From positions 366,231 through 430,230 of the forward strand of contig CAWCAG010000001.1 of the NCBI GenBank assembly GCA_963793425.1: DNA of 64,000 bases, written 5' to 3'. The notes below the pieces were generated by a model, which was given only the letters and a program-made list of their open reading frames with translations, was not told the origin of the DNA and searched no databases. This stretch comes from an uncultured cyanobacterium (GTDB lineage Bacteria > Cyanobacteriota > Cyanobacteriia > Cyanobacteriales > CAWCAG01). Positions 1 to 64,000 of this stretch are shown here, one piece after another. Both the position numbers and the translations under genes were made by a program. Numbering within the stretch: position 1 is the stretch's first letter; each line of letters opens with the position of its first letter.

Positions 1-2101
1 TCCCATTAGCATCAGTAGGAGTGGAATTAAAATCACCTTGCCCAGCCTTAACTAGTTCCCCATCTCCTTGTAAGATACGGGAGAGTTTGGTTAACTTCAA
101 ATAACCAGTGTAAACCCGATCAATGGTTGTATTTTTATTCAGGACAGCACCTCCATTACTAATGGTTGCAGTTAAGGGTACGGGATAACCAGGCTCATTA
201 TCACCAGAGGCTGCATCCGTTGAAAGGGAGGTATTGTTAGGTAAGTCGATTTCTACACCGTAGTTAAATTGCTGGTTAGGAGCAACATTAGGAACAACAA
301 TGGGAGTACCTGTTGTCGTGAATGTATTATTAACTTGATCGTAAGTATAAGTTGCTGTAGCGCCAAGAGGACTAATAATTGTTACTTTAGTACCGTTAGG
401 TAAGTCGTTGGGGTTAGCTAGAGGTGAGGGTTCTATGGTTATATTTCCTTTGGTTTGCCCATTGTTAATAATAGTATTCGTGAAGTTGACCGGCCCCGGA
501 TCATAGGTGCTTCCCGGAGTCGCTTTAGCAGAAGGTAAAATCGCTGATTTGTTGGTAAAATCATCATTGTTACTGTTAGGGCCGGTTGCACCAGGGGCAT
601 TGTCAGGGCCATTAAGCAAGTCGTAGACTTTGGCAATCCCCAAAGGTAGTATATTAGCTTCACCAGCAGTTCCTGTACCAGTGTTGTTGTTACCGGGGTC
701 AGTACCTACAGTCCCTAACTCATCAGGTTGCCCGTCGCCGTTACCATCAGGTAAATAACCATCGGTAGCAGGGTCAAAAGCACCAGCAGTTTCATTGTAG
801 TTGCTAGGAGTTTGGTCACCAGATTCATCAACTACAGGGACAGTTCCCGCCGAATCAGATGCACCAAAGACTTGAGCAATATTAGCAATAGTAGCTGAAT
901 TGCCAGGAACATTGCTGGTAAGAACTTGGACACGGAAGGTTTGTACCGTTGTACCGGGACCAACAGAAGCTACAGAGTTGTTGTTGATGAAACCAACTCG
1001 TTTAACTGCACTAAAATTTCCCCCTGGCACTGTTGTTACCCACCGTGCCTTGGTTGCATCGTCGTAGGGAGTTGTTGCCGGATCATCAAGGGTATAAACA
1101 GCTGTCCAACCAGTAGGTGCAGTGGTAAGACCAGTTAGGACAGTACCCGCAGGAATCGCATCGGAAACGAGGATATGCTTCTCAGGCGTGCCATCAATAT
1201 TGATATTACTCAAAGGTAGCAACGGAGCAGGAATAAAACCCCCAGTTGTCGGGTCGTTTTGTTCTACCCTAAACTTCAAATCATAGGTGATTCTGTCATC
1301 GGTGATAATAGAAGAGTCTCCTGGCAGATATTCTGACCTAGTTTTCTCGATAGTTACCAAAGGCTGGTTTTTAGCTGCATCTCCTACCTTAATTCCCTGA
1401 GTATCGCTAGCTTCCCGCACCCCGTTAGCAGGAGCGCCAGGTGTTTCACCAATCGTACCGTCAGCAGCATCAACAGTGTAGACATCACCACCATTGGTAA
1501 TAAAGTCTTGGTTTTGACTATTACCAGGAGTGTTACCTAACTGAACGTTGATGGTATCTCCTGATTGAGGACTAGAATCAACGGTAATTGGTACTCGAAC
1601 CAGAATAGAACCTCTTGGTGCTAGAGGAGTAGTATCTAAAGACCCGGCCGTAATCGCCTGCCAACCATTGCCATCATTGTAATTAACTTCTAAGCTACCA
1701 CTAATAATACCTGGCCCTGTGAGGTTTGCAGTGTTAGGAATGCGGAACTTGGTTGTATCGTTACCAACGTTTGTAACTGTATATGTGTAGTAAAGTTCGT
1801 CATTTTTTGCGATGGGAGTGGTAGAGCCATCTTGCTTAGCAATACCTGATGCCTTCACAGTAATACCAGCAATCTCTGCAACTTCCACAGTCACTTTGTT
1901 GGACTTAGAAGTTAACTTCGCAGAAGGATCATTGGGGTCATTATAGGTTGCTGTTGCTGTGTTATCAATTTTCGTGCCAGCCGCCGTGTCTGGATCTGCA
2001 AGGGCTGGGAGAATGAGTTGCAAGTTACCACTGAGAATTAGTAGAGTACTTATAATGGGCAAGTAAGACTTGCGCGATTTAGTAGTGATGTTTTTAGCCA
2101 T
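1..2101 (-). CDS. Secreted DUF11/'conserved repeat domain' beta-rich surface protein, paralog of 6812..9274; 3' end lies beyond the left edge
   Basis: Missing from the ORF track because no stop falls in the window. ATG at 2101 gives MAKNITTKSRKSYLPIISTLLILSGNLQLILPALADPDTAAGTKIDNTATATYNDPNDP...VTVEVAEIAGITV. It shares TNVGND, HILVSDAIPAGT, DESGDQ.P.NYN and DFTNKS motifs with the 820-aa ORF. Confidence 0.85.
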   Translation of the reverse strand, partial: MAKNITTKSRKSYLPIISTLLILSGNLQLILPALADPDTAAGTKIDNTATATYNDPNDPSAKLTSKSNKVTVEVAEIAGITVKASGIAKQDGSTTPIAKNDELYYTYTVTNVGNDTTKFRIPNTANLTGPGIISGSLEVNYNDGNGWQAITAGSLDTTPLAPRGSILVRVPITVDSSPQSGDTINVQLGNTPGNSQNQDFITNGGDVYTVDAADGTIGETPGAPANGVREASDTQGIKVGDAAKNQPLVTIEKTRSEYLPGDSSIITDDRITYDLKFRVEQNDPTTGGFIPAPLLPLSNINIDGTPEKHILVSDAIPAGTVLTGLTTAPTGWTAVYTLDDPATTPYDDATKARWVTTVPGGNFSAVKRVGFINNNSVASVGPGTTVQTFRVQVLTSNVPGNSATIANIAQVFGASDSAGTVPVVDESGDQTPSNYNETAGAFDPATDGYLPDGNGDGQPDELGTVGTDPGNNNTGTGTAGEANILPLGIAKVYDLLNGPDNAPGATGPNSNNDDFTNKSAILPSAKATPGSTYDPGPVNFTNTIINNGQTKGNITIEPSPLANPNDLPNGTKVTIISPLGATATYTYDQVNNTFTTTGTPIVVPNVAPNQQFNYGVEIDLPNNTSLSTDAASGDNEPGYPVPLTATISNGGAVLNKNTTIDRVYTGYLKLTKLSRILQGDGELVKAGQGDFNSTPTDANG

Positions 2102-2662
2102 ATTTGCCTTTCATTAAGAAAGATAAAATAGAAGTTTGTCGGTTTGATATTTTTCTTTGCTGAACTTATATTCATTATTTGTTCTCAGTGTTTATGATGA
2201 TGTGTGTTTAAACGTATACTTTGAATTTAGTTGGATACCTCACCCTTTTGCTCTGTAGTTTTGTAAGGTAAATGCCTTCACAGGAAAGTCATACCTGCAA
2301 TCCTCAGAAAAAATCATTTCAGGAAAGAAAAATTTTGAGGCAACAAAAAATAGACTTTAAACAAACACAAAACAAACATTTTGGCTAACTTAGGGTTCAT
2401 AAATAAGTACTTTTTGGTACGCTCACCTGCCTAAAGGAGTATTGAGGCTTGCATTTTTGGGGATCTTTATCTCCCCATAGTTGAAAGTTTCTGAGATTAT
2501 TCTTTCTTAAGGCTCAGGGTTTGTTGATATTTATTATGTTATCTTGTCAAGCTAGACCCCAATAATTTTTTTGATTTTAATAACAATTTCCCTTAACAAG
2601 AAACACAATTTAGTATTTTTGGGTCTTTCAATAATACGAGAATAATTTAGGTCAATATCCCC

Positions 2663-5600
2663 ATGAAACTATACAGGCGGCATCTTTATTGGTTGTTGTT
2701 CCTGCTTTCCTTCACTGGAAATCTTTATAGCCAAAAAGCTGTCCAAGCTCAAGTAATAATACCTGCTAATGACGGTACTGGTACGATTGTTACCCCAGAA
2801 GGGAATCGCCTTGATATTTCTGGCGGTACTCTAACTCCAGATGGAGCAAATCTTTTTCATAGTTGGCAACAATTTGGCTTAAATGCAGGGCAAGTTGCTA
2901 ACTTTATTTCTAACCCAGAAATTAGCAATATTCTAGGGCGAGTTGTGGGGGGAAATCCTTCGGTAATTGATGGTTTGATTCAAATTAGTGGCGGCAACTC
3001 CAACTTATTTTTACTTAACCCCGCAGGAATTGTTTTTCTTAATAATGCTCAATTAAATGTTCCTGGAGATTTTACAGCTACCACTGCTACAGGAATTGGT
3101 TTCGGTAATAATAATTGGTTTGATGCTTTTGGTGGCAATAACTACCAAAACTTGGTTGGTGATCCGACTCAATTTGCCTTTGATTTATCCCAACCAGGGG
3201 TAATAGTTAATGCAGGTAATTTAGCTGTAGCAACAGGAGAAAACTTAAGCTTATTAAGTGGCAGTATTTATAACACCGGAAACCTCAGCGCCCCAGCCGG
3301 GAAAGTAACCTTAATGAGTGTCCCCGGAAGCAGTGTGGTGAGAATTAGCCAACCAGGAAACTTGTTAAGCTTAGAAGTCAAACCTCCTGGTAATACAGGA
3401 TTTCGTGCTTTAGATTTACCTGCTTTGTTAACTGGATCTCTGCAAAATATTGATACGGGTTTAGAAATTAATCAAGGAAAAGTACAACTGGTTTATTCTG
3501 GAGAAACCATTCCTACCCAACCAGGTACAACCATAGTTTCTGGCAACATAGATGTTTCCTCCCCTACTAATCAAGGGGGCAATGTAGATATTTTGGGTTC
3601 CCGCGTCGGTATAGTGGGAGCAAATATTGATGCAGTGGGTAATCAGGGCGGCACAGTGAGGATTGGGGGAGATTACCAAGGCAAGGGCGGCATACCCAAT
3701 GCTGATTTTATTTATATTGGTAGCAACTCCCTAATCAACGCCTCTGGAAGCAAAGGAGATGGGGGTAGGGTAATTGTTTGGGCAGATAAGACAACTAATT
3801 TCCAAGGTGACATTGTTGCTAAGGGAGGAATGAATGGAGGTGATGGGGGTTTTGTGGAAGTTTCTGGTAAGCAAAACCTTTGGTTTCGGGGGAAAGTAGA
3901 TTTAAGCGCCCCCCAAGGAAAATTGGGAACCCTCTTATTAGATCCTGAAGATATCCTCATCATTAATAGTGGTGGTAATAATAGTGCTTTAGCCGATAAT
4001 CAAATTCTTTTTAGCGATCGCCCCAATGAAACCTTCACTATTTCTGCTGCCACCCTTGAGAGTTTAAACGGTAACATTTTATTAGAAGCTACCGAAAATA
4101 TTATCCTCGACTCCGCCCTCTCTTTAAAATTCGTTCCTGGGGGAGATATAACCTTTACAGCAGACTCTGATGGCAATGGTAGTGGTGCTTTCACCATGGG
4201 TAGTAACCAATCCCTAACTACATCAGGAAGGGATCTAACTATCTCTGCTGCAACCATAGAAGCCGGGAATATTAATACATTGTCCGATTCTGGTAGTGGT
4301 GGTGCGGTGCTATTAAGCGCTAACCAAGGGAGATTAAAAGTAGGAGATATTAACACCGCCTCAACTGCCCCCTTAACTGCCAGTACCAAAGATGGCGGAG
4401 AAGTTAACTTAGAAGCAACTGCGGGGCAAATACAAGCCGGGAATATTGATACTTCTTCTACTTTTGGTAGAGGGGGGGCAGTGCAACTATCTACATCCAA
4501 CATTGCTACCCTCAAAACCGTCAACACTCAGGGTAGGGAAGCCGGGGGCAACTTCACTAGTAATAGTCTCTTGCTACGGGTAACAGACACTTTTCTTAAC
4601 AACAACAACATCACAGCTAGTATTTCCACTACTGCTTCTTCAGGTACAGGAGGATTGATCGATATCAATCACCGTAGCGGCGAATATAACATTCCCTTCA
4701 TTGTCGGCAAAGCGAATTTCAATGGTACTACCGGAGCGGTTACTAGCGGCGACTTTACCATTTTGCCCGATCCCCAAAACTTCCCCTCTTCCTTTAACTC
4801 AGGTTCTGTTAACCTAACCACTCCTGAACCTGTGACTGCTTGCCCCCCAGAATGCGAAGAAAGCGAAGAAGAACAAAAAGTCGAATCCCTTGAACAAGTA
4901 CCTGCTGTAACCATGGTAGGGCAAATAGAAAGCACTTATACCGAAGAGTTTACTGATTTTCTTGGTACTACCGCCCCCCAACCAGTCAGCGTCGAAGAAA
5001 CCATAGATACCTTGCGCGAAAGCCAAGAACTTACAGGCAAAAAATCAGTCGTTATCTATGCAGAGTTTGTTGATGATAACTTAGAAATTGCCTTAGTAAG
5101 TCCTAACAGACAACCCGTTAGGTACAAAATAGAAGGGGCAGAAAAAGAAAAAGTCATAGAAACCGTCCTCCAATTCAATCGCGCCCTTGCCAATGTACGC
5201 CGCCCTCAAGTTTATCTTCCTGCTTCCCAACAACTTTATGAGTGGATTATCGCCCCAGTTGCTCAAGAATTAGCAGCGGAGGATGTGGATCACCTCAGTT
5301 TTGTTATGGATGCTGGCTTGCGTTCCTTGCCTCTAGCGGCTTTGCATAGCGGCAAAGGCTTCTTGATTGAGGAATACAGCGTTGGCTTATTACCAAGTAT
5401 TTCTTTAACTAACTTTAACTATTTAGATAGCCAAGAACAACAAGTCCTCGCCATGGGGGCAGAACATTTCACTCGGCAAATTTCTTTACCTGCCGTCCCT
5501 TTGGAGTTACAATCAATTGTTGGTAGCTTATGGTCTGGTAAGTCCTTTATCAATGAAGCTTTCACCTTAGAAAACCTCCAACAAGCTCGTGCTTCCCAAT

Positions 5601-6100
5601 CCTTTGGTATCATTCACTTAGCTACTCATAGTAAGTTTCGCCCCGGCAAACCGAGTAACTCTTACATTCAGCTTTGGGATACTAAGCTAGGATTAGACGA
5701 CTTACCTAAGCTAAGTTTAAACAGTCCCCCAGTAGATTTATTAGTACTTTCTGCTTGTGAAACTGCTGTAGGAAGTACCGAAGCAGAGTTAGGCTTTGCG
5801 GGCTTGACAGTGCAAGCTGGGGTTAACTCTGCCCTTGGTAGTCTTTGGGCTGTTAGCGATGAAGCAACTTTAGGACTCATGGGAGGTTTTTACGAACAAC
5901 TAAGAGAATCTCCTAAAGCAGAAGCACTACGCCAAGCACAGTTAGGAATGCTGCAAGGGAAAGTTAAGTTGGAAGATGGCTATGTGGTTACAGGTTCGAG
6001 GAAGTTACCTTTACCTGCAAAGTTAAGAAAGTTAGGCAATCAAGACTTTTCTCATCCCTACTATTGGAGTGCTTTTACCATGATTGGTGATCCATGGTGA
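2663..6100 (+). CDS. Filamentous-haemagglutinin (TPS secretion domain) beta-helix protein with C-terminal CHAT (caspase-like) peptidase
   Basis: Signal peptide; NLFHSWQQF and LLNPAGI TPS motifs; [14 protein letters not shown] repeats; CHAT dyad motifs IIHLATH and [10 protein letters not shown]-terminal HPYYWSAF. Confidence 0.9.
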
Positions 6101-6161
6101 TGTTCATTGAACATTGAACATTTTTCCTAGGAGGATAATTCTTGATTGCCAGCTATTTATC

Positions 6162-6719
6162 CTACTTAATTGAAACTTGGTAGGAAGCTTGTACCTGCTC
6201 CTGTGCTACTATAGCCTGTTCAAAGCTCCAACGAATGTGAGTATAGGACTCGGCAGGAGCTGGTTGCTCGATGATTGTACCATTGTTATCTACTTGGATA
6301 GTTGGTTCTGTACTGAAAGTTGCACCGTTATCGATACTGTAGGTGATAGTAGCAACATTGCTACTATCTGCTGAATCTAAAACAAAGATAGTTTGTGTAG
6401 GAATAGGCTGGGTAATTACAAAGTCGTTTGCTGTAGCATCACCAGTATTTTCACCACTAACCGTGTAACGAAGAACATCCCCTGGTACAACCGTAGCTTC
6501 TCCTGCCAGTTCTTGCCAGTCAATTTGTTCATTTCCAGAACCATCAACTGTGATCATACGCTTAGCTGCATCCAAGTCTAACTTAACTTCAGGGCGATTC
6601 AGAAGTTGGGCGATTTTGGTTCCTGCCTCGCGGATACTAGCCCGCACTGGTGAACTAGCTAAAACTGGAACTGTAATAACAAGAGCGATTGCACTGAGAC
6701 TAAGAACGAGACGTTTCAT
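6162..6719 (-). CDS. Small secreted DUF11/conserved-repeat-domain protein
   Basis: Signal peptide; VVPGDVLRYTV.GEN.G, QPIP and YSIDNG.TFS..P...YTHIRW motifs. Confidence 0.8.
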   Translation of the reverse strand: MKRLVLSLSAIALVITVPVLASSPVRASIREAGTKIAQLLNRPEVKLDLDAAKRMITVDGSGNEQIDWQELAGEATVVPGDVLRYTVSGENTGDATANDFVITQPIPTQTIFVLDSADSSNVATITYSIDNGATFSTEPTIQVDNNGTIIEQPAPAESYTHIRWSFEQAIVAQEQVQASYQVSIK

Positions 6720-6811
6720 GATAAACCTCTATTATCTACAAATTAGTACTTTGAAAGAAAGTCGGCGAGAAAAATTTTTACTCGCCAATTGTGTCTGCTG
6801 TAACCAAGATT

Positions 6812-9274
6812 TTAATTAACCTTGCGTTGGAAGCTAAACTCACCCGATACACCAGGAGCAACATTGCTGATTGTGTCTATATATTTAGTAATATCTACAC
6901 CCACTGCATCTAAGACGCTACCACCACCAAGGTCAAAGTACGCAACAACACCGCCGTTATCATCGCTAGCTTGCCCAACAACATGGCTGGTATCAGTTTC
7001 GCCATTACTGTCGTTGTCTAAGGCCCAGTTGTTATCGATAGCTACATCAGCACCATCTTCAGTAATTATTACTGTGCTGGCATTTAAGCCGATGTTTCCT
7101 ACACCACCACCAGGGGTAGAGATATTGCTGTAGGTGACAGTATATTCAATGATATTACCCGGTGCAGGGGGGTTATCAGGATCGCTAACTATTGGGCCAT
7201 CTCCTTGTAGAACTTGGAAAGTTTTTTCTAGTTTTAAATAACCAGTGTAAAGCCGATCAATCGTGGTGTTCTCTGCTTCAAAAGTTCCGTCACCATCGGT
7301 ATCTAGTTTAGCAACAACTTGTACAGGGAAACCAAACTCTGTATCTCCAGTGTAATCCTCAATTGTGTCGGTAGAAAGAGGTGTGTTGGTAGGTAAATCA
7401 ATTTCTACATTGTAGGCAACAGGAACATTTGGAAGTACTCCTTTTCCTGGACCACCGACAAGAGGCAGCGAGTTGTCAAAGACAATCGCTACGCCATTAG
7501 TGAGAGTAAAGGTTCCTGTGGCTTGAACATACTGGTAAGTGGCAGATTTAATTGGATTAGTAGGGTCAAGAATATCTGCTGCGGTTATAGTAACCACAGT
7601 TTGATCTGGCAGATCAAGGGGGTTAACTGGGGCAACAGGTTCTAGGGTAACATCAGCAGACTGGCCACTCTGATTGACAAAAGTGTTCACAAACGTTACG
7701 GGATCGGGGTCAATGGTAGAACCTGGTTTGGTGTATTTGATAATTGGTGTAGATTTGTTGGTAAAGTCGTCGTTACTGTCCGTTGGTCCAATGGCATCCA
7801 CAACATCTTTGGGACCATTTAAAATATCTCCCACTGCAGGTAAGGCAATCTCGATAAAGTTTGCTTCACCACCAGGACCATCACCAGTGTTGTCGTTGTT
7901 GGTATCAATACCAATACTAGCAGTTAAAGCTGCTAAATCCGTAGCATCAAGTAAGCCGGTATCAGTGATGGGGTCAAAAACATCTACAGTACCATTAGCA
8001 GGGTTGTAGTTATTCGGATTTTGGTCACCAGATTCATCATAAACAAGAATGTCAGGAACTCCGTCTGTAGCACCAAAAGCTTGGACGATGTTGGCTACAT
8101 TTAAAGGTGAAGTTGCAGTGGCAATAACTCCTAACTGGAGAGAAAAACCGTTAACAGTTTGCCCTGGAGTAACAGTAGCTACTGTACTGTTGATGAAACC
8201 AACACGAGTTACAGGACCAGTCAAATCTCCTATATCTGTTCTCCAGTTGGCATCTACAGCAGCAGTAGCGATGAAACTATCTGTGTAAACAGTTATCCAG
8301 CCGCTAGGGGCAACCGGCGTGCCTTGTAATTCTGTTCCTGCGGGAATAGCATCCGAGATGAGGATATGAGCCTTAACGACACCATCAACATTAATATCTA
8401 TACCAGCCAGAGGTGCAGGGTTAAGCCCTATACCTGTTGGATCACTAGATTCAACCTGCAAACTAAGATCATAGGTAAGAACATCGTCGATAATATTGAG
8501 AGGATCGCCCTTATCGTGGTTAGTTTGGGTTTTAAGGACTTTTGCTAGGGCTGTTGGTGAGGCTTCTACTGTTGCTTCTTGAAGAACACTGGTTTCGCTT
8601 TCACCATTAGCTGGGGCCGGAGTACTATCATCAATTGTTTGTAAGTCGCTACCATCACCAGCATCAACTAATGACTGACTTGTACCATCGTTATTGGCTG
8701 CATTACCCAGTCGAACACCAATGGTTTCTCCGGAATTAGCGTTGCTGTCAACACTTACTGTCACCCTGACTTTAATTGAGCCATCGGCAGCAATGGCAGT
8801 AGTCGTAGTTAGACCGTTCGCAGGAACTGACGTTTCAAACGTACCATCTCCATCTAAATCTACATCTACAGAGGTAATAGTACCAGGGCCTGTGATATTG
8901 ATACTGTCCTGGTCGGGGATAAATAATTGCGTTGGATCATTACCAACGTTAGTAATGGTGTAGTCGTAAAAGATTTGATCATTCCGAGCAATTTTGCCAC
9001 CATTATCATCAATTACACCAGCATTCGTTGCTGTAATACCAGAAACTTCTGCTACGGTGACGGTAATAGTATCAGAAGTTGCATTGATGATATTAAGAGG
9101 ATCGGTTAAATCAATATAAGTTGCAGTTGCAGTGTTTTTAATCTCTTGGCCAGCTTGAGTGTCAGCTAGAACAGGAGAAATCAACCGAAAGTTACCGCTA
9201 ACTATCAAAGCAGTAGTAAGGAAAATCCAATATAATCTGCTTGTCTTTCTGAAGGTTTGACGTGCCATATTCAT
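6812..9274 (-). CDS. Large secreted DUF11-like beta-rich surface protein (820 aa)
   Basis: Signal peptide, then AGQEIKNTATATY; D/G/N/T-rich with DxDGDG-type loops; C-terminal PGNIIEYTVTYSN...FSFQRKVN module. Confidence 0.85.
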   Translation of the reverse strand: MNMARQTFRKTSRLYWIFLTTALIVSGNFRLISPVLADTQAGQEIKNTATATYIDLTDPLNIINATSDTITVTVAEVSGITATNAGVIDDNGGKIARNDQIFYDYTITNVGNDPTQLFIPDQDSINITGPGTITSVDVDLDGDGTFETSVPANGLTTTTAIAADGSIKVRVTVSVDSNANSGETIGVRLGNAANNDGTSQSLVDAGDGSDLQTIDDSTPAPANGESETSVLQEATVEASPTALAKVLKTQTNHDKGDPLNIIDDVLTYDLSLQVESSDPTGIGLNPAPLAGIDINVDGVVKAHILISDAIPAGTELQGTPVAPSGWITVYTDSFIATAAVDANWRTDIGDLTGPVTRVGFINSTVATVTPGQTVNGFSLQLGVIATATSPLNVANIVQAFGATDGVPDILVYDESGDQNPNNYNPANGTVDVFDPITDTGLLDATDLAALTASIGIDTNNDNTGDGPGGEANFIEIALPAVGDILNGPKDVVDAIGPTDSNDDFTNKSTPIIKYTKPGSTIDPDPVTFVNTFVNQSGQSADVTLEPVAPVNPLDLPDQTVVTITAADILDPTNPIKSATYQYVQATGTFTLTNGVAIVFDNSLPLVGGPGKGVLPNVPVAYNVEIDLPTNTPLSTDTIEDYTGDTEFGFPVQVVAKLDTDGDGTFEAENTTIDRLYTGYLKLEKTFQVLQGDGPIVSDPDNPPAPGNIIEYTVTYSNISTPGGGVGNIGLNASTVIITEDGADVAIDNNWALDNDSNGETDTSHVVGQASDDNGGVVAYFDLGGGSVLDAVGVDITKYIDTISNVAPGVSGEFSFQRKVN

Positions 9275-9723
9275 TCACTAGGAATAAGTTTGAATTAAAT
9301 GCTGATGTATTGTCTTTAGGGAAGATAGGATGAGACTTATAGCCTCATTTAGTTAATGAGGCTATGTAGCAGATCCACAGTTTGTCTTTGTGATATTTTC
9401 AATTCAGTTTCTCAAGATTTGTTTTTCTCTAGACAACATTAAATTCATACTAATAAGCTGATGTGTGCGTTAATGTTGTTGCAATCTGTAAATATTCAAA
9501 TCTATCTTTTGTTTAGGGGTTTATTTTCTCTTTCTCTGGAGCAAAATCCCTTACACAAGGATAAATAGAAGACTTTGCTAAAGTTGAGAATTCAAGAGAA
9601 AATATTTTCTGACAACCTGCATTAAGTAAACAAAACAAACAATAAGCAAACAGATAAATAAACAATGACTAACTTTATATTTGTCATTTTTAAAATGCTA
9701 AATGACATTTTAAATTTAACTTC

Positions 9724-10821
9724 TTACCCATGGGTGATAGGTAAAGAAAAGCGGAAGGTACTGCCTTCACCTAACTCACTTTCTACCTCAATTTTGCCCC
9801 CTTGCAACTCTACTAAATGACGAGCGATCGCTAAACCAATTCCTGTACCTCCTGAATGGCGCGATCGCGAACGATCTGCTCTCCAGAAGCGTTCAAAAAC
9901 ATGACTTAGGTTTTCTGGGGCAATTCCTGGCCCTGTATCAATTACAGCTATCCAAACATAACTATTGTCTGCCCAAGCACGAACGGTAATAGAGCCTTTT
10001 TCGGTGTAAAGTAAGGCATTACCAAGTAAGTTAACTAAAACCTGTTCTGTGCGGTCAATATCTGCTACAATTGGCGGTAAATTTTCAGGACAATCTAACT
10101 GTAAAGTAGGGCCTTCTTCCCAGAGTTGATCGGCAAATCTTGCTACTAATGATTTCAACAAAGGTAACAGAGGCAAAGGTTTGAGGTCGATTGGTAAATA
10201 GCCTGCTTCCGCTTTAGATAGTTCCTGCAAGTCATTAACTAACCTCTCTAAGCGTTTTGTTTCTCGTACCAAACGCAGATATACTTCCGGGGATGATTCA
10301 ATGCTGCCATCAGCTAATTCTTCTAAATAACCCCGTACCACCGTGAGAGGAGTACGCAATTCGTGGGTCATATCCCCAATTAACTCCCGCCTCTGCTGTT
10401 CTACTCCTTCTAAACTATCAGCCATACGATTGAAGCTTTTACCCAATTGATTTAACTCCGGAATTTCTGTATCTGGCATTCTTTCTTGTAAGTTACCTGC
10501 GGCTAGTTTCTGGGTTACTTCTTCCATTTGTTTTAGGGGTTGCATGATACGCCGAGAAATTAAGTAACTGAGTCCCCCTGCTGCCGTTGCACCCACAATA
10601 GCCGGCCAAATGATACTGCGATTCCAAGCAGCTTGAAAACCCCGAATTAAGAAGGTGCGGGAAGAACGAACAGTAACAAAGCCTCTTCTTTCTAACTGTT
10701 CGAGTTGCAAGACAAATGTTTTGGGAGAAGCGAATTTAGAAACTAAGGTAAGACTACCAAAGCCGACTACTATTACTAGTAGGTGCGAGAAGAATAAGCG
10801 TTTACCTAAGCCTAATGCCAT
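9724..10821 (-). CDS. Membrane sensor histidine kinase (HAMP-HisKA-HATPase, BaeS-like)
   Basis: Two TM segments; HAMP; H-box HELRTPL; N-box NLLGNA; G boxes DTGPGI and GGTGIGL. Confidence 0.9.
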   Translation of the reverse strand: MALGLGKRLFFSHLLVIVVGFGSLTLVSKFASPKTFVLQLEQLERRGFVTVRSSRTFLIRGFQAAWNRSIIWPAIVGATAAGGLSYLISRRIMQPLKQMEEVTQKLAAGNLQERMPDTEIPELNQLGKSFNRMADSLEGVEQQRRELIGDMTHELRTPLTVVRGYLEELADGSIESSPEVYLRLVRETKRLERLVNDLQELSKAEAGYLPIDLKPLPLLPLLKSLVARFADQLWEEGPTLQLDCPENLPPIVADIDRTEQVLVNLLGNALLYTEKGSITVRAWADNSYVWIAVIDTGPGIAPENLSHVFERFWRADRSRSRHSGGTGIGLAIARHLVELQGGKIEVESELGEGSTFRFSLPITHG

Positions 10822-10880
10822 TTTTCATTTAACATTTAACATTGATCATTTATCAGTAGTTTGAGAAAGGAAGGTAAGGC

Positions 10881-10930
10881 AATTAGCAATTAGCCACTAG
10901 CCACTAGCCACTAGCCGTTAGCCGTTAGCA
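10881..10930. repeat. Short tandem heptamer repeat (CTAGCCA/TTAGCCG type, STRR-like)
   Basis: aattagcaattagccactagccactagccactagccgttagccgttagc. Confidence 0.85.
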
Positions 10931-10935
10931 AAGTT

Positions 10936-12327
10936 TTAAAATTCTGCACTTAAAGGAGTACGAGGAAAAGGAATAACATCGCGGATATTATTCATCCCGG
11001 TCATAAACTGTACTAACCTTTCAAAGCCTAAGCCAAAACCAGCATGGGGAACTGTTCCGTAACGACGCAGATCGAGATACCACCATAAATCTTCTGTGGG
11101 AAATTCTTGTTCTTTAATGCGTCTTTCTAAAACATCAAGACGTTCCTCCCGTTGTGAACCGCCGATAATTTCACCAATTTTGGGGGCTAAAACATCCATG
11201 GCAGCAACGGTTTTTTCATCGTCATTTAAACGCATATAAAAAGCCTTAATTCCCACAGGATAATCAGTGACAATGGTAGGTTTTTTAAATAATTCTTCTG
11301 CTAAATAACGCTCATGTTCTGATTGTAAATCTATGCCCCACTCTACAGGATATTCAAACTTCCTTTCTGCTTTTTCTAAAAGTGAAATCGCCTCTGTATA
11401 AGTAATCTTAGCAAACTCACTATTAATAATATTATCTGCGGTGGCTAAAACAGTATCATCAATGCGTTTGTTGAAAAATTCCATATCTTCAGGACATTTT
11501 TCTAACACAAACTTAAACACATATTTAAGGAACTGTTCCGCTAAATCTCTGTCCCCTGCTAAATCACAAAAAGCCATTTCTGGTTCCACCATCCAAAACT
11601 CAGCTAAATGGCGGGAAGTATTGGAATTTTCTGCCCGAAAAGTGGGACCAAAAGTATAAACATCTTTAAAAGCCATCGCCATCACTTCCGCTTCTAATTG
11701 CCCACTGACGGTCAGATAAGCCTGCCGACCAAAAAAGTCTTGGCTAAAGTCTATTTCCCCATTATCGAGGCGGGGGACATCTTTTAAATTCAAACTCGTG
11801 ACATTAAATAACTCCCCTGCCCCCTCACAATCACTCGCGGTTATAACCGGGGTATGAACCCAGAGAAAGTCCCTCGCTTGGAAAAATTGATGGATCGCCT
11901 CAGAACAAGCATTACGTACCCGAAAAACCGCTCCTAAAGTATTGGTACGCGCTCTTAAATGGCCAATAGTACGCAAAAATTCAAAGGAATGACGCTTTTT
12001 TTGTAAAGGATAGGTTTCTACCTCCGCTTCTCCATAAACTTCTACCTTAGAAGCCTGTATTTCTACCCGCTGCCCTTTACCCGGAGAAGCAGCTAAAACC
12101 CCGGCAACTTCCACCGAAGCCCCTGTATTAAGCTGTTTAAGCAAGTCCTCATAATCTGGTAAATCAGGATTAAGTACCACTTGAATACTTGCTAAGGAAG
12201 AACCATCATTAACTTCTATAAAAGCAAAATTTTTCAATTCCCGCTTAGTACGCACCCAACCCTGAATTGTGACCACATTATCAGGTTGCCCTTGGCGCAA
12301 GATTTCTCTAATCCTTTTTGTAACCAT
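10936..12327 (-). CDS. asnS: Asparagine--tRNA ligase
   Basis: GWVRTKR OB fold; [36 protein letters not shown]. Confidence 0.97.
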
Positions 12328-12379
12328 AGATTTTTCTTTTTATCGAACTCGCAGCTATATAGCAATATAGCAATGTTTG

Positions 12380-12537
12380 AGGGAGCAGGGAGTGGGGAGT
12401 GGGGAGTAAAGTTAGGGCTGGGTTGCCATTATGCTACTAATTCAACTTTGGAGTTAAACTCTTCTGCCACGACTCTACAATAAAGGTTATTGTTGAAGCA
12501 GTCTGTATCCCTCCTACTCCCTACTCCCTACTCCCTG
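12380..12537. repeat. Oppositely oriented heptamer tracts, (GGGAGTG)n and (CTACTCC)n
   Basis: gggagtggggagtggggagt near 12388-12407 and ctcctactccctactccctactccc near 12511-12535, in the divergent asnS/kinase intergenic region. Confidence 0.7.
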
Positions 12538-12547
12538 TACTTAATCA

Positions 12548-15500
12548 ATGATTGGAAAACTCAAACTGGGGACAAAATTTACCGTCTTGTTGCTACTGAT
12601 TTTTCTGGGCGGTATGGTACTGAGTAGCGTAGCTTTGTCTGGGGCTATGCAAAGTCGGGCTGAGAATGAGGTGGTGGCTAAAGCAGAAATTCTCATGCAA
12701 ACTATGAGTTCGGTGAGAAATTATACCAGTAATAATATTAAATACCTTCTTGATAAACATTTGAATTGGTCTTCTGAATTTGCCCCAGAAACTGTCCCTG
12801 CCTATTCTGCGAGGGAAGTTTTTGAAGATTTTCGCCACCAACCAGAATATAAAAATTTCCTTTATAAAGAAGCTACCCTCAATCCGACTAATCTTCGGGA
12901 TCAAGCAGATGAGTTTGAGACACAATTAATTGAACAATTTAAGCAAGATCCGATTACCAAAGAAATTAAAGGCTATCGCCAAGGTTTAGCAGAAAAGTAT
13001 TTCTTTATTGCTCGCCGCGTAAGTGTAGAACAGGAAAGTTGTCTTCAATGTCATAGTTTACCTCAACTTGCTCCGGAGCATATGCTCAAAACTTATGGTA
13101 ACGAACATGGTTTTGGCTGGAAGTTAGGAGAAATTGTTGCAGCACAAACTATTTATGTTCCGGCTAGCCAAGTATTTGCCCAAGGTTCTAGATATTTAAT
13201 CTTAGTTATTAGCATCTTTACGAGTATTTTTGCCTTAGCTATTCTTTTCATCAACTTATTATTAAATCGCACTGTAGTTAAACCCCTCAAACAGTTAACC
13301 AGAATTGCTCAAAAAGCTACTAACCAAGAATCTGAACCTACCGATCTGTTGCAGAATCTGGCTATTTTAGGGGATGAACCAGGACAGTTAGCCAAAGCTT
13401 TTCAGGATATGAAGCAAGAGGTTAGTGCAAGGGAACAAAGACTAAAGCAAGCCCAAGCAGCCCTGCAAGGCAGTGAAGAGTATTTTCGTTCCTTAATTGA
13501 ACAAGCTTCTGATATTATTGCTATTTTAAATAGCGATCGCACTATTCGTTACGTTAGCCCAGCTATTCAAACCGCCTTGGGATACAAAGCTGAAGCTGTT
13601 ATAGAACGAGATATTTTAGATTTTGTTCATCCTCAAGATGATAGAAGAATTAAAATATTTTTCCGTCTGATTAAACACCGCCGAGATATTTCCGCCCCTG
13701 TAGAACTACGCATTAAACATCAGAATGGTTCTTGGCAAACCATAGAAGCTATTGGTCATAATCGTCTTGACGATTCTATTGTTGGTGGTTTTGTGGTTAA
13801 TGCTCGTAATATTACAGCCCGGAAGTTAACAGAAAAGCAACTCCAAAGAAGCGAAGCTTCTATTCGTTTACTCCATGAAGTGACCACAAAACAAGAACTC
13901 AACTTTGAACAGCGTTTGCAACAGCTATTAATTATGGGTTGCCAGCAGTTTGGTTTAGAAGTAGGTATTCTTAGTGTCATTGAAGAAGATCATCATTTAG
14001 TTGCAGCCCTGCAAACCCCAGAAGCTTTTGCTCCGATCATTAAGTTAGGATCTGCATTTTCCTTAGTAGCAAAGAGTGATGACAAAGCCCCCCAGAAATT
14101 AAGTTTCAATAACACCAATCTTTTTCTCCAAGCTTACATGACAACTCAAGTGTTTATAGAGGAGGAACCCTACGGCAACCTCAGCTTTGCAAGTCTTACT
14201 CAACATAATGCTAGCTTCAACTCATCAGATGAAGAACTTCTTAACCTAATGGGACAGTGGCTGGGTAGTGAATTGCAACACCAGCACTCTGAATTTAAGT
14301 TAGCACAGGCAAGGGATGAAGCTTTAGCTGCTAACCGTTCTAAAAGCGAGTTTTTAGCGATTATGAGTCATGAAATTCGTACCCCTATGAATGCTGTTAT
14401 TGGTATGACAGGATTATTATTTCATACGGCTTTAACTCCTCAACAACAGGACTTTGTAGAAACAATCCGCAGTAGTGGCAATGCTTTATTAACCCTAATC
14501 AACGACATCCTCGACTTCTCTAAAATTGAAGCTGGCAGATTGGAGATGGAGGAACAACCTTTCTCCTTGCGTAGTTGCTTGGAAGAAGCCCTAGATTTAG
14601 TTGCCTCGGAAGCGGCAGCAAAAGGGTTAGAGTTGGCATATTTAATTGATAGCCACACCCCCAAAACCATCATTGGTGATGTCACGCGGGTTAGACAGGT
14701 TTTAGTTAATCTTTTAGGCAATGCTGTCAAATTCACCAAAGCAGGGGAGATTGTTGTTTCTGTCGGCAGCAAAGCCCAAAACGACAATACCTACGAAATT
14801 CAATTTTCCGTTAAAGATACAGGCATTGGCATTCCCCAAGAAAGAATGAACCGCCTTTTCCAATCCTTCAGTCAAGTAGACTCCTCCACCACCCGTAAAT
14901 ATGGAGGTACAGGGTTAGGATTAGCTATCAGCAAGCTCCTCAGCGAAATGATGGGGGGAACAATGTGGGCGCAAAGCCAGGTAGGGTTTGGTTCTACTTT
15001 TCACTTTACTATTGCTGCCCAAGCTTCTTGGGAGTTAACAGAAAGAGAATCTAGCCAACTTTATCAACTAACCGGTAAGCAGATTTTAATCATCGACCAA
15101 AACCTAACTAATCAGCAAATCCTCACTCGACAAACTCAATCTTGGGGAGTGGTAAGTCAGGGAGTAGAATCAGGAACCCAAGCCTTAGATTGGCTCTGCC
15201 AGGGGCAAGAATGCGACTTAACTATAGTAGACATTGAAATCCTCCAGGAAGAAGGATTTGACCTGGTTAAAGCTATCCGCCAGCAATCTGGACAAGAAAA
15301 TTTGCCCTTCGCGATCTTAACCCCTGAACATAGTCCGGAATTAAAAGAGCAAATTGAGGAGTTAGCATTAGTTACAGTCCTGAAAAAACCGGTACAACCT
15401 TCCCAACTTTACAATCTCCTCATCACAATTTTTGCCGAAAAACCGATCCGACTACAGCAAGGATTTATTAAAGGTGAAACCGAGGTTATTCCCCATGAAA

Positions 15501-16273
15501 CTAAACCTTTACGTATTCTTCTAGCAGAAGACAATGTAGTTAACCAAAAAGTTGCTTTACTGATGCTAGGAGAATTAGGCTACCGTGCAGACTTAGCCGG
15601 GAATGGTTTAGAAGTTTTAGAAGCTTTGCATCGCCAAAACTATGATGTGATTTTGATGGATGTGCAAATGCCAGAAATGGATGGCTTGACAGCAGCAGAA
15701 CATATTTGCCTACAATGGAATCCTCACTCTCGTCCCTACATCATTGCCATGACAGCCAATGCTATGCAAGGAGATCGGGAAAGATGTCTTCGGGCCGGCA
15801 TGGATAATTATATCAGCAAACCTATAAGTTTAAAGGAGTTAACGAGAGCATTAAATGAATATAAGCCAGAAATAGCAAATGACTTAAAGTCAGATTTCCC
15901 CGAACAACAGCAACAAGACTCTACTTCTGTGTTAGATTTGCACATTTTTGCTTCCTTACGTCGTATGGCAGGGGCAAAGGCAGATCAGGTGATTGCTAAT
16001 CTGATTGGTAACTATCTCGAAGATGCCCCGCAATATCTCCAACGTATGAACAAAGCTTTAGAGATAGCTGATCCCCAAGAACTTCGTCAAGCCGTCCATT
16101 CCCTGCGTTCCTCCAGCGCCAATTTGGGGGCTGCGGCACTAGCTGAACTATGCAGGGAGGTAGAAAATATTGCCCGTTCCGATACAATTCAAGGAGTTGC
16201 GGAAAAGCTTGTTGCCATAGAAGAGGAGTATGGCAAGGTTGAGGAGGCTTTGCATGAGGAAACTGGTCAATGA
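12548..16273 (+). CDS. Hybrid sensor kinase: periplasmic c-type-heme (DUF3365/Tll0287-like) domain, HAMP, PAS, GAF-like, HisKA, HATPase, two REC domains, Hpt
   Basis: YKEATLNPTN and SCLQCH (CxxCH); PAS; MSHEIRTPMN; GGTGLGL; LLAEDNVVNQ...MDVQMP; AVHSLRSSSANLG. Confidence 0.9.
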   Translation: MIGKLKLGTKFTVLLLLIFLGGMVLSSVALSGAMQSRAENEVVAKAEILMQTMSSVRNYTSNNIKYLLDKHLNWSSEFAPETVPAYSAREVFEDFRHQPEYKNFLYKEATLNPTNLRDQADEFETQLIEQFKQDPITKEIKGYRQGLAEKYFFIARRVSVEQESCLQCHSLPQLAPEHMLKTYGNEHGFGWKLGEIVAAQTIYVPASQVFAQGSRYLILVISIFTSIFALAILFINLLLNRTVVKPLKQLTRIAQKATNQESEPTDLLQNLAILGDEPGQLAKAFQDMKQEVSAREQRLKQAQAALQGSEEYFRSLIEQASDIIAILNSDRTIRYVSPAIQTALGYKAEAVIERDILDFVHPQDDRRIKIFFRLIKHRRDISAPVELRIKHQNGSWQTIEAIGHNRLDDSIVGGFVVNARNITARKLTEKQLQRSEASIRLLHEVTTKQELNFEQRLQQLLIMGCQQFGLEVGILSVIEEDHHLVAALQTPEAFAPIIKLGSAFSLVAKSDDKAPQKLSFNNTNLFLQAYMTTQVFIEEEPYGNLSFASLTQHNASFNSSDEELLNLMGQWLGSELQHQHSEFKLAQARDEALAANRSKSEFLAIMSHEIRTPMNAVIGMTGLLFHTALTPQQQDFVETIRSSGNALLTLINDILDFSKIEAGRLEMEEQPFSLRSCLEEALDLVASEAAAKGLELAYLIDSHTPKTIIGDVTRVRQVLVNLLGNAVKFTKAGEIVVSVGSKAQNDNTYEIQFSVKDTGIGIPQERMNRLFQSFSQVDSSTTRKYGGTGLGLAISKLLSEMMGGTMWAQSQVGFGSTFHFTIAAQASWELTERESSQLYQLTGKQILIIDQNLTNQQILTRQTQSWGVVSQGVESGTQALDWLCQGQECDLTIVDIEILQEEGFDLVKAIRQQSGQENLPFAILTPEHSPELKEQIEELALVTVLKKPVQPSQLYNLLITIFAEKPIRLQQGFIKGETEVIPHETKPLRILLAEDNVVNQKVALLMLGELGYRADLAGNGLEVLEALHRQNYDVILMDVQMPEMDGLTAAEHICLQWNPHSRPYIIAMTANAMQGDRERCLRAGMDNYISKPISLKELTRALNEYKPEIANDLKSDFPEQQQQDSTSVLDLHIFASLRRMAGAKADQVIANLIGNYLEDAPQYLQRMNKALEIADPQELRQAVHSLRSSSANLGAAALAELCREVENIARSDTIQGVAEKLVAIEEEYGKVEEALHEETGQ

Positions 16274-16384
16274 TGTCTACGACAACGGCAAGCCGAACAA
16301 TAATGATTCAGTATAGCTCCCCAGTATGAGAATTGCTATTAAGATATAAACTTGATGTTAAATCCAATAATTATCTTTTGCCCT

Positions 16385-16939
16385 ATGGTTCGCCGCAGCT
16401 TTCTTAGTGCCATTCTTGCCAGTTTCTTTGTCTTCTGTAATTTCTTTGTCTTAACGCCTCCTGCCGAGGCTTTAGGGGGGAAACAACCACTTCTTAACGA
16501 ACCTGCCCCAGAATTCACTTTACCGACAAATACAGGAGATGGAGAAATTTCCCTCTCTGACTATCGCGGCAAATGGGTTGTCCTTTATTTTTATCCTAAA
16601 GACTTTACCGCAGGCTGTACCTTAGAAGCGCGACGCTTTCAAGAAGATTTAGCAGAATATATTAAAAGGGATACTCAAATTCTGGGGGTAAGTGCTGATG
16701 ATATCGACTCCCATGCTGAATTTTGCGACTCTGAAGGGTTGAAATTCCCTCTTTTAGCAGATACAGATGGTTCAGTTAGTAAAGCTTATGGTTCTTGGAT
16801 GGGTTTTGTATCCCTGCGTCATACTTACTTAATTGATCCTCAAGGTATTTTACAGCAAACCTATCTCGGAGTCAGACCGGTTATTCATAGCAAAGAAGTT
16901 TTAGCCCGCCTTGATGAATTGCGTGGAGAATCTTCTTGA
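16385..16939 (+). CDS. Peroxiredoxin (BCP/PrxQ family) with probable Tat-type signal; ATG 16385 preferred over TTG 16352
   Basis: LYFYPKDFTAGCTLEA active site; N-terminal MVRRSFL plus hydrophobic stretch and AEA. Confidence 0.88.
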   Translation: MVRRSFLSAILASFFVFCNFFVLTPPAEALGGKQPLLNEPAPEFTLPTNTGDGEISLSDYRGKWVVLYFYPKDFTAGCTLEARRFQEDLAEYIKRDTQILGVSADDIDSHAEFCDSEGLKFPLLADTDGSVSKAYGSWMGFVSLRHTYLIDPQGILQQTYLGVRPVIHSKEVLARLDELRGESS

Positions 16940-16999
16940 ATTAATGGGCAATGTTTCAGGAAATAGGATAATCTATCGAGGTCTAATCTTAAGAAGTAT

Positions 17000-18400
17000 A
17001 TGAGTGCGTCAGAAAACTATCGCCTTGAGAAAGATTCTATGGGAGAACGCCAAATTCCCCAAGAAGCTTATTATGGCATCCAAACTTTACGGGCTAAAGA
17101 AAATTTCCCGATTAGCGGTATTAAACCCTTACCTACCTACGTTGATGCTTGCGTACTAATTAAAAAAGCTACGGCGATCGCTAACGGAGAGTTGAAGTGT
17201 ATACCCGCTGATATTAGTCAAGCTATTGTCCAAGCGGCAGATGAAGTATTAAAAGGTCAGTTTCGGGAACAGTTTATTGTTGATGTTTATCAAGCTGGTG
17301 CAGGTACTTCTCACCATATGAACATCAACGAAGTCTTGGCTAACCGTGCTTTGGAAATATTAGGGGAGGAGAAAGGGAATTACCAAAGAGTTAGCCCCAA
17401 TGATCATGTTAATTATGGTCAGTCTACCAATGATGTTATTCCTACTGCTATTCGTATTGGTTCCCTATTAGCTTTGGAACATTCCCTCTATCCTGCCTTA
17501 GAAAGTGCGATCGCCACTTTAGAAGCTAAAGCTGAAGAGTTCCAAGAAATTGTCAAATCAGGCAGGACTCATTTGCAAGATGCTGTACCAGTGCGTTTAG
17601 GGGAAGGATTCCGGGCCTGGTTTCATATTCTTAGGGATCATCAAAAACGCATCAAGCTTGCGGCGGAAGATTTATTTATCTTAGGTTTAGGGGGAAGTGC
17701 TGCGGGGACAGGTATGAATACCCATCCTCAATATCGCTTTCGGGTAGCAGAAATCCTCACAGAATTAACCGCCCAACCCTTAAAAAGCGCACCTCATTTA
17801 ATGGCTGCGATGCAAAGTATGGCTCCTTTTGTCAATGTTTCTGGTAGTTTACGCAACTTGGCTCAAGATTTGGTGAAAATTTCCCATGACTTACGCCTCA
17901 TGGATTCTGGCCCTAACACTGGTTTTAAGGAAATTCAACTTCCTCCTGTACAACCAGGCTCTTCGATTATGCCAGGTAAATACAATCCTGTCATGGCGGA
18001 GATGACTTCTATGGTTTGTTTCCAAGTTATGGGTTACGACACCGCTATTACTTTTGCTGCCCAGGCAGGACAATTGGAGTTAAATGTGATGATGCCCCTC
18101 ATTGCCTATGACTTAATCCACAGCATCGAAATTCTTGGCAACACCGTCGCTGCCTTAACTAAAAGCTGTTTGCAAGGTATAACAGCAAGGGGCGATCGCT
18201 GTAGCAATTATGCCGAAAGTAGTTTAGCTTTAGTGACGGCACTCAACCCTCACATTGGCTATCTCAACGCTGCTTCTGTGGCTAAGGAGTCATTAGAAAC
18301 AGGTAAATCTTTAAGGCAAATAGTTTTAGCAAGGGAATTAATGACAGAAGCGCAATTAGCAGATGTTTTAGATTTAGAGGCAATGAGCAAGCTGAGATAA
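17000..18400 (+). CDS. aspA: Aspartate ammonia-lyase (fumarase/aspartase superfamily)
   Basis: QAGAGTS, GQSTNDVIPT, KSGRTHLQDA and GSSIMPGKYNP signatures. Confidence 0.85.
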   Translation: MSASENYRLEKDSMGERQIPQEAYYGIQTLRAKENFPISGIKPLPTYVDACVLIKKATAIANGELKCIPADISQAIVQAADEVLKGQFREQFIVDVYQAGAGTSHHMNINEVLANRALEILGEEKGNYQRVSPNDHVNYGQSTNDVIPTAIRIGSLLALEHSLYPALESAIATLEAKAEEFQEIVKSGRTHLQDAVPVRLGEGFRAWFHILRDHQKRIKLAAEDLFILGLGGSAAGTGMNTHPQYRFRVAEILTELTAQPLKSAPHLMAAMQSMAPFVNVSGSLRNLAQDLVKISHDLRLMDSGPNTGFKEIQLPPVQPGSSIMPGKYNPVMAEMTSMVCFQVMGYDTAITFAAQAGQLELNVMMPLIAYDLIHSIEILGNTVAALTKSCLQGITARGDRCSNYAESSLALVTALNPHIGYLNAASVAKESLETGKSLRQIVLARELMTEAQLADVLDLEAMSKLR

Positions 18401-18588
18401 TTAAAGTTGAGTAACTTATACTTTGGCAAATTCTGGCTCTTTCTCAGTTGCTAATTATTCTATCTCCCTAATTCCCTAGCTCCCTAGCAAAAAAAACTAC
18501 ACTCGTAAGAACGGGGAGATGGGGTGACTGGGTAATCTGATACCCTAAATAAGGGTCAACTCTCAAAACAGTTTGAAAAGCAACACAA

Positions 18589-18828
18589 ATGAGCAAAAAC
18601 ACTTTCGATAGCCAACTTGCTTTTGAAGAAAGAGCAGAAAAAATTGGTAAACAAGCCTTAAAGTTAGGCTTAATTCCTAGCTTTTCTATTCGCTATTTTC
18701 CTGATAGCTGGGAGTTTTATCTTCCGGAAAAAGGTCAAACTGAATCCACTGCTTTGACTCCAGAAGAAGCGTATCTTAAGTTGAAAAAAATGGTTGAACA
18801 GTCTGGGGCAGAATTAAGTAATAAGTAA
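18589..18828 (+). CDS. Small hypothetical protein
   Basis: 79-aa ORF with ATG start, co-directional with neighbours. Confidence 0.6.
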   Translation: MSKNTFDSQLAFEERAEKIGKQALKLGLIPSFSIRYFPDSWEFYLPEKGQTESTALTPEEAYLKLKKMVEQSGAELSNK

Positions 18829-18873
18829 TTTCAGACTATTACTTATTGCCAGAGTACCTTTTGATTTTTTAAC

Positions 18874-19305
18874 TTGCTAGAGAACAGTATCAATATGGCT
18901 TTTCGATATACATATACTAGGTTAAACGTATCTGATTACCAAGCTTGCAAAGCTTTTTATCATGATGTGATGGGCTGGGAAGTTATCTATAGTGATGATC
19001 AAGAAGAATATGCTGAATTCGCCACAGGGCAAACCAAGATAACTATTTTTAATCGCCAGAAATTAAAAGAATTTCTTGGTAACGATGAGACGACAACCTA
19101 CGATCCTCACTATGCTGGTGTTGCCCTGACTTTTGAGGTAAATAACTTAGATGAAACCATTAAACAACTCAAAGCCCAAGGGGTAAAACTTATTAACAAT
19201 CCTTGGAATTATCCTGACAGAGGTTTTATTTCTGCCTGTTTTCGAGATCCTGATGGTAATTTAATTGAGTTGCAACAATCAATTTTTCAGCAACCTACGG
19301 CTTGA
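18874..19305 (+). CDS. VOC/glyoxalase family protein (likely start ATG 18895)
   Basis: YTRLNVSD...FYHDVMG and FRDPDGNLIEL. Confidence 0.88.
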   Translation: MLENSINMAFRYTYTRLNVSDYQACKAFYHDVMGWEVIYSDDQEEYAEFATGQTKITIFNRQKLKEFLGNDETTTYDPHYAGVALTFEVNNLDETIKQLKAQGVKLINNPWNYPDRGFISACFRDPDGNLIELQQSIFQQPTA

Positions 19306-19384
19306 GGGAGATGGGGAGGTTTGTTGTCAAACCAATAGCGAGTTTTTAAAAACCAAAGCAGGTTTTTATAATAAAGGAGAAGCA

Positions 19385-20176
19385 TTAACCGCCTTCAATC
19401 GCCTCTTGAATTGCTAGGGGAACCCGGTTGAGGAAGTCGTAGCCTGTTTTTGCTTCTAGTTGATCAACGCTTACTTGATAATTTTCCCAGTCTGGGCTAG
19501 TGTTGACGCGGTTGGTAACATCAACAGCAATCACTCTGGTATTTTCTGAGATACCATTTAAGCCTGTTCCTGGTTCATCTAAGACAACGATTACTTTCCA
19601 AGTATAGGTGGGTACGGTTATTTGTTTGTCGGGGCCAATTTTTTCCCTCTCCCCATAAACTCCAGCGACAATGTAAAGTTCTTTACCTTCTTCTACTAAG
19701 TCTCGACAGTATTCTTCTAACTCTCGCCATGCACCCCGATTGTTATTTGGGGTTTGGGGTATGATGTTGGTCATTAAAAAAGTGGCCGAGTTATCTTCTA
19801 CGGTATCCCTTCTATCCGCAGAAGGGGTAAGATGACCACGATCATAGCCACTTCCCGGATAATCGCCTGCTCTGACCTGATACCATTCTGCTGGTAAGGT
19901 AGCATCAGGGCGAAAATCATTTTGCCTTTCTACATTACCTAACCAACTTTGGTTAAGCTGCCAAGCAACCCAATTAGGGGTTGCCCGTTCTTGGTTATAA
20001 GATAGGGCATATTGGGGCTTTTCCATTAAATAATTATTTGGCTCTAACCCGGCGTTACTAGGATTGCCTAATAATAAGTGAGGACTGGTTGGTGTCTCGA
20101 AGTCTAAAAGAAAATCGCAGCCAGTTTGGAGGAAGATTAAAATAGTTGCGATCGCAATAGTTAGTTGTTTTGGCAC
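19385..20176 (-). CDS. DNA/RNA non-specific endonuclease (NucA-like), probable lipoprotein
   Basis: YDRGHLTPSADR active site; TFLMTNIIPQ..NNRGAW; lipobox-like QTGC. Confidence 0.92.
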   Translation of the reverse strand: MPKQLTIAIATILIFLQTGCDFLLDFETPTSPHLLLGNPSNAGLEPNNYLMEKPQYALSYNQERATPNWVAWQLNQSWLGNVERQNDFRPDATLPAEWYQVRAGDYPGSGYDRGHLTPSADRRDTVEDNSATFLMTNIIPQTPNNNRGAWRELEEYCRDLVEEGKELYIVAGVYGEREKIGPDKQITVPTYTWKVIVVLDEPGTGLNGISENTRVIAVDVTNRVNTSPDWENYQVSVDQLEAKTGYDFLNRVPLAIQEAIEGG

Positions 20177-20241
20177 AATTTATAGTTTTGCTAATAGCTA
20201 ATAGCTAACGGCTAATGGTGATTAGAATTTTAGGGTGGAAT

Positions 20242-21282
20242 TTAGGAAGCTAAAAACTTTGCTAATGCTTCTACTTTTAACCAAGCTTCACCGCTATCAA
20301 GGATATCATTGGCTAATTCAATGCCTTGTTGATAGTCTCCCCAAGGCACAGCATCGGCAACTTGTAAAGCTAAGGAAGTATTTAAGGCGACAACATCTTG
20401 TTGTGCCTTTGTACCTTTACCTTGCAAAACATTAGTGAGAATAGTCGTATTTTCTGCGATGTCACCGCCTTGTAAGGCTGTTGTGGGGGCGTAAGCTAAG
20501 CCTAGTTCTTTGGGGTTGATACTACTGATTTTTGTCTTTCCTTGGGCAACTAGGGCTAAATCCGTAGCCTCTGCTAATCCGGCTTCGTCTAATTTTTCCC
20601 TACCATGCAAAACAATGGCTTTGGGTATACCTAATTGGTTTAAGGCTTCTGCCATCGGAGTTAAAAATTGAGGATCAAAAACCCCAATTACTTGTCCTGT
20701 AGGGCTTAAGGGATTGACCAAAGGCCCAAGGAGGTTGAATACTGTTCTAACTTTGAGGGTACGACGCAAAGAAGCAACACTTTTCATGGCAGGATGCCAA
20801 CCGGGGGCGAAAAGGAAGGTGATACCGACTTCTTGTAGGGCAGCTTGTACTTTTGCAGTAGGGGCAGTAAGATTAATGCCTAACGCTTCTAAGACATCAG
20901 CCGAACCAACTTTGCTAGAAGCGGAACGATTGCCATGTTTGGCTACCGCAACCCCAGCAGCAGCAGAAACAAAGGCTACTGCTGTGGAAATATTAAAAGT
21001 TGATGCCCCGTCCCCTCCTGTACCGCAAGTATCGATGACAGGTTGGTTATGTTGGGGGGTTTCTTGTTGTAAAGATTGAGATTTTAAGACTTTAGCCATG
21101 CCCACGAGTTCCGCCGCAGATACACCTTTGGCTTGGAGGGCTACTAAAATTGCCCCAGAAAGGACAGGGGGGATTTTTTCTTGTAACCAACTTTCCATAA
21201 GGACAGAGGATTGGTCTTGAGAAAGAGATTCTTGATCTAATAATTGTTGTAGCAATTCAGACCAAATAATATCATTTATCAT
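20242..21282 (-). CDS. trpD: Anthranilate phosphoribosyltransferase
   Basis: [34 protein letters not shown] and [10 protein letters not shown]. Confidence 0.97.
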
Positions 21283-21340
21283 TTATCATTTATCATTAAA
21301 CATTTATCATTTATCATTAAACATTAAACATTGAACATTT
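21271..21340. repeat. Heptamer tandem repeats (ATCATTT)n/(AAACATT)n
   Basis: atcatttatcatttatcatttatcattaaacatttatcatttatcattaaacattaaacattgaacatt; same family at about 56570-56625 and 57340-57380. Confidence 0.85.
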
Positions 21341-21374
21341 ACCAAAAATAATCTAGACAACTAGCCACTAGCAA

Positions 21375-24131
21375 TTAGCTATTAACCTTTAACTTAATCT
21401 TTTCAGCATATAAACTCTGCAATCTTTCCAACTTCGCATTAGTTAAAAACAATAAATCTCCTTTACCTAATAAATAAGCTGCTTCTTTTTGTTTGCCTCC
21501 TAAAATGATTTCTGAGTCGGCTTCGCTAGCGGTACGCAAAGCAATTCTGCCTGGTAAATTGGAACGGATAATGGGGGTGACAACACTCGCTTCTGGGCGT
21601 TGGGTGGCAATGATTAAATGAATACCAGCCGCCCTTGCCATTGCCCCTAAACGCTTGATACTCTGTTCTAAGATTTTGCGCGTTTCTTTTTCTACCATGA
21701 AGTCTGCATATTCATCAAAGATGCAAATGATGGGAGGTTCTGGTTTTTTTTGCTGTTGTGCTAGGTGTTGGTTATAGGCAGTTAAGTTGGGGCAAGAGTT
21801 GAGTTCAAAAAGTTGGTAACGACGTTCCATTTCTACTACTAATTTTTCCATTAGTTCAATGGCGCGATCGCTATCTTTAACTACCGGGGAAAGTAGCCAG
21901 GGCATTTTTTCAAATTCCGGGAAAGTAACTCGTTTTGGATCTACTAAAGCAATTTTTAATTGGTTGGGGGGATGGCGATTTAAAAGACTGAGTAGTAATG
22001 CCCGCAAAAACTCACTTTTTCCGCTACCTGTTGTTCCTCCTACCAAGAAATGGCAAGTATTAGAGTCAGCTAAGTTGGCTTCTATTAATTGGTTATTTAA
22101 GTTGATACCAATAGCAATTTTTACTGGGGCGGTGGCGGGAAGAATTTCTGGTTGAATATAAGTTTCAAAGTTGGCAGTTTGGCGTTTGGGGCGGGGTAAA
22201 TCAACGCTAACATAGCCAGCTTGCGGAGTGATTAAGGGAGGATTGTTGATGCCCAATTGTACTTGCAGGTCATCTGCTAATCTTAATAAGGAACTAACTT
22301 TAACTCCTAAGTTAGGTTTGATTTTAACTCTAATGAAAGCTGGCCCTAAAGCCGCCCCTAAGTATTCGACGTTGAGTTTGAAAGATTGTAAAATTGCTAC
22401 TAGTTGTTCACCAATTTTATCGGCTTCTTTGGTTGATTGTGGTTCGGTATTTGTGTTAGTTTCCTCAACTGGTTTTGCTGTAGTTGTTGGCTCATTTTTA
22501 GGAATTACTTGTGGGGCGATAATTGGCTCAGTTTGAGGTGTTGTTTGGGTTTCAGGAATATTAACTTCTACAGTAGGTTGAGATTCTGTAATTGGTGTTT
22601 TTGCTTCAGTTAGATTAGTAGGAAGAGTTGATTCTTGTGTAGGAGCAACTTTGGGTTTAGTAATGGAATTAGCAGTAGTAGATTTTCCTTCAATTAAAGG
22701 AGGATTGGGGAAGAAAGTTCGACACTTTTGTTGTTGCGGACAAAGGGGACAAAGTAACTCTGGTTGAGATGTGGCAGGCGGTGGATTTGGTTGAGATTGT
22801 TGCCAGTTTAACCACTGTTGTATTTGTTGGAGTTTTTCGGGAATAAGTTGATGAATGGTTGCTTCTAATTGTTCCCAGGTTAAAGTTAGTTCTTGCCAAT
22901 CAGGTAAGACAGTATAAACTGCGGAATCTATAGGAACTCCCACCCTATTTTTGAGCATATAACCATAGAGGGCAACTTGTGCCAATTGAGCAGATTTATC
23001 CGGGCTATGGTAGGTTTTATAATCTACGACACAAAGCCGATGTTGAGAAAAGTCATAAACTAAACTATCAAATCTGCCTTTAATTAATTGTTCTTCACCG
23101 TTGCTTAAAAGAAATTTGTAATGAATATCTAATTCTTGGGCAATGAAAGTTTTACTAATAACTTCTTCGGCAGAGCAAAAGCTACGGTTAGTAACGAGTA
23201 ATTCAGCCCAACGTGCAATTAAATTTTGTAATCCTTGCCAAATTGTATATAGAGGCTGTGCTTTAGCCGGATCAACTCTAATAGCATTTTGTAAATAGGG
23301 AAAGAATGCTAATTCATATAATAATTCTTGCATTTTCTGCGCTACTTCTGTGGCGTTTAGTTGTTGGGGAGTAGCTATTAGTAGTTGTTGGAATTGAGTT
23401 TCTTTTTGAATGGAGTTAACAAAGCGATCAGATAGTTGATGAAATATTTTCCCGATGCCAGGAGATTTATTAGGAGGTACGAACATCGTTTTCCCGCCGT
23501 ACTTCTGACCGAGATAAAAAAGACGAGGACATTCAAAAGCTAAACAAACTTTAGTGACACTGAGGGGAGGAAGAGCTTTTTTGATAATATTCCTAAGAGT
23601 TGGTTTTAGCAAGTAATTATGTAATTGTGCTAAATAAACGACATCCATTTGAGCATAGTTTAATTGTGTCGCCGTTAAAGGACGCTTGCCCCAGTCACTC
23701 CCTTGAGGCTCTATATCGGCTGCGGGAAAGTTACATAATTCTGTAGCTAGGGTTTTAAGTTTTAAGTTAGTTACTCCTGGTAATAAGTGGCGATTACTTT
23801 TAGCTAATTTTAAAGTACAAGTAATATTCTTGGCTTTATTTTTGCCTAAAAATCTTAAATCGTAAGCCGCGTTATGAAAAACTTTTTCTATCTGCGGATT
23901 AACCATGATTTGGCTAATAAAATAGTTAATTAAATCCGGTGTTTGTAAAATATCTAAAACATAAGCCTTTTCTCCCGTAACATCTTTAGCATCAACTAAA
24001 GCTTGAATTAAAGAAAGTCGAGGGTTTTTAGTTCGCCAGTCAGCAACTTCTGTATCTAACCACAGCACTTTTGCTTGGGTTAGTTTATTCATCGTTTGCC
24101 AAATGGCTTGAGAGTCAGTTAAGTAAGGCAT
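21375..24131 (-). CDS. Fusion of a DnaQ/RNase D-like 3'-5' exonuclease, a Cas4/RecB-like PD-(D/E)XK nuclease and an FtsK/SpoIIIE motor
   Basis: Exo motifs WLDTE, VFHNAAYD, YAQMD; nuclease GRFD...VVDYKT...QVALY with C...CPLC.....C; FtsK HFLVGGTTGSGKS, LVDPK, IFDEYAD, ARAAGIHLIIATQRP. Confidence 0.88.
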   Translation of the reverse strand: MPYLTDSQAIWQTMNKLTQAKVLWLDTEVADWRTKNPRLSLIQALVDAKDVTGEKAYVLDILQTPDLINYFISQIMVNPQIEKVFHNAAYDLRFLGKNKAKNITCTLKLAKSNRHLLPGVTNLKLKTLATELCNFPAADIEPQGSDWGKRPLTATQLNYAQMDVVYLAQLHNYLLKPTLRNIIKKALPPLSVTKVCLAFECPRLFYLGQKYGGKTMFVPPNKSPGIGKIFHQLSDRFVNSIQKETQFQQLLIATPQQLNATEVAQKMQELLYELAFFPYLQNAIRVDPAKAQPLYTIWQGLQNLIARWAELLVTNRSFCSAEEVISKTFIAQELDIHYKFLLSNGEEQLIKGRFDSLVYDFSQHRLCVVDYKTYHSPDKSAQLAQVALYGYMLKNRVGVPIDSAVYTVLPDWQELTLTWEQLEATIHQLIPEKLQQIQQWLNWQQSQPNPPPATSQPELLCPLCPQQQKCRTFFPNPPLIEGKSTTANSITKPKVAPTQESTLPTNLTEAKTPITESQPTVEVNIPETQTTPQTEPIIAPQVIPKNEPTTTAKPVEETNTNTEPQSTKEADKIGEQLVAILQSFKLNVEYLGAALGPAFIRVKIKPNLGVKVSSLLRLADDLQVQLGINNPPLITPQAGYVSVDLPRPKRQTANFETYIQPEILPATAPVKIAIGINLNNQLIEANLADSNTCHFLVGGTTGSGKSEFLRALLLSLLNRHPPNQLKIALVDPKRVTFPEFEKMPWLLSPVVKDSDRAIELMEKLVVEMERRYQLFELNSCPNLTAYNQHLAQQQKKPEPPIICIFDEYADFMVEKETRKILEQSIKRLGAMARAAGIHLIIATQRPEASVVTPIIRSNLPGRIALRTASEADSEIILGGKQKEAAYLLGKGDLLFLTNAKLERLQSLYAEKIKLKVNS

Positions 24132-24140
24132 TACTTTTAT

Positions 24141-26210
24141 TTATCTTTGAGGAACCCAACAAATTAGTAGTGCTTCCGGCTTTGCACTAGGGTCAAGAAT
24201 TTTAAGCTTCTGTTCTTGACAAAGTTCTTCGATAGCTATTTCTAATTCATCAAGACTCGCTTCGGGAAACTGGACGTTAGCATTCTCAAGTAAGGTGGGT
24301 TTACCCATAAGTTGTTGGCTCATCATTAAGTTCAAGAAAATCTCTTTGATTCTGTCAGATGGCGGTGTTGTCACTACAACTTTTTCTAAAAGTCTTTGCA
24401 ACAACTGACAATTTTCCAAAACTTTCGTTTGTGTAACTAAATTTTCTAATTCTATTAAATCAGGAGTTTCATCACCAACAACTAATTCTCCTGAACGAGC
24501 AGCATTAACCAAACTATGATAAGTTGCCAGATAGCAAACAGATTCTTGATTAGGTTTGTGATGTTGGTGATGGGAATCAATGAAAATCTGTTTATAGAGT
24601 TGATAACCTTTATTATTTGCTGTTCCCAACTTGTTGTCGCGAATTAAAAAGAGAGATTGGCATTGTTTGTCTTTGAGAGCTTTTTTACAAGCCTTCATCA
24701 AATAAGAAAAGCTTGATAAGTTAGCATCTTCGCTCCAAACTACTCCTATTTCAATGCCATTCTCTTTAGCAAATTTAAAAGAATAACTACTGTACTTTCC
24801 CGTTAAAAGCTTTGTTTCAATGTTAGTAACCTGCGAAGCAGCTAAAGCTTCTTGTAGCATTTTGACTAGCTCTGGCGAGGAGAATTGCGATACCTTAGTT
24901 ACTTGCTTTTGAATTTTATTAAATTCTTTTTGCCAAATTAGCTTAAATAAAGCGAGATGTTTATCCTTCTCGTTGCTAGAGTTACTATCACCCCTAACTT
25001 GCTTATCTTTGCCAACCTTGTTGTTCTTAGCAACTTGGTTATCATCACTAACCTGATTGCCACTACCAATTAAATCGTTACTACCAATTAATTTCTCTTT
25101 CAGTTCATTTTTATAATTTTGATATAACTGACTTCCCAACTTCAAAGCCAAACGAGGATTCGTTTTACCACGAAGATGTTTCTCTTCTAGTATTTTCCTG
25201 CTTAAAGGGAATAAGGGAGATTTAGGCGGAGAATCAAGTTGTTGATGCAGAGGGTAAAGTCGGCTGCACCAAAGTGCTTCGGCTTGGTCTAAATTAATTA
25301 GTTTGAGAGTTAATGTGGCTACAATTCTTGCTCGATCTGCTGCTTGAACATATTGGCTATGTTGCCGCCAGGTATCTTTAACCAAACTAATAATAATTAG
25401 AAAGTTTTTAAGATACTGATTATGAATAGTTGAATTAGCGCTGAATAAAGATTGTAAATCTATAAAACCGTCGCTACCAAGAGGAATATTATCTAAGTTG
25501 TCAAAGCAAAGAACTATCGGTTGGGTATCCTGAGCAATCCTACCAAAGTTATCAACAATTTTCTGGGCGGCTTCTTCATTATCGATACTATATTTAACCC
25601 CAATTCTTTTTTTATCTTCATCATCTAAATCATCTCCTTTCAACCAATCGCAACACAGAGGATATAACTCTGGTTGAGTCAGGTTGTAGAGAACAGTAAA
25701 AAACTCCTTAGACTTGTAAATACCAATAGGGTAAGCTGAGCGTAAATTATTAACAAAAAGTTGACGTTCCCCAAGCAACTTAGTAACAACTTTTTGTTCT
25801 TTCCCTTGCAATAAACCTTTTAACCAAAGTAAAAGTTGCGACTCTGCCTGATTTTCTGGTTTATACATCAAGCTATCAACTAAATAGCGCAATGTATGCC
25901 GCCAAATATAGTTGCCATCAGGCCAAGGGCCAATATAAGCAAAAAAAGCTTTAGTATTAAATCGCTTTTTAACTCTCCCTAATAAATAGCTTTTACCCGT
26001 GCCAGAATCCCCAATTAGAAGTAAACTGCGACTACGACCATCTTTACCTACTAAATCAAGGTATCTTTCTATCTCAGTAATCAATTCTCGATGAATAGAA
26101 TCAACAACTAACTCTTGCTTTTGTTCTTCTTTCCAAAAGTTACCTGGTGTTAAAGTTATGGCATCAAAAGGATTAGCTTCTTGGGCAATAAGCTGATCTA
26201 TAGGAGTCAT
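24141..26210 (-). CDS. P-loop (AAA-like) ATPase, RcaG-like, with C-terminal helical/winged-helix extension
   Basis: N-terminal NPF; Walker A GDSGTGKS; Walker B VLCFDNLD; NPR motif. Confidence 0.8.
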   Translation of the reverse strand: MTPIDQLIAQEANPFDAITLTPGNFWKEEQKQELVVDSIHRELITEIERYLDLVGKDGRSRSLLLIGDSGTGKSYLLGRVKKRFNTKAFFAYIGPWPDGNYIWRHTLRYLVDSLMYKPENQAESQLLLWLKGLLQGKEQKVVTKLLGERQLFVNNLRSAYPIGIYKSKEFFTVLYNLTQPELYPLCCDWLKGDDLDDEDKKRIGVKYSIDNEEAAQKIVDNFGRIAQDTQPIVLCFDNLDNIPLGSDGFIDLQSLFSANSTIHNQYLKNFLIIISLVKDTWRQHSQYVQAADRARIVATLTLKLINLDQAEALWCSRLYPLHQQLDSPPKSPLFPLSRKILEEKHLRGKTNPRLALKLGSQLYQNYKNELKEKLIGSNDLIGSGNQVSDDNQVAKNNKVGKDKQVRGDSNSSNEKDKHLALFKLIWQKEFNKIQKQVTKVSQFSSPELVKMLQEALAASQVTNIETKLLTGKYSSYSFKFAKENGIEIGVVWSEDANLSSFSYLMKACKKALKDKQCQSLFLIRDNKLGTANNKGYQLYKQIFIDSHHQHHKPNQESVCYLATYHSLVNAARSGELVVGDETPDLIELENLVTQTKVLENCQLLQRLLEKVVVTTPPSDRIKEIFLNLMMSQQLMGKPTLLENANVQFPEASLDELEIAIEELCQEQKLKILDPSAKPEALLICWVPQR

Positions 26211-26239
26211 AGGAAGAAAAAAATTAGTTTACTGGAAAT

Positions 26240-27493
26240 CTAGCTAACAGAGATAAAAAATAGAGGCCCGCCAATATCTTGAGGAATACCAGCACTCAGC
26301 TCTGTAGAGTTATAAACTCTCGTTTCCTGCAATGCTCCTAACTCAATACGATCATCATTTTCTAAGCGATAAAGAGCTTGATCTAACTCTTCCCTAGAAA
26401 GGGGCGGTTGAAACTTATCTCGCAGGTAAAAAATTGGTAAATAATTATCCAAACTCATTTTATGATCTAAATCTTTAATCGCTTGGAAAATCTCTTCATC
26501 TGTAGGTTTACTCTCTTCAACTTCTACTCTCTTTTCTGCAACTTCTTGCAACGAGAAGAAATGTTGATTAACCTTCTCTAAACAATCTTTTCCTTGAGGA
26601 GTTAGCCAAACTTTTGCCCCTGTTCGCTTAACCTTCATCTCCGCCGTAACTAAACCTTTATCCAAGAAATCTTGCAAAATCTTGTCTCTTACTGCGGCTT
26701 TAGGACTTTTAATTTCACTAGGTTTCGTTTTGCCTGTTTTAGCAATTTTTTCTAATACTTTAAACTCTTTTTCTGAAATTGGTGGTTTATTCCCTTGAGA
26801 GTTTAGTAAATCACTTCCCGGAGGAGCAACTTCTACAGTGGTGATATTTTTTTCTATCTCTGCGGTAACTAAACCTTTATCCAAAAAGTCTCTTAAAATC
26901 TCATCCCTCTCCGCTGCTTTAAGGCTTTTTTTATCAATCTTGAAATTAATCTTGCTCGGCTTCGTATTACCTTTTTTAGCAACTTGCTCTAATACCTTAA
27001 ACTCTTTCTCTGCTAGTGATAATTCCTTCGTTTCCAACTCCAACAAAGCAGTACCAGGAGGAGCAATTTCTACAGTGATAATATTTAGTTCCATCTCTGC
27101 TGAAACTAAATTCTTCTCCAAAAGAACTTGTAGAATTTTATCTCTCACCGCCGCCTTAAACTTTTTAGTTGTCAGGTCGCTTAACTTAGCCTTACCCTTT
27201 TTACCAATCTTTTCTAATACTTCCAACTCCTTAGCTGAAATCGGTAATTGCTTGGCTTCCAAATTCAGTAAAGCATTTCCTGGAGGGGCAATTTCTACAG
27301 TATCAATCTCACGACTAAAATCGACTATCCCCTTTTCCCTTAACTTCTGACAAATTTCGTCCCTTTGTTTGCTGTCAAGTTTGTTTTGTTTACTCTTGGA
27401 CTTAGTTAAAAAAGAACTAAGAGATGCTTCTTGGTTAGAACAAGAAGCCAACTCTAACAAAAACTTCAGTTCAGCAAAATTCTTTGCATCCAT
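26240..27493 (-). CDS. Lys-rich multi-winged-helix DNA-binding protein, RcaD-like, with three internal ~75-aa repeats
   Basis: ELKFLL start; three TVE(I/V)APPG...KE..VLE...KAA.RD.IL...L.K.LV repeats; C-terminal NYLPIFYLR...SREELDQALYRL...GIPQDIGGPLFFI, which I recall from RcaD-annotated cyanobacterial proteins. Confidence 0.65.
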   Translation of the reverse strand: MDAKNFAELKFLLELASCSNQEASLSSFLTKSKSKQNKLDSKQRDEICQKLREKGIVDFSREIDTVEIAPPGNALLNLEAKQLPISAKELEVLEKIGKKGKAKLSDLTTKKFKAAVRDKILQVLLEKNLVSAEMELNIITVEIAPPGTALLELETKELSLAEKEFKVLEQVAKKGNTKPSKINFKIDKKSLKAAERDEILRDFLDKGLVTAEIEKNITTVEVAPPGSDLLNSQGNKPPISEKEFKVLEKIAKTGKTKPSEIKSPKAAVRDKILQDFLDKGLVTAEMKVKRTGAKVWLTPQGKDCLEKVNQHFFSLQEVAEKRVEVEESKPTDEEIFQAIKDLDHKMSLDNYLPIFYLRDKFQPPLSREELDQALYRLENDDRIELGALQETRVYNSTELSAGIPQDIGGPLFFISVS

Positions 27494-27571
27494 AAGATGA
27501 GCGTCGCCTTACTTATATAGCTACAAGTTAATTTAACCTGATTTATGTGAAAAAGATAGGGGACGGGGTTG

Positions 27572-27610
27572 AGTAATAAGTAATAAGTAATAAGTAATAA
27601 GTAATAAGTA
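27572..27610. repeat. Heptamer tandem repeat (AGTAATA)x5
   Basis: agtaataagtaataagtaataagtaataagtaataagta. Confidence 0.9.
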
Positions 27611-27946
27611 AAACCATTACTTAATCTACTTTGTTATCAGATGTTCGTAATTTACACAACTTCATCTTTATAAATGTCAAGGGGGAAAATTTCCTCAAAA
27701 GAACGCATTTGCGTAGTTTAATGGTAGAATTGAAAAAATCACGCTGCTCTCAGTATGTCTAAAACCAAAACGCAGTCTCTACAACGTCGATATATCCTTA
27801 CCTTAGTTAGTATTTAGCTCTAAAACCAAGCGACTAGAAGCAATTTGAAAATCTAATTTTGAGACTAAGTTGAAAAGTTTTTTTGACGAAAAATACTATA
27901 CATGATATAGGGATAGAAAAGATACCAAAAGCTTTACTTAGCAAAT

Positions 27947-28399
27947 ATGCTTATGAATTTAGAAGTTTCATCTTCTGATAACTTTCTCATCACCCCTGAA
28001 CCTTTATCCCTTGAGCAAGTCTACCAATTAGCAGATGATCCAGGAAATGGGGCTGTTGTGCTAATGAGTGGCATGGTACGTAATAAAACCGAAAACCGTT
28101 CCGTTGCCTACCTCGACTATCAAGCTTACGAACCGATGGCATTGCAAGTATTTGAGCAAATCGCCAAGGAAATTCACCAGAAATGGCCAGAAGTTAAACG
28201 AGTAGTCATTCACCATCGCATCGGTAAACTAAAAATTGGCGAAATCAGCGTCTTAATCGCCATCGGTTCCCCCCATAGAGCAGCAGCATTTGCCGCTTGC
28301 AGCTATGGCATTGATACCTTGAAATATAATGCGCCAGTTTGGAAAAAAGAATATTGGCAGGATGGTTCTTCTACCTGGGTTGTACCAAATCCGGCTTAG
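27947..28399 (+). CDS. moaE: Molybdopterin synthase catalytic subunit
   Basis: GAVVLMSGMVR, Y.AYEPMA, HHRIGKL, SPHR and LK..APVWKKE. Confidence 0.93.
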   Translation: MLMNLEVSSSDNFLITPEPLSLEQVYQLADDPGNGAVVLMSGMVRNKTENRSVAYLDYQAYEPMALQVFEQIAKEIHQKWPEVKRVVIHHRIGKLKIGEISVLIAIGSPHRAAAFAACSYGIDTLKYNAPVWKKEYWQDGSSTWVVPNPA

Positions 28400-28621
28400 C
28401 TGCACAGATTTTTTGTAGAGAAGTTGACGTACCTCAATGCCCATATAATCACTTTCTGGAGCAAGTGAACAACGCCTGGGAAAATTTTCTAGAGTCAACA
28501 TAATCTCGTAACATCCTCTCACCCAGGAATAAGCTCTTTGGGGAGAATCTTCCTTGAGCCAAAGAAAAATTCTTTCGATATCTGCCACAGCAGTAGGAGA
28601 GATTTCAATCTGGTAGACCAT
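28253..28621 (-). pseudogene. RelE/ParE-family toxin, apparently 3'-truncated and reading through into the moaE antisense strand
   Basis: The first ~71 aa are ParE-like (A.ADIE.I..WL...SP..A...LENFPRR...VRQLLY). The rest overlaps moaE by 147 nt and is not toxin-like. Confidence 0.65.
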
Positions 28622-28892
28622 GCTTATCCTTAAACTGTTGAAAAGCCTCCTTCAAAGGAAGACCTTCTCCTTGCTCAAACTCCTCAATACTTTTGCGGAT
28701 ACCTGCAATAGACTCAAGCAACTCAAGACGCTCCATTAGTTGCTGATAGCTATGAGCATCTTGAACAACCGCAGCAGCTTTACCGTTGACAGTAAGAACC
28801 ATAGGAGACTTAGTTTCTTTGAGCTTGACGAGGAAGGCTTTAGCACCTCGCTGAAATTCAGAAAGAGGATAAATATCACGAAGATTAAGCAT
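28605..28892 (-). CDS. Phd/YefM family antitoxin
   Basis: IYPLSEFQR...PMVLTVNGKAAAVVQDA.SYQ; overlaps the toxin start. Confidence 0.88.
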   Translation of the reverse strand: MLNLRDIYPLSEFQRGAKAFLVKLKETKSPMVLTVNGKAAAVVQDAHSYQQLMERLELLESIAGIRKSIEEFEQGEGLPLKEAFQQFKDKHGLPD

Positions 28893-29069
28893 AATATTAT
28901 CAAAAAATAATCTAATAATTTGATGCTAACAGTTAGAAATTCTTTTGTCTAACTCAATTGGTTGTCCCTGAACAACTGAATAAATCCGGCGATCGCATCT
29001 TATTTGTATTAACGTGAACTACCAAACGAGAAATTTGGCTATGATGAAGTTGAATCAGCTAAATCGGTA

Positions 29070-29369
29070 ATGACAGAAAACAAGAAAACAGTAATGGTTT
29101 GCCAACATTGTTCTTGCCTTGAGAAGGGTTCAGCAGAGGTTTTGGCTGCTTTTCAAGCGGCTGACTTGCCAGAAGAAGTTGAGATAGTTGCTTCTGATTG
29201 TCAGGGACAATGTAGTGTTAGCCCGACGGTAAGAATCCTGCCAGAAGAAACTTGGTATTGTCGAGTCAAACCAGAAGATGTCCCCTTGATTATCGAAGAA
29301 AATCTCCGCAAAAACCAGCGAGTGCAATCTAAACTAAACCCCAGCATCCATAGACGCTTCCACTTCTAA
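29070..29369 (+). CDS. Thioredoxin-like (2Fe-2S) ferredoxin
   Basis: VCQHCSC...CQGQC..PTV...WY..V.PEDV..I. Confidence 0.85.
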   Translation: MTENKKTVMVCQHCSCLEKGSAEVLAAFQAADLPEEVEIVASDCQGQCSVSPTVRILPEETWYCRVKPEDVPLIIEENLRKNQRVQSKLNPSIHRRFHF

Positions 29370-29384
29370 CCATTAGCTAGCAAA

Positions 29385-30212
29385 TTAAAGAATTTTTTCC
29401 AAACCATAAACCAAAGACTTCAGTTGAGTAACTTTGCGAATGGATAACAAAACTCCGGGCATATAACAGGAACGGTTGGAGGTATCGTGGCGGAGGGTGT
29501 AAATTTGCCCTGGCGCACCAAAAATCACCTCTTGGTGAGCAATTAAACCTGGTAAGCGGACGCTATGAATGCGGATATTATCATCAGCAACACTGCCCCT
29601 TGCCCCTGGTAACTTCTCGCTTTCTTCCACTTCAGGAGAATTGTAAGTTTTACCTAAACCCGATAACATTTGCGCTGTCTTAATCGCTGTACCACTGGGG
29701 GCATCTGCTTTTTGGTTGTGGTGTAATTCAATAATTTCTACGTGATCAAAATATTGAGAAGCTTGAATGGCCGCTTGTTGTAACAACACCATACCAATAG
29801 CAAAATTGGGAATAATTAAGGCCCCGGTACTAGCTTTTTCCGCAAACTCTGCTAACTCTTGAATTTGCTTCTCACTTAAACCTGTTGTCCCCACCACCGG
29901 ACGAACTCCATAGGCGATCGCAGACCTAACGTTCTCATAAACCCCATCAGGATGAGTGAAATCTACCATTACCCCCTGGACTTTTTCTTGGGTAGCTAAT
30001 ACCAAAATACTTTGTAAATCATTAACAATCGGTACTTCTAACTCCCCGCACCCAGCCACTTCTCCCACATCTTGTCCTTGAACATGGGAGTTTCTATCCA
30101 CAGCCCCCAGCAGCATCATATCTTCTGCTTCGGAAACAGCCCGAACAACTTCGCGCCCCATTTTGCCCGCTGCACCGTTGATAACTACAGGAATAGGAGA
30201 TTCATTAGCCAT
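29385..30212 (-). CDS. dapB: 4-hydroxy-tetrahydrodipicolinate reductase
   Basis: GAAGKMG, DFT.P, VGTTG and [17 protein letters not shown]. Confidence 0.97.
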
Positions 30213-30397
30213 AATTAAAATAAATATTTGAGCTTAACTTCGTAGAGTTTTAAGCTTACCAAAAGAGGTAGTCGGTAATCCACAAGATAATTTGCTTAAC
30301 TAGAGTTTAAACTAGCCACAAACCATCCTACCAATTGCCAACTACCTCGCTTGTTTCATCCAGAAAGGATTAAGAGAAGCTGTTCAGTTCAGTTTTT

Positions 30398-31153
30398 TTA
30401 AGAACGGCGATAGGGTACTTTATCAAGGCTGATATTCATCGCAGAAACCCTGGGCATATTACCAGCCTTGGGGTTAATATTGCGTGCCATATCCAAAAAT
30501 TGATTAGGAGAACCCGCCACAGCCTTCTTATCTTGGGGAGTGAAGGTACGCACTTCGTTTTGCCAGATAATTTGGGGGAAACCCAACTTGGCACGATAGT
30601 AATCATCGTAGCGAGGAGATTTGATATTAAAAGGTCGTTCGCCCTCTTCACGGCCAGGAAGTATCCGACGGCGTTGGAAAGGAACGGTATCATAGCCAAA
30701 GTTCTCTAAATACTCATCGCTATCTAGAAGCTGATCAACCAATCCCTTAATCCCTTTAGTAGCAACTACAATAGACCAAGCAATTTTCTCTCGCTCATTG
30801 TAGGGTTCACGTCCCAAAACTTTTTGGATACAGTGTTCTACAAAACGGTAGTTGCTGTTCTTCTCATAGAAGCTATTTCTGTAGGTTTCAGAAAGTAACA
30901 GTCCGCGAATGAAATCCCGTACTGTAATCTGACCATTACGAAGTTGTGACTCTAGAACAGACTCGCGGTCTGCTTTAAAAGCATGGAAGAATATTTGACG
31001 ATAAGCTGCTTCAATTAGCTCATCCATCGCTACAGAAGAAAGTATATCTTCTGTAGAATAAATCTTCGGCTGTTCGTCACCTGGAACCAGATATCCAGCC
31101 ACACGCTGATTTTGGCTTTTGGGCGCGTATTCTAAAAGTGGAATAGCCACCAA
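30398..31153 (-). CDS. cpcG: Phycobilisome rod-core linker
   Basis: [35 protein letters not shown]; hydrophilic C-terminus, so CpcG rather than CpcL. Confidence 0.93.
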
Positions 31154-31336
31154 TTAACCTCCAAAATATAAGTAAAAGTTTGCAAAGTTTAATCCCAATC
31201 ATAAGCTAGGAAGGGACTCTCTATAGATTGAGTGACTAATCACAATCTTGATTCTTGAATTAACTTCATTTATCTTTACCTTTCTTCACCTAAAACTAGT
31301 AGTTAGTGGCTCTTTTTCTGAGCAAGTTGTTCTTCC

Positions 31337-31927
31337 TTACCAAGTCCTTAAAACATAAGCTGTGTCTTCGGGAAGGTCCTTAGTTTCAGAAGATTCATCT
31401 TCTTCAGCTTCTGTACGCACTTCTATACAGAAAGTAGCTGTGTTGAAACCACCAAATCTTTTCACTGTGCTGGTTCGCATCCGAATATCAGGACTAGCAA
31501 ACCAAAAACGCTCAATAATGCTCATGGTTTCATATTCTGTAACCAAAACTAATCCCTCTTCATCATCCATCTCATAATGTCCTGCCACGGGAACAATTTC
31601 GGCATAACCTCTTTCTCGTAGCAGTTTCCCTTTACGAGGGTTATCTGGTTCAGGTACAAGGGCAAACACAGTAGTTCCTTCATGACTTTCATCTTCTTTA
31701 TCCCAAGCCATAGAACCATTCCAGCTTACAAAAGCTCCCCCTACTGTCAAGCTAGGATCTGTGTCGTGCATCTGACAAATTTCTGCAACTTTAGGATCAG
31801 CTTTGTTTAAATACTCCACACGAATATCTGAATCCCCCGTTTCAGCACGTCTGAAGGGTAAATGATGAGTAGTACGTTGAGATTTCCATTTGCCAGCACT
31901 CTGCTGAAAAAATTCTTTAGCGTCCAT
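31337..31927 (-). CDS. cpcS: Phycocyanobilin lyase CpcS/CpeS
   Basis: EFFQQSAGKWKSQRTTHHL, LLRERGYAE and ERFWFASP. Confidence 0.9.
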   Translation of the reverse strand: MDAKEFFQQSAGKWKSQRTTHHLPFRRAETGDSDIRVEYLNKADPKVAEICQMHDTDPSLTVGGAFVSWNGSMAWDKEDESHEGTTVFALVPEPDNPRKGKLLRERGYAEIVPVAGHYEMDDEEGLVLVTEYETMSIIERFWFASPDIRMRTSTVKRFGGFNTATFCIEVRTEAEEDESSETKDLPEDTAYVLRTW

Positions 31928-32185
31928 ATGCGACTCTCCAATTTATCTCAGGTAATTTTCTTATTTTGTTCTTATTTTGACAGAGTTGAGCAATTCAGAT
32001 TAAGGTTTTTGTAAAATTTTGTTACTTAAATTAGTTATCGCTTGACATGGTAGACATCTTGTAGTTGAGGTGTTAAGCTTTAGAAAATGTAGAAATACTT
32101 ATTCAACCTCAAAAAAATAATGCTCAAAGGAGCAACAAGCCCTAAATATCGCTAAAGCTCACCTCACCTATTCAGGAGTGAACCT

Positions 32186-32353
32186 ATGGAAACATCAGGA
32201 CAATTAACTTTGGAGCAGCAATTCAAATTGCAAGTTTTCCGAGATCAAGTTAAAGGTTTAACCCAGGAGCAAGCACAAGAATATTTGTTAGAAGTTCTAC
32301 GTCAAATGATGGTGAAAGACAATCTTTTCAAGAATCTTCTCAGGAACTCTTGA
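32186..32353 (+). CDS. nblA: Phycobilisome degradation protein NblA (55 aa; below the ORF-track cutoff)
   Basis: METSGQLTLEQQFKLQVFRDQVKGLTQEQAQEYLLEVLRQMMVKDNLFKNLLRNS*; AGGAG RBS upstream; divergent from cpcS-cpcG. Confidence 0.92.
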   Translation: METSGQLTLEQQFKLQVFRDQVKGLTQEQAQEYLLEVLRQMMVKDNLFKNLLRNS

Positions 32354-32380
32354 AATCTCAATAGGAGCAGCACATTTCCA

Positions 32381-32420
32381 AGGGCGTAACTGAACAGAGG
32401 TTGCGCCTCTTGTGGTTTTT
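32381..32420 (+). terminator. Probable hairpin between the convergent nblA and small ORF
   Basis: gggcgtaac...gttgcgcct stem followed by a T-rich tract. Confidence 0.45.
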
Positions 32421-32433
32421 CTACCTTCTTTAG

Positions 32434-32643
32434 CTAAAACATTTCTGAAACATCTCTAATTAAAGGTATGCGATCGCGAACATAAGCATATAAAGATTCA
32501 CTTTCTTGAGGCTCAAGATATCTTTCTTGCTGAATCTGTTGAATAATCCAATTAACTAAATCTGTATCACTGTGTTTGATGAGAATGCTAGGAGGAGCAA
32601 CCTCAACAATAGACCAAAGCTGACGTAACAACGCAGTATTCAT
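32434..32643 (-). CDS. Small conserved cyanobacterial hypothetical protein
   Basis: LRQLWSIVE...D.DLV.W...Y...RIPLIRD pattern. Confidence 0.7.
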   Translation of the reverse strand: MNTALLRQLWSIVEVAPPSILIKHSDTDLVNWIIQQIQQERYLEPQESESLYAYVRDRIPLIRDVSEMF

Positions 32644-32946
32644 TTGTAGCTCCGCATATCTGCTTAACTTTTCTCGAAAGTTAATCTTTTCTTTAGATTC
32701 ATGTATACAATTCTACCCTTTGTTTCCTAACTGAGCAACAAAAGAACAGGGAATAGTATTTTTACTCATAACTTACTAGTTATGATTCCTTAGTTCTTAA
32801 TCGTAAGGGAACACTTTTTTATTTAGTTACGTTTTTATTTTCAAACCGTCATAAAAATTCAGGAATCTTTCTTGCTTGTGTTGAATACTAACTTTAGAAT
32901 GACCGAACATGAATAGAAAAACATTCCGAGTAATTATTTTTCCACC

Positions 32947-33312
32947 ATGAGTAATTTATCAAAATCCTTCGCCCTAGCCACAGCGCTTTCTCTAGCTGCG
33001 ATCGCAGTCAGTGCTACTGAAGCTATGGCTGTTTATTGTGCCAAAATAGAAGTAGCCAGAGGCCCTCTCAATGTCCGTTCTGGTCCAGGGACAGCTTTTC
33101 GGGATGTTGGCAATATCCCCAAAGATAGCATTGTACGAGTAGAAGAAAGAAACAACGTACCGACTAATGATCCTAACTGGAAGTGGTTGCGTATCTCCAT
33201 GTACGAAACCTTAGCAGGGAACGCTGTTAGCTCTCCAGGTTGGATATCTTCTGATTTTGTCGGTCCCGGTTTTGCTTGCCAGTCTCCCTTGGCTAGGAAA
33301 ATGGGGAGTTAG
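32947..33312 (+). CDS. Secreted bacterial SH3-domain protein
   Basis: Signal peptide; LNVRSGPGT...GWISSDFV. Confidence 0.85.
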   Translation: MSNLSKSFALATALSLAAIAVSATEAMAVYCAKIEVARGPLNVRSGPGTAFRDVGNIPKDSIVRVEERNNVPTNDPNWKWLRISMYETLAGNAVSSPGWISSDFVGPGFACQSPLARKMGS

Positions 33313-33410
33313 GAAAATGGGGAGCTGGGGAGCTAGACTGTCCGGCTTTGCCCTTGTCGTAGACATCATTGTTCGGCTTGCCGTTGCCGTTAGGCATCAT
33401 TGACTAGCAA

Positions 33411-34472
33411 TTAGCCAAAAGAAAAAACCCTTAAACCAGCTTCAACAACAGAAACATCTACCTTTGAACCCACAGGTAACACCTTACCAACAGTAGTACG
33501 GGCGCTAATTCTTTTTCCGGAGGGAGTTTGTAAGTCGTAGCGATGTTCTCGCCCTAAAAATTGGCGATCGCAGATTAACAAACTCCCTGTTTCTTTTGGT
33601 ATTAACTGCAAATCTTCTTGGCGAATCATCAATTCACCTTGTTCAAAGTATTGATCTCCTCCACAAAGAAAATCACCAATTTCTGTATGCCAAAAATCTC
33701 CTTGGCGTTCCGCAAGCATAAAATTAGCTTGGGTAACAAACTCCGCCACAAAACGAGTAGCAGGTTCTTGATATACTTCTTCAGGAGTTCCCTGCTGTTC
33801 TAAGCGCCCATTTTGCATCACCACTAAGCGATCAGAAATAGACAATGCTTCCTCTTGATCATGGGTAACAAAAATTGCTGATGTACCAGCCGCTTTAATA
33901 ATCTCTCGCAGTTCTTGACGTAGGCGAAGGCGAACTTGTAAATCTAAGTTAGAAAGAGGTTCATCTAATAATACTAAGGTAGGATGGGGAGCTAAAGCCC
34001 TCGCTAAAGCAACTCTTTGTTGCTGCCCTCCGGATAATTCATGGGGATAACGCTTTTCCAAACCTTCTAAACCCACCAAACTCAGCACTTCTCCTACTCG
34101 CTTTCTGCTGTCTTTGCTTAAGCTATTACCAGAATGACTTAAACCGAAAGCAATATTTTTCCCTACATTCAAATGGGGGAAAAGAGCGTAATCTTGGAAA
34201 ACCATACCTACATCTCGCTTTTCTGGGGAAACCCATTGTCCTTTCCCGGCAACGGTTTGTCCTGCGAGAGTAACTATGCCAGTTTGAGGCTCTTCAAATC
34301 CAGCGACAATGCGTAATAAGGTTGTTTTACCGCAACCGGAAGGGCCTAAAAAAGTTAACAAGTCCCCCTCTTGTAAACTCAAAGTTACCTTATCTACAGC
34401 AGGAGAATTAGAGCGAGGAAAGTATTTAGTAACTTTCTCTAAGTGCAAAATTACAGGTGCAGTCATTGCCAT
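33411..34472 (-). CDS. futC: Fe3+ ABC transporter ATP-binding subunit (FutC/SfuC-like)
   Basis: GPSGCGKT, VFQDYALFPHL, LSGGQQQR, LLDEP and TOBE C-terminus. Confidence 0.85.
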   Translation of the reverse strand: MAMTAPVILHLEKVTKYFPRSNSPAVDKVTLSLQEGDLLTFLGPSGCGKTTLLRIVAGFEEPQTGIVTLAGQTVAGKGQWVSPEKRDVGMVFQDYALFPHLNVGKNIAFGLSHSGNSLSKDSRKRVGEVLSLVGLEGLEKRYPHELSGGQQQRVALARALAPHPTLVLLDEPLSNLDLQVRLRLRQELREIIKAAGTSAIFVTHDQEEALSISDRLVVMQNGRLEQQGTPEEVYQEPATRFVAEFVTQANFMLAERQGDFWHTEIGDFLCGGDQYFEQGELMIRQEDLQLIPKETGSLLICDRQFLGREHRYDLQTPSGKRISARTTVGKVLPVGSKVDVSVVEAGLRVFSFG

Positions 34473-34544
34473 ATTCTAAACAAAAAAAGCCATCAATTTT
34501 GGGGAACAGAAGAAATGCACTTGTCTGACCTGATGAAAATTAAG

Positions 34545-34650
34545 TGACAATAACTAAGTGATAATAATTAGTTTTGCTGAAAATGTCACTCTTTCTCTAG
34601 CACTCTATCAATTTTTGTAGTAAAGTGTTTCTTGAGATTAATTCCTAATT
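34545..34650. promoter_or_regulatory. Candidate Fur boxes in the divergent futC/futB promoter
   Basis: GATAATAATTA at 34560 and the imperfect palindrome TTGAGATTAATTCCTAA at 34632-34648, upstream of iron-uptake genes. Confidence 0.4.
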
Positions 34651-34684
34651 AGAACTTTTACCTTACTTTGGAGCTTAAGTCAAA

Positions 34685-36370
34685 GTGTCTTCATTTTCCT
34701 TGGCAAAATCATTATCCCCAAAAGCTTTTTTTCCCAAGGTTTTACAAGGCTGGACTGTCTTTGTGACTGGCATCGCTTTACTAATTGCCACCCCGATTAT
34801 TTTTGTCTTAAGCAGTATATTCTCTGATGCCAGAGAAATCTGGACTCACTTAGCCACCACAGTTTTATCAGGTTATATTCTCAACTCCTTAAGCTTAATG
34901 TTAGGAGTAGGAGTAGGAGTTTTACTAATTGGGGTTAGCACGGCTTGGTTAGTGACAGCTTGTCGCTTTCCTGGTAGTAAAATATTTGAGTGGGCATTAT
35001 TACTGCCTTTAGCCATACCTGCGTACCTGCTGGCTTATACCTATACAGAATTACTCGACTATTATGGCCCAGTGCAGACATGGTTGAGGAATGCTTTTGG
35101 TTGGCAAAGCATCCAAGAATATTGGTTTCCTCCAGTTCGTTCTTTGGGGGGAGCAATTATCATGTTGTTTTTGGTTTTATATCCCTACGTTTATTTAATT
35201 GCTAGAGTTGCCTTCCTAGAACAATCAGTCCGTACCTTAGAAGCTTCCCGTAGCCTGGGCAGAGGCCCTTGGCGTAGTTTTTTCACCGTCGCCTTACCCT
35301 TAGCTAGACCTGCTATTATGGGAGGATTAGCTTTAGCATTAATGGAAACATTAGGAGACTTCGGCACGGTAGATTACTTCGGTGTCACCACCTTCACCAC
35401 CGGTATCTATCGTACCTGGTTAGGTATGGGTGAACCTGTCGCAGCCGCGCAATTAGCGGCTTTTTTAATGCTGTTTGTTCTCACCCTCATTGTTTCAGAA
35501 AGGTGGTTTCGTCGGCAGGCACGGTATTATGATTTGGGTCATGCTTATGAATCTGGCGATCCCTATCAATTAAAAGGAATGCGTAGCCTGGTAGCGGGGT
35601 TAACTTGCTTGTTGCCTGTAACCCTCGGTTTTCTACTTCCGGCCGGGTTACTATTAAAAATGACCTGGGAAAACGCTGCCGAAACCCTTGATCAAGACTT
35701 TTGGCAATTAGCTTTTCATAGCTTCGTCCTCGCCACCCTGACTGCGGCAGTTGCTGTCATAGTTGCGTTGATTATCGCCTATGGTCATAGACTTAACCGT
35801 AACTTAACCATGAACTCAGCAGTCCGCATTGCTTCTATGGGTTACGCTATTCCTGGATCTGTGATTGCGGTGGGGGTAGTTATTCCCTTAGCGCAGTTTG
35901 ATAATTGGTTAGATAGCCGCATGGAAACTATCTTTGGCATCTCCACAGGCTTATTATTAACAGGGACAATTATTGCTTTAATCTTTGCCTATTTAGTGCG
36001 TTTCCTCGCTGTTTCTTTCAACACCGTAGAATCGAGCTTAACCAAGATTAAACCCAGTTTAGACGATGCTGCCCGGAGTTTGGGTCATAGTCCTAGTAGC
36101 ACTTTGGTTAAAGTTCATGCCCCATTAATGTTAGGGGGAATGTTAACAGCAGTGATGTTGGTGTTTGTGGATGTGATGAAGGAGTTACCAGCAACTTTAT
36201 TAATGCGTCCTTTTAATTTTGATACCCTAGCAGTGCAAGTATATCAATATGCTTCTGATGAAAGATTAATAGAAGCATCTGCACCAGCTTTAGCTATTGT
36301 TTTAGTAGGAATTATTCCGGTAATTTTCTTAAGTATGAGAATTGCTAAATCTCGTAGTGGGTGGCAGTAA
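34685..36370 (+). CDS. futB: Fe3+ ABC transporter permease (FutB/SfuB-like)
   Basis: Duplicated permease halves; YPYVY...ARVAF; EA.RSLG; DFGTVDYF; MKELPATL. Confidence 0.9.
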   Translation: MSSFSLAKSLSPKAFFPKVLQGWTVFVTGIALLIATPIIFVLSSIFSDAREIWTHLATTVLSGYILNSLSLMLGVGVGVLLIGVSTAWLVTACRFPGSKIFEWALLLPLAIPAYLLAYTYTELLDYYGPVQTWLRNAFGWQSIQEYWFPPVRSLGGAIIMLFLVLYPYVYLIARVAFLEQSVRTLEASRSLGRGPWRSFFTVALPLARPAIMGGLALALMETLGDFGTVDYFGVTTFTTGIYRTWLGMGEPVAAAQLAAFLMLFVLTLIVSERWFRRQARYYDLGHAYESGDPYQLKGMRSLVAGLTCLLPVTLGFLLPAGLLLKMTWENAAETLDQDFWQLAFHSFVLATLTAAVAVIVALIIAYGHRLNRNLTMNSAVRIASMGYAIPGSVIAVGVVIPLAQFDNWLDSRMETIFGISTGLLLTGTIIALIFAYLVRFLAVSFNTVESSLTKIKPSLDDAARSLGHSPSSTLVKVHAPLMLGGMLTAVMLVFVDVMKELPATLLMRPFNFDTLAVQVYQYASDERLIEASAPALAIVLVGIIPVIFLSMRIAKSRSGWQ

Positions 36371-36501
36371 GTAGTTATCCGTTAAGCTAAAAAAATGATT
36401 ACAGATGAAAAAGTAAAAATTTTACTTTTGCAAACTCCTATAATTAATTAAGTTGGCTATCATAAAATAAATTAAAACTTTTGTACTAACTACTTCTCCT
36501 G

Positions 36502-39500
36502 ATGGCTGACTACAAATGGAAAAGGTTTTGGTGTCCACGGGATGGCAAAATCAACTTAGGAGATGACGGTTATCTCTACGATCTAGATTCAGCCTCCTAT
36601 AGGTATCACGAAAATGCTTATCTGGTTACTTTCCAAGAAATAGCTGATGTACCTTGTTTAGTTTTGTTAGGAGAACCAGGTATTGGTAAATCTAGAGTCT
36701 TAGACGAGGCGCATACTCAAACAACAAACTCATCTCTTCATTTTGAATTAGGAGAGTACGGTTCAGATACAGAATTATGTAACGACATTTTCAAACATGA
36801 AGTAGTTCAAAATTGGCAAGAAGGAACCAACAAACTAGAACTTTTTATTGATAGTTTAGACGAAGGTCTTTTATCTATACCAGTATTAACAAGAATTTTA
36901 AAGCGAAAACTCGAAAACTTACCTTGTAGTCGCTTAAAGTTAAGAATCACTTGTAGAACGGCTGATTGGCCTAATTCTTTAGAAGAAAAACTTAAGGAAC
37001 TATGGGGCAAGGATGAGGTAAAAGTCTATGAGTTAGCACCTTTGCGACGCATAGATGTTGTTGAAGCAGCTAACACAAATCAAATAGATGCAGATGCTTT
37101 CTTGCAAGAGATATACGCAAAGAATGCCGTACCCTTAGCCTTCAAACCAATTACTCTAAAGTTTTTGCTTGATCTTTGTAAACAAGGGCAACAACTTCCG
37201 TCAACTCAGAAGGAATTATACGAAAAAGGTTGTCTTTGGCTTTGTGAAGAACATAACCGTGATCGCCTAGAGGCTGGTCACAAGGGTAAGTTTAAGGCAG
37301 AAGAAAGAATACGAATAGCTGGTAGAATTGCTGCTGTAACTTTGTTTGCTAGAAAAGCTGCTGTTCGTACAAATATAGATGATGTTGGAGAAAGTAGTAT
37401 ACAAGTCCGTGAGTTGTATGGTAAAGAAAAATTCACTGATTCTGAACTATTAATTACTGAAGAAGCTATAGAAGAAGTTTTTTCTATTACTCAGCTATTT
37501 CGTAGTGCAAACGGGATGGCTTTTGTTCACCAAACATACAGTGAATTTTTAGCAGCTTGGTATTTAAATGAGCATAACGTACCTTTAACACAACTCAAAA
37601 GCTTGTTTTTCTCCCCAGGAGATTCTGAAAATAAGCTAATTCCTCAACTTCATGAAACTGCTGCTTGGTTAGCAAGTATGAAGCGTGACTTTTTAGAAGA
37701 AGTAATGAAATCAGATCCGGATGTTCTTTTAAAAAGTGACGTTACTACAGAAGATAGTGTTCGAGAAGCTATTGTAGAAAATTTGTTATGCTTACTCGAA
37801 GATAAAAAACTATTTAATAAAGACTTAAATTATAGAAAATATGAAAGATTAAAACATGGACAACTAGCATCTCAACTACGTCCTTATGTCAAAGATTATA
37901 GGGAAAATAATAATGTCAGGTACGAAGCTATTTGTATTGCTGAGATTTGTAAGCTACAAGAACTTCAAGAAGATTTAGTAAATTTAGTATTAAATTCATC
38001 AGAACCAATATATCTTCGCTCTAATGCAGCTTGTGCATTAAGCTCAATTGGAGATAGAGAAACCAAAATGAAGTTGAAAGGTTTAGCTTTTAACGAACTC
38101 GAAGAAGATGAACATGAGAGCATAAAGGGCTGGTGCTGGTCAGCAATTTGGCCAGACACAATCACCGCAGCAGAGCTTTTTGAAAATTTATCTGTACCGA
38201 AAATAAATCATAACTATCCCAGCATATACGAAGTATTCCTTGAGCGTAAGTTAGCAGAACATCTCCAAAAAGATGACATTTTGTTGGCGCTTAATTGGCT
38301 AGAGGAGGAAGGTTTTCATCATAAATTTAGAGGGGCAGCAAGTTCAATAATCATAAAAGCTTGGGAATATTTGAATGAGCTAGGTGTATTGACTAGTTTT
38401 GCAAAAATAGCAGCCAAAAGATGGCAAGAAAGTCGGGATATTGTAATAGGAAGGTATGAAAATCAGCTTAGGAACTTAATTTTTAAAGATGCGCCAAAAC
38501 GTCGTTCTTTGATTGAAAAAGTAGTCAAGTTTATAGCTCAAGAAAATGAATATTCAAAGCATAAAGTATCTTATTTGAAGACGAAAATAACTTTAGAAAC
38601 AGATGAAATTATTAATATTACTGAGTCTAATGAAATTTTCAAGGAGAGATTTTCTAATTATTTGGGTTCAGTTGATATTGATTCTGAATCTGCTAAGAAG
38701 CAAAAAGCATCATACGAAGAAATGCTAAGCAAGTCTGGCTATGAAGATAATATTAATTTCCTTAAGTTGCCTTCTCAAGAAAAGATTAGGTTACTGTTGA
38801 ATAAAATAGAGTCAGGTGAAATTTTGTTATGGCGTAGCCTTATCGAAGAAATAAATAATAAGGAAGATGGTCAGCTAGAAAACTTATCACAACAAGTAGA
38901 TATAACCTCTTTTCCAAACGGACAAAAAATAGACGATATTACTCAAAAAAGAATTGTACAAGCTGCAAAGAAATTTACATCACGTTTCAGTCCAAGTCTT
39001 TGGAGATTCTACAATTATTTGCTAAATGTCGAAGTTTTGTTATGTTTTTTGAAAAAGCTTAGCAAGAATATTAAAACTAGTTATTACTTAATTAGAGAAA
39101 TAAACAAACTCCTTAGTGTTGATTTAACTTCTTATCGTTATAAAATATATTTATTAGAGCAATTAGACTACACAACTATAAAACTAATTCTTAGAGAAGA
39201 GTCAAGTATTGTCAAACAACGAACTAGAAAGATATGGCGTAAATGGGAATCAGCTTTTTCATCTTGCTTGCCGAATCAAAGTGATAATTGCGAAATAGAT
39301 ACAAAGCAAATTAACTTAGAATTAGAGGATATCAATAATCGCATCTTTGAAACATTAGATTTTAAAACTGCACAACATATATCTGCAAGCAGCTACAGAT
39401 TTATAATTAATAAGATTGACTCTATTTGGAATGACAATATAGCAGACTTACTTCTTTCTCTAGCAGCTTATCAAGATACTAAACCTGAAATTGTAGAGCA

Positions 39501-40683
39501 ATTGCTGACAAAATTGCTAAGACACGAGTTTAGCAAAGCTGAAGATTTTGCCAAGTCATTAATAAAAGATGAATATGATATTAATAGTCAAGACTATCAA
39601 AAGTCTATTATTGCTGCTAAGGAGTTGATTAAACGTACAAAAGATGGATGGTCATTGATTCGTCCTAAGATAGAGAAAAATATTAATTGGGGAAGAGAAG
39701 TCATTGGAAAAGTTGCCATATTTGAAGGTTTTTCGGCTAATTTGAAGTTGAATGAAGTACAACTAGCAGATTTTTATATTTGGCTTGTTCATCAATATCC
39801 TCATCATGAAGATCCTGGATATAAAAAAGTTGATACCGAATGTAGCTCAAGAGCAACTAAAGTACTAAGAGATAGCATTTTAGAACAACTTAAGCAATAC
39901 GGTACATATAAAGCCTGCAAACAAATTCAACGAATTTCCCAAGAATTGCCTCAAATGAAAGGGTTTTACAAAGTTCATTTAACAGCCCAAGAAATAACCC
40001 GCCGCAAAAGTTGGAAACCTCTTCAACTTTCTGAAATACTCAAGCTTATCAGCGACTCAAATAAACGCATTATTCAAGACGGCAATCAATTACTTGATGT
40101 ATTAATTGAATCATTAGAAAACTTACAAACAAACCTCAAAGGAGAAACGCCTATGGCAAAATTCCTCTGGAATGAAGTTGACAAAAAAGTCTATAAACCA
40201 AAAGATGAAAATGATTTATCTGACTACATCAAAAATCACCTTGACAAAGACTTTAGTTTGCAACATCAAGGTATTTTTATTAATAGAGAAGTAGAAATAA
40301 GAAGAGGGGGTACGGGAGGATTACCTGGAGAACGAACAGACCTTCATGTTGATGCTATTATACGAGATCTTGATGGAAATATTACCGACCAAATAACAGT
40401 TATTATCGAAGTAAAAGGATGTTGGCATCCAGATTTAAACGATGCAATGAAAGATCAGCTCGTTAATCGCTATCTCAAAGACAACACTTGTCAGCATGGT
40501 TTATATTTAGTTGGTTGGTTTAATTGTCAGCAATGGGATAAAGACGATTATAGAAAACGACAAGCCCCCAAAATTCCTGTTGAACAAGCAAAAACAGAAT
40601 TTAACGAACAAGCAGAAGGACTATCATCATCTAATACGGGTATGCAAATCAAAGCTTTTGTTCTCGATACGGCACTTCACTAA
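36502..40683 (+). CDS. NACHT/STAND-like NTPase with HEAT-like repeats and C-terminal PD-(D/E)XK nuclease-like domain (1393 aa)
   Basis: Walker A LLGEPGIGKS; Walker B LFIDSLDE; ITCR; FVHQTYSEFLAAWYL; C-terminal ENDLSDY...NREVEI...RTDL....IIEVKG. Confidence 0.75.
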   Translation: MADYKWKRFWCPRDGKINLGDDGYLYDLDSASYRYHENAYLVTFQEIADVPCLVLLGEPGIGKSRVLDEAHTQTTNSSLHFELGEYGSDTELCNDIFKHEVVQNWQEGTNKLELFIDSLDEGLLSIPVLTRILKRKLENLPCSRLKLRITCRTADWPNSLEEKLKELWGKDEVKVYELAPLRRIDVVEAANTNQIDADAFLQEIYAKNAVPLAFKPITLKFLLDLCKQGQQLPSTQKELYEKGCLWLCEEHNRDRLEAGHKGKFKAEERIRIAGRIAAVTLFARKAAVRTNIDDVGESSIQVRELYGKEKFTDSELLITEEAIEEVFSITQLFRSANGMAFVHQTYSEFLAAWYLNEHNVPLTQLKSLFFSPGDSENKLIPQLHETAAWLASMKRDFLEEVMKSDPDVLLKSDVTTEDSVREAIVENLLCLLEDKKLFNKDLNYRKYERLKHGQLASQLRPYVKDYRENNNVRYEAICIAEICKLQELQEDLVNLVLNSSEPIYLRSNAACALSSIGDRETKMKLKGLAFNELEEDEHESIKGWCWSAIWPDTITAAELFENLSVPKINHNYPSIYEVFLERKLAEHLQKDDILLALNWLEEEGFHHKFRGAASSIIIKAWEYLNELGVLTSFAKIAAKRWQESRDIVIGRYENQLRNLIFKDAPKRRSLIEKVVKFIAQENEYSKHKVSYLKTKITLETDEIINITESNEIFKERFSNYLGSVDIDSESAKKQKASYEEMLSKSGYEDNINFLKLPSQEKIRLLLNKIESGEILLWRSLIEEINNKEDGQLENLSQQVDITSFPNGQKIDDITQKRIVQAAKKFTSRFSPSLWRFYNYLLNVEVLLCFLKKLSKNIKTSYYLIREINKLLSVDLTSYRYKIYLLEQLDYTTIKLILREESSIVKQRTRKIWRKWESAFSSCLPNQSDNCEIDTKQINLELEDINNRIFETLDFKTAQHISASSYRFIINKIDSIWNDNIADLLLSLAAYQDTKPEIVEQLLTKLLRHEFSKAEDFAKSLIKDEYDINSQDYQKSIIAAKELIKRTKDGWSLIRPKIEKNINWGREVIGKVAIFEGFSANLKLNEVQLADFYIWLVHQYPHHEDPGYKKVDTECSSRATKVLRDSILEQLKQYGTYKACKQIQRISQELPQMKGFYKVHLTAQEITRRKSWKPLQLSEILKLISDSNKRIIQDGNQLLDVLIESLENLQTNLKGETPMAKFLWNEVDKKVYKPKDENDLSDYIKNHLDKDFSLQHQGIFINREVEIRRGGTGGLPGERTDLHVDAIIRDLDGNITDQITVIIEVKGCWHPDLNDAMKDQLVNRYLKDNTCQHGLYLVGWFNCQQWDKDDYRKRQAPKIPVEQAKTEFNEQAEGLSSSNTGMQIKAFVLDTALH

Positions 40684-40782
40684 AAGCTTCACAATAACAA
40701 TTCTAGAAATTACTGCTACAAAGTTAGCAATAAGGCGATCGCATTTCCTCAACAAAACTCTGTAGCCTTTAAATTTGAATAT

Positions 40783-42855
40783 TTACAATACCTCTTTCCG
40801 TTCCAAATGAACCATAATTTCTTTGCGATCGCGCCACGCTTTTCTTAACTCTCCCCGTAGGTACAAAGGAAGTTGATCTCCTAAGTGAGGTGAATTAGGT
40901 TGAGTGGCATTGCCATAGGTGTTAAGTACCTTCGCTTTCACCTCATCACCAAACTCAATAGCAGCAATGTAGGAGTCGCCCCCAAAGGTACGAAAGCCCT
41001 TTTCTGGCATAGGTACAGTATACAGGACTCGGAAGCTGCCTAAAATCCCCAAAGCCCCCGATGCAGGTAAATTGTATTTATCGTAGGTTAAGCGTACAAC
41101 TTCTCCCCAAGGTACATCTACCGAACCATAAAGAAACTTCATTGTATCGGCAACAATTTCTAAGGTTTGCACAGCTTGTTGCAAGTCTGCTAAACCTTTC
41201 GGAGTGGTTAAAGGGGCGCTTGCTTGCCAGGGTGTAGCGAAGAAGTTGCCCTGTTGTATAGCCACAGCCCACAAACTGAATAATACAGCCCCACGACTAT
41301 CTGCTTGTACCTGCCTATCCCAAGCTGCCAAAACCTCTGCGGCTTCTTGTCCCAATTCGTTACCTAATTCCCTCGCCGCGGGAATTAATTCATCCAGAAG
41401 GCGGTCAGCTAATTCTAAGCGAGAAGAAAACTTGAGGGCGACGAGTTCCTCAAAACTCATGCTAGTATTTTCTTGCAACATCCGAATAGAACGTTGGGTA
41501 CGAAAAATTTCTCCGGCTTGACCTAATGAAGGAGGTGCTAAATAGGCGGGATAATTTTCTGGGTTTAAGAGTTGGGGAAAAGTGGCTAACCAGGGCGGAT
41601 CATTAGTATTTTGTAACCAACCACTAGGAGGATTAACTAAGCGGGGCAAGTCTTCGTAGGGATGGTACTTTGTCCACAGGGTTGCAGCCGTATCTCCAGG
41701 TATTGTCTTGCTCCAGTAACGCCAGTCTCCTTGTTCTCTTTGTGGGACTTGGGCATTAAATAAATAAAAGATTTCTCCGGCTTTGTCAGCGTAGAGGATA
41801 TTAAACAAAGGCAATTGCAAAGATTGAAGTGCTGCTTCAAACTGTTGCAGATTTTGGGCTTTGGCCATCGCCCAAAACTGATCTAAAATGTAGGGGCGAT
41901 CTAAACCGACAACCCTTAAAGCTTGGGCTTTGTTGTTTTGTTGGGCAACAACGGGGCCGTGAAGAGAATTAAGAATGGTTAATTCTTCTGATTCAAAGCT
42001 ACCATCCTCTTGCTTGATTTTAATAGTTTGACTTTCTTTCGTAAAGGGCTGCACTTCCCCATCCCAGACATAACCTCCTTCAGCTAAAGTCAAATCATAA
42101 ACATCTGCCCCATCAAAAGTATTAACCGTTGTTGTCCAACCTAAATGATCATTAAAAGCGATCGCTAAACCCGGCATTCCCACCAAAGCAACTCCATAAG
42201 CATCTAAATCCGCTGCAACCAAATGTGCTTCATACCAAAGATAAAAATCTGACCAAGGTAAGTGGGGATTAGCCAACAACATGGCATTACCGTTATTGGT
42301 GTGGGAAGGTGCGATCGCCCAACCATTGGAACCTAAAGCCGCAACTTCCTGGGGATTGGTAACAAAGTGGAAATTGACAACCCTTTGGATATGGGCCAGA
42401 ATATCAACACTATTAATAGGCAGGACTTGTTTAAATTCTGTTGTGATCGCCTCTGGATATTCTTGGCAATATTCATTAATCCCAGCCGCAAAAGCTTTAA
42501 GGTTGCGTTGCATTTGCGGCGTTTGTTGTTCATACCATTGTTGCGCCCTAGCAGGAATGCCAACAGTCCTCACATAACGGTCTGAATCGAGGTAATCCTC
42601 CCCCCAATATTGCGCCCCTTTCCCCCTGGCTTGCCCATATAAGCGCAGAATCAAATCACCATGGCTAGTAGCTTGGGCGCGACCAAAAGCTTGGAACAAG
42701 CCCTCACTATCCTGGCTATAAATATGGGGTACACCCCAAGTATCCCAGAGAATTTCTGTTTGGTTCATGCTGAGTAGAGGAAGTTTAATTCCCAGGAAAA
42801 TAACGAAAGTAAAGCTCAACACTAGTAAGAAAATTTGAGTCAGTTTACTTTTCAT
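40783..42855 (-). CDS. Penicillin/AHL acylase family (Ntn hydrolase)
   Basis: WDTWGVPHI, GSNGWAI and LLANPHLPW. Confidence 0.9.
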   Translation of the reverse strand: MKSKLTQIFLLVLSFTFVIFLGIKLPLLSMNQTEILWDTWGVPHIYSQDSEGLFQAFGRAQATSHGDLILRLYGQARGKGAQYWGEDYLDSDRYVRTVGIPARAQQWYEQQTPQMQRNLKAFAAGINEYCQEYPEAITTEFKQVLPINSVDILAHIQRVVNFHFVTNPQEVAALGSNGWAIAPSHTNNGNAMLLANPHLPWSDFYLWYEAHLVAADLDAYGVALVGMPGLAIAFNDHLGWTTTVNTFDGADVYDLTLAEGGYVWDGEVQPFTKESQTIKIKQEDGSFESEELTILNSLHGPVVAQQNNKAQALRVVGLDRPYILDQFWAMAKAQNLQQFEAALQSLQLPLFNILYADKAGEIFYLFNAQVPQREQGDWRYWSKTIPGDTAATLWTKYHPYEDLPRLVNPPSGWLQNTNDPPWLATFPQLLNPENYPAYLAPPSLGQAGEIFRTQRSIRMLQENTSMSFEELVALKFSSRLELADRLLDELIPAARELGNELGQEAAEVLAAWDRQVQADSRGAVLFSLWAVAIQQGNFFATPWQASAPLTTPKGLADLQQAVQTLEIVADTMKFLYGSVDVPWGEVVRLTYDKYNLPASGALGILGSFRVLYTVPMPEKGFRTFGGDSYIAAIEFGDEVKAKVLNTYGNATQPNSPHLGDQLPLYLRGELRKAWRDRKEIMVHLERKEVL

Positions 42856-42925
42856 ACCAAATCTGATTATTCTATCTTCTCTGGAAAACTAAACATAATT
42901 ACTAGCGTGACCTAGCTGAAATTGT

Positions 42926-42989
42926 GTATTCGGGCGGGTTTATTTAGTTTAAGGTTAATCTCATAATTTGACTTAAAACCCGCCCCTAC
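42926..42989. repeat. REP/REPIN-like inverted-repeat element (GTAG family)
   Basis: gggcgggttt...aaacccgcccctac. Confidence 0.75.
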
Positions 42990-42998
42990 TAGGCAATT

Positions 42999-44150
42999 TT
43001 ACTCTTCTAGCAAAGAAAGATTCGCACCCTGATAATAATGGCTTAAAATTTGCTCGTATGGAACTCCTTGTTGAGCTAAATTTCTTGCTCCCCATTGGCT
43101 AAGCCCGACACCATGACCAAAACCTCGCCCGGAAACTTGGAAGCCATCCCCAGTAACAGAAATGCTAAATAGGGTGCTGCGTAAATCTAAAACCTTGCGT
43201 AATTGCGCTCCGCTAACTTCTTTTGTGCCGCTGCTACCTACCGCTTTCATGGTGACGATGCGTCCTTGGGGAGTAACTTTAACCGGAGTGATGGAACTGA
43301 TTGTTCCTACCCCACCAACAAGTTGACTCATTTGTCCCCGACTAAAATTCTTTGTCCATTGGTAAACAGGGGCATCATTATCATAATCCACCACTCCCCG
43401 CAGATAAGGTAAAGGATTTGACCAAATATCTTCAACATTCTCCGTATGCCCCCCAGAAGAAGCATGGAAAACAGCTAAAATGGGTTCCCCATTATAAGTG
43501 AGGACTTGGTTTCTCGTCGCATCAACAGCTTGTACAGTGGTGTTAGTCTCGCTATTCAAACCCTTATAAACTTGAGTTGCTGTGGTAGTGTCCAAATCGT
43601 AGAGACTGCTATTAGATTTAGCACTTTTATGAAGGGCATAGGTACGGGCAGACACAGCTTGAGATTTTAAAGCTTCTTGGGGCCAACTGGCATACATTTC
43701 TGCCCCAACCACACTATAAAGATAATCTTCAATATCAACATGGTTGATGACTGTAAGTCCTTTACCGTTGGGTACTAATTGAGTGTCGCCACGATACCAG
43801 CGATCACCAATCCACACAGTACCATCTCCGGTTGGTTCAATCCAAATCTGCCCAGCTTGATATCCTTCTAACTGAACTCCATTACCCCCAGAAACAGCCG
43901 TAACAGAGTTCATTGGGCCAATCTGACCAATTTGCTGTCCAGCCTCATTCTTAATCACAGCAGAGGTGGAACTACCAACATTTAACTGATTAACTCCATC
44001 CTTAATTGCTACTCGCAATTCAAAGGCAGCTTGGGCTGGCCCCACCAAAACAATCCAAATTAAAAATGATAGCCACCAATGACGGCTTCCTAAAAGGAGT
44101 AATTGCTTGAGTAAAGAAGTAAAAGAAACGGAAGAACCTTGGGATGTCAT
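42999..44150 (-). CDS. SpoIID/LytB domain lytic transglycosylase
   Basis: EDYLYSVV..EM..SW..EALK.QAV.ARTY and GFGHGVGLSQWGA. Confidence 0.92.
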   Translation of the reverse strand: MTSQGSSVSFTSLLKQLLLLGSRHWWLSFLIWIVLVGPAQAAFELRVAIKDGVNQLNVGSSTSAVIKNEAGQQIGQIGPMNSVTAVSGGNGVQLEGYQAGQIWIEPTGDGTVWIGDRWYRGDTQLVPNGKGLTVINHVDIEDYLYSVVGAEMYASWPQEALKSQAVSARTYALHKSAKSNSSLYDLDTTTATQVYKGLNSETNTTVQAVDATRNQVLTYNGEPILAVFHASSGGHTENVEDIWSNPLPYLRGVVDYDNDAPVYQWTKNFSRGQMSQLVGGVGTISSITPVKVTPQGRIVTMKAVGSSGTKEVSGAQLRKVLDLRSTLFSISVTGDGFQVSGRGFGHGVGLSQWGARNLAQQGVPYEQILSHYYQGANLSLLEE

Positions 44151-44479
44151 TATCTTGAATATCTCCTTGAGAGGATTTGATGTTTAATTTCGCTTAGTTA
44201 ATGGTTTAATCTGGAAAAAGTTATCTCAATGATACTTTTTTCTTTGTGAAGTGAATATTCCAAATTAATGGTTGATTCGTCATGTATCCTGAGTCAGAGT
44301 TTTCTGACAATTCCTAAATAATGTCAAGAATTTCACCGATGCTAAAAGATGTAGATAGCTTTCAGAAAGATAGTGTTCCCCAACCTCAGAGAAAAGTCAA
44401 GGGTATATTTCAGCCCTTGATTAGCTTTTTAAAGATAATAGAATTAAATTAAAGATTCAATTAAGTTTTTGATAATACT

Positions 44480-45418
44480 GTGGAAATCACCTTCTTGGGA
44501 ACTAGCTCAGGAGTACCGACGCGATCGCGCAATGTTTCTAGCGTAGCAGTGCGCCTTCCCCAAAGAGCAGAAGTTTGGTTATTTGATTGTGGAGAAGGAA
44601 CTCAACATCAGCTACTTAAAAGCGATCTCAAGACATCCCAAATTCGCCGCATTTTTGTCACTCATATGCACGGGGATCATATTTTTGGTTTGATGGGGTT
44701 AATTGCTAGTTGCGGTTTAGCCGGAAATGCTCAACCGATTGATGTTTATGGTCCGGCTGGCTTAAAAGAATATATTTTGGGTTGCTCCAAATACTCTTAT
44801 ACAGACTTTTCTCGGCGGGTTAAGGTTCATCAGGTACAACCCGGAATAGTTTTTGAAGATCAAGAATTTACCATAAGCTGTCTCAAACTCAAGCATAGAG
44901 TTCCCGCCTATGGCTATCGCTTAACAGAAAAAGATAGGCCGGGAAGATTTAACCTCAAAAAAGCTCAGGAATTAGGCATTCCCCCCGGCCCAATTTATGG
45001 TCAACTGAAAAAAGGTCAAACTGTTACTTTAGAAGATGGACGGGAAATTAAAGGAAGCCAGTTGTGCGATCCCCCGGAAACTGGCCGCAAAGTGGTTTAT
45101 TGTACCGACACGGTTTTTTGCGAAGCTGCTATAGAATTAGCCCAAGATGCTGATGTTTTGATCCACGAAGCAACTTTCGCTCACCAAGATGCCCCCTTAG
45201 CTTTTGAAAGAATGCACTCAACCTCGACAATGGCGGCTCAGGTGGCTTTAACTGCGGGAGTACAACAATTACTTATGACCCATTTTAGCCCTCGCTATGC
45301 CCCAGGAAACGCTGTTGATTTAAAAGATCTGCGCCAAGAAGCCCAAGCAATTTTTCCTAAAACCAAATTAGCTTACGATTTCTTTTCCTACGAAGTTCCC
45401 AGAAGAAGGAAGGCATGA
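44480..45418 (+). CDS. rnz: Ribonuclease Z
   Basis: FLGTSSGVPT, DCGEGTQ, THMHGDH, HEAT, HST and THFSPRY. Confidence 0.96.
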   Translation: MEITFLGTSSGVPTRSRNVSSVAVRLPQRAEVWLFDCGEGTQHQLLKSDLKTSQIRRIFVTHMHGDHIFGLMGLIASCGLAGNAQPIDVYGPAGLKEYILGCSKYSYTDFSRRVKVHQVQPGIVFEDQEFTISCLKLKHRVPAYGYRLTEKDRPGRFNLKKAQELGIPPGPIYGQLKKGQTVTLEDGREIKGSQLCDPPETGRKVVYCTDTVFCEAAIELAQDADVLIHEATFAHQDAPLAFERMHSTSTMAAQVALTAGVQQLLMTHFSPRYAPGNAVDLKDLRQEAQAIFPKTKLAYDFFSYEVPRRRKA

Positions 45419-45435
45419 GAATCATACCATTTACC

Positions 45436-46251
45436 CTAAAGATTTTTGAGATCCTTGGCTACTTCTTTGAGGGAATCCATTTTGCGGTAGCGTGCTTCCA
45501 CTAACATATGAACGCTATAGGAAAACAAACCACAAGCTACCAAAACTAACATAACCTGACCAAAGGGTTGTTGAGCAAGAACCCTCAGCGCCCCATCTAA
45601 ACCACGAGCTTCTTGGGGGTCAAAACGCCAAGCAGCGCGTATTAAGAAAAAACCGACTAAGCTAAATACTACACCCCTAGCGGCCATACCGAATTTTCCT
45701 ATAGTCAGAAATATTTTAGCTAAAGTATTTTCTACTTCTTGGAAATCATGGCGATTTTTACTTCCTAGGTTAAAGGAATACTGAAAATAGGAACACCCTA
45801 CACCAATAACAGCGAATCCAGCTAAACCAACTAGCCATCTACCATAGGGAAGTGCCAACAACTTCGCTGTCCAGTCTGACATTGAAGCGGTATCTTCATT
45901 AAAGTCGAGAATAATTTTAGCAGCAGAGAAAGATAAGCCTAAATAGCTTAAACCGCTTAAACCATAACCTAAACGTACTAAAATGCGTTGGAAGCTTTTT
46001 TGAGAGCCATCAGGATCAGCGATCGCCTGGACAAAACGCCAAAAAGCGTAACTGATTAAACCCATAGTAATAATGCTTAAAAGCAGTCTACCAAATGGTT
46101 GGACGGAAATCACCTGAAGCGCCCCTAATGTATCTGTTTCAATTTCCAAATCATTGCTAGCTAAAATAAGCTGCAACACCAAGACACTGAGCATTAAATA
46201 GACAACACCTTTCGTTAAATAACCGAATTGAGCAAGCTTTTTAATCCACAA
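45436..46251 (-). CDS. DUF1206 family membrane protein
   Basis: Repeated G...KGVVY / QPFG..LL / GLDGAL units. Confidence 0.8.
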   Translation of the reverse strand: MWIKKLAQFGYLTKGVVYLMLSVLVLQLILASNDLEIETDTLGALQVISVQPFGRLLLSIITMGLISYAFWRFVQAIADPDGSQKSFQRILVRLGYGLSGLSYLGLSFSAAKIILDFNEDTASMSDWTAKLLALPYGRWLVGLAGFAVIGVGCSYFQYSFNLGSKNRHDFQEVENTLAKIFLTIGKFGMAARGVVFSLVGFFLIRAAWRFDPQEARGLDGALRVLAQQPFGQVMLVLVACGLFSYSVHMLVEARYRKMDSLKEVAKDLKNL

Positions 46252-46319
46252 TGTTAAGACAATCTCCTTAAGCTGAAAGATAGCACTTTTTTTTCAAGAA
46301 CAAGGAACATCCTAAACTT

Positions 46320-47564
46320 GTGAACACTTATATTCTTAATCTTCTGGTAATTGGCTTACTCTTACTAGTTGTTACTCTCGGTTCAGACTGGATTTCTTCC
46401 CGTTTGCCCCTTTCTTTTGCTCTTATCTATCTTGTCGTTGGCATCGGCTTAGGCCCTTATGGGTTTGGGTTAATCGAATTACGACCTGATACAGAGTTTA
46501 TTGAGAGATTAGCAGAATTTGTGGTTATTATCTCAGTTTTTGGCTGCGGACTGAAAATGAATCGCCCTCTTAAATTTCAGGATTGGCAAACCACCGCCAG
46601 ATTAATCGGTTTTTTATTGCCCCTTTCGATATTAGCGGTCGCTGCTTCTGGTCATTGGTTACTTGGTTTAGGCTGGGGAAGCGCTATTCTTTTAGGGGCA
46701 ATTTTAGCTCCTACAGACCCTGTATTGGCTTCAGAGGTACAATTAGGGGAAGTTAAAGATAAAGATGAGTTACGCTTCGGTTTAACCTCAGAAGGGGGCT
46801 TCAATGATTCTTTGGCTTTTCCCTTTGTTTATTTCGGCCTGTACGCCATTAAAGATAATAACTGGGAAAATTGGTTGCGACAATGGCTAATTATCGATTT
46901 AATTTGGGCAATTATAGCAGCTTTAGTTATGGGTATTGTGGTTGCCAAAAGCGTGATCTGGATTGATGAGAGATTTCAACGCTTTCATCCTATTAATGAG
47001 ATGATGGAAGATTTTATCGCTTTGAGTACAGTTTTACTCACCTATTCCCTAACCGAGTTAGTGAATGGTTACGGATTTTTAGCTGTCTTTGTGGCAGGAT
47101 TTGTAGTCCAAAGAAAATACTATGCTAACCAAAAAAAGCGCCTTGCTCAGTTAGAGTTTATTGAACAAATCGAGAAGCTTCTAGAAGTTGCGACAATTTT
47201 ACTTCTTGGTTCTTTATTACTTGTGGAACCGATACTTAAATACGGTACTCAAGGTTTATTAGTGGCAGGCTTATTAATTTTCTTGATTCGCCCTATAGGA
47301 GTATTACTAAGCTTTCTTGGTTCAAATTTGCCGACAAAAACTCATCTATTGTTCGGCTGGTTTGGTATTCGTGGAATTGGTTCTCTATATTATCTTACTT
47401 ATGCTATGGGGCAAGGTTTAGAAGGAGAAGTAGCTGAACAATTAGCTTGGATTACTTATATTGTGGTGGTTAGTTCAGTGATTCTACACGGTATTAGTGC
47501 TACGCCGTTGATGAGTTGGTATGAGAAGAAGGGAGTGGGGGGAGATGGGGAGATGGGGAGCTAG
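46320..47564 (+). CDS. Cation:proton antiporter (CPA1/NhaP type)
   Basis: LAPTDPVLA, SEGGFND, GWFGIRGIGS; about 12 TM segments. Confidence 0.9.
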   Translation: MNTYILNLLVIGLLLLVVTLGSDWISSRLPLSFALIYLVVGIGLGPYGFGLIELRPDTEFIERLAEFVVIISVFGCGLKMNRPLKFQDWQTTARLIGFLLPLSILAVAASGHWLLGLGWGSAILLGAILAPTDPVLASEVQLGEVKDKDELRFGLTSEGGFNDSLAFPFVYFGLYAIKDNNWENWLRQWLIIDLIWAIIAALVMGIVVAKSVIWIDERFQRFHPINEMMEDFIALSTVLLTYSLTELVNGYGFLAVFVAGFVVQRKYYANQKKRLAQLEFIEQIEKLLEVATILLLGSLLLVEPILKYGTQGLLVAGLLIFLIRPIGVLLSFLGSNLPTKTHLLFGWFGIRGIGSLYYLTYAMGQGLEGEVAEQLAWITYIVVVSSVILHGISATPLMSWYEKKGVGGDGEMGS

Positions 47565-47576
47565 GGAGCTAGGGAG
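47536..47576. repeat. GGGAG(A/C)T(G/A) octamer tandem repeat
   Basis: gggagatggggagatggggagctagggagctaggg; same family near 18470, 19305, 33300 and 55323. Confidence 0.8.
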
Positions 47577-47587
47577 GATGTCAACTC

Positions 47588-48697
47588 CTATCGCTCTAGG
47601 TTGCGAGGATCTAAAGCATCTCGCAAGCCATCTCCTAATAAGTTAAAGGCTAACACTGTGGTAATAATCAAAACTGCTGGGGGCCAAATTAACCAAGGTT
47701 GTAAGACCAAAATTGAGGCATTGGTTGATAAAGAAAGCATATTACCCCAACTAGGATCTGGTTGCTGAATACCTAAGCCGATTAAGCTTAAAACCGACTC
47801 AGCAATGATAAATCCTGGTATAGCTAATGTCGAAGCAGTAATAATATAAGTAGCAGTTTGGGGCAAGACATGACGCATAATAATATAAAAAGGGTTTGCT
47901 CCAATCACCTTCGCCGCATCCACAAACTCCCGCTCTTTTATAGATAAAACCTGTCCCCTGATTACCCTTGCCAACCCTGCCCAGCTAATAAAGGAAGTAA
48001 TTAAAATAATTAGTAGAAAGCGTTGGGCGCTAGTTAAGCCAGGAGGTAATACCGCTGCTAAAGCTATCAGAAGATAAATGCTAGGAATGGTCATCAGCAC
48101 CTCCACTAGGCGCATAAGAAAGGCATCTACCCAACCACCAAAATAGCCAGAAATTCCCCCAATGAGAATACCCAAAGGGAAGTAGATGATAATCCCTATT
48201 AAACCAATACTCAAGCTGATTCTGCCACCAAAAAGCAAGCGACTAAATTGATCTCGCCCTTGTTCATCAGTACCAAGAATATTTATTTTACCTTCTCCAA
48301 CAGTCCCAAAGAGGTGAATATTGCCAGGAATGCCTGGGAATATTGTCACTTCGTTGAATACGGGGGGCAAGGTGAGCTTTAAGAAGCGATAAGACCAACC
48401 TTTGGTAAATAATCGAATTGGAGAAGGCTGATTCCTGTTAACTTCTAACTTGCGATCGCCTGTTTCTAAGCTAGTGGGGCCTTGAGTAATCGGATAAACA
48501 TGAGGCCCAATAAATTTTCCTTCTTGGTTGCGCCAATAAATTTCTGTTGGTGGCAGCAAAGAGCCATCTTTTTGGGAAGCATAGGGGTCGTAAGGAACAA
48601 CAAAATCAGCAGCAATCACAACTAAGTAAAAAACTAGCAGTAATAATGCTCCTAAACGTGCTAAAGGATTATTTTTTAGTTTCCGCCACCAATTCAT
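47588..48697 (-). CDS. Peptide/nickel ABC transporter permease (OppC/DppC)
   Basis: LGTDEQGRD.FSRL, W...ARVIRG, PSWG and FNLLGDGLRDALDP. Confidence 0.93.
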   Translation of the reverse strand: MNWWRKLKNNPLARLGALLLLVFYLVVIAADFVVPYDPYASQKDGSLLPPTEIYWRNQEGKFIGPHVYPITQGPTSLETGDRKLEVNRNQPSPIRLFTKGWSYRFLKLTLPPVFNEVTIFPGIPGNIHLFGTVGEGKINILGTDEQGRDQFSRLLFGGRISLSIGLIGIIIYFPLGILIGGISGYFGGWVDAFLMRLVEVLMTIPSIYLLIALAAVLPPGLTSAQRFLLIILITSFISWAGLARVIRGQVLSIKEREFVDAAKVIGANPFYIIMRHVLPQTATYIITASTLAIPGFIIAESVLSLIGLGIQQPDPSWGNMLSLSTNASILVLQPWLIWPPAVLIITTVLAFNLLGDGLRDALDPRNLER

Positions 48698-48743
48698 ATT
48701 CAGTTGTTACTTCTTAGTTATTAGTTGTTCCCCAAACCTCTTT

Positions 48744-49619
48744 TTAAGCATAGGCCCTTTCTGCCCTTCTCCTTTGTTCTTCCTGACTCTTTTCATGTTC
48801 AACAACAAAGACATTGGAGTAAAGATTTGCTGTAATCTGTTTGCCTTGTTGGGTTAAAGACAAATAGTTTAAGGCATCTTGAATATAAGGATAAACGGCA
48901 TTCCAATAAAAAGAGGGATACCCTTGACGTAAATCATCAGGATGCTTGTATCCTAGAGCTTTGTTGGCTCCTGTTTCTTCAAACTCGTAGAATAAAGCAC
49001 TAATTTTTTTGAGGTAACGTGGATCGCTAAGTTGACCAATTAAATCAGCAGCGCGAATCAAACCCGCATAATGAACTGTATCCCGATGATCGTCTTTATC
49101 AGGAACAGGGAAACGGGTTAATTCAATGCTACGCTTAATAAACTCAGAATCAATCAGTTTGTGGCCACCAAAACGCTCGTCGATAAATAGTTTACCCCGA
49201 TCAACATGATAAGGAGTTAGACTAGCATCGGAAGCACCAGGGGGTAAATGAATCATTTCTCCATCTCTCCCTGTGGCATAGAGCCTTTCTAGTTCGCGAT
49301 CTTGGCGGCAGACACCTTTGACATAACCAATATCGTGGCAAGCTAGGGAAATAATAAAGTGAAGCCAATCTTCTACTGTTACTCCCCCTTCTCGGATATG
49401 TTTACCCCGTAAGACTTCTTGCCCCACGAGAGTAACTAAAATGGAGTGTTCCACATTATGATAGAGAGCATCGCTATTGGCAATGTTTTCCATTGCCATA
49501 CTGCCCGCCCAAGCAATAATATCTTCGTAGTCATTGTGTAGCGCCCCGTAAGTGCGGTGATAGCCCTTGCGGAGTTTAGCAACAAATTCGTCTATAAGTA
49601 TTTCGGTGGCGTTAAACAT
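48744..49619 (-). CDS. HD-domain metal-dependent phosphohydrolase (cyanobacterial Npun_R2479-like)
   Basis: YHNVEH, CHDIG, YHVDRG and ADLIGQL. Confidence 0.85.
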   Translation of the reverse strand: MFNATEILIDEFVAKLRKGYHRTYGALHNDYEDIIAWAGSMAMENIANSDALYHNVEHSILVTLVGQEVLRGKHIREGGVTVEDWLHFIISLACHDIGYVKGVCRQDRELERLYATGRDGEMIHLPPGASDASLTPYHVDRGKLFIDERFGGHKLIDSEFIKRSIELTRFPVPDKDDHRDTVHYAGLIRAADLIGQLSDPRYLKKISALFYEFEETGANKALGYKHPDDLRQGYPSFYWNAVYPYIQDALNYLSLTQQGKQITANLYSNVFVVEHEKSQEEQRRRAERAYA

Positions 49620-50010
49620 CCTTGGTACTCACTTGTACTGATAGTCGTAAAATGGGATTTCTCTAATTTCGACTGGAAAGCTTGGTAGCTTTTGGGGCTA
49701 ATCGATATGCTAAAACACTAAGGGTTGATTTTAGTACAGTGCTAAAATTAAATTGTTTAAATCATAGGATGCAACAGATCGGGAATTTTCGCTCTGAAAA
49801 GTATCACCCTCAAGTTGTGTTTCATATCACTTTGCGAAGAAAAAAAGCTTCGATGCTATAGCTATCGTGCTTATTATTTGGTTATGATATCTACCTAACT
49901 ATAGGCAGAGGACATTTTTCTCTATTTATATTCTATCGTTCCTTCACAAAAGTTAAGAATCTTTTCCGGTTCGGATAGCCCTAAAGTCACCACCCTATTT
50001 TCTTGATTCA

Positions 50011-50442
50011 ATGCTTAGCTTTGGTAACTCTCAGCCCAACAGGGTAGCCAGCAAATGGCAACGCCAGTTAGATCAGTTCGTTCGAGATCATCGCCAAGAA
50101 TTGGCTGCTTTGGTTTGGGGAATGTCTCAACAACCCGAAGGTGAGAATAAAACTGTTGGTATTGATTGTCAACAAGTTCCTCGCTTTGTCTATTGTCCCA
50201 GAGATGCGGTTGAAAAACTCAATTTTAATGTCAATGAACATCTCCAGGAGATTTTGGGTGTGATCGATGGTCATAATTCTGCTGAAGAAGTACTGATGAT
50301 TGGTATTGGCGATGGCGAAATTAAGTTAATCAATTTTAAGCCAGAGCCTTCTCCCCCAGAATGCTTTGAGGAAGTGGGAGAAAAGATAGGAATCTTGTTA
50401 GATAAGCTAGAACAAAGTTTAGGGGAATGCTTACAGGATTGA
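50011..50442 (+). CDS. ccmS: Beta-carboxysome assembly factor CcmS
   Basis: KW.RQLD.FV....QELAAL.WG...GID....P.FVYCP; EVLMIGIG.G.IKLI.F.PEP.PP.CF. Confidence 0.75.
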   Translation: MLSFGNSQPNRVASKWQRQLDQFVRDHRQELAALVWGMSQQPEGENKTVGIDCQQVPRFVYCPRDAVEKLNFNVNEHLQEILGVIDGHNSAEEVLMIGIGDGEIKLINFKPEPSPPECFEEVGEKIGILLDKLEQSLGECLQD

Positions 50443-50500
50443 GCTTTGGGTAGATTTATATCTCTATAATACCCATTACCCACTTCAGGAGTAATCACAG

Positions 50501-51277
50501 ATGGTACAATTTGAACCGCTTTCGCGCCTACCGACTAGTGAAGAGTTGCCTAGCTCTGATGATACCCCTGTGGATAATGAACTACAAAACCTCGTTCCCA
50601 ACTTACTTCTAACTATTCTGGCTTTTGTTTGGCAAGAACGCCAAGATTGGTTTTTTGGGGTAGATATGGGTGTTTACTACCTTTGGGAAAATCAACGTCA
50701 ACCAGTTTTAGTACCTGATGGTTTTTTAAGTATTGGGGTAGCCAGACGCAAAGGAGAAAGAGGGAGGTTTAGTTATGTATTATGGGAAGAAAATCTGATT
50801 CCTCCTATCCTGGCTATTGAAGTAGTTTCTAAAAAATACAACGATGAGTATGAACAGAAAAAAGAAAAATACAGGAAGTTGGGAGTACTTTACTACTTAA
50901 TTTACAACCCTAGCCCTTGGCAAAGAGAACAACATCAGCCTTTGGAATTGTATCGTTTAGAAGAGGGAGAATATGTCTTACAAACAGGCAACGAACCTTA
51001 TTGGTTACCGGAAATAGGATTAGGTATAGGTAGAGATAGAGGAAGTTATACAGTGTGGACGAGGGAATGGTTGTACTGGTATGATGAGCAAGGCAATCGT
51101 TATCTTCTTCCTGAAGAACAAGAACAGCAACGGGCCCAAAAAGCGCTTCAACAAGCACGACAGGAACGTCAACAGGCAGTAGTCCGACTTTTTTCCTTGG
51201 GAGTTAGTAAAGAAAAGATTGCCAAGGCTTATAACCTTTCTATTCAAGAAGTTCAAGTTATTCTTGAGCAACTTTAG
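50501..51277 (+). CDS. Uma2 family endonuclease (DUF820)
   Basis: LPSSDDTPVDNELQ, VPDGFLS, IEVVS and LGVLYY. Confidence 0.9.
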   Translation: MVQFEPLSRLPTSEELPSSDDTPVDNELQNLVPNLLLTILAFVWQERQDWFFGVDMGVYYLWENQRQPVLVPDGFLSIGVARRKGERGRFSYVLWEENLIPPILAIEVVSKKYNDEYEQKKEKYRKLGVLYYLIYNPSPWQREQHQPLELYRLEEGEYVLQTGNEPYWLPEIGLGIGRDRGSYTVWTREWLYWYDEQGNRYLLPEEQEQQRAQKALQQARQERQQAVVRLFSLGVSKEKIAKAYNLSIQEVQVILEQL

Positions 51278-51319
51278 TTGTTCCTTCTTCACAATTAAGC
51301 TTAAACAACCAAAATTTAG

Positions 51320-51889
51320 ATGAAAATCGCCGAAATAATCTCGATATTGCAAGAAGTTTTTCCTAGTAAAACCTTACAACATGAAAGCGAAGATTCTTGG
51401 CAGGTTGATCCTGAAAACTTGAGATTACTTATCTTGTTGACAGAAGATGGCTCTGAGTTACGTTTATTAGTACCTATTGCACCCCAACCAGAAGCTCAAC
51501 CCTACTTAGAACAGCTTTTAGCTAGCAATTTTGAGCAAACTAAGCAAGCTCGCTATGCTTTAGAAAGAGGAGTATTATGGGGGGTATATAACCATAACTT
51601 AGATAGTTTAACTAAAGAAGATTTCCAAGAGGCGATCGCGACTATCGTTGAGTTGAAAAATCAAGGCTTAAGTGAAGTGTTTAATCACATGATTGAACAG
51701 CGTCTCAAGCAAATTATTCAAGCAGCTAAGTTGCAAGGACAATCTTTAGAAGCTACCCTACAAACTATAGAGCGCTTTTATCAAGAAGGAATGCTGGGCG
51801 GTTTAGACCAAAGTTCTGAGGAAAGAGAGCGGTTTATCACCGCTTGGCAACAACAGTTAAAACGTTTGTGGCCAGAAGTTGAACCTTAA
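51320..51889 (+). CDS. Conserved hypothetical protein (YbjN/T3S-chaperone-like fold possible)
   Basis: LL.SNF.....ARYAL...VLW; acidic helical C-terminus. Confidence 0.6.
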   Translation: MKIAEIISILQEVFPSKTLQHESEDSWQVDPENLRLLILLTEDGSELRLLVPIAPQPEAQPYLEQLLASNFEQTKQARYALERGVLWGVYNHNLDSLTKEDFQEAIATIVELKNQGLSEVFNHMIEQRLKQIIQAAKLQGQSLEATLQTIERFYQEGMLGGLDQSSEERERFITAWQQQLKRLWPEVEP

Positions 51890-51946
51890 AAAAATTGTTT
51901 GTTGAGCTTTTCAGTGATTATTTTCCCTATTTATAAGAGCTAAGTA

Positions 51947-53407
51947 ATGCTCCTTACAGATGATTTATTGTTGAATTATAAGCGTTGTCGCCGCCGTCCT
52001 TTTTTAGATATTCACGGAGATTTTTCCCAAAGGGAGCCAAAAAGGGATTTTGTTTTCAAGCTTCAACAGCAGAACAAAACCCATATAGCCAATGTTCTAG
52101 AAGAAAAAGTTTATCAAAAACCCGATGCTCCTTACAAAGATTGGCAGGCTAAAGCTAACCAGACTCTGTTGTTTATGCAGTTAGGAGTTGAACGCATTAA
52201 TAGGGGAGTTTTGCTACTCTCGGAATTTGCGGATTGGGGATTGAAAGAGGAACTTGATTTACATCAGGTAACTTTAGTGGGTTTTCCTAGTCTTTTAGTT
52301 AGGCAGCCAGGAAAGTCTCGCTTTGGTGATTGGCACTATGTCCCGATTAATATTAAACTTGGTCGCAAAGCTAAACCGGAATATAAATTAATTAGTGCTT
52401 TTCATAGCCGATTATTAGCTAGCATTCAAGACAGATTGCCGGAAAATGGGCAAATTATTTTAAAAGAACAAAACACTTCTAATCTCAACCCAGAAATTTG
52501 GTTGCCAAAACTAAAATCTAGTTTAGAAGATTGTTTAGAAATGTTGCAATTAGAGCAAGAACCAGAGGTATTTATTTCTCGCCAACGTTGTAGTCTTTGT
52601 CATTGGTATAGTTACTGCCATCAAGTTGCGGAAAAAACCTCTCATCTTTCTCTTGTCCCTGGAGTAACCCCCAGTCGCTATGAATATTTACAAACAATTG
52701 GTGTGACAACTCCAGAAGCTTTAGCTAATATCGCACCAGAAGAGCATGAAGAGTCTTTGGGTGGGGAAATGGCTTTTTCATTGCAACAGCAAGCTAAAGC
52801 GATTTGGGAAAATAGAGCTATTAGCAAACCTGCTGATTTATCAAGTAGCAATTTTACTGTTCCGACGGCCTCTGTAGAGTTATATTTTGATCTTGAAGCA
52901 GAACCAGAACGTAACATTGATTATCTCTTTGGTGTACTCTTAATTAATCGTAGTAATAATACTGAGCAATTTCACCCGTTTCTTGCGGAAAATGTCGCTG
53001 AGGAAGGCTTGATTTGGCAGCAATTTTTAGACTTAGTTGAACTTTATCCTCAAGCCCCAATTTTTCACTTTTCTGAGTATGAAGTTGATGCTGTTAGACG
53101 TGTGGCTAGCCTCTACAAGACTCCCACAACAGTAGTTAACCCCTTACTTTCCCGTTTTGTGGATCTCCATGATGTGGTGACAAAATCTGTGGTTTTGCCC
53201 ATAGAAAGTTATTCCTTAAAATCTATTGCTAACTGGTTAGGTTTTCAGTGGCGCGATCGCCAAGCCAGGGGAGATCAATCTGTTTGTTGGTATGACTGGT
53301 GGTTAGAGAGTAATGATCGTTCTTGGTTGGAAACAATTTTGCGCTACAACGAAGATGATTGTCGTGCAACTATGCACTTAAAAAATTGGCTGGCTGACTT
53401 TCTTTAA
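51947..53407 (+). CDS. TM0106 family RecB-like nuclease with RNase H-like C-terminal domain
   Basis: RCRRR; C..C.W...C; LYFDLEA; HFS.YE; SYSLK; YNEDDC.AT. Confidence 0.88.
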   Translation: MLLTDDLLLNYKRCRRRPFLDIHGDFSQREPKRDFVFKLQQQNKTHIANVLEEKVYQKPDAPYKDWQAKANQTLLFMQLGVERINRGVLLLSEFADWGLKEELDLHQVTLVGFPSLLVRQPGKSRFGDWHYVPINIKLGRKAKPEYKLISAFHSRLLASIQDRLPENGQIILKEQNTSNLNPEIWLPKLKSSLEDCLEMLQLEQEPEVFISRQRCSLCHWYSYCHQVAEKTSHLSLVPGVTPSRYEYLQTIGVTTPEALANIAPEEHEESLGGEMAFSLQQQAKAIWENRAISKPADLSSSNFTVPTASVELYFDLEAEPERNIDYLFGVLLINRSNNTEQFHPFLAENVAEEGLIWQQFLDLVELYPQAPIFHFSEYEVDAVRRVASLYKTPTTVVNPLLSRFVDLHDVVTKSVVLPIESYSLKSIANWLGFQWRDRQARGDQSVCWYDWWLESNDRSWLETILRYNEDDCRATMHLKNWLADFL

Positions 53408-53666
53408 GAAGTAAATTAGTTGCCCTCTATCTAAGGAAAGAATTCTTCGTTGACAAGTAAAAGTTCTCAAATCAAAGGTGATTTTTAAGAAAAAAAGTCA
53501 GTTACTATAAAGTTATGCAAAGTTTTTTAAAATTACCTGATTTCCCTAAGTAATTCATGGCTAGTCCTCAGTAAATAATGCTAAATTAACATTGTTGAAG
53601 CGTTAAGCATAGATATAATTTCAGACGCTTTCATTTTCTTTACCCTCCATACCAACCAACCAAAAG

Positions 53667-53894
53667 GTGATTGATATGATACCCCCAATAACCCCTATTT
53701 TCTTGATACTAACTGCTCTGGGGAGTATTCTTTGGTATCAGCGGACTCCTCACGAAATTTACCGCGTGCTTGCCACTGTTTTAGTTGTAGTTTGCTTAAT
53801 TTGGGGCTTTGCGATCGCCCATTGGTCAGTGCAACTACTGGGTCTATTTTTACTGTTCAAATTTAATTGGCTTTCCACAAAATTGGATATTTAA
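53667..53894 (+). CDS. Small membrane hypothetical protein
   Basis: Hydrophobic ~75-aa ORF with 2-3 TM segments. Confidence 0.55.
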   Translation: MIDMIPPITPIFLILTALGSILWYQRTPHEIYRVLATVLVVVCLIWGFAIAHWSVQLLGLFLLFKFNWLSTKLDI

Positions 53895-54062
53895 AAGAGG
53901 TTAGATATCAAAGCTTTTCTGAAAGTGATTAGGGACTGGTCTATAATTTAGGCTCACTTTAGGATAAATCAAATATCCTTCAAACCATCAGTTAAGTTGT
54001 TACTGCCTTAACTTATACTTATTGATGACTTGCCTAGCTTATAACCCAAGGAGGAATCGCCC

Positions 54063-55322
54063 TTGTCTCGTCGCTACTTATTCACTTCTGAGTCAGTTAC
54101 AGAAGGTCATCCTGATAAAATTTGTGATCAAATCTCTGATGCTATCTTAGATGCCTTGCTTACTCAGGATGAAGCCAGTCGCGTTGCTGCTGAAGTTGTA
54201 GTTAACACTGGTTTGGTACTAATCACTGGGGAAATATCCTCCCAAGCTAAGGTTAATTATGTTAATATAGCTCGGCAAAAAATTGCAGAAATTGGCTATA
54301 CCGATGCTAAAAACTGCTTTTCTGCCGATAGTTGTTCTGTGTTAGTTGCCTTAGACGAACAGTCTCCAGATATTGCTCAAGGAGTTACCACAGCCCAGGA
54401 ACAGCGCCAAGCTATGAGTAATGATGAATTAGATCAGATTGGTGCTGGAGATCAGGGCTTAATGTTTGGTTTTGCTTGCAACGAAACTGCTGAGTTAATG
54501 CCTTTACCCATTAGTTTGGCACACTACATTTCTCGTCGTTTAGCAATAGTACGCAAAGAAGGAAAATTGCCTTACCTTGGGCCAGATGGCAAAACCCAGG
54601 TGAGTGTGATTTATGAAGATGGTAAGCCTGTGGGTATTGATACCATCTTAATCTCCACTCAACACACAGAAACCATTGGTGAGATTAGTGATGGTGCTGC
54701 GGTGCAAAAGAAAATTAAAACTGACTTATGGGAAGCGGTAGTACAGCCAGTTTTTGCTGAGTTAGAGATTAAGCCAGATCAAGGAACTCGCTTTTTAGTT
54801 AATCCTACCGGAAAATTTGTGATTGGTGGGCCTCAAGGAGATTCTGGCTTAACAGGAAGAAAGATTATTGTTGATACCTACGGTGGTTATTCTCGTCATG
54901 GTGGCGGTGCTTTTTCAGGGAAAGATCCTACCAAAGTTGACCGTTCTGCTGCCTATGCAGCGCGGTATGTGGCTAAGAATATTGTAGCAGCCGGTTTAGC
55001 CGAAAAGTGTGAAGTACAGCTTAGTTATGCCATTGGTGTGGCTCGTCCGGTTAGTATTTTAGTAGAAACTTTTGGTACGGGCAAGGTAGAAGAAGAAGTG
55101 CTTTTAGATTTAGTTCAGAAGCATTTTGAATTACGTCCGGCAGGAATCATTCAAGCTTTTAACCTACGGCACTTACCAGCAGAACGAGGTGGCCATTTCT
55201 ACCAGGATATAGCAGCTTACGGTCATTTTGGTCGAGAAGATTTAGATTTACCTTGGGAACGCACAGATAAAGCTGAGGTTTTGAAAAAAGCCTTAGTTCA
55301 GACGGCGACTGTGGGAGTTTAG
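54063..55322 (+). CDS. metK: S-adenosylmethionine synthetase
   Basis: [19 protein letters not shown] and [16 protein letters not shown]. Confidence 0.98.
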
Positions 55323-55472
55323 AGGGAGCTAGGGAGATGGGGAGCTGGGGAGCTGGGGTAAGATAAGAACTATTAGCTATTAGCTATTAGCAACTAGCTA
55401 TTAGCAAAAACTAGAATCTAGACTCTTGTTTTGCTGTACCTCATCTGATGGCCTTATTATTCCCTTATCTCC

Positions 55473-56567
55473 TTAAATTTTCAAGACAGTATTGTTGTCA
55501 ATTAAAGCGGGTTTTCCTTCTTTGTTAATAGCGCTGAAACCTCGAAAGTAATTACTGATTTCTTCTGGGAAAGTGGGGAAGTCGAAAATACTATCTCCTT
55601 GGGCAATATCAGCCCAAAAATAACGTAAATTAGCGATATACTTTTCGGCTTCAATAACTGGTAACTTGAGGGGGGGGTCAGTTAACAATCTCATCATAAA
55701 AGGATAAGAGCGATCGCCCATCCATTCCCTAGAAAATTGGGGTAAGTTTTCCCAGCCAGGGACAGATTTTACTTGATGAGAAGTGATGTTTAATTCCTTT
55801 TCTCCTAACTTATTGGTGTTAAGTTCTAAGATGCGGTAGGGGTGAGGATAGCTAACTAAAGAACCTGTGGTAATTTCATAAAGTTCTTCTTCTTGGGCAA
55901 TATCTTGAACGTGTAAATGTCCTGTGAAAATTAACTGAACTCCATGACGGCGTAGGAGCTTTTTTAATTGAGGAGCATTATCAAGCATATAACGCTGTCC
56001 CAAAGGATGTAAAGATTGTCCAGGTAAATGTTCCACCACATTATGATGTACCATAACCATAATGAATTTATTTTGGTATTGAGAAAGAACCTTTTCTAAC
56101 CAAAGTAATTGTGGTTGATCTATGCAACCAAGTTGTTGCCCAGAAGCATCAAATTGATTAGAATTTAAAGCAATTAATTGTACGCCGGGGTGTATTTCTT
56201 TGGTGTAATAAAGTTGTTCAGGATTATCATAACCAAAGTCTTGATAATAACTAGGAAAATCTTTTAAACCAATACATTTATGCGTAGCATTGAGGCTGGG
56301 TACATCATGATTTCCGGGAATCACATAAGCGGGAAAAGGTAAGGAAGCAAGGCGTTTTTGCAACCAGGAATGGTTTTCTGGTTCGCCATGTTGAGTTAAG
56401 TCTCCTGGTAGGAGGAGAAAGTCTAAGTTAAGGGCTTCTAAATGGGTTAAAGCTTTTTCTAAAGCGGGGATGCTTACCTCGATTAAATGAAACCTTTTCG
56501 GGCTATCCCAAATAGTTTCTGGTAAGCCAATATGTAAGTCGCTAATAATAGCAAAACGAAAATTCAT
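55473..56567 (-). CDS. Calcineurin-like metallophosphoesterase (likely start ATG 56567)
   Basis: SDLH, GDLT, PGNHD, HHN and GHLH motifs. Confidence 0.9.
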   Translation of the reverse strand: MNFRFAIISDLHIGLPETIWDSPKRFHLIEVSIPALEKALTHLEALNLDFLLLPGDLTQHGEPENHSWLQKRLASLPFPAYVIPGNHDVPSLNATHKCIGLKDFPSYYQDFGYDNPEQLYYTKEIHPGVQLIALNSNQFDASGQQLGCIDQPQLLWLEKVLSQYQNKFIMVMVHHNVVEHLPGQSLHPLGQRYMLDNAPQLKKLLRRHGVQLIFTGHLHVQDIAQEEELYEITTGSLVSYPHPYRILELNTNKLGEKELNITSHQVKSVPGWENLPQFSREWMGDRSYPFMMRLLTDPPLKLPVIEAEKYIANLRYFWADIAQGDSIFDFPTFPEEISNYFRGFSAINKEGKPALIDNNTVLKI

Positions 56568-56627
56568 TATTAAACATTTATCATTTATCATTTATCATTA
56601 AACATTAAAGATTTATCATTTATCAAC

Positions 56628-56691
56628 GTAGGGGCGACTCGTTTATAAAGTATTGCGGGTAAACCATAATGTGAATTGAGTCGCCCGTTAC
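56628..56691. repeat. REP/REPIN-like inverted-repeat element (GTAG family, variant arms)
   Basis: gtaggggcgactc...gagtcgcccgttac. Confidence 0.7.
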
Positions 56692-56721
56692 TTGTTTGTT
56701 ACTTAGTAGGAGATTTAATTC

Positions 56722-57354
56722 TTGGCCAGATTTCGAGTTCGACAGCACGTTAACCCCTTATCTCAAAAATACCAAACTCCTGCCGCTCCTCCTCAATGGC
56801 AGGAAGTTTATCAAGATCCGACTCAACCATTACATTTGGATATTGGTTCAGGTTGGGGCAATTTTTTGTTGGCAATGGCACAACTCCATAAGGATGTTAA
56901 CTTTCTGGGCTTAGAAATCCGCAAACCTTTGGTAAATAAGGCTAATTACGAAAAAGAACAACTGGGCTTAAATAATCTCCATTTCCTATTTTGCAATGTT
57001 AATAATTCTTTGGGGGAATTATTAAGCTCGTTACCTACCCAAGGGCTACAATGTGTGACGATTCAATTCCCAGATCCTTGGTTCAAAAGAAAGCATATTA
57101 AACGTCGAGTAATTCAACCAGAGTTAGTAGATATTTTGGCTCAGTTTTTAATGCCAGGAGGTAAAGTCTTTTTACAATCAGATGTTGAAGCGATGACGAA
57201 AGAAATGCGCCAATGTTTTGATAAGCATCCTGATTTTAAGCAACAACATGAAGAGGTTTATTTAGCAGAAAATCCTTTTCCTCCTACAGAAAGAGAGGCC
57301 TATACTTTGAAGTTAGGAAAGCCTGTTTATCGAGCATTAATCATTAAACATTGA
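56722..57354 (+). CDS. trmB: tRNA (guanine-N7)-methyltransferase
   Basis: RVRQHVNPL, LDIGSG.G, LEIR, FPDPWFK..H and PTERE. Confidence 0.95.
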   Translation: MARFRVRQHVNPLSQKYQTPAAPPQWQEVYQDPTQPLHLDIGSGWGNFLLAMAQLHKDVNFLGLEIRKPLVNKANYEKEQLGLNNLHFLFCNVNNSLGELLSSLPTQGLQCVTIQFPDPWFKRKHIKRRVIQPELVDILAQFLMPGGKVFLQSDVEAMTKEMRQCFDKHPDFKQQHEEVYLAENPFPPTEREAYTLKLGKPVYRALIIKH

Positions 57355-57417
57355 ACATTAAACATTAAACATTTATCATTGGGTGTTGGTTATTGAATTG
57401 CGATCGCAAAATTGTAG

Positions 57418-57478
57418 GTAGGGGCGGGTTTGAGTAAATGTCTGTTATTGCCTAATATATGGATAAACCCGCCCCTAC
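57418..57478. repeat. REP/REPIN-like element with perfect 14-bp arms
   Basis: GTAGGGGCGGGTTT...AAACCCGCCCCTAC. Confidence 0.85.
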
Positions 57479-57489
57479 AGTTTGTGGGA

Positions 57490-57830
57490 TTACCCTTCTT
57501 CAACGACTATTTGCCACAAAGCATTGATAACATAACCAAGCTGAGGATAATCTTGATTTTCCTGAAGCCATTGCACTAGTTGAGGGAGAATGCAGGATTC
57601 TTTTTTACCTAATTCACCCAAAGTCGAAGCAGCAAGACTGCGTGTAGAAGAATCATCATCACTAACAAGACTCAGCAAAGCAGTTACAACTTCCTCTGAT
57701 GCTTTTTGTGTATGACCTAAAGTGTAAGCAGCGCCAGAGCGTTTAGTAACCCGGTGCGCTCTTGAATTAAACTCAGAAAACGCTTTGCTTCTTCCTTTGC
57801 TTCATAGGATTGAATAGACTTGTCTACAGG
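57490..57830 (-). pseudogene. Remnant of a NACHT-HEAT repeat gene with a large internal deletion
   Basis: One frame reads YEAKEEAKRFLSLIQERTGLLN. A shifted frame reads RSGAAYTLG...VVTALLSLVSDDDSSTRSLAASTLGELG...ALWQIV (HEAT repeats). Confidence 0.65.
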
Positions 57831-58069
57831 GGATTAAAATCAAACAAACCCAAGAGCAAAAGTATATCAATCGTCTTCAAGAAAAAAGGAGAAATGATCA
57901 GAGGCATAGCGATTTTTGGGTAGGACTATATGGTCATAGTTGGCTGATTAGTTGGCAGCTTTGTCATAATCTCGCCCAAAGATGGATAGAACTTCATAGC
58001 TGCAAGCTACCTAATTATCACCGTGGCTTGAAAGCTATGACCTTTATTGAGTCTACTTTCTAGCTCTCT

Positions 58070-58200
58070 TGTCACCCCGTCAGTGCTTTTAGGCTCATGT
58101 GAACATTCTATCTTTTTGAGTATAAAAATGTTCGTAATAGAGCGATAATTGTCAAGCCGTCCTAAAACGACGGGGTTTCAGACCCAAGGAGTTTTGATGA
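58070..58200. mobile_element. Probable IS200/IS605-family end or non-autonomous remnant
   Basis: Hairpin ccgtc-ctaaaac-gacgg followed by ggtttcagaccca resembles the subterminal palindromes of cyanobacterial IS605-type elements as I recall them; no transposase nearby. Confidence 0.45.
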
Positions 58201-58341
58201 GTTCAAGAAATTGGCAAATGATAGAAGAGAATTCTATCATTCTTTCGCGTATAGAACTCCCATGAATTTGCTATATCTTCGCTGTAGTCAAAAAATCTTG
58301 ACATCATAGTGGAGTATTCGGGAGTGCGATCGCGCTCCGTA

Positions 58342-58872
58342 TCATCTCTCTCGTATGTAGTGGCTTTTGACCTGAGTATTATTATAAATCTCCGTTCTTT
58401 TATGTCTGAAGTTAAGGACTTTCTCTGTTCTTCCAAATAGAGGAAATCCTTCTCCTAAGAGAATGGGAATACGAGCAATAATAATTTCATCAATCATGTC
58501 TTCTTGCAGGAAACTTTGTATAACACTACCGCCATCAACATACAAATTTCTATATCCTTGTTGATGCAATTGTTCAATTAGTTTTTTAATATCTCCACTA
58601 ACAATATTAGCTTTATCAAGCATATCTTCTGGAAGTTGGCTGAGACTATTGCTTAAGATAAAAACAGGTTTTTCATAGGGCCATTCATCAAAAGTTAAAA
58701 TCTTCTCAAAAGTATTTCTGCCCATAACTATGGCATCTATCCTGCTCATAAATTCAGCATACCCGTAATCACTCCGTTCAGGGTTAGGTGAATCGTATAA
58801 CCAATCTAAGCCTCCATCTTTTGTAGCGACAAATCCATCTAAACTTGTGGCTATGTAGACATAATTTGCCAT
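58342..58872 (-). CDS. Dihydrofolate reductase family protein (RibD C-terminal-like)
   Basis: YIATSLDGF, MGRNTFE, YVDGG and P.LLGEG.PLF. Confidence 0.9.
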   Translation of the reverse strand: MANYVYIATSLDGFVATKDGGLDWLYDSPNPERSDYGYAEFMSRIDAIVMGRNTFEKILTFDEWPYEKPVFILSNSLSQLPEDMLDKANIVSGDIKKLIEQLHQQGYRNLYVDGGSVIQSFLQEDMIDEIIIARIPILLGEGFPLFGRTEKVLNFRHKRTEIYNNTQVKSHYIRER

Positions 58873-58980
58873 CTAATTCTCTCCCTGGGTGATAAAAGCT
58901 AATCTTAATCGAGAGAAATCAATTTCTTAAACCGATAAGAAAAGCTAATCATTGAGCTAAAATAAGCTAATATTAATCTT

Positions 58981-59010
58981 GCTTACATTGCTTAACAATC
59001 CTGTTATGAT
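58981..59010 (+). promoter_or_regulatory. psbA promoter with HLR1-like direct repeat
   Basis: CTTACA (58982) -17 bp- TATGAT (59005); TTACATT-gc-TTAACAAT resembles the RpaB HLR1 motif. Confidence 0.55.
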
Positions 59011-59076
59011 GTAGATATACTGAGTAAGTTAAATAAACCTTGCTCTCATATATCATTCACGCAATTATACTGAACC

Positions 59077-60159
59077 ATGACAACTACATTACAACGTAGC
59101 CAAAGCGCAAGCTCTTGGGAACGGTTTTGCAGTTGGATCACCAGCACCGAAAACCGCCTCTATGTAGGTTGGTTTGGAGTCTTAATGATCCCAACTCTGT
59201 TAGCCGCCACCACTTGCTTTTTAATCGCCTTCGTCGCAGCACCTCCTGTAGACATAGACGGAATCCGCGAACCAGTAGCAGGTTCATTACTTTATGGAAA
59301 CAACATCATCTCTGGTGCAGTTGTTCCATCATCTAATGCCATCGGCTTACACTTCTACCCAATTTGGGAAGCAGCTTCTCTTGATGAGTGGTTGTATAAC
59401 GGTGGTCCCTACCAGCTAGTGATTTTCCACTTCCTCATTGGCATATTTGCTTACATGGGAAGAGAGTGGGAACTATCCTACCGCTTAGGAATGCGTCCTT
59501 GGATCTGTGTAGCTTACTCTGCTCCAGTAGCAGCAGCAAGTGCAGTATTCCTAATCTACCCATTAGGACAAGGAAGCTTCTCAGATGGAATGCCTTTAGG
59601 TATATCCGGAACCTTCAACTTCATGTTTGTCTTCCAAGCAGAACACAACATCTTAATGCACCCCTTCCATATGTTGGGAGTAGCGGGTGTATTTGGTGGA
59701 GCATTATTCAGTGCCATGCACGGAAGCTTGGTCACCTCTAGCTTAGTAAGAGAAACAACCGAAACCGAATCACAGAACTACGGTTACAAATTCGGACAAG
59801 AAGAAGAAACCTACAACATTGTTGCAGCACACGGTTATTTTGGTCGTCTAATCTTCCAATATGCCTCCTTCAACAACAGTCGTAGCCTTCACTTTTTATT
59901 AGGAGCATGGCCAGTAGTAGGAATCTGGTTCACCGCATTAGGAATCTCGACAATGGCGTTTAACCTCAACGGATTCAACTTCAACCAGTCGATACTAGAT
60001 TCACAAGGTCATGTAGTCAACACCTGGGCAGATGTATTAAACCGCGCTAACTTAGGCTTTGAAGTAATGCACGAGCGCAATGCTCACAACTTCCCCTTAG
60101 ATTTAGCAGCAGGGGAGTCTACACCAGTAGCACTAACTTCCCCAGCTATCAACGGTTAA
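59077..60159 (+). CDS. psbA: Photosystem II D1 protein, Glu130 form
   Basis: Canonical 360-aa D1; MGREWE gives E130; [13 protein letters not shown]. Confidence 0.99.
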
Positions 60160-60194
60160 GTTGTTCTTAAGCACAATTTCATAACTGATTAAAT

Positions 60195-60232
60195 AAAAAA
60201 GCGTCCCTTGTAATTTAAGGGACGCTTTTTTT
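60195..60232 (+). terminator. Rho-independent (bidirectional) terminator
   Basis: AAAAAA-GCGTCCCTT-loop-AAGGGACGC-TTTTTTT. Confidence 0.92.
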
Positions 60233-60352
60233 GTGACTATAGTAGATAGCTGAATTCCCTTAGAAAGTGGCACTTGAGATTATCTAACTCTTGATTTGCT
60301 AAAGCTAAATTTTTGAGAGCTTCAGCTTCATCATATTTTACGCAGCAAATGA

Positions 60353-60499
60353 TCAAATTGCTAATCCTAAGTCTTTTCTTAATCGTTTAGACTTATATTC
60401 CAAGACGATTCTATCTTCTGGTATGCCTGCTTGAATAAGTTCATCAACGATGCCTTCTTCTGTACCATCCCGTTGAATAAAGACGCGATTACCGATTAT
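60353..60499 (-). pseudogene. XisI-family C-terminal fragment, 5'-truncated
   Basis: IIGNRVFIQRDGTEEGIVDELIQAGIPEDRIVLEY...*; upstream in-frame stop lies inside the adjacent element. Confidence 0.75.
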
Positions 60500-60709
60500 C
60501 CCTCTTCTGTCAATCTCCGGAAACAAAAGTCATTTCTAAATTCTGGAGCTTTTGTATAGTATGCGATCGCAATATTTTTTCTTCCTAAAAATTCTTGCAA
60601 GCAGCAAAATTGCCAAAATTCGATTATTGCACTCTGCATTCCCTAGTATATCATTTGTCCAGGAAGTTCAAATAATAGGAAAAATCGGAATCTGACAGAA
60701 GAGGGATAA
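60496..60709. mobile_element. MITE-like element (~214 bp) with perfect 17-bp terminal inverted repeats
   Basis: TTATCCCTCTTCTGTCA (60496-60512) and TGACAGAAGAGGGATAA (60693-60709). Confidence 0.7.
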
Positions 60710-61100
60710 AGAGTATTATTGGCGTTTGAAAGTTTATTATTGTGATTTGTCTAAGCCGGCTGTTGTTAGAGGACTTGTGATCAGAAAAGCAACAGATGAT
60801 ACTGTTAAAAGTGCATTGAACAGTGCTACAACCCAAAGAGAAAAAGCTGCGGTATATGCGAAGAATGGTTTTTGGTTTGATGCTCTGACCATAATTGGTA
60901 ATCTCTATCGCACCAATCCTAGTGATCTGGAAGCTGTTCGAGATTGGGACAGTTTGCTTAAGGATGAGGATGTCGCCCTGGATAATATAGTTGGGAAATT
61001 TATTGTTGAGTGTTGTAATCCTCTCATACCAGCTCCGCTCCCTACAGAGTCTTTAATACTAGATGTAGAGGGAATGGAGAATAGGCAATGGGGTTTTTGA
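60710..61100 (+). pseudogene. DUF928-family C-terminal fragment, 5'-truncated
   Basis: AAVYAKNGFWFDALT......P.......DW.SLL....L motif; no credible start. Confidence 0.65.
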
Positions 61101-61236
61101 AGTTATCAATTTTCCAATTTTATGATGGTTCTCCATCAATTTGTTACTTGCTGATAAAAAGTTGTATCTTAAAATCAGGTTATTCTTACATAAGCTAAAC
61201 TGAATCTAGCAATCTTAATAACCGGAGGATGCAAGA

Positions 61237-61518
61237 GTGCAAATTACCATTGACTTACCCGATGAAATTGTCAGCACAATAGGGAAAAAGTGGGATAACT
61301 TTCCTCGACAAGTGTTAGAGTGCATTGCTATTGAAACTTATCGTCAGGGAGTAATTACTTCTGCTCAGGTAGGGAGAATGCTTAACATGCCTTCTCGCTA
61401 TGAAGTAGATGCTTTTCTTAAACAGGCAGGAGCCTACTTACATTATAATGAGGAAGATTTTGAGCAAGATTTACTCACCATGCAAGAGTTAGCATCTAAG
61501 GGAAAACTTGAAGCTTAA
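61237..61518 (+). CDS. UPF0175 family putative antitoxin
   Basis: MQITIDLPDEI...AIETYRQG.IT.AQ...L...SRYEVDAFLK; GGAGG RBS. Confidence 0.85.
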   Translation: MQITIDLPDEIVSTIGKKWDNFPRQVLECIAIETYRQGVITSAQVGRMLNMPSRYEVDAFLKQAGAYLHYNEEDFEQDLLTMQELASKGKLEA

Positions 61519-62000
61519 TGAAAGTCGTTTCAGATACTTCTCCTTTGTGTTATTTGGTGTTAATTGACTTAATAGATTTGTTACCTAATCTCTACAACAG
61601 GGTAATAATTCCCAGTGCTGTATTCGATGAACTATCAGCTTCCCAAGCACCTGAACCCGTCCAAACTTGGATTGCTAATCCTCCTGATTGGCTCGAAACT
61701 AGAATAGTGGAAAGTTCGCCAGATATTGAGCTAATCGAATTAGATTTAGGAGAGCAAGAAGCAATTACCTTAGCAGAAACTATTGGTGCTGATTTACTGG
61801 TTTTAGATGATAAAGCGGCACGCAAAATAGCTTCAGAGCGTGGTTTAAGAATTATTGGCTTGCTAGGAATTTTAGGTGTAGGAGTAAAGCGAGGTTTAGT
61901 TGATTTTTCTACTGCTATTGAAGGTTTACAGCAAACCAATTTTCGTGTTTCACCTACTTTACTCAAGTCTTTGCTAGAGCGGTATCAAGATACTGAGTAG
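61518..62000 (+). CDS. DUF3368 PIN-domain putative toxin
   Basis: VVSDTSPL, LDLGEQEAI.LA, LDDKAAR; TAATG stop-start coupling with the upstream gene. Confidence 0.88.
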   Translation: MKVVSDTSPLCYLVLIDLIDLLPNLYNRVIIPSAVFDELSASQAPEPVQTWIANPPDWLETRIVESSPDIELIELDLGEQEAITLAETIGADLLVLDDKAARKIASERGLRIIGLLGILGVGVKRGLVDFSTAIEGLQQTNFRVSPTLLKSLLERYQDTE

Positions 62001-62113
62001 GAAAGAGTAATTGTAGTCTAAGTGGTGCGATCACGTTACGCACCAAAATTTCTTTTTCTTTTCCACTACTTTTTCTCTCCAGAATTTAAAATTTATTACT
62101 GGTCGTCTGTCAA

Positions 62114-64000
62114 ATACGTTGCAACTCTCTTAAAGCTATTGGGTATCAAGATAATACTAAGGTTTCAATCCCTAATAGGGATTATTATACGTTGCAACTA
62201 TATCCTGCTTTCTCTAGCTCCTTTATTCCGTTTGTTTCAATCCCTAATAGGGATTATTATACGTTGCAACACAGGGTAAATATAATGTTCCTTATGGCAA
62301 TTACAAGTTTCAATCCCTAATAGGGATTATTATACGTTGCAACCCCATTGCGATTCCAAAGGCACCATCAGCAGAGGGGGGTTTCAATCCCTAATAGGGA
62401 TTATTATACGTTGCAACCGGCAAGAATGATGATGCAAGCCAGTCCTATTATTGTTTCAATCCCTAATAGGGATTATTATACGTTGCAACATGCAATCAGA
62501 TCAAGGAGCAATCGAAGATTTGTTTCAATCCCTAATAGGGATTATTATACGTTGCAACAGTTCTCGATGGTAATAAATAGTAGTAAAATCTGAGTTTCAA
62601 TCCCTAATAGGGATTATTATACGTTGCAACAGTGTGTTAATCCACTGGATAAAAGCAAAGTCAGGCATGTTTCAATCCCTAATAGGGATTATTATACGTT
62701 GCAACCGTGGACTTTGTTGATAAGTCTCGCCAGCATTCTGTTTCAATCCCTAATAGGGATTATTATACGTTGCAACATCGGTTGCTTATCAGGCCAGAAC
62801 GGAAACAACACCGTTTCAATCCCTAATAGGGATTATTATACGTTGCAACAAGGCTCGAACCACCTAAAGTTCTTTTTATAAAGAGTTTCAATCCCTAATA
62901 GGGATTATTATACGTTGCAACCATAATTACATGAAAGGTTAGTACTCCTTGTGAGCTTTTAGTTTCAATCCCTAATAGGGATTATTATACGTTGCAACTT
63001 GAGCTAATGCAATCTTTGATAGTATCATTGTCAAGTGCGTTTCAATCCCTAATAGGGATTATTATACGTTGCAACAAAATAACAATGTTTGCACATCACT
63101 AGCAAGAATCTCGGTTTCAATCCCTAATAGGGATTATTATACGTTGCAACTCTCATAGAAGAAACAAAAGTCAAAATAAGCATTCAAGTTTCAATCCCTA
63201 ATAGGGATTATTATACGTTGCAACCCTTTCTTCTTTTTGTTCTAAATCGAAGCAGGTAAGTTTCAATCCCTAATAGGGATTATTATACGTTGCAACAAGG
63301 ATACTAGCCACGCTGATTGGCTCTTCTCCTATTTCGTTTCAATCCCTAATAGGGATTATTATACGTTGCAACTAAAACTTAATCTGGAGTTCTCCTGTTA
63401 GTCCGGTTTCAATCCCTAATAGGGATTATTATACGTTGCAACGCTCCGCTTCAATAAATTCTTCAACAAAAGGAATCAAAGTTTCAATCCCTAATAGGGA
63501 TTATTATACGTTGCAACTTTTAACGGTGTGCCACTTAATAACCAAGTACCGAGTTTCAATCCCTAATAGGGATTATTATACGTTGCAACGATTATCGGTA
63601 GACGCGATCGCGTTAATTGTCAAGATGTTTCAATCCCTAATAGGGATTATTATACGTTGCAACGCGGTAATAAGGCTAAACAGCTATGTGATGAGCGTGG
63701 CTGTGTTTCAATCCCTAATAGGGATTATTATACGTTGCAACGAGAAATGCCAGCACGTTATTATGACGGCTTTAGTCTAGTTTCAATCCCTAATAGGGAT
63801 TATTATACGTTGCAACGCAGAAATGACAATCGCCATCTTAAAAGGTATAGCAGTCAGGTTTCAATCCCTAATAGGGATTATTATACGTTGCAACATAAGG
63901 CAGCTACAGCAGCAAGGAGAAATTGAATACCAACGTTTCAATCCCTAATAGGGATTATTATACGTTGCAACGCCCATTGCATCCCTATGTTGTCAGTTAT
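62114..64000 (-). CRISPR. CRISPR array: 25 identical 37-bp repeats plus one degenerate terminal remnant, spacers about 32-41 bp, continuing past the right edge; repeat resembles cyanobacterial type I-D-like repeats
   Basis: Plus-strand repeat GTTTCAATCCCTAATAGGGATTATTATACGTTGCAAC from 62162 to 63971; partial ATACGTTGCAAC at 62114-62125. On the minus strand the repeat ends in ATTGAAAC. Confidence 0.98.

Follow-up and report, generated by a model that had tools for sequence, protein, structure and literature searches.

The window analysed here, a stretch of 64,000 nucleotides from an uncultured cyanobacterium, raises the question of what is done by an RcaD/RcaG-like gene pair, associated elsewhere with chromatic acclimation, when a nuclease-FtsK gene follows it directly. 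We favour, at a probability of roughly 0.5, the reading that this operon represents, in cyanobacteria, the Orc/CDC6-coupled FtsK "capture" systems and encodes a three-protein, ATP-driven DNA-processing machine that may act against invading DNA.

Three minus-strand genes encoding 417, 689 and 918 aa were present in the ORF list, with gaps of 29 bp (26211-26239) and 9 bp (24132-24140). On one side, 20242-21282 (minus strand) carries the Pfam domains Glycos_transf_3 and Glycos_trans_3N, a content that fits trpD; on the other, 27947-28399 (plus strand) is MoaE. ORF coordinates and flanking domains thus agree with the co-directional, closely spaced trio between trpD and moaE described in an earlier note on this DNA. 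The GC3 of the operon (0.28-0.31, against 0.24-0.40 across 17 neighbouring genes) gave no clear sign of foreign composition, a result that we counted against the capture reading. The genes and their predicted domains are as follows.

26240..27493, minus strand: rcaD-like gene (P0001), predicted 417-aa multi-winged-helix protein (ORF, NCBI-named homologues, AF2 model, wHTH structure matches)
27254..27493, minus strand: RcaD N-terminal winged helix WH1, residues 1-80 (RcaD alignment; model pLDDT 71-96; 52% mean pairwise identity)
26786..27181, minus strand: lineage-specific insertion at residues about 105-236, adding two more copies of the second wHTH unit (gap in other RcaD sequences)
26243..26515, minus strand: RcaD C-terminal winged helix, residues 327-417 (65% mean identity)
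24141..26210, minus strand: rcaG-like gene (P0002), 689-aa Orc/Cdc6-like AAA+ ATPase (ORF; AAA_16; AF2 model)
25098..26189, minus strand: RcaG AAA+ module, residues 8-371 (ORC4/Cdc6/TnsC structure matches)
24495..24800, minus strand: RcaG inserted alpha/beta domain, about residues 471-572 (model secondary structure; invariant residues)
24150..24368, minus strand: RcaG C-terminal winged helix, residues 615-687 (cullin WHB and Rpa2 WH matches)
21375..24131, minus strand: fusion gene (P0003), 918-aa exonuclease-nuclease-FtsK protein (ORF; Pfam)
23604..24122, minus strand: DEDDy 3'-5' exonuclease domain, residues 4-176 (DNA_pol_A_exo1 PF01612, E 1.7e-27)
22719..23564, minus strand: RecB/Cas4/AddB-like PD-(D/E)XK nuclease with four Cys, residues 190-471 (PDDEXK_1 PF12705, E 4.5e-14; Cas4 models)
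22467..22718, minus strand: Thr/Pro-rich low-complexity linker, residues 472-555 (composition; 14% orthologue identity)
22194..22466, minus strand: FtsK_alpha domain, residues 556-646 (PF17854, E 2.2e-10)
21378..22130, minus strand: FtsK/SpoIIIE motor without gamma domain, residues 668-918 (FtsK_SpoIIIE PF01580 at 668-846, E 3.2e-41)

The Pfam domains of the fusion protein bore out the proposal of two nuclease domains joined to a soluble FtsK motor, as its highest 19-residue hydropathy was 1.22 and no gamma-domain family was matched at E<=0.1. Among 28 aligned fusion sequences, D26, E28, D91 and Y159 of the DEDDy motif were invariant and D163 was nearly so, and full invariance was also seen for C201, C461, C464, C470, D355, K372, Q382 and Y389 of the PD-(D/E)XK domain and for Walker A (698-706) and D806-E807 of the motor, whose mean identity was 77%. 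The linker contains 18 T and 15 P among its 84 residues. All four Pfam domains were called in 115 of the 120 homologues listed, the other five being without a PDDEXK_1 call, and at some loci, L069, L082, L088 and L089 among them, the order of the nuclease domains was swapped with both kept. The PADLOC model of SspH matched the fusion (E 2.6e-70) over the C-terminal FtsK part of SspH only.

The 689-aa protein is a P-loop ATPase, as had been proposed, with an AAA_16 match (E 6e-09) and the Walker A GDSGTGKS; its Walker B, CFD(Q/N)(L/V)(D/E), is without the usual catalytic Glu, and position 238 was Q/N in 34 of 35 sequences. The AAA+ module of its AF2 model (pLDDT 86, pTM 0.86) matched ORC4/Cdc6/TnsC both in Foldseek (E 2e-4 to 1e-3) and in VIA (Z 12-14, with Z 12-13 over about 250 residues), and VIA also returned BrxC (Z 10.3) and Avs (Z 10-12). 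The C-terminal winged helix resembled cullin WHB and the Rpa2 WH (Z 10-12, rmsd 1.6-2.0, 64-69 residues). The inserted domain, with invariant W492, E494, R524 and G529, occupies the position of the "inactive REase" in the Orc/CDC6-coupled class as outlined in PMC10853773; for an REase fold, hhalign gave a probability of only 0.2. PADLOC yielded no match for RcaG and only generic P-loop matches for its orthologues.

Homologues of the 417-aa protein at E about 1e-50 to 1e-58 bear the NCBI name "transcription factor RcaD", and the RcaG mentioned in PMC2799420 is a putative ATPase encoded downstream of RcaD; the resemblance to RcaD that the earlier note had pointed to is upheld. Pfam gave sub-threshold MarR/SarA wHTH matches only, whereas the AF2 model (pLDDT 72) and structure searches with it (wHTH matches at Z 9-11) show several predicted winged helices, as had been claimed. 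The protein is highly charged and not, as first described, basic (K+R 0.165, D+E 0.168). Residues about 105-236, gapped in all 32 other aligned RcaD sequences, are by this alignment a lineage-specific insertion, in which model confidence was low and no tandem repeat was seen at the DNA level. The C-terminal winged helix, which is the best-conserved part, is similar to the C-terminal WH domains of kleisins (ScpA Z 8.9, Scc1 Z 8.7) and has a weak Z-alpha match (E 0.0019). Mean pairwise identity was 52% for RcaD, 50% for RcaG and 64% for the fusion; in the three alignments mean column identity was lowest for RcaD (37%; RcaG 52%, fusion 62%), which we counted for the capture reading.

Eighty related loci were examined, nine of which, cut by contig ends, were left out of the judgement. 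RcaD, RcaG and the fusion were co-directional and in order at 70 of the 71 judged loci, so the trio does co-occur outside this genome, and RcaG was found in all 34 fusion-bearing genomes of a 301-genome phylum sample, including one (G104) in which the genes are intact but 1 Mb apart. Limnochordia offer a 1348-aa protein in which a part collinear with RcaG (E 5e-25) precedes one collinear with PDDEXK-FtsK-alpha-FtsK (E 3e-61). Because of this linkage, the constant presence of RcaG and the natural single chain, the sequence comparison supports the reading of the three genes as a conserved functional unit, and RcaD is therefore better read as the subunit by which a machine of ATPase, translocase and nuclease recognises DNA than as a stand-alone transcription factor. 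The earlier suggestion that RcaD may be the recognition subunit of a DNA translocation and degradation complex holds insofar as RcaD, RcaG and the fusion form a conserved unit; the mechanism itself we infer.

Machines of this kind have been described before. Comparative genomics in PMC10853773 (Rakesh, Aravind and Krishnan, Nucleic Acids Res 2024) predicted Orc/CDC6-coupled "HerA/FtsK capture systems" that would capture and destroy invading DNA, a role that is a prediction only, and PMC12839542 restates both the architecture and the prediction; the main text of PMC10853773 mentions neither RcaD/RcaG nor cyanobacteria. By its domain content the operon matches this class. Features shared with the published description are an Orc/CDC6-type AAA+ ATPase with a domain inserted ahead of a C-terminal wHTH, an active PD-(D/E)XK nuclease, an FtsK bearing FtsK-alpha, an optional separate, fast-evolving protein of 2-4 wHTH, a 3'-5' exonuclease that may be joined to the FtsK component, and domains split or fused over polypeptides; a variant layout that we saw, RcaD-RcaG-RcaG', recalls its "second Orc/CDC6" neighbourhoods. 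In contrast, the neighbourhoods there are called mobile, whereas the cyanobacterial operon is syntenic and mostly of vertical descent, and RcaD has no detected sequence kinship to DndG/SspB (0 of 33 orthologues matched the PADLOC models). The system can thus no longer be called uncharacterised as to its architecture. PADLOC v2, run on the locus, named no system, which we counted against the capture reading.

Other known systems resemble the operon in part. DndFGH/SspFGH share with the operon an FtsK/HerA-type motor (DndH, SspH) with an FtsK-alpha-type region and wHTH and ATPase partners, but the operon has no phosphorothioate machinery and differs in partners and nucleases. In HerA-NurA, too, a ring translocase of the FtsK-HerA superfamily feeds duplex DNA to nucleases; the operon is without NurA, carries DEDD and RecB-like nucleases on the motor chain and has loader-like partners. 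RecBCD/AddAB, which serve both repair and defence, combine a motor with an Fe-S RecB-family nuclease degrading linear DNA, but the motor here would be a double-stranded DNA ring pump, not an SF1 helicase, and there is no known Chi-recognition component. ORC/Cdc6-Cdt1 loading of MCM and the target selectors TnsC/MuB offer an analogy (an initiator-clade AAA+ with a C-terminal WH, a tandem-WH partner, and a ring motor or effector working on duplex DNA) in which homology is shown for the AAA+ and WH folds only and a loading function is presumed.

In the sample from the order, 16 of the 41 genomes carried the three-gene cluster; the fusion was present in 34 of the 301 phylum genomes, which also held four fragments and three genes with internal stops. 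The FtsK tree tracked taxonomy (19 label changes; minimum 15, shuffled mean 39.6), and the flanks were mostly housekeeping genes in conserved synteny: glycosyltransferases, IleRS, DnaB, L9 and a ParA-like gene, the last within the flanks at 43 of 80 loci and near-universal (37 of 41 relatives). These comparisons indicate mostly vertical descent in housekeeping synteny, not in defence islands, with frequent loss or decay; the operon is patchily distributed and thus no core gene set. Only 55 of the 301 genomes had an FtsK-family match above the family cut-off, and the operon is the source of most of the strongest. New here are this share, several variant layouts and the vertical, syntenic inheritance in cyanobacteria. 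In Pseudanabaena PCC 7367 the operon lies on a plasmid typed as conjugative; this location and the patchiness with decay were counted for the capture reading, and the vertical tree and housekeeping synteny, unlike typical mobile defence islands, against defence.

The same inheritance would also suit a domesticated cellular DNA-maintenance machine, which RcaD and RcaG would load onto chromosomal DNA and in which FtsK would drive double-strand-end resection or DNA turnover, as in HerA-NurA or RecBCD/AddAB, for repair or chromosome-copy control in polyploid cyanobacteria. Besides vertical descent, housekeeping flanks with the ParA-like gene and the scarcity of FtsK-family matches, this draws on a nuclease pair resembling a WRN-type exonuclease with a Dna2/AddB-type Fe-S nuclease, on the detection of RecC in none of the 41 genomes of the order, and on PMC5101192, which places recBCD mainly in marine picocyanobacteria, where we found the operon in 1 of 166 genomes. 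However, the 25 relatives without the operon are likewise without RecC, hence the two are not complementary; the operon can be dispensed with and has frequently been lost or has decayed, the Pseudanabaena copy is plasmid-borne, and the fast-evolving wHTH subunit, together with relatives in neighbourhoods that PMC10853773 presents as conflict-type, fits defence better. We regard cellular maintenance as credible but unlikely.

A promoter activator with a helper ATPase for phycobiliprotein operons, next to an unrelated nuclease-FtsK gene, is a good deal less probable still. Noubir et al. 2002, as cited in PMC2799420, reported that RcaD binds the cpc2 promoter, that its loss alters several operons and that RcaG may aid binding; phycobilisome linker and CpeS genes lie 3-4 kb from rcaD in the window, and on the Pseudanabaena plasmid the operon has a phycobiliprotein lyase gene as an immediate neighbour. 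Yet no phycobiliprotein genes were recurrent neighbours at the 80 loci, the nuclease-FtsK gene is linked at 70 of the 71 judged loci, the single-chain form belongs to a non-photosynthetic lineage, MAGs of Planctomycetota and Lokiarchaeia encode RcaG-like proteins, and an RcaD-like protein also bound the unrelated jamaicamide promoter, according to PMC2799420. In Calothrix (Fremyella, Tolypothrix) PCC 7601 the ATPase gene likewise directly follows the RcaD homologue, a likeness drawn through NCBI-named homologues, but the published role is transcriptional and the RcaD of the window is longer by two wHTH repeats (417 vs about 280 aa). Public annotations ("DNA translocase FtsK", "cell division protein FtsK") would make the third gene a septal FtsK resolving or segregating chromosomes; it has the alpha and motor domains of cellular FtsK/SpoIIIE and is the sole PF01580 match in its genome, but two nuclease domains stand in place of a membrane anchor, no hydrophobic segment or KOPS-reading gamma domain was found, most sampled cyanobacteria lack it, and the S. 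elongatus control had no PF01580 match, which makes a cell-division role hardly tenable.

Within the capture reading, we hold it quite probable that RcaD, RcaG and the fusion form one DNA-processing machine; that its main role is defence is close to an even call, a defensive role being plausible and a cellular DNA-processing role one that it may have. RcaD would recognise DNA by its variable N-terminal winged helices and dock onto the ATPase via the conserved C-terminal one. RcaG, with its degenerate Walker B, inserted domain and C-terminal WH, may work as an ATP-dependent switch or loader, marking the DNA and bringing in or activating the fusion, as its fold, gene linkage and the natural fusion suggest. 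The fusion would assemble into a ring of the FtsK type and pump double-stranded DNA to its own two nucleases, the 3'-5' DEDD exonuclease and the Fe-S RecB/Cas4-like enzyme, whose intact catalytic motifs suggest that both strands of captured DNA would be degraded. The likeliest target is invading or mobile DNA (plasmids, conjugative elements, phage genomes), as predicted for the class. The published rcaD mutant phenotype cited in PMC2799420, altered phycobiliprotein operon expression, was counted against the capture reading. In two studies that PMC2799420 covers, pull-downs with promoter DNAs unrelated to each other yielded RcaD-like proteins, which fits RcaD as a general DNA binder.

Three minus-strand genes form a compact operon flanked by a trpD-type gene and moaE, and the ORF calls bear out the gaps of 29 and 9 bp given in the earlier note, which proposed a candidate DNA-targeting or defence machine. 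The features are listed below in the direction of transcription of the operon.

27947-28399, plus strand: MoaE gene, upstream of the operon and on the opposite strand to it
26240-27493, minus strand: P0001, the RcaD-like protein, 417 aa
26786-27181, minus strand: two extra wHTH repeat units of RcaD, also present in its genus and in a relative at 77% identity (416-417 aa); the usual proteins of ~280 aa lack them
24141-26210, minus strand: P0002, the RcaG-like ATPase, 689 aa, 29 bp from P0001
21375-24131, minus strand: P0003, the exonuclease-nuclease-FtsK protein ("the fusion"), 918 aa, 9 bp from P0002
20242-21282, minus strand: downstream gene (trpD) with two anthranilate-phosphoribosyltransferase-type Pfam domains

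The GC content of the operon is 0.36-0.38 against a window mean of 0.40, and the deficit comes largely from codon positions 1-2. Because its GC3 (0.28-0.31) falls inside the range of 17 neighbouring genes (0.24-0.40), the operon carries no clear foreign signature. A promoter and terminator scan at the locus gave no excess over the shuffled expectation.

We collected 80 related loci from named genomes, of which 71 had enough upstream sequence to be judged and nine were cut by contig ends. The order RcaD-RcaG-fusion on one strand was found in 70 of the 71, the exception being a locus without detectable RcaD (L065). The cluster is present in 16 of 41 genomes sampled across the order and is absent from a same-family genome of 98% completeness (G002), in which trpD and moaE lie on different, rearranged contigs and a clean empty site was not found. 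In a sample of 301 genomes across the phylum, the fusion occurs in 34 and RcaG in 42, and every fusion carrier (34/34) has RcaG. In one genome (G104) an intact fusion gene lies 1 Mb from the rcaDG pair, indicating that the two are retained together independently of adjacency. An exhaustive search with the RcaG profile returned 998 representatives at E<=1e-10; one of them, a 1348-aa protein of Carboxydochorda/Limnochorda, is collinear with RcaG over residues 20-569 (E 5e-25) and with the PD-(D/E)XK-FtsK-alpha-FtsK part of P0003 over residues 635-1334 (E 3e-61). Of the observations made here, this natural single-chain fusion of RcaG to nuclease-FtsK argues most strongly that the two proteins would work together. 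No RcaG homologue was found in the phage collection. We put the probability that RcaD, RcaG and the fusion are a single DNA-processing machine at about 0.75.

The fusion contains the following domains.

Residues 4-176: 3'-5' exonuclease, DNA_pol_A_exo1 (PF01612), Pfam E 1.7e-27
Residues 190-471: PDDEXK_1 (PF12705), Pfam E 4.5e-14
Residues 556-646: FtsK_alpha (PF17854), Pfam E 2.2e-10
Residues 668-846: FtsK_SpoIIIE (PF01580), Pfam E 3.2e-41

In an alignment of 28 fusion orthologues (A3), the DEDDy residues D26, E28, D91 and Y159 are invariant and D163 is nearly so. Also invariant are four Cas4/AddB-style cysteines (C201, C461, C464 and C470), the PD-(D/E)XK residues D355, K372, Q382 and Y389, and both nucleotide-binding motifs of the FtsK motor, Walker A (698-706) and Walker B (D806, E807); with catalytic residues kept in this way, all three enzymatic modules look active. 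Orthologues share only 14% identity over the Thr/Pro-rich linker (residues 472-555) and 77% over the motor. No hydrophobic segment was found in P0003 (maximum 19-residue hydropathy 1.22) and no gamma (KOPS-reading wHTH) domain among its Pfam hits at E<=0.1, so it was right to call this a soluble FtsK. Cellular FtsK/SpoIIIE, in contrast, has an N-terminal membrane anchor, in place of which the N-terminal 471 residues of the fusion are nuclease domains, and a C-terminal gamma domain, to whose family the fusion has no match; the E. coli FtsK model aligns to P0003 only up to model position 1113 of 1355. A stand-alone DEDD exonuclease of ~307 aa, ~55% identical to the N-terminal domain of the fusion, is found in many cyanobacteria; in the genome that contains the window it is represented only by a fragment of 107 residues (G000:C9:549002-549322).

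P0002 contains an AAA_16 domain (Pfam E 6e-09). In an RcaG model built from a 35-sequence alignment (pLDDT 86, pTM 0.86), residues 8-371 match ORC4, Cdc6/Orc1 and TnsC (Foldseek E 2e-4 to 1e-3; VIA Z 12-14), and the C-terminal winged helix (615-687) matches cullin WHB and the Rpa2 WH (Z 10-12, rmsd 1.6-2.0); BrxC (Z 10.3) and Avs proteins (Z 10-12) were matched as well. Between the AAA+ part and the winged helix lies an alpha/beta domain (~471-572) with invariant W492, E494, R524 and G529. The Walker B motif reads CFD(Q/N)(L/V)(D/E), and the replacement of the expected catalytic Glu by Q/N in 34 of the 35 sequences suggests that RcaG may be a slow, switch-like ATPase.

For P0001, Pfam gave sub-threshold wHTH hits only. 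Its model (pLDDT 72) is a string of winged helices with MarR/PadR-type matches (Z 9-11), and the C-terminal WH (327-417) resembles the C-terminal WH domains of the kleisins ScpA (Z 8.9) and Scc1 (Z 8.7). This C-terminal WH is the best-conserved part of the protein (65% identity vs 43-52% for the N-terminal units), and RcaD as a whole is the least conserved of the three proteins by mean column identity (37% vs 52% and 62%). The protein had been described as basic, but it is highly charged and not net basic (K+R 0.165, D+E 0.168). The window's RcaD carries two additional copies of the second wHTH unit, which are absent from all 32 other sequences in the RcaD alignment (A2). No DNA-level tandem repeat was found beneath these copies in rcaD, suggesting that the duplication is old.

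Rakesh, Aravind and Krishnan (NAR 2024; PMC10853773) reported gene neighbourhoods in which a specific Orc/CDC6 AAA+ ATPase is coupled with HerA/FtsK domains. According to that article, the core of these capture systems comprises the ATPase, with an inactive REase between its AAA+ core and C-terminal wHTH, an active REase, HerA/FtsK and wHTH; some operons have a separate, rapidly evolving protein of 2-4 wHTH units related to DndG/SspB/FokI, a 3'-5' exonuclease may be joined to the FtsK component, and one subset has an FtsK-alpha domain derived from cellular FtsK. The systems are predicted there to localise to invader DNA and to pump it to nucleases, a prediction restated in PMC12839542. The window's operon fits this description domain for domain, two of the correspondences (the inactive REase and the DndG/SspB-related wHTH protein) being putative. 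Its RcaG is an Orc/CDC6-type ATPase by the structure matches and AAA_16, and the fusion supplies the active REase (PF12705, with D355, K372, Y389 and the four Cys invariant), the HerA/FtsK motor with FtsK-alpha, and the 3'-5' exonuclease. The alpha/beta domain of RcaG occupies exactly the position of the inactive REase insert, although comparison of RcaG 440-612 and 465-580 with the PDDEXK profile of the fusion gave an hhalign probability of 0.2. RcaD, with its several wHTH units, is a candidate counterpart of the fast-evolving multi-wHTH protein, although DndG/SspB models match none of its 33 orthologues and FokI and DndG are absent among its listed structure matches.

Other known systems differ from the operon. 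HerA-NurA works with a NurA nuclease partner, whereas none of the three proteins contains a NurA family (Pfam, NCBIfam). With DndFGH/SspFGH, the likeness is partial: the SspH model matches the fusion only over its last ~410 positions (1327-1736 of 1766), and RcaG orthologues hit SspF and DndF weakly (6/35 and 5/35; best 4.4e-6). PADLOC v2 named no system at the locus; for P0003 it returned only domain-level hits (SspH, mad8, HerA, Cas4), for P0002 none, and for RcaD and RcaG orthologues only weak generic hits. PADLOC v2 has no model of the system, whose function is a prediction, but the architecture had already been described computationally (PMC10853773). RcaD/RcaG and cyanobacteria are not mentioned in the main text of that article, and in the literature searched we found no experimental test of the system; searches on cyanobacterial FtsK/FtsK-HerA nucleases and on cyanobacterial RcaD found no paper on the nuclease-FtsK fusion. 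The operon is real and well conserved, and belongs to a kind described computationally whose function is predicted.

Variant layouts were also observed. In Coleofasciculus/Microcoleus (L069, L082, L088, L089) the nuclease order is swapped, with PD-(D/E)XK followed by the DEDD exonuclease and then FtsK, a circular-permutation-like rearrangement that retains both domains. Exonuclease-less forms of the fusion (~690 aa) exist. RcaD-RcaG-RcaG' operons encode two full-length ATPase paralogues and no fusion (L096, L097, L098, L039) and are sometimes in tandem with the three-gene operon, and a minimal form in G280 (L107 7552-8457) joins RcaD-RcaG to a stand-alone PD-(D/E)XK nuclease of 301 aa. A second ParA-like gene, ~500 aa, recurs near RcaDG-type operons (L027, L042, L045, L046, L096, L109); its product has an N-terminal HSDR_N_2-like domain in L027, and in some loci the gene is paired with one for a 234-312-aa protein, the partners in L046 and L048 having a Rho_N-like C-terminus.

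As in the window, most genes that flank the operon in the 80 loci are housekeeping genes, and they group into conserved neighbours (glycosyltransferases, IleRS, DnaB, L9, FKBP). A ParA-like ATPase gene lies within the flanks of 43 of the 80, often directly downstream; since it is found in 37 of 41 relatives with or without the operon, it is better read as the landmark of an old location than as a fourth subunit. The tree of the FtsK part (72 rows, FastTree) tracks taxonomy, with 19 family-label changes against a minimum of 15 and a shuffled mean of 39.6 (0/200 shuffles as low). Decay was seen among the 301 genomes, where four copies are reduced to C-terminal fragments and three are interrupted by internal stops, and loss of the operon is frequent in cyanobacteria. 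One copy resides on a 329-kb plasmid of Pseudanabaena PCC 7367 that was typed as conjugative, and TA or Uma2 neighbours occur at a few loci. The operon thus looks like a long-standing resident that has been lost repeatedly and has moved only occasionally; this seems to differ from the "mobile neighbourhood" described for the capture systems and leaves room for a cellular role. On the Pseudanabaena plasmid, the gene next to the operon encodes a phycobiliprotein lyase (L103 11290-11916).

In the single machine that we propose, RcaD would recognise DNA, RcaG would serve as an ATP switch or loader, and the FtsK ring would feed duplex DNA to the 3'-5' nuclease and the RecB-like nuclease. That its main role is defence against invading DNA we judge to be close to an even bet. 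Conserved synteny and vertical descent favour a domesticated repair or turnover machine instead, as does the finding of RecC (PF04257) in none of the 41 relatives, but we consider this reading rather unlikely. RecBCD complementarity was set aside as a discriminator, because with RecC missing from every relative it cannot discriminate. A further and quite unlikely idea is that the cyanobacterial copies are no longer a mobile defence module but an anciently resident, ParA-neighbouring machine of chromosome biology, which RcaD/RcaG would load onto the cell's own DNA and which would resect or trim chromosome copies or damaged DNA, or eliminate them; the reported effects on phycobiliprotein operons would be a by-product of chromosomal occupancy by RcaD.

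The original reading of RcaD as a transcription factor comes from Noubir et al. 2002, cited in PMC2799420 for binding of RcaD to the cpc2 promoter and for RcaG as a putative ATPase, encoded downstream, that may aid binding; PMC2799420 itself reports an RcaD-like protein pulled down on the unrelated jamaicamide promoter. As in this pair of Calothrix PCC 7601, the window's ATPase gene follows rcaD. Homologues of P0001 with 40-46% identity (E 1e-50 to 1e-58) have the NCBI name "transcription factor RcaD", as do Atlas clusters; strains named in the cluster look-ups included Tolypothrix tenuis PCC 7101 but not PCC 7601. A neighbour of the phycobilisome linker or phycobiliprotein lyase type did not recur across the 80 loci, and we regard this role for RcaD as improbable. 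To call the fusion "cell division protein FtsK" or "DNA translocase FtsK", as public annotations do, is misleading, because no more than 55 of the 301 cyanobacterial genomes have a PF01580 match above the family cut-off, most of the strongest matches are the nuclease-FtsK fusion, and the Synechococcus elongatus control has none; P0003 is the only PF01580 hit in the window's genome. That the third gene is a division FtsK is accordingly very hard to credit. Some of the other FtsK-family matches in the phylum sample were SspH-like proteins of ~1750-1815 aa and plasmid-type FtsK proteins.

If the prediction is true, the database labels "transcription factor RcaD" and, for its neighbour, "cell division protein FtsK" are wrong, both proteins being components of a single DNA-capturing nuclease machine; the 2002 account of chromatic acclimation needs re-reading; and cyanobacteria have a barrier to plasmids and phages that can be put to the test, a point of importance for the genetic engineering of strains resistant to transformation. 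The operon would also show, in a compact natural form, how an Orc/Cdc6-like loader is combined with a nuclease-bearing FtsK ring. The stability, chromosomal location and frequent loss of the cyanobacterial copies make them suited to separating defence from repair by knock-out and complementation. The value of the finding lies in linking the 2002 RcaD/RcaG literature to the capture-system class, in correcting annotations and in offering such copies for a decisive test.

Several other genes lie around the operon. A 1393-aa ORF without a Pfam hit (36502-40683, plus strand) has the lowest GC of the region (0.34; GC3 0.24). In view of the history of RcaD it is curious that genes for a phycobilisome linker and for a CpeS-like lyase (30398-31927, minus strand) lie 3-4 kb from rcaD. 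Beside moaE, a Phd/YefM-type antitoxin ORF (28605-28892, minus strand; E 7e-11) overlaps a 122-aa ORF without a Pfam hit (28253-28621, minus strand), and the two probably make up a small toxin-antitoxin pair. Just past trpD, and so the second gene downstream from the operon, is a DNA/RNA non-specific endonuclease of 263 aa (19385-20176, minus strand; Endonuclease_NS E 2.8e-59).
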